In this document: positions 1 to 32,000 of the stretch, in pieces
How the letters are laid out: every line of letters starts with the position of its first letter
Position numbering within the stretch: the first letter of the stretch is position 1
Assembly (NCBI RefSeq): GCF_000195975.1
Contig: NC_005070.1
Location: forward strand, 210,001-242,000
Direction: 5' to 3'
Origin: Parasynechococcus marenigrum WH 8102
GTDB lineage: Bacteria; Cyanobacteriota; Cyanobacteriia; PCC-6307; Cyanobiaceae
DNA length: 32,000 nucleotides
Program-made: the position numbers and the translations under genes
Notes under the pieces: generated by a model
Seen by the model: only the letters and a program-made list of their open reading frames with translations
Database searches by the model: none
What the model was told of the DNA's origin: nothing

Positions 1-1
1 C

Positions 2-361
2 GATTACCTCCAGTGCCACGGCGGTTACGACGAAGGCCCCGGCGAACGCCTCGTTTGCTTCTATCACTTATTGGCCATGGCTGAGCAGCTGGAGGCCATG
101 GCGTCTGACCCAGCAGCCCAATTGCGGGAAGTGCGGTTGAAGGTCTTCCTCAGCCGTGAAGGAACACCAGTTCTTCCTTCGATTTACGGACTGTTCCGCG
201 GTGCCGACTGGCAGGAGCGGGAAACATTCGACATGTATGGCATTCAATTCGACGGCCATCCCCACCCCAAACGCCTGCTGATGCCGGAAGACTGGAAGGG
301 TTGGCCGCTGCGCAAGGATTATGTGCAGCCGGATTTCTACGAAATGCAGGACGCCTACTGA
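2..361 (+). CDS. ndhJ: NAD(P)H-quinone oxidoreductase subunit J (NdhJ), C-terminal part; the 5' end lies outside the window
   Basis: The frame is open from the window edge ([24 protein letters not shown]...). The conserved NuoC/NdhJ core is present: [41 protein letters not shown]. Stop TGA at 359-361. Confidence 0.9.
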
Positions 362-1680
362 TCCCGTTCACGGCGATGGCCTCTGTAGAACCGCATCACC
401 GCCAGGGCGAGACTGCGTGAGTCATGTCGGAGTGTGGCGGTTGGTCTGGCTCCTTGAAGGGGAGCTTGGGTGACGTCGTACCCGTCACTGCGTAGATCGT
501 CCGCATCACAGACCACGGGCTGAGCACCGCGGGACCGGTAATGCTCCACCAGGGGCGAATCGTCCAGATCATCCTGAGCCAGGACGGCTGTGAACAGCCG
601 TTGGTCGATGCCGAGGCTGGCCAGCTGTGCTTCGATCGCCCGCAGATGTCCACGCACATCCAGGCCATCCGTTTCCCCGGGTTGGGTCATCAGGTTGCAG
701 ATGTACAGACGAGGCGCTCGGCTTCTACGGATGGCGCTGACCAGTTCCGGCACCAGCAGGTTGGGAAGCAACGAGGTGTAGAGGCTGCCTGGGCCCAGCA
801 GGATCAGATCGGCACTGGCGATCGCCTCCAGGGCTCGGGGCAATGCTGGGGGACGTTCCGGCAGGCAGCCCAGCCGCACGATCGGGCTGGGGGCATGGCC
901 GATGTTGCTTTCCCCCTCAATTCGATCACCATTCTCGAGCTCCGCCCAGAGCCGTACATCCACATTTGTGGCGGGCACCACTTGTCCCTGCACCGCCAGC
1001 ACCCGACTGGAGGCCGTGATGGCGGTTTCCAGATTTCCGGTGATCGCCGTCAGGGCAGAAAGGAACAGGTTGCCGAAGCTGTGGCCTTCCAGCCCGCTGC
1101 CGGCGGTGAAGCGGTACTGGAAGAGGCGGGTGAGCAGGGGTTCTTCGGTGGAGAGCGCTGCAAGGCAGTTGCGGATGTCCCCGGGGGGAAGCACCCCCAG
1201 CTCCCGCCGCAGTCGGCCGCTGCTGCCGCCGTCGTCGGCCACGGTGACGATGGCGGTGATGTGGCTGCTGTAACGCTTCAGGCCACTCAAGAGGGTCGAG
1301 AGACCGGTGCCGCCGCCGATGGCCACGATGTTCGGGCCGCGGTTGAGGCGGCTCTGGGTGCGGAGAGCATCTACCAGCACCGTGTCCTTGTCTGGGGCGA
1401 GGGCCTGCTGGATCGCCCCGAAACTGCGGCTCTGCCCCCAGAGCACCAGGCTGGTGCCGACGATCAACACCAACGGGCCGGTGATTTCGCGCGGCAGCAC
1501 GGTGGTGATCGTGCTCAGAAACCAGCTGAGGGTTTCGAGAATCCAGTAGATCGGTTTGAGATCCGCCCAGACCGCGGCCCCCAGCAGGGCCATCATCAGG
1601 CCGAGCCCTGAGGTCAGCACCCAGCGTTTGACCACCAGACCCGGTTGCAGCCAGCGGACAGCCCGCTGGGAGCGCGTCAT
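355..1680 (-). CDS. YvcK/CofD-like (UPF0052, gluconeogenesis-factor family) protein with an N-terminal membrane segment
   Basis: Family motifs [37 protein letters not shown] and GDIRNCL are present, preceded by hydrophobic helices. I place the start at ATG 1678-1680 (MTRSQRAV...). The upstream 112 codons of the 553-aa ORF are Arg/Pro-rich and run into the divergent gene at 1835. Confidence 0.85.
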
Positions 1681-1834
1681 CAGGTCCCGCCGGCGATAGG
1701 CCCGCAGCACCCTGGCTTGACGACGTTTGCTGTGCGGTGTGACGGGCGGCAAGGGCCGGAGAGTCCGGTCGTTGTTTGAACTGTACGGAGCCCGATGGGG
1801 CACGCCAGGATGGATGTGATTTTCGTCCCAGCGC

Positions 1835-2620
1835 GTGAGCCAGTCCCAGCAGCCGGTGGTCGAGATGCGGGATCTGACGATGCAGTGGGGCGCCCGGCCG
1901 GTGCTGGATCGCGTCAGTTTGGTGATGCAGCCAGGGGAGCGCCTGGCGGTGGTGGGGCCTTCTGGTGCAGGCAAATCAACGGTTCTGCGCCTGCTGGCAG
2001 GGCTGCAGCTGCCCACGAGCGGTGAATTAAGGCTGTTTGAGCGACCGCAGACCTACCTGCGGCTGGATCAGACCGACCCTCCCGATGTGCGGCTGGTGTT
2101 CCAGAACCCGGCTCTGCTGGCGTCGTTGACGGTGGAGCAGAACGTCGGTTTCCTGCTGCGGGAACAGGGGCAGCTGACGCGGGAGGAGATCCGCGAGCGG
2201 GTGGAGGCCTGCCTCGAAGCGGTGGGGTTGTTTGATGTCGCCCACCAGTACCCCGGGGAATTGAGCGGTGGCATGCAGAAACGGGTCAGCTTTGCCCGCG
2301 CGCTGATTGACAACCCGCAGCGGGGAGATGAGGCGATGCCACTGTTGCTCTATGACGAGCCCACGGCGGGGTTGGATCCCGTGGCCTGCACCCGGATCGA
2401 GGATCTGATTGTCAAGACCACCACCGTGGCGAAAGGTTGCTCCGTGGTGGTCAGTCACGTGCGCAGCACGATCGAGCGTTCAGCAGAGCGGGTGGTGATG
2501 GTCTACGGGGGGCACTTCCAGTGGTCTGGCTCGGTGGAGGAGTTCCGCACGACCGACAACCCCTATGTCGAGCAGTTCAGGACCGGTAGCCTGCGCGGAC
2601 CGATGCAGCCCTCACACTGA
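1835..2620 (+). CDS. ABC transporter ATP-binding protein, MlaF/TGD3-like
   Basis: Walker A GPSGAGKS, signature LSGGMQKRVSFARAL and Walker B LLLYDEPTAGLD. GTG start. The stop lies 5 nt before the MCE-domain gene, the usual MlaF-MlaD arrangement. Confidence 0.85.
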   Translation: MSQSQQPVVEMRDLTMQWGARPVLDRVSLVMQPGERLAVVGPSGAGKSTVLRLLAGLQLPTSGELRLFERPQTYLRLDQTDPPDVRLVFQNPALLASLTVEQNVGFLLREQGQLTREEIRERVEACLEAVGLFDVAHQYPGELSGGMQKRVSFARALIDNPQRGDEAMPLLLYDEPTAGLDPVACTRIEDLIVKTTTVAKGCSVVVSHVRSTIERSAERVVMVYGGHFQWSGSVEEFRTTDNPYVEQFRTGSLRGPMQPSH

Positions 2621-2625
2621 TTGCC

Positions 2626-3549
2626 ATGCGACGCAGTGTTCGAGACGCGCTTGTTGGATTCACCGTGATCGGCGGCATTGTTGGCTTTGCAGCCACGGCG
2701 ATGTGGATGCGGGGCATCCGGCTGGGGTCCGGCCATTGGACTGTGACGGCATCGTTCAGTGATGCCGGTGGTCTGGCGGAACGCTCGCCTGTGACTTATC
2801 GCGGCATCCTTGTGGGGTCGGTGCGATCTGTGCGGGTCACCCCTGAGGCGGTGGTTGCGGAACTGGAGATCGACAAGGGAGATCTGCGATTGGCCCTGCC
2901 GGTGACGGCCACGGTGGCCTCCGGTTCCCTGCTCGGCGGAGATGCCCAGGTGGCTCTGGTGAGTCGCGGTACCCCGCTTCCTGAGAGCGCACCGCTGCCG
3001 CAGGCCGGCAGCTGCGAAACGAGTCGTCAGCTCTGTGATGGCGCCGCGATTCAGGGGCAGGAAGCCCCAAGCCTCACCACGGTGACCGAAAGCCTGCAGT
3101 TGCTGCTGTCCCAGGCGAAGGACGCTCAGTTGGTGCCCAACCTGGCCAAATCCACCAAGCAGTTCGAGCAGACCGCGATCGATGCATCGAAGTTTCTCAC
3201 CAACGCTGATGCAACCTCGCGGGAGATCGACGCACTTGTGGAGCAGCTGCGGGTGGAGATCGCCAGAGCCCAACCCATGATCGAGAACCTCAATGCCGCG
3301 ACTGCCAATGCGGTGCAGGCATCGGTGCATGTGAACAACATCGTGACTGCTCTAGACAACCCTAAGACCCTCAATGAGCTGCGTCAGACCGCAGCCAATG
3401 CTGCTGAGCTCACGGCCAAGATCGATTCAGTGGGAGGGGATGTGGCCAATCTCACAGCTGATCCGGCGTTCATGGCCGGCCTGCGCAATGTGACCATCGG
3501 TCTCGGTGAATTGTTTGCAGAGGTGTATCCCGCCGAAACCAGCGAGTAG
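2626..3549 (+). CDS. MCE/MlaD-family substrate-binding protein (TGD2-like)
   Basis: An N-terminal TM helix (LVGFTVIGGIVGFAATAMW) is followed by an MCE domain (SFSDAGGLAERSPVTYRGILVGSVRSVRV...AELEID) and a long Ala/Gln/Asn-rich helical tail. Confidence 0.8.
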   Translation: MRRSVRDALVGFTVIGGIVGFAATAMWMRGIRLGSGHWTVTASFSDAGGLAERSPVTYRGILVGSVRSVRVTPEAVVAELEIDKGDLRLALPVTATVASGSLLGGDAQVALVSRGTPLPESAPLPQAGSCETSRQLCDGAAIQGQEAPSLTTVTESLQLLLSQAKDAQLVPNLAKSTKQFEQTAIDASKFLTNADATSREIDALVEQLRVEIARAQPMIENLNAATANAVQASVHVNNIVTALDNPKTLNELRQTAANAAELTAKIDSVGGDVANLTADPAFMAGLRNVTIGLGELFAEVYPAETSE

Positions 3550-3597
3550 GCACGATATCGCAACTATTTTGTTGCGATATCGGCTAAATATCGTGCC
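3549..3597. terminator. Compound inverted repeat between convergent genes; candidate bidirectional terminator
   Basis: A perfect 12-bp stem pairs 3553-3564 (cgatatcgcaac) with 3571-3582 (gttgcgatatcg) around the loop tatttt. Alternatively, 3549-3558 (ggcacgatat) pairs perfectly with 3588-3597 (atatcgtgcc). This is the only AT-rich spacer between a convergent pair here. No clean U-tract follows either arm. Confidence 0.5.
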
Positions 3598-3607
3598 AGT
3601 TGAAGCG

Positions 3608-5716
3608 TCAGATGTCGTTGATGGCATTCATCGCCACCGCCGCAATCGCCTGATCGCTGGCCTTGGGCAGTTGCACGTATTTGCCTCCAGCCGCTTCGGC
3701 GAGGTCCTTGCCCATGCCGCTGCCGATGAACTTGCGCTCGGTGTCGATCACCAGCAGCTTGATGCCGAGCATCCGGTAGCGGCTGGCCACGTCCAGCACC
3801 TCCTGCTTCAGGTCGGGTTTCTCCTCGCCCTCCAGCTCGGGTTGGCCCAGGGAGGTGCTCAGGGGCACGTTGCCTCGGCCGTCCGTGATGGCCACCACCA
3901 CCACCTGGCCGAGATCCCCTGTGGCCAGTGCATTGGCGCCGACGCGGGCCGCCTGGGTGAGGCCATGGGCCAGCGGTGAACCACCGCCACAGGGCATCGA
4001 TTCCAGCCGCCGGCGGGCGGCTGTGATCGAGCGGGTGGGGGGCAGCAACACCTCGGCCTGATCGCCGCGGAAGGGGATCAGGGCCACCTCGTCGCGGTTT
4101 TCGTAGGCCTCAGTGAGCAGTCGAATCACGGCACCCTTGGCGCTTTGCATCCGATTCAGGGCCATCGAACCGCTGGCATCCACCAGGAACACCACCAGGG
4201 CGCCGGCCTTGCGCTGCAGCAACTTGGCGCGGAGGTCGCCTTCTTCCACGATCACCGAACGGCCTGGTTCTCGCTCTCGACGGATCTTCTGGTATGGCGC
4301 AGCCGCCCGCAGGGTGGCGTCCACGGCGATGCGGCGCACCGGTCCGCGCGGCAGCATCGGTTTCACGTAGCGGCCGCGGCTGTCGCTGAGCACCACCGAT
4401 CGGCTGCCGCTGTTGCCGCTCTTGGCCTTGGCGGCATTAAACAGCAGCAGATCGGGATCCACCTCGATCGCCTCCGGGTCGAGAATGAACTCTTCGGGAA
4501 CGGCTGGAGGGGCCTGATCCTCTTCGCCGTCACCGTCGTCGTCTTCCGTGTCGTTGTCGTCGTTGCTGTCCTCAGGAGGATCGCTGTCCTCCTCATCGGA
4601 GCCCTCCGGTGGTGGGGGCGGGTTGTCTTGCTGTTGATCGCCCTGGTCCTGGGGCGGTGGTGGAGGCTCCTGGTCCTGCGGCGGCGGTGGTTCCATTTGC
4701 TGGTCCGGTGGCGGCATCTGGGAGGCCCGCGGTGCGATCACCAGAGCCACGGCCACCTGCAGATCGTCGGCCTCCACGGTGTCGCGGCCGGAGAGGGCGG
4801 CATGGGCCCGGGCCACCCGAACCGCGTAAAGCTCGGAGCGATGTCCCTCCACACCGCCGCGGATCGCCTCGGTGACGAGGTATTCGATCTGCTCGCGACT
4901 GATCAACACATCCGGCAGCCACTGGCGAGCCAGCAGCAGCTGGGTGGCCAGGGCATCGGTCTCCTCGCCCCACTTCTGAGCAAAGCTGCGGCTGCATTGG
5001 CCGTGGCTGAGCACGGCGCCGGTGATCTCCACCCGCTGCTCGGTGCTCACCACTTGGTTGGCCGAGAGCGCAATGGCGAAGCGATCGAGCAGGTGATCGC
5101 GAACGTTGCCTTCCTCCGGGTTGTACGTGGCGATCAACAGGGGCCGGCAGGGGTGGCTGAGGCTGAGGCCTTCCCGTTCTACCCGGTTTTCGCCGCTGCC
5201 CACGGCCGCCAGCATCAAATTGACGATGCCGTCGTCCAGCAGGTTCAGTTCATCGACATAGAGCACGCCGCGGTGGGCATCCGCCAGCAAACCCGGCTGG
5301 AACACGGCGCTGCCGCTGGCCAAGGACGCGGCCACATCCAGCGCACCCACCAACCTGTCTTCGGTAATCCCCAGAGGGATCTGCACAAAAGGTGCTGGGA
5401 TCACCTTGGAGGGGGGCTCACCGCTGATGCGCTCCCGGGTGGTGTCATCCCACTCCTCAGGGTTCTGCGGATCGAGGTTGCGACCGACGCCGTTGTCGAC
5501 ATCGAGGATGTCGATGGGCGGCAACAGCGCATGGAGGCCACGGGCCAGAACGGATTTACCGGTGCCGCGCCCGCCGGCGATCACCACGCCGCCGAGGCCT
5601 GGATCAACCGCCGCCAGCAACAGCGCCAGCTTGAGGGTGCCGTGGCCTGTGATGGCGGCCAGGGGAAAGGCTCGGGTCGCCCGGTCGTCGGTCACCGCAA
5701 CACCGCTTGCCACCAT
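3608..5716 (-). CDS. chlD: Magnesium chelatase subunit D
   Basis: N-terminal AAA+ module ([20 protein letters not shown]; [12 protein letters not shown]), then a Pro/Asp/Glu-rich linker ([16 protein letters not shown]...[27 protein letters not shown]), then a C-terminal vWA domain with MIDAS motif DASGSM. The start is taken at ATG 5714-5716 ([19 protein letters not shown]...), which avoids overlap with vapC. Confidence 0.92.
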
Positions 5717-5765
5717 GGACGCGTTCAGCCCGCATGTGCGCGCCAGTCTCGCTGATGCCCCGCGT

Positions 5766-6128
5766 TCAGAGTGAGTAGGGGTGCAGCACGTCGCCCAGGC
5801 TGAGGGGGAAGTCCTTGCTGTTGCGCGTGGCCAGGGCCAGGCCATGGCAACGGGCCGTGGCCAGGATGATCGCTTCAGGCACTTTGAGACCATGCCGCCG
5901 GCGGGCCTGCACAGATTCCCGCGCGACGTCGCGGTCCAGTGAAAGCCGCTCGAAGGAATCCAGCCAGGCTTCCACGGTCTGGCTTTCCGCGGTGCGGCAG
6001 CCGACCAGCACTTCGATCCAGGTGATCACGCTGACGGCGGGCTGCTGCTGCTCTTCAAGCCAGTCGCGTGCCGTGGTTTCTCCTTTCAGGACGTCGATCA
6101 GCACATTGGTGTCGAGGAGCAGTCGCAT
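5766..6128 (-). CDS. vapC: PIN-domain ribonuclease toxin VapC
   Basis: [14 protein letters not shown]... with acidic PIN residues (DTN..., ...IILATAR...LATRNSKDF). ATG 6126-6128 shares one base with the vapB stop (TGATG). An alternative ATG lies four codons upstream at 6138-6140. Confidence 0.85.
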
Positions 6129-6346
6129 CAGCGCGTCCATTCCTGCCGCAGCTCGGATTCGAGCGTCAGGGCATCAGCGTTGCGGTCGCGCCAGAGGCCG
6201 AACACGTCTGCGGATCGGGGGTGCTGGTGTTGCAGCCAGAGGTGCAGCGCTTCGCGGATCGCTGCGGCACGGGAGAGGCCCCGCTGACGACAATGGGCAT
6301 CGAGCACAGCGCGTTCGTCCTCAGGGAGGTCGATGATCGTGCGCAT
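6128..6346 (-). CDS. vapB: Ribbon-helix-helix (CopG-type) antitoxin VapB
   Basis: MRTIIDLPEDERAVLDAHCRQRGLSRAAAIREALHLWL has the beta-strand/helix/helix pattern of RHH antitoxins. It lies directly upstream of, and coupled to, the PIN gene. The longer ORF start (ATG 6374-6376) falls inside the putative -10 box, so I prefer ATG 6344-6346. Confidence 0.75.
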   Translation of the reverse strand: MRTIIDLPEDERAVLDAHCRQRGLSRAAAIREALHLWLQHQHPRSADVFGLWRDRNADALTLESELRQEWTR

Positions 6347-6371
6347 GCAGTCAGCGTTATCAGATGTCGTC

Positions 6372-6399
6372 ATCATAGATTCAATGTCATTCCTGTCAG
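6372..6399 (-). promoter_or_regulatory. Candidate sigma70-type promoter for vapBC
   Basis: The minus strand reads CTGACA-16 nt-TATGAT (-35 at 6394-6399, -10 at 6372-6377) in the AT-rich divergent spacer. This is a pattern match only. Confidence 0.3.
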
Positions 6400-6406
6400 T
6401 TCGCGC

Positions 6407-6898
6407 GTGTCTGTTGCGCCCACTGCCGGCAACGACCTGGGGGTTGCCCTGGGGGCCAACCGATCCAGTGCGGTGGGATCACCCCGCGCCACGCTGCTGG
6501 CGGTGAGGCCACTGCTCGAGGAGCAGGTGCAGGTCTGGTCCTCTCAGGCTCTTGGTTTTCGCTGGTCGGAGCTGCATGACACCACCCCTGTCGGTGGCCC
6601 CCCCGATCAGCCCTGTTACTGCAATGCGGTGCTGCTGGTGGAGGGGCTGAAGGCCCCGCCGGGCGAGGCAGCCGCCCTGCAATTGCTGGATGCGCTGCAG
6701 GGGTTGGAGCAGCAGTTCGGCCGCGACCGATCGCTGGAACAGCGTTGGGGTCCCCGCAGCCTCGATCTAGACCTGCTGTTCTGGGGGGAGTTCCGGCTGG
6801 AGCACCCGCGGCTGCTCTTGCCTCACCCCCGCCTGCACCTCAGGACGTTCGTGCTGGCGCCGCTGCTGGAGGCGATGCAGGGGTCGGCGTCACGGTGA
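6407..6898 (+). CDS. folK: 2-amino-4-hydroxy-6-hydroxymethyldihydropteridine pyrophosphokinase (HPPK)
   Basis: VALGANRSS...WSELHDTTPVGGPPDQPCYCNAVLLVE...GRDRSLEQRWGPRSLDLDLLFWGE...LPHPRLHLRTFVLAPLLE matches HPPK motifs. GTG 6407 is the first plausible start that is not antisense to vapB. The 5' part of the 276-aa ORF (6068-6406) is antisense to vapBC. Confidence 0.85.
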   Translation: MSVAPTAGNDLGVALGANRSSAVGSPRATLLAVRPLLEEQVQVWSSQALGFRWSELHDTTPVGGPPDQPCYCNAVLLVEGLKAPPGEAAALQLLDALQGLEQQFGRDRSLEQRWGPRSLDLDLLFWGEFRLEHPRLLLPHPRLHLRTFVLAPLLEAMQGSASR

Positions 6899-8597
6899 TC
6901 ACTTGATCGGCCTGGGCCAACAGCTCTGAGTCGTGACTGCTGATCAGCATCAGCCGCTGCTGGGCGCGTTCGCGAATCACCGAACGCACGTGCTCAGCGG
7001 CTTTGGCATCCAGAAAAGCCGTCGGTTCATCGAGCACTTCGAATGGCTTGTCGCGCAGCCAGGCCCGCAGCAGCCCCAGCCGATGAATCTCTCCGCCGGA
7101 GAAGGGGTCCTGCGCCAGGGCCAGCGGTGCATCCAGTCCGCCAGGGCGTTCCAGCAGGTGGGCCAGCCCCAACCGTTGCAGCCAGGTTTCGATCGCGTCC
7201 TGATGGTGATCGGCCCCCAATAGCAGGTTCTCGCGCAGGCTCGCTTCAAACAGCACCGCGTTCTGGGGGGCGTAGGCAATCAGCTGATGCATCTGCCGCG
7301 CCCCGGCCAGCCCGCTCAGTCGCCAGGTGTTGCCGGCGCCGTTCAGCTGCCAGTGACTGTCTTCCTCGTTGAGCAGTCCACAGACGCGATCGATCAACGT
7401 CGTCTTGCCGCTGCCGGAGGGCCCGGTGATCGCCACCAACCCGTTGGCGTACATGTCAAGCGACGTCAGGCCTGTGGAGGTGTCAGCACCGCTGCTCCAG
7501 TGCAGCTCATTCCAGCGCGCTGTCGAGAGCGTCGTCAGGCTGGCATCAGCAATCGTGCGGTCGCTGGCGTCGCCCTGGCGGGGGACCAGTTGACCGCGCC
7601 GCTGGCGCAGCGCCTCATAGCCCGGCAGGTTGCCCAGGCAGAGCCGGCGCGCCTGCACCACCGTGCTCAGGGACGCACTGGCCCGGTAGGCCAGCACCAG
7701 GGTGGTGGTGAGCGTTTCGGCGGTCAGGGTCTCGCCTTGCAGCAGCATCCACACGCCGGCGACGGCCACCACCAGGGTGTCGCGCCAGGCGTTGTAGCCG
7801 GCCCGACGCCGCACCCGTTCCCGCAGCAGCCAGCGTCCTTCCGCTGTTTCCTTGGCGAAGCGCTGCAGCAGCCAGCCTTCCGCCGTTGCGGCGCGCAGGG
7901 CCTTGAGCCCGTGCAGCCCGTCCCCGACGGTGCGCTGCAGGGCTGTATTCAGTCGGCTTTGGATCCGCCCGAGTCCCCAACTGCCGGAGCGTTGCAGCAG
8001 GGCCGCTGCCGTGGTGGCCAGCAAGGCGAGCAACAGCGGCCAGGCTGTGGCCTGGCCCACCAGCACCACGCTGGCGAGGTAGATGCCCATGGCCAGCAGC
8101 GACTGCCCCATCCGCACCGCTTGGTCCAGGCTCAGGGCCGTGCGGTTGATGTCGGCCATCAACAGGGCGAGCAGCTCGCCGCGCCCCAGCTGATCGAGTT
8201 GCGCCGACGAGGCTTCAAATACCTGATGCAGCAGCTGTTGGCGCAGCCGATCGGTGAAGCCGGAGCGCAGCCGCTCTCGGTTGATATCGACCTGGGCTTG
8301 AATCAGACCCCGCAGAAGGATCAGGCCCACCAGCAGCCCGAGGCTCGCGGCAACGGGAAGCCCGCTGATCAGGGGTGCGGTGTCCGTGCTGGATCCTGAC
8401 CCCAGCAGCAGCGTCACCGCCAGGCCGAGGCCGGCGATGTCAAGCAGGCTGCTGAGGCAGCTCAGTCCGCTCAGCCAGGCCAGATGGCGCCACCCCGCCT
8501 CGAGGGCCAGGGCTTTGAGCAGTTGGACCTGGCGCCGACGGGGCAGTGGTTGCGGGCCTGTTTCGTTCAAGGCAGACGACACGGGGGCTGGGTTCAC
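6840..8597 (-). CDS. Fused permease/ATPase ABC exporter (type I exporter fold)
   Basis: The N-terminal roughly 300 aa carry multiple TM helices. The C-terminal NBD has Walker A GPSGSGKT, signature FSGGEIHRLGL, Walker B FEVLDEPTAFLD and H-loop SSHD. GTG start at 8595-8597. Confidence 0.8.
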   Translation of the reverse strand: MNPAPVSSALNETGPQPLPRRRQVQLLKALALEAGWRHLAWLSGLSCLSSLLDIAGLGLAVTLLLGSGSSTDTAPLISGLPVAASLGLLVGLILLRGLIQAQVDINRERLRSGFTDRLRQQLLHQVFEASSAQLDQLGRGELLALLMADINRTALSLDQAVRMGQSLLAMGIYLASVVLVGQATAWPLLLALLATTAAALLQRSGSWGLGRIQSRLNTALQRTVGDGLHGLKALRAATAEGWLLQRFAKETAEGRWLLRERVRRRAGYNAWRDTLVVAVAGVWMLLQGETLTAETLTTTLVLAYRASASLSTVVQARRLCLGNLPGYEALRQRRGQLVPRQGDASDRTIADASLTTLSTARWNELHWSSGADTSTGLTSLDMYANGLVAITGPSGSGKTTLIDRVCGLLNEEDSHWQLNGAGNTWRLSGLAGARQMHQLIAYAPQNAVLFEASLRENLLLGADHHQDAIETWLQRLGLAHLLERPGGLDAPLALAQDPFSGGEIHRLGLLRAWLRDKPFEVLDEPTAFLDAKAAEHVRSVIRERAQQRLMLISSHDSELLAQADQVITVTPTPASPPAAAPARTS

Positions 8598-8631
8598 CCG
8601 CCATGCTGGGCCTCAGCAATGCCCCTGAGCC

Positions 8632-9195
8632 ATGGCGCCGCTTCCGGCCCCGGAACCCTTCGAGTTGCTGGACACCGTTGAGGCGGTGGATGCGCGCAAG
8701 ATCCGCTTCGAGCGCAACCGGATCAAGCTGCCGATGGGGGTGGAGGCCACCTTCGGGATGATCCGACACCCCGGCGCCTCCCTGGCGGTGCCCATCACAG
8801 CGGATGGCCATGTGGTGTTGCTGCGCCAGTACCGCTTCGCCGTACAGGCGCGCTTGTTGGAATTTCCGGCCGGCACCCTGGAGGAGGGGGAGGACCCGCT
8901 GGAATCGATGCAGCGGGAACTGGGGGAAGAGGCCGGCTACAGCGCGGCCCGCTGGGATTCCCTGGGGCCGATGCTGCCCTGCCCCGGTTACTCAGATGAG
9001 GTGATCCATTGCTTCCTGGCTCGGGAGCTGACGCCCCTGGAGAACCCGCCGGCTGGCGATGAGGACGAAGACCTGGAGGTGGTGTTGATGACTCCCATGG
9101 ATCTCGATGCGCGGCTGGGATCCGGCGATGAATGGCTCGATGGCAAGAGCGTCACCGCCTGGTATCGCGCCAAACAACTGTTGGGCCTGGGATGA
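8632..9195 (+). CDS. NUDIX hydrolase (ADP-ribose pyrophosphatase-like)
   Basis: Complete Nudix box GTLEEGEDPLESMQRELGEEAGY (GX5EX7REUXEEXGU). Confidence 0.88.
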   Translation: MAPLPAPEPFELLDTVEAVDARKIRFERNRIKLPMGVEATFGMIRHPGASLAVPITADGHVVLLRQYRFAVQARLLEFPAGTLEEGEDPLESMQRELGEEAGYSAARWDSLGPMLPCPGYSDEVIHCFLARELTPLENPPAGDEDEDLEVVLMTPMDLDARLGSGDEWLDGKSVTAWYRAKQLLGLG

Positions 9196-10625
9196 CAACG
9201 CCACGCGTTCTGTTCTGGCACCGGCGTGATCTCCGCCTGACGGACAACCTCGGTTTGGCTGCTGCTGCAGCGATCAGCCCCGCCGTCACTGGTGTCTATG
9301 TGCTGGATCCGCAGGTGATCTCCCCTTCGGAGCATCTGCTGCCGATGGCTCCGGCTCGATTGTGGTTTCTGATCGAGAGCCTGATTGAGCTGCAACAGCG
9401 CTGGCGGGATGCCGGCAGTCGACTGCTAGTTGTGGAGGGCGATCCTGTGCAGCTGCTGCCGCAGTTGGCGGAGCGGATTGCTGCCGAGGCGGTGGTGTGG
9501 AACCGGGATGTGGAGCCCTATGCCCGTGAACGGGATCGTCAGGTGGCTCAGCGGCTGCAGGCGGATGGCCGCAAGGTGGTGGTGGATTGGGACCAGCTGC
9601 TGATTGCCCCGGAGCTGCTCAAGACCGGCGGAGGAGATCCCTATCGCGTTTATGGCCCATTCCTGCGCAACTGGCGCGGACAGGTGCAGGCCAAACAGCC
9701 CGTCACTGTTCCAGCACCGGCGGGCCTCGTTGATCTCGATCCGGCCGCCGTGCCATCGGGCGAACCCCTCATGGCACGGCGGGACAGCCATGGTTTCAAG
9801 GGGACCGAGCTCTGCCCCTGCCGTCCCGGCGAGGCGGCGGCGATGCAGCAGCTCACCAGCTTCTGTGATGGCGCCCTGTTCGGTTACGAACCGGACCGCA
9901 ACTTCCCTGGCGTCGTCGGTACCTCGTACCTCAGTGCCGCGTTAAGCGTTGGCACCCTCAGCCCACGCCAGGCCTGGTCTGCAGCCCAGGAGGCCCGTGA
10001 GCAGGCCCGCAGCGAAGAGCAGCTTCACGCCATTGCTGTTTGGGAGCAGGAGTTGTGCTGGCGCGAGTTCTACCAACAGGCCCTGTTTCATTTCCCCGAA
10101 TTGTCGGATGGTCCCTACCGCGAGCAGTGGCGCCGCTTCCCCTGGGAGAACAACGAAGACTGGTTCGATTTCTGGAGGGAGGGTCAGACCGGCATGCCGA
10201 TCATTGACGCCGCCATGCGCCAGCTGAACCAGACCGGTTGGATGCACAACCGCTGCCGCATGATCGTGGCTTCGTACCTGGTGAAGGATCTGATCTGCGA
10301 CTGGCGCTGGGGGGAGCGCGCCTTCATGGAACTGGAGGTGGATGGCGATCTGGCCGCCAACAACGGTGGCTGGCAGTGGAGCGCCAGCAGTGGCATGGAC
10401 CCCAAGCCCCTGCGGATCTTCAACCCCGCCACGCAGGCCTCAAAGTTTGATGCAGCCGGCGATTACATCCGCCAGTGGGTACCGGAACTGCGCCATGTGA
10501 ACACCAAGGACCTGCTCAGTGGTGAGATCGGTGCTCTTGAACGGCGCGACTATCCCGAACCATTGGTCAATCACAAAACCCAGCAGGCCAAATTTAAGGC
10601 GCTTTACGCCACCATCCGCTCCTGA
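9192..10625 (+). CDS. phr: Class I deoxyribodipyrimidine (CPD) photolyase
   Basis: N-terminal alpha/beta domain (VLFWHRRDLRLTDNLGL) and FAD domain motifs (TSYLSAALSVGTLSPRQ; TGMPIIDAAMRQLNQTGWMHNRCRMIVASYL; DGDLAANNGGWQWSASSG). ATG 9192-9194 overlaps the Nudix stop TGA 9193-9195 (ATGA). Confidence 0.93.
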   Translation: MTTPRVLFWHRRDLRLTDNLGLAAAAAISPAVTGVYVLDPQVISPSEHLLPMAPARLWFLIESLIELQQRWRDAGSRLLVVEGDPVQLLPQLAERIAAEAVVWNRDVEPYARERDRQVAQRLQADGRKVVVDWDQLLIAPELLKTGGGDPYRVYGPFLRNWRGQVQAKQPVTVPAPAGLVDLDPAAVPSGEPLMARRDSHGFKGTELCPCRPGEAAAMQQLTSFCDGALFGYEPDRNFPGVVGTSYLSAALSVGTLSPRQAWSAAQEAREQARSEEQLHAIAVWEQELCWREFYQQALFHFPELSDGPYREQWRRFPWENNEDWFDFWREGQTGMPIIDAAMRQLNQTGWMHNRCRMIVASYLVKDLICDWRWGERAFMELEVDGDLAANNGGWQWSASSGMDPKPLRIFNPATQASKFDAAGDYIRQWVPELRHVNTKDLLSGEIGALERRDYPEPLVNHKTQQAKFKALYATIRS

Positions 10626-11845
10626 TCGCCCGCCACCGGCAAGGGTGTGGGTTTGGATCGCTCCAGCAACTGCGTCACGGTGTCGATCACGGTTTGCTGG
10701 TGCTCTTGGTCCAGTTCCGGGAAGATCGGCAGGCTCAGCACCTGGCTGCAGAGCTGATCTGTCACGGGAAGGGAGCCCTGTTCGAGCTCCAGGTCGGCGT
10801 AGGCCGGCTGACGGTGGATCGGGATGGGGTAGTAAATGATCGTGTTCACGCCACGCTCCATCAGGGTCTGCTTCAGCCAGTCCCGGCAGCAGCTTTCCGG
10901 CAGTCCATGACTCGCACTGGTCGCCGATGGTGAGCAGCGGGCGTTGCAGAGGGGCTGACCCGTGGGGCAGCTGCCGATGCGCACCACAAACTGATTCCAG
11001 CTGTGACCCTCCTCTGGGTTCGGCAGGGTCAGTCCGGGCAAGTCGGTCAAGTGCGTGCGATAGCGCTCTGCGATTGCTGTGCGGCGCTCAATCCAGCCCT
11101 TCAGCTTGGGCAGCTTCACTTTCAGCACAGCTGCCTGAATCGCATCGAGGCGGCTGTTGTATCCCAGCGCCGTGTGCAGGTAGCGCTTCGGCATACCGTG
11201 CACCGCCAGCTCCCGCATGATTTGTGCGAGGGCATCGTCGTTGCTGGTGGCTGCACCGCCATCCCCAGCCGCACCAAGATTCTTGGTGGGGAAAAAGCTG
11301 AAGCAGCCCACATCACCAAAACTTCCCACGGGCTGGCCGTTCCACTGGGCTCCTGTGGCCTGAGCACAGTCTTCAACCACTTTGAGGTTGTGGGTTTCGG
11401 CGATGGCCATCAGTCGGCCCATGTCGACTGGCCGGCCGAACAGATGCACCGGCATCAAGGCCTTCGTCGCCGGGGTGATCACCGTTTCGATCTGATCGAG
11501 ATCGATCAGGTACGTGGCCGGGTCCACATCCACGAACACCGGCGTGGCACCGACGGCGCTGATGGCTTCAGCCGTGGCAAAAAAACTGAAGGAGCAGGTG
11601 ATCACTTCATCCCCGGCACCAATGCCGAGGGCTCTCAGAGCAAGGATCAGGGCATCGGTGCCGCTGTTGCAGCCCACTGCATGGCGGCAGCCGACGCTGG
11701 CGGCAAAGGAGTCTTCAAACTGCTTGATCTGCGGTCCGCCGATGTATTGACCGCTGCGCAACACGTTCAGTACCGCCTCCTCGAGGTCCTGGCCCAGATC
11801 GCTGATCTGCTGGCTGAGGCTGAAAGGAGGCACCTGCATAAACAA
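10604..11845 (-). CDS. DegT/DnrJ/EryC1/StrS-family PLP-dependent aminotransferase
   Basis: GGPQIKQFEDSFA...AVGCNSGTDALILALRALGIGAGDEVI...VEDCAQATGA...SFFPTKNLGAAGDGG, with the PLP lysine in FPTKNL. It contains a Cys-rich insertion (see findings). Confidence 0.88.
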   Translation of the reverse strand: MFMQVPPFSLSQQISDLGQDLEEAVLNVLRSGQYIGGPQIKQFEDSFAASVGCRHAVGCNSGTDALILALRALGIGAGDEVITCSFSFFATAEAISAVGATPVFVDVDPATYLIDLDQIETVITPATKALMPVHLFGRPVDMGRLMAIAETHNLKVVEDCAQATGAQWNGQPVGSFGDVGCFSFFPTKNLGAAGDGGAATSNDDALAQIMRELAVHGMPKRYLHTALGYNSRLDAIQAAVLKVKLPKLKGWIERRTAIAERYRTHLTDLPGLTLPNPEEGHSWNQFVVRIGSCPTGQPLCNARCSPSATSASHGLPESCCRDWLKQTLMERGVNTIIYYPIPIHRQPAYADLELEQGSLPVTDQLCSQVLSLPIFPELDQEHQQTVIDTVTQLLERSKPTPLPVAGDQERMVA

Positions 11846-11858
11846 AAGCTTAAGCGGA

Positions 11859-12443
11859 TCAGCCGAACCAATCCGGTTCCTGTCCGGGGTTCCATTTCAC
11901 GTTGCAGCCCACCGAAGGACGTTGCTCTGGATTCACGGCCTGGCCAGCGAGCATTGCATCGAGGGCTGCGCGCAGATCAACGCCGTTGAGCGGCACGTCG
12001 TTGCCGGGGCGGCTGCCATCGAGCTGACCGCGATACAGCAGGGTCTGCAGGCCATTCGCATCAGCGTCGAACAGATAAAACTCTGGGGTGCAGGCGGCCC
12101 GCAGGGCCTTGGCCAGGCTCTGTTGCTCATCCAGCAGATAGGGAAAGCTCCAGCCCCAACGCTTGGCCTGATCGGCCAACTGCTTTGGTCCGTCCTGGGG
12201 ATGGGTGATCAGGCTGTTGCTGCTGACCGCCAGCAACTGAACCGCAGTGCCGTAATCCTGCTCCAGCCGGCTCACTTCCGGTTCCACGTGCTTCACAAAC
12301 GGGCAGTGGGCACAGATCACCATCAGCAGCAGTGGCCGCCCATGCAGGTCGGCAGAGCTGATGCTGCCGCCAGCAACTACCGGCAGGGAGAACGCCGGTA
12401 ACGGAGTTCCCAGCTCCAACATCGTTGATGGTGTGAGGGCCAT
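11859..12443 (-). CDS. Thioredoxin-fold (AhpC/TSA/redoxin-like) thiol-disulfide oxidoreductase
   Basis: LPAFSLP...LHGRPLLLMVICAHCPFVKH has the CxxC (CAHC) motif at the expected position of a redoxin fold. It ends 13 nt upstream of the DegT gene on the same strand. Confidence 0.75.
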   Translation of the reverse strand: MALTPSTMLELGTPLPAFSLPVVAGGSISSADLHGRPLLLMVICAHCPFVKHVEPEVSRLEQDYGTAVQLLAVSSNSLITHPQDGPKQLADQAKRWGWSFPYLLDEQQSLAKALRAACTPEFYLFDADANGLQTLLYRGQLDGSRPGNDVPLNGVDLRAALDAMLAGQAVNPEQRPSVGCNVKWNPGQEPDWFG

Positions 12444-12501
12444 GGCGATTCCTGCAGGTCCGTCGGGTTGCCATCAGGATGGCCGCTGCTTGTGAAAAGC
12501 G

Positions 12502-13014
12502 ATGCAGCGCGGGCTGGTCATGGCAGGGGTGATGGTGTTGCTGGGTTGTACGGCGCCTGCGGAACCCCCCAGCTGGCGGGTCATGCCCCTGCAGCGCTAT
12601 GCCCCCCATGACGGCTTGGCGGTGGTGAACCAGCCCGATGGCTACGGACTGCACATCTTTCTGGAGACCGACACCAGTGATCCAGCGATTTGTCGACCGC
12701 GCTGGCTGCCGGACCCAGCCCGTTTGTTCAACGGCAACGGCACGACACCGTTCAGCTCCGGTCTGGCGACCCGCAACGAGTTCTTTGCGGCGGTGGCACG
12801 CAACGACGTGACGAAGGCCCTGCAGCGTGAGCTGGAAGCACTGTGCAAGCAGCGCGCCCCTGATGCCCGTTGGCTCTGGGCTGAACCGCCGCGGTCCGAG
12901 GCGGAGGTTCTGCCTGTGCAACTGCCGGCCCTGGAGCAGGGGGAGCTGCTCACCAACCCCGTCGATGAGTTGGAGCGGGTTGAAGCCTTGCTGCGCAGTC
13001 AGCCGGGGCTGTAG
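12502..13014 (+). CDS. Putative lipoprotein, function unknown
   Basis: Signal peptide with a lipobox (MQRGLVMAGVMVLLGC). The composition is protein-like, unlike the Arg/Gly-rich antisense ORF at 12127-13023. Confidence 0.6.
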   Translation: MQRGLVMAGVMVLLGCTAPAEPPSWRVMPLQRYAPHDGLAVVNQPDGYGLHIFLETDTSDPAICRPRWLPDPARLFNGNGTTPFSSGLATRNEFFAAVARNDVTKALQRELEALCKQRAPDARWLWAEPPRSEAEVLPVQLPALEQGELLTNPVDELERVEALLRSQPGL

Positions 13015-13436
13015 CCCTCCCACACCACCGGTTCCGCCTCCCGCCAGTAACGGCTGAAGCGTCCGAGCCGTGGCGGCCGGGGAAGCTCCACAAAGGGATC
13101 AGGATCCAGTTCGTCGAGAGGAAGCTCCGCTCCAATCGCATCGGCGATCTGCTGCAGGCGCGGATCCACGGCGGAGCTGGTCACCACGCCGTCAGCGTCG
13201 TGGCGCTGCGCGAAGGCCAGCACTTCAGCGGCCACATCGCCCTTGCGCAGGGTGAGAGGGAGCTCCAGGGCCGCCTCGTAGAGAAAGCCCAGCCGTTTGC
13301 GGCTGATTCGGCTGGCCTGAATCCACTGGGTGTCAAAGACGAACAGAGCGGGGGCATCAGGCCAGGCCCGCAGGGCGGGATTGGCGGGGCCAAGGGCCTC
13401 ATCGTGAATCCAGAGGATCGGTCGTTGCATCGTCAT
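12999..13436 (-). CDS. Photolyase alpha/beta (N-terminal-domain-like) protein; downstream half of a split photolyase-like pair
   Basis: ILWIHDEALGPANPAL...PALFVFD...RLGFLYEAALELPLTLRKGDVAAEVLAFAQRHDADGVVTS parallels the photolyase N-terminal domain pattern seen in the phr gene at 9192 (VLFWHRRDLRLTDN...VYVLD...WFLIESLIELQ...VVEGDPVQLLPQLAERIAAEAVVWN). Confidence 0.65.
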   Translation of the reverse strand: MTMQRPILWIHDEALGPANPALRAWPDAPALFVFDTQWIQASRISRKRLGFLYEAALELPLTLRKGDVAAEVLAFAQRHDADGVVTSSAVDPRLQQIADAIGAELPLDELDPDPFVELPRPPRLGRFSRYWREAEPVVWEGYSPG

Positions 13437-13451
13437 GGTGTCGGTCCGGAT

Positions 13452-14351
13452 CTAGCGCTTGGGACGGGCCAGGGCGGCACTGGCGCCTCCGCCGTTCCTG
13501 CGCTGGCGGTTGCGTCCCGTTCCGGTGTCCCGAATGGCCGGCATCGGGGCAAACAGCTGGCTTTCCAGCTGGTCGTAACTGCCCTCAAATGGACAGTCAG
13601 CGGCGCTGGGGCATTCTTCGCAGTACCGGCCATCGCTGTAGCGCTCCAGGTTGCCGCGGTTGAAGAAGTAGGGCTTGTGGCTGAAGCTGCTGGCCACCCA
13701 CTGCCAACTGAGGTGGTTGCTGGCGGGATCGCCATCCAGCAGATGCTCGAGGAACCAGTTGGCCCCGGCTGTCCAATGCACCCGCCGCCAGTGCACAAGC
13801 CAGGCGGCCATCCACATCCGGGCGTGGTTGTGCAGCCATCCCGTGGTCACCAGCTTGTCGCGGAAGCCATCCATGCAGGCCAGTCCGGTGCGGCCGTCGC
13901 GCACGTCCTGGGGTAGCTCTCTGGCATAGGAGCTGGCGTCGTGACCGGTCTTGAATGCCTCCTGGTCGTCGTGGATGCCGTCGCCCAGATCGAGCCACAT
14001 CCGCTGCCAGAAGTCGCGCCAGCCCAATTCGTTGATCAATTTCCCGCCATCGTCCCGCTTGCGGATCCGCTCAAACACCGCCTGCTTCACCTCCGCCAGC
14101 GTCAGCACGCCGTGGCGGATGTACGGAGAGAGGCCGGTGACGGCACCGTTCAGATGGTTGCGGCTTTTGGCGTAGCGAGCCGGTTGCACCCCCGCCAACT
14201 TGGCTTCCGCGGCCTGGCGGCCACCGGGGATCGGACTGAGCGGTCCCTCTGCGCTGGGAAATTCCTCAACCAGCAGCGCCTCGAGGGCGTCTCGTGAGGC
14301 GAACTGACGGGGCAGATCGCCAGGGTTGTGGGGTGACGGGGTGCTGGGCAC
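13452..14351 (-). CDS. Photolyase/cryptochrome FAD-binding (catalytic) domain protein lacking the alpha/beta domain
   Basis: GLSPYIRHGVLTLAEV; LINELGWRDFWQ; TGLACMDGFRDKLVTTGWLHNHARMWMAAWL; DGDPASNHLSWQWVASS. GTG start at 14349-14351. The protein begins at the point where the FAD domain starts in canonical photolyases. Confidence 0.8.
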   Translation of the reverse strand: MPSTPSPHNPGDLPRQFASRDALEALLVEEFPSAEGPLSPIPGGRQAAEAKLAGVQPARYAKSRNHLNGAVTGLSPYIRHGVLTLAEVKQAVFERIRKRDDGGKLINELGWRDFWQRMWLDLGDGIHDDQEAFKTGHDASSYARELPQDVRDGRTGLACMDGFRDKLVTTGWLHNHARMWMAAWLVHWRRVHWTAGANWFLEHLLDGDPASNHLSWQWVASSFSHKPYFFNRGNLERYSDGRYCEECPSAADCPFEGSYDQLESQLFAPMPAIRDTGTGRNRQRRNGGGASAALARPKR

Positions 14352-14434
14352 CGGCCTTTTGAAGCAAGCAAGCCGAGATCCTGGCGGGGGATGGGGGAGA
14401 ATCGCGCGATCTCAACCCGTTCCGGTCCATTCCG

Positions 14435-15217
14435 ATGCTGCTTGATCTCACCGGCAAGAAGATCCTCGTCACCGGCATCGCTAACAACCGTTCGATCGCC
14501 TGGGGGATTGCTCAGCAGCTCAAGGCGGCCGGTGCTGAGCTCGGCATCACCTATCTGCCTGATGACAAAGGCCGCTTCGAGGCCAAGGTGCGCGAACTCA
14601 CTGCTCCCCTGGAGCCCAGCCTGTTCCTGCCTCTGAATGTTCAGGACGCCGACCAGATGGCTGAGGTTTTCGGCGAGATCAAGGCGAAGTGGGGCGTTCT
14701 TGATGGTCTGGTGCACTGCCTGGCCTTTGCCGGCAAGGAGGAGTTGATCGGCGACTACAGCGCCACCACGGCGGAAGGTTTTGCCCGCTCACTGGATATA
14801 AGCGCCTATTCCCTGGCCCCGCTCTGTGCCCATGCCAAGCCGTTGTTCAGCGAGAAGGCCGGCGTGATCACGCTGTCCTATCTCGGCGCTGAGCGGGCGA
14901 TTCCCAACTACAACGTAATGGGCGTCGCCAAGGCGGCTCTTGAGGCTTCCGTTCGCTATCTGGCCGCAGAGCTGGGTCCCGAGAAGCAGGTGCGCGTCAA
15001 CGCCATCAGCGCCGGCCCTATCCGCACCCTGGCCAGCTCTGCCATTGGCGGCATTCTCGACATGATCCACAACGTGGAGGAAAAGGCTCCCCTGCGCCGC
15101 ACCGTGACTCAGATGGAGGTGGGTGGCACCGCTGCCTTCCTGCTCAGTGATCTGGCCAGCGGCATCTCCGGTCAGACCATCTACGTCGATGCGGGCTACT
15201 GCGTCACCGGCATGTGA
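14435..15217 (+). CDS. fabI: Enoyl-[acyl-carrier-protein] reductase (NADH)
   Basis: [22 protein letters not shown]...; [30 protein letters not shown] (Y-x6-K); [12 protein letters not shown]. Confidence 0.93.
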
Positions 15218-15246
15218 GGCAGCATGAGGGCAGTGGAGCAACGGTG

Positions 15247-15855
15247 ATGGCACGTCAGGGAGACATCCATCGGGTCACCGGTGAAACCGACGTGAAGGTG
15301 CGGCTGGACCTGGACGGCTCCGGCCAATGCCAGGCCAGCACCGGTGTGCCGTTCCTTGACCACATGCTTCATCAGATCAGCAGCCACGGCCTGATCGACC
15401 TGGAGATCAATGCGGTGGGAGACACCCACATTGACGATCACCACACCAATGAAGATGTGGGCATCGCTGTGGGTCAGGCCCTGGCCCAGGCCCTGGGGGA
15501 CCGCCGCGGCATCCACCGCTTCGGTCACTTTGCGGCACCGCTGGATGAGGCCCTGGTGCAGGTCGCCCTGGATTGTTCCGGACGCCCCCATCTGAGCTAC
15601 AGCCTCAGCATTCCCAGTCAGAAGATCGGCAGCTACGACACCGAGTTGGTGAAGGAGTTCTTCGTGGCGGTGGTGAACAACAGCGGCCTCACGTTGCACA
15701 TCCGCCAGCTCGATGGCGTGAACTCTCACCACATCGTGGAGGCCTGTTTCAAGGCCTTTTCCAGGGCGTTGCGCATGGCCACGGAAATCGATCCCCGTCG
15801 TGCGGGTGCCATTCCCAGTAGCAAAGGGGTGCTTGAGCAAGCTGGCGCCAACTGA
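15247..15855 (+). CDS. hisB: Imidazoleglycerol-phosphate dehydratase
   Basis: [16 protein letters not shown]...[16 protein letters not shown]...[22 protein letters not shown]...[20 protein letters not shown] 15247 is preferred. An alternative GTG at 15214 would overlap the fabI stop (GTGA). Confidence 0.9.
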
Positions 15856-15915
15856 CGCCATCCCCGCGCTTCACAGTCCGTTACGAGAGGATGGGTCAAC
15901 GTTGTCTGTTGGCCT

Positions 15916-17385
15916 GTGACCGTCGCCCCCGCCCGTCCCTACAACCGCAGCGACTGGGCTAGCTCCTTCGTCAACGTCGACGAGGAACTCACCGACGTGG
16001 CTCTCACCCCCGTACGAGGGGTCGTGCCGGCGGAACTCCAAGGCACCTTCTACCGCAATGGCCCTGGCCGCTTGGAGCGGGATGGCCAGCGGGTGCATCA
16101 CCCCTTTGATGGCGACGGCATGATCGCGGCGATGCGGTTTGACAACGGACGCGTCCAGCTGACCAATCGCTTCGTTCGCACCGAGGGCTGGCTGGCGGAG
16201 GAGAAGGCCGATAAAGTGTTGTATCGCGGTGTCTTCGGGAGTCAGAAGCCTGGTGGGCGGTTAGCCAATGCCTTCGACCTGCGGTTGAAGAACATTGCCA
16301 ACACCAATGTGGTTCGACTGGGGGACCAGCTCCTGGCTCTCTGGGAAGCGGCCGAGCCCCACGCCCTTGATCCTCAAAGCCTGGAAACGCGTGGGCTGTC
16401 ACGGCTGGACGGCGTGCTTAAAAAGGGTGAGGCCTTCAGTGCCCATCCCCGCTTCGACCCCGGCCATAACGGCCGGCCCAGCATGGTCACCTTTGGGGTG
16501 AAGACAGGCCCCCGCAGCACCATCCGTCTGATGGAATTCGCCACGGAGGGTCCTGACGCTGGAACCTTGCTGCACGATCGTTCCGACAGCTTCCCTGGTT
16601 TCGCCTTCCTGCACGACTTCGCCATCACCCCCAATTGGGCGGTGTTCCTGCAAAACGCCATCGCCTTCAACCCCCTGCCCTTCGTCACCGGTGAAAAAGG
16701 GGCAGCCCAGTGTTTGCAGTCCAAACCGGGTGGCAAGGGGCGTTTCTGGCTGATCCCTCGGGATTCCGGCGAGTTCGCGGGGCAGAAGCCCCGCATCCTG
16801 GAAGCCCCTGAGGGATTTGTTTTCCATCACCTCAACGCTTTTGAGGACGGCGATCACGTGGTGGTGGAGAGCATCGTCTACGACGACTTCCCCTCCATCG
16901 GCCCTGACGATGACTTCGCCGAGGTGGATTTCGACACGGTGCCCGAAGGAATCCTGCATCGCTGTCGCCTTGATCTCAGCCGCGAGATTGTGAACACCGA
17001 GCGGATTTCAGAGCGCACCTGCGAGTTCGCCATGGTGAACCCGGAGCGGCAGGGGCTGAGTGCCCAGTTCGCCTGGATGGCGGTGGCCGAGCGGGAGACC
17101 GGCAACGATCCGCTGCAGGCCGTTCAGAAGTTGGATCTCAGCAGCGGTGCCACCCACACCTGGAGTGCTGCACCCCGCGGATTCGTGAGTGAACCATTGA
17201 TGGTGCGCCGTCCCGGTGCTGAAGCCGAAGACGATGGCTGGGTGCTCGATCTCGTCTGGAACGGTGCACGACGGGCCTCCGATCTCGTGATCCTCAATGC
17301 CCGTGATCTGTCTGAAGTGGCGGTGCTGGAGCTGCCGTTGGCGGTGCCCCATGGGCTCCATGGCAGTTGGGCTGCAGAGCTCTGA
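15916..17385 (+). CDS. Carotenoid cleavage oxygenase (apocarotenoid oxygenase / RPE65 family)
   Basis: FYRNGPGRLERDGQRVHHPFDGDGMIAAMRF and the spaced iron-ligand histidine contexts (AHPRFDP, FLHDFAIT, VFHHLNAFE, PHGLHGSW). GTG start. Confidence 0.88.
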   Translation: MTVAPARPYNRSDWASSFVNVDEELTDVALTPVRGVVPAELQGTFYRNGPGRLERDGQRVHHPFDGDGMIAAMRFDNGRVQLTNRFVRTEGWLAEEKADKVLYRGVFGSQKPGGRLANAFDLRLKNIANTNVVRLGDQLLALWEAAEPHALDPQSLETRGLSRLDGVLKKGEAFSAHPRFDPGHNGRPSMVTFGVKTGPRSTIRLMEFATEGPDAGTLLHDRSDSFPGFAFLHDFAITPNWAVFLQNAIAFNPLPFVTGEKGAAQCLQSKPGGKGRFWLIPRDSGEFAGQKPRILEAPEGFVFHHLNAFEDGDHVVVESIVYDDFPSIGPDDDFAEVDFDTVPEGILHRCRLDLSREIVNTERISERTCEFAMVNPERQGLSAQFAWMAVAERETGNDPLQAVQKLDLSSGATHTWSAAPRGFVSEPLMVRRPGAEAEDDGWVLDLVWNGARRASDLVILNARDLSEVAVLELPLAVPHGLHGSWAAEL

Positions 17386-17492
17386 GGCTTTCAGTCAAAT
17401 CTGGTCACACCCTCTCTGCTCTTTGACATCGCCTGGTTGCCTTCAGCGGCGGCTGCGGCGCTACAGCAGGTGAAGAGACCGCGGCGACAGGA

Positions 17493-18191
17493 ATGGTGGT
17501 GAAGGGCGAAAGGATTGCGGCGTGGACATTGCTTGTCTTGTCAGCCTGCATCCTTATCCCTTCGCCTCGACCCCTGCGTGCGGACGTCCTGCCCTGTTCC
17601 GGAACCAGGCTGAAACTTTCGGTGCAGGAGCGGGGCCGCAGTGCAGTGGAGTGTTTCCGCTTTTCCCTGGCCGTTTCGGGTGAGGGAGCTGATGAGGCAA
17701 CAGCACTGCAGCAGCTCAACCGCCGTCTGGCCAGCGTGCGCCGGGAGTTGAAGCCGCTGGTGCAGGGTCAGCTGGTTGTGCCAGCGCCCCACACCCACAA
17801 ACGGGGACGAGCGTCAGAACAGCGCTACGTGGCTAACACAGGCGTGTCCGGACACGTCAGCCTGGGCTCGTACGACCGTTTGATTCAAGCGGTGGGTGCC
17901 ATGCCAGGGGTGCGACTGCAGGGCATGGAATCCGTGGCGGCGCCAGAGAAGGAGGCTGCCCTAAGGCAGCGCTTGATGACGGACGCGTTGAATCAAGGTC
18001 AGGCTGATGCTGCAACGACGGCCCGGGCCATCGGCCGGTCAGAGGTCACTTTGCTGAGCATCGATCGTGCGGGGGCTATGGGCAGGCCGAGACCGCTGCG
18101 GATGGAGGCGGTCGCCAAGGGGTTTGATCCCATGGAAGCCCCCGAACCAACCATCACCCTCCGCCTGCAACTGGAGTACTGCCTCAGTTGA
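17493..18191 (+). CDS. Secreted SIMPL/DUF541-like protein (tentative)
   Basis: Signal peptide (WTLLVLSACILIPSP). The Ala-rich pattern with ...ALNQGQADAATTARAIG...LLSID... resembles the SIMPL family. The family call is from recollection only. Confidence 0.5.
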   Translation: MVVKGERIAAWTLLVLSACILIPSPRPLRADVLPCSGTRLKLSVQERGRSAVECFRFSLAVSGEGADEATALQQLNRRLASVRRELKPLVQGQLVVPAPHTHKRGRASEQRYVANTGVSGHVSLGSYDRLIQAVGAMPGVRLQGMESVAAPEKEAALRQRLMTDALNQGQADAATTARAIGRSEVTLLSIDRAGAMGRPRPLRMEAVAKGFDPMEAPEPTITLRLQLEYCLS

Positions 18192-19731
18192 GTCCTTCCC
18201 GCTGCGCCTCCTTCCAGGCCAGTCGGGGCGCACTCCAAAGGGTGGCCAACACCAGAGGGGTCACAGGTACGGCGGTGATCACGATGAAGGCCTGCAGCGC
18301 ATCAATGGAGGTGCTGTCCCCCAGGCCGCTGCCGATGCGGAGCAGCACAAGGGTGAGGCTGCCGATCATCAGCGCCCAGAACAGGCGCAGCGGGGCAGGC
18401 GGTTCGTTGCGGCCACTCACCACCATGGCGGCGGCGTAGCTCATCGAGTCGGCACTGGTACACATGAACAGCACCACCAGCACCAGTCCGATCGGGATCA
18501 GCAAACCGGCCAGGGGGAGTTGGCTGAGGATCGCGAGTAGGGCTGCCGCTGCACCGTTCCGGGCCAGGGCCTCACTGATTCCCGCACCCGCCAGTTCCAG
18601 TTGCAAGCCGGTGCCCCCGAGCAGGGTGAACCAGATGTTGGTCACGATCGGGCAGAGAATCGCAACGGCAAGCACCAGCTCGCGGATGCTGCGGCCGCGG
18701 CTGACGCCAGCGGTGAACAGTCCCATCAGCGGTGCATACCCAAGGAACCAGCCCCAGTAGAAGACCGTCCATCCATTGATCCAGTTGCCCGGTGCCACGT
18801 TGGGCGTCAGGGCCATCCGAGGCAGGTGGATCAGATACGTCAGAAAGCCGCTGAAGAAGTGCTGGATCAGCCACAGGCCAGGCCCGAGCAGCAGCAGCCC
18901 GGCCGCCATGGTGAGCGTCAGCCAGACGTTGAGTTCAGACAGCCACTTGATCCCTTTCTGAATGCCGCTGACGGTGGAGCTGGCGAAGACAGCGGTGAGC
19001 AGCACCACCACCAGCGATTGCAGCCCGGCGCTGTCGCTGAGCCAGGGCAGTTGGCCGGCGGCGTTGCTGAGTTGCAGCGAGAGAAACCCCAGGGGGCCAA
19101 CCGTGCCGGCAATCGCGGCGACCACCGACAGCCCATCGGCCAGGTGACCGATCGGTCCATCCACCCAGCCCCGTGGCACCACATTCACCAGCAGGGTGCG
19201 TGGCCTGAGAGGCTCGCCCCGCCGTTCCAGGATCGAAAAGGTGATGGTGGTGGTGGTGGCCACCAGGGCCCAGGCGAGAAATCCCCAGTGCAGAAAGCTC
19301 ACCGCCAGGGCCGGATCCACGGCTTCTGCGGTGCCGCCCTGGATGCCGTCAAAAACGGGTGAGGGAGTCTGGAAGTGATACAGCGGTTCAGCGGCAGACC
19401 AGAACACGCCCCCACCGGCCAGCAGGGTGCAGATCAGCACCGCGCACCAATCGAACAGTTTCAGGCTCGGTTTGGCCTCGGCACCACCCAGCCGGAGTTT
19501 GCCGACGGGACTGATGGCAATGACCACAGCGATCAGAAACACCAGCAACACCATCCATTGCCACAGCCCACCGAGGGCCGTGCTCACTACGGCTTTGCCG
19601 TTGTCGGTGAACTGCTTGGCCAGAGCGAGATCGATGGCTGACACCACCAAAAAGATCAGCAGCGGTGTGGCGCCGACCCAAAGGGGTGGCTGTCGCCACC
19701 AGGACCGTTGGCTGGAGGATTGGATGGTCAT
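18184..19731 (-). CDS. BCCT-family (betaine/carnitine/choline-type) secondary transporter
   Basis: About 12 TM segments and the family signature WTVFYWGWFLGYAPLMGLFTAGVSRGRSIRE. ATG 19729-19731 lies 3 nt after the upstream stop. Confidence 0.88.
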   Translation of the reverse strand: MTIQSSSQRSWWRQPPLWVGATPLLIFLVVSAIDLALAKQFTDNGKAVVSTALGGLWQWMVLLVFLIAVVIAISPVGKLRLGGAEAKPSLKLFDWCAVLICTLLAGGGVFWSAAEPLYHFQTPSPVFDGIQGGTAEAVDPALAVSFLHWGFLAWALVATTTTITFSILERRGEPLRPRTLLVNVVPRGWVDGPIGHLADGLSVVAAIAGTVGPLGFLSLQLSNAAGQLPWLSDSAGLQSLVVVLLTAVFASSTVSGIQKGIKWLSELNVWLTLTMAAGLLLLGPGLWLIQHFFSGFLTYLIHLPRMALTPNVAPGNWINGWTVFYWGWFLGYAPLMGLFTAGVSRGRSIRELVLAVAILCPIVTNIWFTLLGGTGLQLELAGAGISEALARNGAAAALLAILSQLPLAGLLIPIGLVLVVLFMCTSADSMSYAAAMVVSGRNEPPAPLRLFWALMIGSLTLVLLRIGSGLGDSTSIDALQAFIVITAVPVTPLVLATLWSAPRLAWKEAQREGLN

Positions 19732-19734
19732 GCT

Positions 19735-20925
19735 TCAGGCTCGGACGGCATCGCGCTGGTGGCTCCAGCAGTTGAGGTCAACGGCGGGCTGCTCGCCGCA
19801 GGCCAGCCGTGCCAGGGAATCTCCGATCAGTGGCGCGAACTTGAAGGCCTGACCGGAGCCGCCGGCGAACAGGCTGAGGGTGGGGCTGAGCCGATCCAGC
19901 ACGAAGTTCACATCGCTGGCCATGGAGTAGGGGCTCATCACCGTCTCCACCCGCTCTTGCACACCGGCCACCTCGTTGAACAGGAAGGAATCCAGCAGTT
20001 CCACGAGCCTTTCCGGCGGCTCAGTGGCCATGGCATTGGGCTCAGCGACTCTGAGCTCTTTTGGTGCCCAGTCGATGCCGGCTTTGATCCGTGGCAGTCC
20101 ATCGGGGGTGTGGCTCAGCACCGGGAAGGCGTAGTACAAGCCACCGTCGTCGCCCCGTTCGCGCTGGAAGCAGAACCACTGGGGATAGCGATCGGCGAGG
20201 GCCGGGTCGACGGTGTAGTGGGCCCAGAGCATCGGCCAGACCTCCAGTTTTGGCGCAAGGCCAAGGGGCGCCAGCAGCAGCTGAGTCCAGATGCCGCTGG
20301 TCACCACTACCTGGCCAGCACGGATGTGATGGCCGTTGTCCAGGGTCACGCCGGTTCCGTCGGCATCGATGCCTGCTACGGGGCAGTGCTCGATCAACTG
20401 CTGACCGGCTTGCCGGGCTGTGCGGGTCCAGTGGGCGATCACCTTGTCGCTGCGCACGGCACCGGCGGTCGGTTCGAACAATCCCGTGAACTCCGGCTTG
20501 GGCTTCAGCGGGAAGCGCGCTCTGATGGCATCGGCATCAAGGGCTTCGTAGGGAATGCCCTGATCGTCCATCACCTGGCGGGCGCCGGGGATTGAGCCTT
20601 CGATGGTCTCCTCGTCCCAGCTCTCGCCGTAAAACAGCAGGCCATGGGTTTCCCTGAGCTGCTCACCGGCGTGGGTTTCCTCCTCCCGCCACAGACGGTT
20701 GGCCTCCTGGGCCAGGCGACAGAGCACCGGGTCGGAATACATCTCCCGGAACATCCTGGTTTCGCCAAAGCTGCTGGCTTTGGCGTGGGCCAGGGTCTTG
20801 GCTTCCAGCAGCACCACATCACGGATGCCGCGGCGCGCCAGGGAAGCGGCGCAGCTGAGGCCAGCCATGCCGCCACCGACGATGACGACGGCCGCTTGGT
20901 TCGGCAGAGAGGAGGCTTGGTTCAT
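19735..20925 (-). CDS. FAD-dependent amine oxidase of the monomeric sarcosine oxidase (MSOX/MTOX/PIPOX/NikD) family
   Basis: Dinucleotide fold VVIVGGGMAGLSCAASLARRG; SFGETRMFREMY (compare MSOX HGDTRIIRHAY); GLFEPTAGAV; VVTSGIW; GGSGQAFKFAPLIGDSLARLA (compare GFSGHGFKF). ATG 20923-20925 overlaps the upstream stop (ATGA). Confidence 0.85.
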   Translation of the reverse strand: MNQASSLPNQAAVVIVGGGMAGLSCAASLARRGIRDVVLLEAKTLAHAKASSFGETRMFREMYSDPVLCRLAQEANRLWREEETHAGEQLRETHGLLFYGESWDEETIEGSIPGARQVMDDQGIPYEALDADAIRARFPLKPKPEFTGLFEPTAGAVRSDKVIAHWTRTARQAGQQLIEHCPVAGIDADGTGVTLDNGHHIRAGQVVVTSGIWTQLLLAPLGLAPKLEVWPMLWAHYTVDPALADRYPQWFCFQRERGDDGGLYYAFPVLSHTPDGLPRIKAGIDWAPKELRVAEPNAMATEPPERLVELLDSFLFNEVAGVQERVETVMSPYSMASDVNFVLDRLSPTLSLFAGGSGQAFKFAPLIGDSLARLACGEQPAVDLNCWSHQRDAVRA

Positions 20926-21978
20926 GCGGCGTCCCCGAAGCTGAGGCCGATGGGATCGGTGGCTGGGGCGGCTGCCACTTCGTTCAAAGCGGCTCCAACC
21001 GACAGGCCCTGATCGCGCTGGTTGAGGTAATCCGTGGCTCTGCGGCGCACTTCCTCACGCACGAAGGCGTAAACGTCCTTGGCGCCGGCATCCTTCCAGG
21101 CATCCGGCGAAAAGCGCTCGATTGAATCGGCGATCACAGCACCGGCGTTCACCAGGGGGTCCGGCAGGACGCTAATGCCGCGTTGACGCAATGCATCGGC
21201 CAGTTGAGGACTCTGGAACGGAGCATTGGCTGCCGGCACCACGGAGGTGACACGCAAGGCGGAGGCCATCTCCGCATTGATCAGACCGGAGATGGAACAG
21301 GGCAGCAGCAGGTCAAGCTTCAGTTCCCACCAAGGGCATCCCTGGGGAAGGGGCGTGGCCACCGGGGAATCCAGCCCGCTCACGGCTGAGATCCACGGTG
21401 AACACGGTCCAGCCATGCTCCACCAAGGTTCGGGCCACGGTTCCCCCCACCGCGCCGCAGCCGTGCACCAGGGCCCGGCCAGGTTTTGCATCCTTGAGTT
21501 CTGCTTCGAGCACCGCTTCCACGGCGCCGAGGGTGCCGTGGGCCGTGGCGGCGCTGGCATCCACCGGACTGCCGACGGCAGCGAGCACATGGGGTGTCAG
21601 CTCTGTGAGCCGCTCCATGTCCTCGAGGCTGGTGTTGAGATCACAGCCGGTGATCATGGCGCCGTCCAGGGACTGCAGCAGTTCTGCGGTCACGTTGATC
21701 AGCTCATCCTTCACGGCAGCGGGTTCCTTGGCCCGCGCCACGATCTTGCCGCCGGCAAAACCGGTGCCGTAAAGATCATGCTTGTGGGTCATCAGGCCGG
21801 CCAGTCGCTCGCCGTCGGCGATACAGGCTTCATCGCTGGGGTAGTTCAGCAGGCGCAATCCACCGTTGGCGGGTCGCTTGGCATCCGTGTCCTCGGCCAC
21901 TACAAACACCGAGAGATGTTCGGAGACGTGTTCCGCCAGCACCGAAACAGTCGGTGTGGGTCTGGTTGTGGTGGTCAT
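20922..21978 (-). pseudogene. Glu/Leu/Phe/Val-type amino-acid dehydrogenase, reading frame broken by a 1-nt shift near 21351-21370
   Basis: The N-terminal two-thirds lie in ORF 21313-22029 (GGLRLLNY...LMTHKHDLYGTGFAGGKIV...HGCGAVGGTVARTLVEHGWTVFTVDLSRERAGFPG). The remainder lies in ORF 20922-21590, in another frame (ATPLPQGCPWWELKLDLLLPCSISGLIN...VVPAANAPF...LPDPLVNAGAVI). The break falls inside the Rossmann domain rather than at a domain boundary. ATG 21976-21978 overlaps the methyltransferase stop (TGATG). Confidence 0.8.
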
Positions 21979-23015
21979 CAGGCCACCTTCTCCATCATCT
22001 GGTGGTGCTCGACGTAATCGAGACTCCACTCACTCGGAGCGTCCGCGATGCGCTGCTCCAGACGTGCGTAAACCTGATCGGCCAATGCATCACCAGCAAC
22101 ACTGGCAAAGCTGTGGCGGCTCCAGCTGCGAATGGTGGCCATTAACCCAGCGGCAAAGCTGGCGGTGTCACCGTCCTCGTTCCAGCGTCGGCGGTATGGA
22201 CATTTTACGTACACGGTGCGCTCGTCGACGAGTCGCAGGCCATTGCGGTACGGGGCTGAGGCCGTGTCCTTCAACGGCGCCATGAATTCCTCTGGCGACT
22301 TGTAGAAGTTCAGGACTGTCCCTTTGCGGTACTGCTCCTCGCTGATCAGACCTTCATCGGCCATGCCGCGCCAGATCTGGTGCAACTGGTCGTGGACATT
22401 CCGGGTCTCACCACCGTTGTGGCCGAGGTAACGACCTTCGCCATCCCGGGACAGGTTCACCGTCAGCAGGCGTCCACCCACCTGCAGCTCCTTGCTGCGC
22501 AATTCCAGGATGTAGGTCCAGTCCTTGAGCGCCTGAGCGGTGAAACGCTGCAGGGCATCAGCATCGGCGGAAGCGAGCACGTGGGTGTGGGTGTCCAGAG
22601 GACCCGGCGACTCACTGAGCCAGTGCATGGCCGTGGCGGAGAAGCCGAAACTCACCGTGTTAGGAGCCACCGATGGCTCGTAGAAGCTGCGGGCGCTCAC
22701 CAGCACCGTCGGTTTGGGTTCCCTGGGGATCTGCAGAGCCAGGTTCTCGGCCAGAGCCACGTTGTCGTTGCTCGGCAGGTCATTGCCGATCAGCGTCAGG
22801 TGAGCATCGGGCTGGTTGGCGTGCAGGCGGTCCAGCACCTGATGCCAGAGACCGACTGCGGTGCCGCCATCGGCGGCTCCGTAATCGATCAGCACATGAC
22901 TGGTTTGAGCAGTCAGTTGGTCAACACAAGTCAAGGCCCAGTCCGAGGCGGCTTCGATGCAGAGGAGAGCGCCTTCGGTCTGCGCGCTGTAACCCGTGGT
23001 CATGGCGATGGCCAT
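21978..23015 (-). CDS. SABATH-type (Methyltransf_7-like) SAM-dependent small-molecule methyltransferase
   Basis: The blocks are colinear with plant SABATH enzymes. LIDYGAADGGTAV compares with IADLGCSSGPNT. LTLIGNDLPSNDNVAL compares with NDLPxNDFN. SARSFYEPSVAPNTVSFGFSATAMHWLSESP compares with GSFYxRLFPxxSxHxxxSSxSLHWLSQVP. ELRSKELQVGGRLL compares with RxxELxxGGxMVL. MADEGLISEEQYRKGTVLNFYKSPEEF compares with EGxIxEEKxDSFNxPxYxPSxEE. Confidence 0.75.
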   Translation of the reverse strand: MAIAMTTGYSAQTEGALLCIEAASDWALTCVDQLTAQTSHVLIDYGAADGGTAVGLWHQVLDRLHANQPDAHLTLIGNDLPSNDNVALAENLALQIPREPKPTVLVSARSFYEPSVAPNTVSFGFSATAMHWLSESPGPLDTHTHVLASADADALQRFTAQALKDWTYILELRSKELQVGGRLLTVNLSRDGEGRYLGHNGGETRNVHDQLHQIWRGMADEGLISEEQYRKGTVLNFYKSPEEFMAPLKDTASAPYRNGLRLVDERTVYVKCPYRRRWNEDGDTASFAAGLMATIRSWSRHSFASVAGDALADQVYARLEQRIADAPSEWSLDYVEHHQMMEKVA

Positions 23016-23085
23016 CGACCTCGTCAGCGGCAGCCGTCACCGTACAGGACGCGTTTGTACGAGCTTCGTGACAGAGAGCACCTGC

Positions 23086-23673
23086 CTATCGAGGCTCGGC
23101 GGAGAGCAAGTCCTGCAACTGCGGTTCCAGTAAGGCAAAGGCCTTGCCACGGTGGCCATGGGATTTTTTCTCCGTCAGCGGCATCTGAGCGAAGGTGAGG
23201 CCGGTGCAGCTCACTTCAAAAATCGGGTCGTAGCCAAAGCCGCCGTCGCCGCGGGGGGTTGTGGTGATCCAGCCATCACAACGCCCTTCCACTTCGATCA
23301 ACACGCTGCCATCGGGGGCGGCAACACAAAGCGCGGCACAGAACTGAGCATGACGTTCGCTGGCGTTGCTCAGCGCCCCGAGCAGCTTTTCGATCCGTTC
23401 TGGGTCTGTGGGGGCGTAACGCGCCGAGTGCACGCCTGGGGCTCCCCCCAGAGCGTTCACGCTCAACCCGGAATCATCGGCCAGGGCCCAGCTGCCGGCC
23501 ATGGCGGCCACAGCCGTGGCCTTGATCCGGGCATTGGCTGCGAATGTGCTGCCGGTCTCCTCTACATCAAACCCCTGCGGCTGCGCCTGAACGTTGAGAG
23601 GCAGGTGCTGCAGCAGGCCCTGAAATTCACGGATCTTGCCGGCGTTCCCGCTGGCGATCACCAGGGTTCTCAT
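23086..23673 (-). CDS. rdgB: Non-canonical purine NTP pyrophosphatase (RdgB/HAM1 family)
   Basis: MRTLVIASGNAGKIREF...ETGSTFAANARIKA...ADDSGL...GAPGVHSARY...GGFGYDPIF...KSHGHRGKA. ATG 23671-23673 overlaps the upstream stop (ATGA). Confidence 0.9.
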   Translation of the reverse strand: MRTLVIASGNAGKIREFQGLLQHLPLNVQAQPQGFDVEETGSTFAANARIKATAVAAMAGSWALADDSGLSVNALGGAPGVHSARYAPTDPERIEKLLGALSNASERHAQFCAALCVAAPDGSVLIEVEGRCDGWITTTPRGDGGFGYDPIFEVSCTGLTFAQMPLTEKKSHGHRGKAFALLEPQLQDLLSAEPR

Positions 23674-25133
23674 GCGGCTTCGGCGTAACGCTTTGCCCAG
23701 GCCAGCACAGCATCGACCCGATCGCGATCCGGGGCTTCGCAGTACAGGCGCAGCAGGGGCTCCGTGCCGGAGAAGCGCAGCATCAGCCAATGGCTGGCGC
23801 CCATGCGCAGCTTGATGCCGTCTGTGGTGTTCACCTCAACCACCGCGTCCCCAGCCACCTGCTGGGGTGTGGAGCTCGCCAGCAGGGTCTCCAGACGCCG
23901 TCGGGCCTCCATGTCCTGCAGCCGCAGGTCCAGCCGGTCGTAATGGCTGGCACCACCATGGCGTTGCTGCAGAGCGTCAAGTCGGCTGCCGAGGGGTTGA
24001 CCGCCTTCCACCAGCGCTTCCAGCACGAGCATCGCGGCGAACAGGGCATCCCGTTCCGGCAGATGCATGCCGAAGCCCACCCCCCCTGACTCCTCCCCGC
24101 CGATCAGCACCTCACCCGCCAGCATCTCGCTGGCGATGTATTTGAACCCGACGGCCAGTTCCAGGACCTCACGGCCCTGGGCTTCTGCCACCAGGCGCAT
24201 CAGATCGGAACCGCTCACAGTCTTCACCACCGTTCCAGGCAGCTGGCGGGCCCGGGCGAGATGGTCGATGAGCAGGGGCATCAGCAGCTGAGTGCTGCAG
24301 AACCGACCGTTCTCATCCACGGCGGCGATGCGATCACCATCCCCATCGAACACCAGACCCACCGCTGGAGTACCCGCTGCCGTGGAGTGCTGAACCGCTG
24401 TGATCAGGTCGCTGAGGTATGGGGCCAGGGGTTCCGGCGGATTGCCGCCGAACAGGGGGTCACGCGTGCTGCGGATCTCGTCCACCAGCTCAGAGGCTTC
24501 AGGGCCGAGCAGATCGCTGACACAGCCGGCTGCCGATCCATGCATCGGGTCGACGAACACCTTCAGGTTCATCGCCTTCAGGCCCGTCACCAAAGCGGTG
24601 AGGTCCAATTTGCGACGCAATCCCTCAAGGTGCTCACCCCGCCCGTCGAAACGGCTGGTGGTCGCTGCAATGGGTGGTGTGATGCCGCCAGCCGCCAGGC
24701 GTCGCTCCACCGCTGCGGTGAAGTCCCCCTCCACCGAGCCCCCGAAGGGACCTTTGATTTTCAGGCCCAGCCATTCAGGGGGGTTATGGCTGGCGGTGAT
24801 CACCAGGGCTCCCAGCGCTTTGCGTTCCACCACCGCCCAGCTGCAGGCAGGTGTCGGCACGGGCGTCTCGGTGAGCAGTGGCTCAAGCTCGCAGCCACGC
24901 ACGGCATTGGCGATGGCTTCCGCCAGTTCCGGTGCCAGGAAGCGGCGATCGAAGCCGATGATCACCGTGCGGCTGTTCAGACCGTCTGGTGCGCGATGGG
25001 CCAGCTCCTGGGCCGCTGCAGCTGCGACTGGCAGCAACCGCTCAACGGTGATGTCCACCCCCAGGACGCCGCGCCAGCCATCGGTGCCGAACTTGATCGG
25101 CGCAGGACTGAGGCGGAGAGGTGCTGACGCCAT
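23670..25133 (-). CDS. Alpha-D-phosphohexomutase (phosphoglucomutase/phosphomannomutase family)
   Basis: FGTDGWRG; active-site loop ITASHNPPEWLGLKIK; metal loop FDGDGDRIAAVD; sugar loop GGEESGG. Confidence 0.9.
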   Translation of the reverse strand: MASAPLRLSPAPIKFGTDGWRGVLGVDITVERLLPVAAAAAQELAHRAPDGLNSRTVIIGFDRRFLAPELAEAIANAVRGCELEPLLTETPVPTPACSWAVVERKALGALVITASHNPPEWLGLKIKGPFGGSVEGDFTAAVERRLAAGGITPPIAATTSRFDGRGEHLEGLRRKLDLTALVTGLKAMNLKVFVDPMHGSAAGCVSDLLGPEASELVDEIRSTRDPLFGGNPPEPLAPYLSDLITAVQHSTAAGTPAVGLVFDGDGDRIAAVDENGRFCSTQLLMPLLIDHLARARQLPGTVVKTVSGSDLMRLVAEAQGREVLELAVGFKYIASEMLAGEVLIGGEESGGVGFGMHLPERDALFAAMLVLEALVEGGQPLGSRLDALQQRHGGASHYDRLDLRLQDMEARRRLETLLASSTPQQVAGDAVVEVNTTDGIKLRMGASHWLMLRFSGTEPLLRLYCEAPDRDRVDAVLAWAKRYAEAA

Positions 25134-25186
25134 GGCCGAAAGGGCAATGATCAGGATTTAGCAGTTGGCAGCCGTAAGGTCGGCCC

Positions 25187-26662
25187 ATGGGTGCCACCCC
25201 GCCTGCCGACAACGTTCTCACCGACCGGTTGCTGCGGAGCTGGCTGCGTTGTCGCCGCAGGGCCTGGCTGGATCGTCATGGTGATCCTGCCCTGCGGCAG
25301 TGGACGGCGCACCGCAATCTGATGCTGGACGATCAGCAACGTTGTTTTGTGGCGTTGCTGCCCCAGAAGCCCGGCCGCGGTGAGGCGGCCTGTGCCGTGG
25401 GCGCGGATGGCGTTGTTGGACTGCGCTTCAAAGGGAAGGGCCCTGGAGGGGAAGCCCTGGAGGCCCATCCCCCGCTGCTGAGGCGGGTGAGCGGTCGCAG
25501 TCGCTGGGGGGATTTCGCCTACCAGCCGGTGCTGGCTCGTCAGGGTCGACGCATGACGCGGGAACATCAGCTTCCTCTGGCGCTGATGGCGCTGCTGCTG
25601 GAGCAGGAGCAGCAGGCGCCGGTGACGGAGATGCTCGTGGTCGGTGGGGGTGGCCGCCGGCTCGAGCGGGATCGGGTTGGTTTGTCCGCTGGACTCCGCA
25701 AGCAACTGGTGGATGCGTTGCGCAAGCTGAGGCTGGATTTGCAGCGGGAGGAGCCGCCTGATCTGGCGGCGGATCGGCGTAAGTGCACCCTTTGCAGTTG
25801 GCGCCAGGTCTGCAATGGCGTCGCAGCTAGCGACGGTCACCTCAGCGAGGTGAGCGGTATCGGGGCCAAGCGTCGGGAGATGCTCCAGGAGCTCAACATC
25901 CGCGGTCTGGCTGATCTGGCTGCTGCCGACCCGGAGCAGTTGGCCACGGCCATGCAACGCTTCGGGGAACAGCACGGTGACGTCGCGCGCACCCTGGTGG
26001 CCCAGGCCCGATGCCAGCGCAGCGGTCAGCCGGAACGGCTCAGCAGCAGGCCTGCCCTGCCGGAACTGATCGCTGCCCCGGGGGTGCTGCTGTACGACAT
26101 CGAGTCAGATCCGGACGCCCGCCATGACTTCCTGCATGGGTTCTGGTGCCTGCCCCGCGGCAGTGATGGACGTTGGGATCTGGCTGCTGCGCGGTATCAG
26201 CCGCTGCTGGTGTTGGCGGAACACGGTGAGCCCCGCTGCTGGCAGCGCATTGCGCGTTACGTCAGTCGTTACGACGACTGGCCGGTGCTCCACTACGGCG
26301 AAACCGAATCTCTGGCGCTGCTGCGCATGGCGCAACGGCAAGGCATATCAGAGCAGCAGCAGGCCCCGTTGCGGCGGCGCTTGGTGGATGTTCATGCCCG
26401 AATTCGCCAGCACTGGCGCCTTCCTCTCAACAGCTATGGCCTGAAGGCTGTGGCCTCCTGGCGTGGTTTTCAGTGGGGCCAGAGCGGTGTAGATGGGGCC
26501 CATGCCCTGCTCTGGTGGCGCCATTGGCAGGGGGAGGGACCGGAGCGACGCGGCAGTTCCCATGCCCTGCGTTGGATCTTTCAGTACAACCGGGATGATT
26601 GCCGTGCCACCTGGGCCGTCGCCGATTGGCTTCGTCATCAGGATCAGGCTGGCGGTTCCTGA
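25187..26662 (+). CDS. RecB-family (TM0106-type) putative nuclease with a Cas4-like Cys cluster and a C-terminal RNase-H-fold exonuclease-like domain
   Basis: N-terminal SWLRCRRRAWLD; Cys triad KCTLCSWRQVC (CxxCx5C); helix-hairpin-helix GIGAKRREMLQELNIRGLADLA; C-terminal LLYDIESDP...FLHGFW...LHYGETE. Confidence 0.7.
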   Translation: MGATPPADNVLTDRLLRSWLRCRRRAWLDRHGDPALRQWTAHRNLMLDDQQRCFVALLPQKPGRGEAACAVGADGVVGLRFKGKGPGGEALEAHPPLLRRVSGRSRWGDFAYQPVLARQGRRMTREHQLPLALMALLLEQEQQAPVTEMLVVGGGGRRLERDRVGLSAGLRKQLVDALRKLRLDLQREEPPDLAADRRKCTLCSWRQVCNGVAASDGHLSEVSGIGAKRREMLQELNIRGLADLAAADPEQLATAMQRFGEQHGDVARTLVAQARCQRSGQPERLSSRPALPELIAAPGVLLYDIESDPDARHDFLHGFWCLPRGSDGRWDLAAARYQPLLVLAEHGEPRCWQRIARYVSRYDDWPVLHYGETESLALLRMAQRQGISEQQQAPLRRRLVDVHARIRQHWRLPLNSYGLKAVASWRGFQWGQSGVDGAHALLWWRHWQGEGPERRGSSHALRWIFQYNRDDCRATWAVADWLRHQDQAGGS

Positions 26663-27441
26663 AAGGCTGCCGGCTGTCCGAGCTGAACGGTCTGGCCGGT
26701 CGGCCCCTCCACGGAGGAGAGATCAAGAAACTGGCGACGCACCAGAGCCAGCCCCAGCGCGGCACCCGGGTGTGAAAGGGCACTGGTGATGGTGCCGGCC
26801 CGGTCGGACCCGACGTTGAGCTGATCACCTGGATGCAAGGGCTGCTCGCTGTGCCAGCAACGCAGTTGCTGCTTCACCCCTCCCTTGCCAGTGAGTTTCG
26901 CCATCGTCTCCTGGCCCAGATAACACCCTTTGTCGAGGCTGATCCGCCCTGACAAGCCCAGCTCAAGGGGGTTGGTTTCACCGTTCATCTCTGCTGGGCC
27001 AGGCGGGAAGCCCTGTTGCAGGCGATGGCGTTCCAGCGCATCGTTCTCCAGTTGGGTGGATGCGTTGAGCTCCTCGGGCAACGGCTGGTCCTTGCCGATC
27101 CACAACGCCAGACCCACAGGGTCAAGTCCTTGCACACGCCGCTGACGACGCGATGCATTCAGCCGAACGCGATCGGCGGGAAAAATCACCTGATCGAAGC
27201 CGCGGCTGACGGCTTCCGCATCGCCAGCCAGCACGAGCACATCAGCACCGGTGGCATCAAGTCGCAGTTCCAGGAGGGCGCGAAGCCGGCCCGTGGCCGT
27301 GAGCCAGCAACTTTGCTGCAGTTCTCCGTCAACCAGGCCGGAGAGATCAGCTGTGGTCTGCCCCTGCAGAAAATCCCTGGCGCCCTTGCCCTCCAGTCGC
27401 AGCATGGGAAAGGCGTCATCCCAGTGGATGGTGGTCGTCAT
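26644..27441 (-). CDS. ygfZ: Folate-dependent YgfZ/GcvT-like protein
   Basis: [20 protein letters not shown] and the family signature [11 protein letters not shown] 27439-27441 overlaps the pyrE stop (ATGA). Confidence 0.85.
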
Positions 27442-28022
27442 CGGCTGAGCTCCTCGGCGGCGCTGGACACCTCCGACAGGCGGAACAGGCTCACCAAGTC
27501 CAGGTCCGCTGCAGCCATGGCTGTGGCTCCTCCCTCCTCACGGTCCACGATCGTGATGACCCGTTTGACCACGTAGCTGGCCTCCCGCAGTTGATGAACG
27601 GCTTTCAACGATGAGCCGCCGGTGGTGACCACGTCCTCCAGCACGGTGATCAACGCGCCCTGCGGTGGCAATGGCCCTTCCAGCCAGGCGCCGGTGCCAT
27701 GCCCCTTGGCCTGTTTCCGCACAATCAAGGCGTCCAGGGGGCGCTCGACCAGCGCCGCCGCCATCGCCACTCCACTGACCAGGGGATCAGCCCCCAGGGT
27801 CAGTCCTGCGACGGCAACGGCCTCGGCGTCGAGATGGTCGAGCATGGCGCTGCTGATCAGAGCCAGACCGGATCCGCTCAAGCTGACCGGTTTGCAATTC
27901 ACGTAGTGCTCGCTCTCCCGTCCGGAGGCCAGCGTGAACTGACCACGACGGTAGGCCTCCCCCGCCAGACGCTTCAACAGGGTGCGCCTGGCGTCGTTGT
28001 CGTAGCGGAACGCTGAGGTCAT
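27438..28022 (-). CDS. pyrE: Orotate phosphoribosyltransferase
   Basis: [18 protein letters not shown] and the PRPP-binding loop [12 protein letters not shown]. The start is ATG 28020-28022. The 200 codons upstream in the 394-aa ORF are junk-like and antisense to the gene at 28077. Confidence 0.9.
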
Positions 28023-28076
28023 GGACTGGCCGCGCACACGAACAGTTCTTAGTTTGCGCTTAGCCGTGTTGAGCTC

Positions 28077-28619
28077 TTGGGATCCACAACACTGTGGTTT
28101 GCGCCTTGGCGGCTCGGCCTGCTTGTGATCGGCGGTGCCACGGGCTTGGGGCCCGTCGTTGCAGCAGGTCCTGTGATGTGCGCGACGACGCTGGAGGCTC
28201 CTGAGCTGTCGTCTGCAGCCACCGAGCCCGTGGAGGTCACCACCTGCGCTGCGGTGGAGACCACCAGTGAGCTGATGGAGCGTCGCCTCTACACCTGGAC
28301 CGCTCCCTACGAACGGGGTGTTGATCTGCTGCATCAGATCACCGATCTGTTCGGAATAGCCGTCGCAGGTGAGGGGGGTACCCAGGTGATGGGTCTTGGA
28401 TTCCCCGATCAGACCATCATCTGGGATGCCGCGGCGACCAGCTCCACCACCCGGGCGCTGCTGGAAGAGCAGAGCCCAGCACTGCCATTGAGAACTCAGG
28501 ATCTGGCTAACGGTTTCGACAGCAGCCTTGCGTTGGAGAGCATCGGTTCGGAGCAGATCCTGCAGCCCAAACCGGAATTTGTGGAGACCGACATCGCACC
28601 CCTTCAACCCCTGTGGTAA
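28077..28619 (+). CDS. Hypothetical protein with a hydrophobic N-terminus
   Basis: Protein-like acidic composition and GC-rich third codon positions. The TTG start is uncertain; internal GTG and ATG alternatives exist. I recognise no family. Confidence 0.45.
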
Positions 28620-28634
28620 CAATCGTGTTGACCT

Positions 28635-28707
28635 GGGGGTCTAGCAATCTGGTGAATGCAGCGAACTCATAATTCGCCTAAGGCGAGTTCGATCCTCGCG
28701 ACCCCCA
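28635..28707 (+). tRNA. tRNA with anticodon CAT (elongator Met, or Ile2 if lysidine-modified); no encoded CCA
   Basis: Hand-folded 73-nt cloverleaf. The acceptor stem pairs gggggtc with gaccccc (7 bp). The anticodon stem pairs gcgaa with ttcgc around the loop ctCATaa. The variable loop is ctaag. The T arm is gcgag-ttcgatc-ctcgc and the discriminator is A. The G1-C72 pair and the absence of three G-C pairs in the anticodon stem argue against an initiator. Confidence 0.8.
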
Positions 28708-28720
28708 CTTCTTTCGACTG

Positions 28721-30004
28721 ATGCGGTTGCCACTGCTGGCCCTGCTTCTGCTGCTGCCGGCGTTCTTCGCTGCCGCTGAAGTCGCTCTTCTGCGACTGCG
28801 ACCCAGCCGTGTCGATGTCCTCGTGGAGGAGGGCAAGGCTGGTGCAGCATCGATTCATCGGCTGCAGCGGCGGTTGCGCCGAGCCCTGATGCTGTCTCAG
28901 TTCGGAGCGACTTTGGCCCTAGTGGCCCTGGGGTGGGCTGGTCGCGGACTTGGCCAGCGTCTCTGGCCCGATGGCACCGCGGGGGTGGTCTGGCTGGATG
29001 TCGCTCTGTTTCTGGGGCTTGTGCTGCTGGCGACCCTGCTGGCTGGCTTGCTGCCCAAGGCCTGGGTGCTCAGTCGTCCGGAACCCGCCGCTCTGCGCCT
29101 GGCACCTCTGCTGGAGATGGCGATGCGCTGCCTGTCGCCGCTGCTCAACCTGCTGGAGGGCCTGGCTGCCGTCTTGCTGCGGCTGGTGGGCCTGACGCCG
29201 AAGTGGGATGAACTGGTGCCGGCCCTCTCCGCCGGCGAGCTGGAAACCCTGGTGGAATCCGGGCGCGTCACCGGCTTGTTCCCCGATGAGCGCAACATCC
29301 TCGAGGGGGTGTTTGCCTTGCGCGACACCCAGGTCCGGGAAGTGATGGTGCCCAGGTCCGGGATGGTGACGTTGTCGGTGGATGTCCACTTCGCTGAGAT
29401 GATGGAAGCAGTGCATCACACACGTCACGCTCGATTCCCCGTGATTGGACAGTCACTCGATGACGTGCGGGGCGTCCTGGATCTGCGGAGGATGGCCGAA
29501 CCGATCGCCCGAGGCGAGCTGCAGGCGGACTCTCCACTCGAGCCCTACCTTCAGCCAGCAGTGCGGGTGCTGGAGACCAGCACCCTGGCGGAGCTGCTAC
29601 CGATGATCCGCAGCGGCCAGCCGCTGCTGCTGGTGGTGGATGAACACGGCGGCACGGAGGGCTTGGTGACAGCGGCGGATCTCACCGGGGAGATTGTGGG
29701 AGATGAGCTGCAGGAAGACCCCAAGGAGCCTGAGCTCCTGCAGGATGACGACCAACCGGGGGCTTGGTTGGCGGCAGGCGATCTTGAAATCTTTGAACTG
29801 AACCGGCAGCTGGAGCTTGACCTGCCGGAAGCCGATGATCACCACACCTTGGCCGGGTTCCTGCTGGAACGCCTGCAGCACATTCCCGCCCCTGGAGAGG
29901 CCCTGCGTTTCAACGGCGTGCAGTTTGAGATCACCGCCATGGCCGGACCCCGGATTGAACGGGTGCGACTAGTGCTCCCGGATGCGTCCGAAGCAGAGGG
30001 CTGA
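28721..30004 (+). CDS. CNNM/DUF21 - CBS pair - CorC_HlyC domain protein (TlyC/CorB-like putative divalent-cation transporter)
   Basis: An N-terminal four-TM DUF21 region (AAEVALLRLRPSRV) is followed by ERNILEGVFALRDTQVREVMVPR, a CBS pair (HARFPVIG...VRGVLDLRRM; LLVVDEHGGTEGLVTAADL) and a C-terminal transporter-associated domain (HHTLAGFLLERLQHIP). Confidence 0.88.
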   Translation: MRLPLLALLLLLPAFFAAAEVALLRLRPSRVDVLVEEGKAGAASIHRLQRRLRRALMLSQFGATLALVALGWAGRGLGQRLWPDGTAGVVWLDVALFLGLVLLATLLAGLLPKAWVLSRPEPAALRLAPLLEMAMRCLSPLLNLLEGLAAVLLRLVGLTPKWDELVPALSAGELETLVESGRVTGLFPDERNILEGVFALRDTQVREVMVPRSGMVTLSVDVHFAEMMEAVHHTRHARFPVIGQSLDDVRGVLDLRRMAEPIARGELQADSPLEPYLQPAVRVLETSTLAELLPMIRSGQPLLLVVDEHGGTEGLVTAADLTGEIVGDELQEDPKEPELLQDDDQPGAWLAAGDLEIFELNRQLELDLPEADDHHTLAGFLLERLQHIPAPGEALRFNGVQFEITAMAGPRIERVRLVLPDASEAEG

Positions 30005-30041
30005 AGCCGGATAACCTTCCCGCAATCACCCCGGCTTGTCG

Positions 30042-31049
30042 ATGTCTCCCGACCCCATGCGTCCGGTCAAGGTCGGGGTCATCGGCATTGGAAACATGGG
30101 CTGGCATCACGCCAGGGTGCTGAGCCTCCTGAAAGATGCTCATCTCGTGGGTGTAGCTGACCCCGATGGCGATCGCGGTGCCCTGGCGGTGGAGCAATTC
30201 GGCTGCCGTTGGTTCGCCGACTACCGCACGATGCTCAGCGAGGTGGAGGCCGTTTGTATTGCCGTGCCGACCCTGCTGCACCATCCAGTCGGCCTGGCCT
30301 GCCTGGAAGCCGGTCTGCATGTGCTGATCGAGAAGCCGATCGCTGCCAGTCAGGACGAAGCAACGGCACTGATCAGCGCTGCAAACGACGCCGGCCGTCT
30401 GCTGCAGGTGGGTCACATCGAGCGCTTCAATCCCGCCTTCCGCGAACTCACGAAAGTGGTGGCCAATGAGGAGGTGGTGGTCCTGGAGGGGCGGCGCCAC
30501 AGCCCCCATGCAGACCGTGCCAATGATGTGTCAGTGGTGCTGGATCTGATGATTCACGACATCGACCTGATGCTGGAACTGGCTCAGGCGCCGGTGGTGC
30601 GGCTCGCCGCCGCCGGAGGTCGCAGTGCCGATGGACCGATCGATTACGTCAACGCGACCCTCGGGTTTGAGAACGGTGTGGTGGCCAGTCTCACGGCCAG
30701 CAAGATGAGCCACCGCAAGATCCGCAGCCTCAGTGCGCACTGCCGTTCCAGCTTGGTTGAGACCGACTTCCTGAATCACACCCTGCACATCCACCGCCGC
30801 GCCCACGAGTGGTATTCCGCCGATCACGGTGAATTGCTGTACCGCAACGATGGCTTCATCGAGGAGGTCAGCACCACGTCGATCGAACCGCTCTATGCCG
30901 AGCTCGAGCATTTTCTGCAGTGTGTCCGTGGCCGTGAAACGCCCGCTGTGGACGGCCTGCAGGCCTCCAGAGCACTGCGTTTGGCCGATCTGATCGAGCA
31001 GGCGGTGGAACATCCCGACATGGGTGTGCCCCTTACCGATCCGATCTGA
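30042..31049 (+). CDS. Gfo/Idh/MocA-family NAD(P)-dependent oxidoreductase
   Basis: Rossmann N-terminus VKVGVIGIGNMGWHHARVL and the EKP motif (VLIEKPIA). ATG 30042 is preferred over TTG 30036; ATG 30057 is also possible. Confidence 0.85.
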   Translation: MSPDPMRPVKVGVIGIGNMGWHHARVLSLLKDAHLVGVADPDGDRGALAVEQFGCRWFADYRTMLSEVEAVCIAVPTLLHHPVGLACLEAGLHVLIEKPIAASQDEATALISAANDAGRLLQVGHIERFNPAFRELTKVVANEEVVVLEGRRHSPHADRANDVSVVLDLMIHDIDLMLELAQAPVVRLAAAGGRSADGPIDYVNATLGFENGVVASLTASKMSHRKIRSLSAHCRSSLVETDFLNHTLHIHRRAHEWYSADHGELLYRNDGFIEEVSTTSIEPLYAELEHFLQCVRGRETPAVDGLQASRALRLADLIEQAVEHPDMGVPLTDPI

Positions 31050-31068
31050 GCGGCGCGGACGTCGCCCG

Positions 31069-32000
31069 TCAGACCAGCCCTTCCTGTTCAGCCAGTTCCC
31101 TCAGAGCCGCCACCTGCCAGCGGCGGCAGTCACCAGGAGATGCGGCGTAGAACTGCCCCCAGGCTCGGGCTTTGTGCTGGCTGTAGCTGGCGTGGCTCAG
31201 CGAGGGATGCGTCTGTTGCCAGCCCACACGCACAGCGTGGCCAATCACCACATCCAACGCCAGGTCGTCATCGAAGTGCACCTCCGGGTTGGCTTCCACG
31301 AAGGCCATCAGAGACAAGAGGCACTCCGTACAGAGCTGTCGATATTCCGGCGCCTGGATTCGGCTGAGCAGATGCTCCACCAACGTGGCGAAGTTCTTTT
31401 CCCCCGCTGTTTTCTCGAGGATCAGGCGGCTGTTCAGTCGATTGCGGCGTTCCAGCTTGTCGCCGACCACCAGGCCGCGGCAGTGCTGCAACAACGACCA
31501 GATGCCGGCATAGAAATCCCTGGGCACCTTCTGCAGTGAACCAAGACGGATGCGGTGCTGCAGCCAGTCGCCGCCGCTGGGGGGCTGGTCAATGGGATCC
31601 GGCACCTTCCACTGCACCCTGCCGGTGACATGCAGCTGCTCACCGCGCTGCAGGGCCGCCCTGGCATGTTCAACATCGCTGAGGAGTTGTCGCAGCCGAT
31701 CCCGGATCCGATGCGGTGAGCTGCTGCACAACGCTTCAAAGGCCTCGTCCTGGCTGAGCTGATCCTCTGCCGCCAGTTCAGAGGTGAGCAGCAACAGCAG
31801 TTGACTGAGCTGCAGGGTAAGGATCCCTTTCAGCAGTCCGGGATCGCGCCGGGCCACGCCATCCAGGGCCAGCAGCAGCTCCTGTTCAAGCATGCGCTCG
31901 CGCCCGTCCACCCCGCTGGTGCGTGCGATCCGTTCGGCGATGGCGCTGCTGTCCAGGGGGTGGCTGAGCCGTGCATCGGCGGTGTAGTTGCGGCCCACGA
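31069..32000 (-). CDS. Hypothetical protein, C-terminal part (the frame runs to the window edge, so the 5' end is probably outside)
   Basis: A long ORF with protein-like, helix-rich composition. The GTG at 31996-31998 is only the first start-like codon inside the window. I cannot assign a family with confidence. Confidence 0.5.
   Translation of the reverse strand, partial: VGRNYTADARLSHPLDSSAIAERIARTSGVDGRERMLEQELLLALDGVARRDPGLLKGILTLQLSQLLLLLTSELAAEDQLSQDEAFEALCSSSPHRIRDRLRQLLSDVEHARAALQRGEQLHVTGRVQWKVPDPIDQPPSGGDWLQHRIRLGSLQKVPRDFYAGIWSLLQHCRGLVVGDKLERRNRLNSRLILEKTAGEKNFATLVEHLLSRIQAPEYRQLCTECLLSLMAFVEANPEVHFDDDLALDVVIGHAVRVGWQQTHPSLSHASYSQHKARAWGQFYAASPGDCRRWQVAALRELAEQEGLV

What the first reader, a model, noticed from the sequence alone, without database searches (positions are those of the whole stretch)
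18184..23015. Coupled four-gene operon (SABATH methyltransferase, amino-acid dehydrogenase, MSOX/NikD-like flavoenzyme, BCCT transporter): candidate pathway for a homarine-like N-methyl pyridine-carboxylate osmolyte
Seen in the sequence: four minus-strand genes are joined by a TGATG overlap (21976-21980), an ATGA overlap (20922-20925) and a 3-nt gap (19732-19734), so they form one expression unit. Established knowledge: (1) NikD, an MSOX-family flavoenzyme of nikkomycin biosynthesis, aromatises piperideine-2-carboxylate (P2C) to picolinate, and the P2C comes from alpha-deamination of L-lysine by NikC. (2) The SABATH family methylates small carboxylate-bearing aromatics and includes N-methyltransferases such as nicotinate N-methyltransferase (trigonelline synthase) and the caffeine synthases. 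(3) BCCT carriers move quaternary-ammonium osmolytes. Inference: the dehydrogenase oxidatively deaminates lysine or a related amino acid to a cyclic imine, the flavoenzyme aromatises or oxidises it to picolinate, and the methyltransferase N-methylates it to homarine (N-methylpicolinate). The BCCT protein would then take up or recapture the product. From my recollection of published metabolomics, homarine is a major solute in cultured marine Synechococcus, and I know of no assigned cyanobacterial biosynthetic genes. I cannot verify either point here. Alternative roles include N-methylpipecolate or other betaine synthesis, or a catabolic function.
Basis: inference. Interest (0 to 1): 0.85.

Follow-up and report, generated by a model that had tools for sequence, protein, structure and literature searches.

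The report
Candidate homarine biosynthesis operon in Synechococcus
Four tightly coupled genes in a marine Synechococcus (almost certainly strain WH8102, the strongest known homarine producer) most likely turn lysine into the abundant ocean metabolite homarine and transport it, which would name the so far unknown genes for making this compound.

Summary
Four minus-strand genes are joined by TGATG, ATGA and a 3-nt gap: a SABATH-type methyltransferase, an ELFV-type dehydrogenase, a NikD-like flavoenzyme and a BCCT carrier.

The dehydrogenase is split by one extra G at 21359. Four near-identical independent sequences and every orthologue examined lack this G, so it is a sequencing error or a private lesion.

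The window matches the predicted WH8102 operon SYNW0229-0233.

- The order MT-DH-oxidase-BCCT recurs in about 50 Synechococcus species and in two distant bacterial lineages (39-43% identity). A filamentous cyanobacterium has an OpuAC betaine-binding protein beside the three enzymes.
- The three enzymes occur fused into one polypeptide in green, red and xanthophyte algae and in a Shewanella.
- The oxidase carries NikD's Glu101 loop and Asp276, where sarcosine and N-methyltryptophan oxidases have His.
- The dehydrogenase has an invariant Asn and Asp at the two positions that set side-chain specificity, which fits a basic substrate such as lysine.
- WH8102 and WH7803 both make homarine, and two of the WH8102 proteins are detected by proteomics.
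- The searched literature, to mid-2026, reports no homarine biosynthetic genes.

The product itself remains inferred; nothing has been tested biochemically.

The parts
21978..23015 (-). SABATH-type SAM-dependent methyltransferase (345 aa). Proposed picolinate N-methyltransferase, i.e. the homarine-forming step. Probably SYNW0233.
   Evidence: Pfam PF03492: 77.9 bits, cut-off 29.8. The best solved relative is the mycobacterial fatty acid O-methyltransferase 5f2k, E 1.5e-17; SAMT 1m6e follows at E 3e-8. Family-wide invariant residues include D44/G46/A48/D49/G51 and the SATAMHWLS motif with His131-Trp132. The exact protein is also encoded in LN847356.1 and in many metagenome contigs. SYNW0233 is detected in the WH8102 proteome.
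20922..21978 (-). ELFV-family amino-acid dehydrogenase (351 aa once the extra G is removed). Proposed L-lysine alpha-dehydrogenase giving 2-oxo-6-aminocaproate, which cyclises to piperideine-2-carboxylate (P2C). Probably annotated as two genes, SYNW0231 and SYNW0232.
   Evidence: ELFV_dehydrog_N and ELFV_dehydrog are found on the two halves. The best solved relatives are leucine dehydrogenases 7vid and 6acf and tryptophan dehydrogenase 5b37. The carboxylate-binding Lys66, catalytic Lys78 and Asp113 are kept. The side-chain pocket positions are an invariant Asn38, Gly111, Cys112 and Asp284 in 24-25 family members, from cyanobacteria to algae.
21359..21359 (.). Single extra G that splits the dehydrogenase into two ORFs (21313-22029 and 20922-21590).
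   Evidence: The G is absent from L066 (98% identical), L067 and L069 (0 mismatches over 12-20 kb), L068 (99.74% identical) and all other orthologues checked.
19735..20925 (-). NikD-like FAD amine oxidase (396 aa). Proposed P2C-to-picolinate aromatising oxidase. SYNW0230, 'solA, putative sarcosine oxidase'.
   Evidence: DAO E 2e-45. NikD 2oln is the top solved-structure hit at E 2.2e-35, level with sarcosine oxidase 7exs. It carries the NikD signatures Glu101 loop (ETIEGS) and Asp276 (GID), and lacks the flavinylation Cys. NikD is sister to this clade in a neighbour-joining tree. SYNW0230 is detected in the WH8102 proteome.
18184..19731 (-). BCCT-family carrier (515 aa). Proposed homarine or betaine uptake or recapture transporter. 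SYNW0229, 'BetT'.
   Evidence: Pfam BCCT 426 bits. The NCBIfam glycine-betaine BCCT model scores 295 bits, below its equivalog cut-off of 650. A BCCT gene occupies the same position in distant copies of the module, L062/L063 and L076/L077. PMC2874817 lists SYNW0229 as BetT within operon SYNW0229-0233.
21976..21980 (-). TGATG stop/start overlap between MT and DH.
20922..20925 (-). ATGA start/stop overlap between DH and oxidase.
19732..19734 (-). 3-nt spacer between the oxidase stop and the BCCT start.

Best explanation
The operon encodes a three-enzyme biosynthetic pathway for homarine (N-methylpicolinate), plus a carrier for it.

Proposed steps:
1. The ELFV dehydrogenase oxidatively deaminates the alpha-amino group of L-lysine. 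The resulting 2-oxo-6-aminocaproate cyclises spontaneously to piperideine-2-carboxylate (P2C).
2. The NikD-like flavoenzyme oxidises P2C by four electrons to picolinate.
3. The SABATH-type methyltransferase transfers a methyl group from SAM to the ring nitrogen, giving homarine.
4. The BCCT carrier imports or recaptures homarine or related betaines.

Shown here:
- family membership and translational coupling;
- deep conservation of the gene set, and fusion of the three enzymes into single proteins;
- NikD-type and basic-substrate-type active-site signatures;
- presence in two homarine-producing strains.

Inferred:
- each substrate and product;
- the regiochemistry of methylation;
- the carrier's substrate.
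For: **One pathway**
- The genes are translationally coupled.
- The order MT-DH-oxidase-BCCT is kept in all sufficiently long loci of 57 found in species-representative genomes.
- The same order recurs at 43% and 39% MT identity in unrelated genomic contexts.
- The trio lies beside an OpuAC betaine-binding protein in GCA_010692625.1.
- Fusion proteins exist in several domain orders:
  - ELFV+DAO+MT in Shewanella surugensis, Tribonema minus, Nephroselmis pyriformis and Pyramimonas;
  - DAO+MT in Porphyridium purpureum;
  - ELFV+MT in Pterosperma;
  - ELFV+DAO in Dunaliella, Pycnococcus and a pedinophyte.

**Chemistry**
- The oxidase shares NikD's Glu101-bearing loop and Asp276, where MSOX-type enzymes have a deletion and a His. 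It also keeps Arg53, Tyr258 and Lys358, and this holds across the family.
- NikD is its top solved relative and its sister in a neighbour-joining tree.
- The dehydrogenase keeps the catalytic Lys and Asp. It places an invariant Asn38 and Asp284 where GluDH has Lys89/Ser380 and LeuDH has Leu40/Val294, and Gly111 where LeuDH has Ala113. That gives a larger pocket with an acidic floor.
- Lysine's six carbons and its epsilon-N map exactly onto picolinate (established chemistry of NikC/NikD).

**Product class**
- BCCT or OpuAC neighbours point to a quaternary-ammonium or betaine-like solute.

**Organism**
- The window equals the predicted WH8102 operon SYNW0229-0233.
- WH8102 holds up to 18 mM homarine and WH7803, which also has the operon (L007), about 0.2 mM.
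- SYNW0230 and SYNW0233 are detected as proteins.

**Literature**
- The searched literature states that genes for homarine synthesis are unknown. No paper names a homarine synthase.
Against: - There is no biochemical or genetic test of any step.
- The dehydrogenase is frameshifted in this very sequence, which is that of the high producer. If the lesion is real in the culture that was measured, P2C must come from elsewhere or the model is wrong.
- The oxidase lacks NikD's flavinylation Cys321 (Ser) and Trp355 (Gln or Arg), so it may not perform the full aromatisation.
- The closest solved relative of the methyltransferase is an O-methyltransferase, and nothing here shows N-methylation.
- WH7803 has an intact operon but about 100-fold less homarine than WH8102.
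- No diatom or haptophyte homologue appeared in the one fusion-protein search that returned organism names. That search has limited sensitivity. Older work in animals derives homarine from quinolinate or from glycine, as cited.
- Homarine content is unknown for most algae that carry the fusion.
Confidence: 0.55

Rival explanations
1. The three enzymes act in one pathway and in the same order, but the product is different. Possibilities:
- ornithine to pyrroline-2-carboxylate to pyrrole-2-carboxylate, then methylated;
- a partly oxidised piperideine carboxylate;
- the methyl ester of picolinate, by O-methylation;
- another N-methylated heterocyclic acid.
For: The acidic pocket of the dehydrogenase does not distinguish lysine from ornithine. 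The oxidase differs from NikD at Cys321 and Trp355. The nearest solved methyltransferases are carboxyl O-methyltransferases.
Against: N-methylpyrrole carboxylate and methyl esters are not zwitterionic betaines. That makes the conserved BCCT and OpuAC partners hard to explain. WH8102 and WH7803 are known to accumulate homarine, and no other unexplained heterocyclic solute has been reported for them in the papers read.
Confidence: 0.27
2. The cluster is catabolic or salvage. A betaine or N-methyl amino acid is imported by the BCCT carrier, demethylated by a 'sarcosine oxidase' (the current solA annotation) and deaminated by the dehydrogenase.
For: The NCBIfam best hit for the oxidase is N-methyl-L-tryptophan oxidase, at 187 bits. 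The WH8102 annotation is 'putative sarcosine oxidase', and PMC2874817 files the operon under betaine uptake.
Against: - The 187-bit score is below the model's cut-off of 257.
- The oxidase lacks the His (MSOX His269) and the flavinylation Cys of sarcosine and N-methyltryptophan oxidases, and has NikD residues instead.
- A SAM-dependent methyltransferase has no role in demethylation, yet it is the most tightly conserved partner and is fused to the oxidase in many organisms.
- The hosts are photoautotrophs.
Confidence: 0.06
3. The genes are functionally unrelated neighbours, or the locus is decaying, with a pseudogenised dehydrogenase.
For: There is a frameshift at 21359 in this window.
Against: - The frameshift is absent from four near-identical sequences and from all orthologues.
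- Active-site residues are conserved in all members.
- The enzymes occur as fusion proteins.
- Two of the products are detected by proteomics.
Confidence: 0.02

Closest known systems
NikC/NikD route to picolinate in nikkomycin biosynthesis (Streptomyces tendae); NikD structures 2oln, 2q6u, 3hzl
   Same: The proposed logic is the same: alpha-deamination of L-lysine to P2C, then oxidation to picolinate by an MSOX-family flavoenzyme. The oxidase here is about 31% identical to NikD. It shares Arg53, the Glu101 loop, Tyr258, Asp276 and Lys358.
   Different: - The deaminating step is an NAD(P)-type ELFV dehydrogenase, not the aminotransferase NikC.
- The Cys for covalent FAD attachment is a Ser.
- NikD Trp355 is Gln or Arg.
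- The picolinate would be N-methylated to a solute rather than built into an antibiotic.
SABATH (Methyltransf_7) methyltransferases: plant salicylate carboxyl MT (1m6e), coffee caffeine and trigonelline synthases, mycobacterial fatty acid O-MT (5f2k)
   Same: It has the Pfam PF03492 fold and SAM-binding motifs and keeps the substrate-site Trp (Trp132, in the motif HWLS). From my own knowledge, coffee trigonelline synthases show that this family can N-methylate a pyridine carboxylate.
   Different: Identity to solved members is only about 25-30%. It forms its own clade, which is always linked or fused to the dehydrogenase and oxidase. The acceptor atom is unknown.
Leucine, phenylalanine and tryptophan dehydrogenases (ELFV family; 6acf, 7vid, 1c1d, 5b37, ScyB)
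   Same: Same fold, carboxylate-binding Lys66, catalytic Lys78 and Asp113.
   Different: The specificity positions are Asn38 and Asp284, where LeuDH has Leu40 and Val294. His67, Gly111 and Cys112 are also invariant. All NCBIfam equivalog models score far below their cut-offs. I know of no lysine alpha-dehydrogenase described in this family (my own knowledge).
Glycine-betaine BCCT carriers (BetP, OpuD, BetT)
   Same: BCCT Pfam domain at 426 bits and the family motif GWTVFYWGW.
   Different: It scores below the NCBIfam glycine-betaine equivalog cut-off (295 against 650 bits). Its substrate has not been tested.
Bacterial homarine catabolic operon homABCDER (PMC13236597)
   Same: It concerns the same metabolite and includes an operon-linked betaine-type transporter, HomT.
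   Different: The direction and the enzymes are entirely different: ring-opening oxygenase, peptidase and aldehyde dehydrogenase. It is found in heterotrophs.

Membership tests
SABATH / Methyltransf_7 (PF03492) | Match to the family profile above Pfam's gathering score | tested here: met
   77.9 bits against 29.8, covering profile positions 20-319 of 335.
SABATH / Methyltransf_7 (PF03492) | Conserved substrate-site Trp (SAMT Trp151) and the SAM-binding acidic/Gly motif | tested here: met
   Trp132 in SATAMHWLS, and D44-x-G46-x-A48-D49-G-G51, are invariant in 25 family members. The equivalence to SAMT Trp151 is taken from the FAMT alignment and from memory.
SABATH N-methyltransferases (trigonelline or caffeine synthase type) | Methyl transfer to a ring nitrogen | not testable with these tools
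   This needs an enzyme assay. Sequence alone does not tell N- from O-methylation.
ELFV amino-acid dehydrogenases | Both Pfam domains, plus the catalytic Lys, the carboxylate-binding Lys and the catalytic Asp | tested here: met
   PF02812 and PF00208 are found on the two halves. Lys66, Lys78 and Asp113 align with LeuDH Lys68, Lys80 and Asp115.
Leucine / tryptophan dehydrogenase (NCBIfam equivalogs) | Score above the equivalog cut-off, and a hydrophobic specificity pocket | tested here: not met
   The ScyB model scores 67 bits against a cut-off of 600. The pocket has Asn38 and Asp284 in place of Leu and Val.
MSOX family (monomeric sarcosine oxidase, MTOX, NikD, PIPOX) | DAO fold with the substrate-carboxylate pair Arg52 / Lys348 (MSOX numbering) | tested here: met
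   DAO 156 bits. Arg60 and Lys362 align with NikD Arg53 and Lys358.
MSOX family (monomeric sarcosine oxidase, MTOX, NikD, PIPOX) | Cys for covalent 8-alpha-S-cysteinyl FAD | tested here: not met
   The Cys column of SOX 7exs and MTOX is an invariant Ser (motif SPY) in all module oxidases. NikD Cys321 has no Cys counterpart.
Sarcosine / N-methyltryptophan oxidase | Active-site His (MSOX His269), and a score above the NCBIfam cut-off | tested here: not met
   There is an Asp at that column (GID). PRK11259 scores 187 bits against 257, and soxA_mon 145 against 480.
NikD (P2C-aromatising oxidase) | Glu101 and Asp276 near the site of oxidation, and Tyr258 | tested here: met
   Glu109, Asp and Tyr align with these residues and are invariant in the family. 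The Glu loop is missing in SOX and MTOX.
NikD (P2C-aromatising oxidase) | Trp355 stacking over the ligand; Cys321-linked FAD; four-electron oxidation of P2C | tested here: not met
   Trp355 is Gln359 here (Arg in non-cyanobacterial members), and Cys321 is absent. The activity itself cannot be tested with these tools.
BCCT transporters | Family profile and the TM8 aromatic motif | tested here: met
   426 bits. The motif is GWTVFYWGWFLGY.
Glycine-betaine BCCT (NCBIfam NF047988 equivalog) | Score above the equivalog cut-off | tested here: not met
   295 bits against 650.

The most novel reading that the evidence does not exclude
This operon is the long-sought biosynthetic route to homarine: lysine, then P2C, then picolinate, then N-methylpicolinate. 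It is built from a new lysine alpha-dehydrogenase subfamily, a non-covalent-flavin relative of NikD, and a bacterial/algal SABATH N-methyltransferase. The same three-enzyme module, often fused into one protein, would make homarine in green, red and xanthophyte algae. That would give a gene marker for a major marine nitrogenous osmolyte and infochemical.
Probability: 0.5. Interest if true: 0.9.

Novelty: new variant of a known kind. Interest (0 to 1): 0.85.

Why it matters
Homarine is one of the most abundant small nitrogen-containing metabolites in marine particles. It is a compatible solute and also a signal that alters animal behaviour and development. The oceanographic literature says repeatedly that no genes for its synthesis are known, so it cannot be followed in genomes, metatranscriptomes or models. 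Its degradation genes were found only in 2026.

A defined three-gene marker with diagnostic residues would allow several things:
- producers could be mapped across picocyanobacteria and algae;
- production could be linked to salinity, light and nitrogen status;
- supply could be paired with the known hom catabolic operon.

It would also add a new substrate class to the ELFV dehydrogenases and a second natural role for NikD-type aromatisation.

The hypothesis can be tested directly with three cloned genes and an LC-MS assay.

Tried and rejected
- **Finding WH8102 in the genome collection.** The scan returned 57 loci but not the window's own genome. A pattern-sensitivity check showed nearly all hits match at least 2 of the 6 peptide patterns. 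Several named strains whose proteins contain the patterns were also missing. Absence from that list is therefore not evidence of absence. WH8102 was identified instead through the literature and an exact-protein look-up.
- **Cluster-member listings.** These named many strains but never WH8102.
- **A BCCT aromatic-box variant as a homarine signature.** WGWF..GY (against BetP WAWW..SW, from memory) is shared by the window and L062. The module-linked BCCT of L076 has the canonical WAWWVSW, so the idea was dropped.
- **Taxonomic origin of the marine-transcript fusion P0204.** A spliced-leader-like stretch (ACCATTTAGGCTCAAG) is suggestive of a dinoflagellate but not conclusive. The DAO domain of P0204 also belongs to a different subfamily.
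- **Promoter and terminator scan of 17400-23900.** Nothing above the shuffled background.
- **Literature searches for a named homarine synthase or picolinate N-methyltransferase.** None found.
- **Scanlan 2009 review.** Not held in the library.
- **Structure prediction.** Not run. All MSOX-family and SABATH folds would match about equally, so it would not settle substrate or regiochemistry.

Full report
**Observation**

Four minus-strand ORFs occupy 18184-23015.
- MT stop and DH start share TGATG at 21976-21980.
- DH stop and oxidase start share ATGA at 20922-20925.
- Three bases (19732-19734) separate the oxidase stop from the BCCT start.

Pfam confirms Methyltransf_7 (77.9 bits, cut-off 29.8), ELFV_dehydrog_N plus ELFV_dehydrog, DAO (156 bits) and BCCT (426 bits). 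No NCBIfam equivalog model is reached by any of the four. The oxidase scores 187 bits against a cut-off of 257 for N-methyltryptophan oxidase. The dehydrogenase scores 67 against 600 for ScyB. The carrier scores 295 against 650 for the glycine-betaine BCCT.

**The frameshift**

The dehydrogenase is read as two overlapping ORFs. Alignment with orthologues pins this on one extra G at 21359 (GGTGGCC against GGTGCC). Deleting it restores a 351-aa protein colinear with all relatives.

Four independent sequences lack the G:
- two metagenome contigs with zero mismatches over 12-20 kb (L067, L069);
- chromosome LN847356.1, 99.74% identical (L068);
- a 98% identical contig (L066).

So the lesion is a sequencing error or private to the sequenced clone, not a feature of the gene.

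**Source organism**

The exact MT protein is encoded in LN847356.1, a 2.43-Mb chromosome that I recall as strain WH8103.

PMC2874817 predicts a five-gene WH8102 operon, SYNW0229-0233, headed by the BCCT 'BetT' SYNW0229. SYNW0230 is 'solA, putative sarcosine oxidase'. Five genes is what this window yields when the split dehydrogenase is counted twice.

The window is therefore WH8102 or a nearly identical clade III strain (inference). SYNW0230 and SYNW0233 (the MT, annotated 'uncharacterized') are both detected in a WH8102 proteome.

**The genes form one unit**

A scan of species-representative genomes found 57 loci. Nearly all are marine Synechococcus, including WH7803 and RCC307. One is a Prochlorococcus single-cell genome. 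In every locus long enough, the order MT-DH-oxidase-BCCT is kept and the dehydrogenase is in one frame. The Prochlorococcus copy has the three enzymes but no BCCT.

More distant methyltransferase relatives, found with the all-against-library HMMER search, sit in the same module:
- MT-DH-DAO-BCCT, with overlapping junctions, at 43% identity in GCA_050331295.1.
- The same four genes at 39% identity in another lineage.
- OpuAC-DH-MT, with the DAO gene on the opposite strand, in a low-GC genome I take to be a marine filamentous cyanobacterium.

The strongest evidence is that many relatives are fusion proteins in several domain orders:
- ELFV+DAO+MT in Shewanella surugensis, Tribonema minus, Nephroselmis pyriformis and Pyramimonas sp.;
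- DAO+MT in Porphyridium purpureum;
- ELFV+MT in Pterosperma;
- ELFV+DAO in Dunaliella salina, Pycnococcus provasolii and a pedinophyte.

Operon conservation and repeated fusion together show that the three enzymes act in one pathway. Betaine-type transport components are their recurrent partners.

**The oxidase**

NikD is the best solved relative (E 2.2e-35), level with one sarcosine oxidase and well ahead of MTOX and MSOX at about 1e-25.

Residue by residue, the protein keeps NikD Arg53, Tyr258 and Lys358. It also keeps two features that separate NikD from the N-methyl amino acid oxidases:
- the loop carrying Glu101 (ETIEGS here, TNEGQ in NikD, deleted in 7exs and MTOX);
- Asp276 (GID here, GPD in NikD, G[RK]H in the oxidases).

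These are invariant in 24 module oxidases from cyanobacteria to algae. A rough neighbour-joining tree places NikD as sister to this clade.

There are two differences. The Cys that carries covalent FAD is an invariant Ser (motif SPY). NikD Trp355 is Gln in cyanobacteria and Arg elsewhere.

**The dehydrogenase**

Its nearest solved relatives are leucine, phenylalanine and tryptophan dehydrogenases. Lys66, Lys78 and Asp113 align with the carboxylate-binding Lys, the catalytic Lys and the catalytic Asp.

In this family, side-chain choice is set at two positions: GluDH Lys89/Ser380, equivalent to LeuDH Leu40/Val294 (established structural knowledge of the family, recalled from memory). Here these are Asn38 and Asp284. 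LeuDH Ala113 is Gly111. All are invariant in 24-25 members, together with His67 and Cys112.

A widened pocket with an acidic floor fits a long basic side chain, that is lysine or possibly ornithine (inference).

**The methyltransferase**

It is a genuine Methyltransf_7 member. Its best solved relative is the mycobacterial fatty acid O-methyltransferase. The module family has its own invariant set, including SATAMHWLS with His131-Trp132. Sequence cannot tell N- from O-methylation.

**Mechanism proposed**

Lysine is deaminated at the alpha position to 2-oxo-6-aminocaproate, which cyclises to P2C. The NikD-like oxidase aromatises P2C to picolinate. The methyltransferase N-methylates picolinate to homarine. 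The BCCT carrier takes up or recaptures it.

The carbon and nitrogen skeleton of lysine maps exactly onto picolinate, as in the NikC/NikD route (established knowledge). The recurrent betaine-transport partners argue for a zwitterionic N-methyl product rather than an ester.

**Fit to metabolite data**

Homarine was found in both Synechococcus strains tested. After the published 25-fold correction, WH8102 holds up to 18 mM and WH7803 about 0.2 mM, against 0.02-2.2 mM in diatoms. Both strains carry the operon (L007 for WH7803).

Homarine is also reported in E. huxleyi and the dinoflagellate Amphidinium carterae. From memory, it occurs in the green flagellate Platymonas (Tetraselmis).

The authors of these studies state that genes for homarine synthesis are unknown. 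The 2026 Nature Microbiology paper defines only the catabolic hom operon. No paper in the library names a homarine synthase.

**Caveats**

- Nothing has been tested biochemically.
- The frameshift lies in the sequence of the highest producer.
- The oxidase departs from NikD at two notable residues.
- The regiochemistry of methylation is unknown.
- WH7803 has an intact operon but little homarine.
- No diatom or haptophyte homologue appeared in the single, limited-sensitivity fusion-protein search that returned organism names. A second route may exist, and animal studies point to quinolinate or glycine.
- Homarine has not been measured in most algae that carry the fusion.

**Rivals**

A different heterocyclic or ester product of the same three steps is the main rival (about 0.27). 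A catabolic 'sarcosine oxidase' reading is contradicted by the missing His and Cys, by the sub-threshold scores and by the obligatory SAM methyltransferase (about 0.06). Chance adjacency or decay is excluded for practical purposes (about 0.02).

**Verdict**

The parts belong to known enzyme families. The combination is a new variant, and apparently unassigned:
- a basic-substrate ELFV subfamily;
- a Cys-less relative of NikD;
- a linked or fused SABATH methyltransferase.

It makes an open question in marine biogeochemistry directly testable.

Noticed in passing
window 19245-19247 (inside the BCCT gene): The window has one more ACC/CCA repeat unit (a run of Thr codons, protein ...VATTTTITF...) than the otherwise identical contigs L067 and L069. 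This gives 515 aa against 514. WH8103-like L068 has the longer form. It is a repeat-length polymorphism among near-clonal sequences.
   Followed up: partly
window 17613 (SIMPL-domain ORF 17493-18191, plus strand): There is a one-base T difference between the window and LN847356.1 (L068). It goes with a different called length of the SIMPL protein (232 against 222 aa). The SIMPL ORF also overlaps the 3' end of the BCCT gene convergently by 8 nt (18184-18191).
   Followed up: no
L053 7998-11288 (Prochlorococcus sp. AG-321-D23, 32% GC): A single-cell Prochlorococcus genome carries the MT-DH-oxidase trio (53-55% identity, all signature residues present) but no BCCT gene. Most Prochlorococcus apparently lack the module. 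This predicts an unusual homarine-making Prochlorococcus lineage.
   Followed up: partly
L012 (MAG labelled Salipiger bermudensis); protein P0346 (MAG labelled Propionibacteriaceae): These carry a Synechococcus-type operon or MT at about 90% identity to the window. They are almost certainly Synechococcus contigs mis-binned into heterotroph MAGs.
   Followed up: no
L071 1-113 and L072 1-77 (marine metatranscriptome contigs encoding P0204): A 1273-aa MT+ELFV+DAO fusion whose DAO domain belongs to a different subfamily and lacks the NikD-type residues. Its 5' UTR contains ACCATTTAGGCTCAAG, which resembles the 3' part of the dinoflagellate spliced leader. It may be a variant pathway in an alveolate.
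   Followed up: partly
L058 1-3222 (GCA_010692625.1): In the low-GC genome I take to be a filamentous cyanobacterium, the OpuAC-DH-MT/DAO module lies next to a large NRPS gene and a second flavin monooxygenase-like gene (Lys_Orn_oxgnase, weak hit). Picolinate might also feed a peptide natural product there.
   Followed up: no
window 23086-25133: A phosphoglucomutase/phosphomannomutase gene and a Ham1/RdgB-like pyrophosphatase gene lie upstream on the same strand. By the gene calls on L067 they overlap each other by 4 nt. They end 70 nt before the MT start, so read-through transcription into the operon is possible.
   Followed up: no
Genome-contig scan: The window's own genome, and several named strains whose MT contains the search patterns (WH8101, RS9909, MVIR-18-1, ROS8604, UW179A, MIT S9509), were not returned. 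The species-representative collection therefore cannot be used to infer absence of the operon in a given strain.
   Followed up: yes
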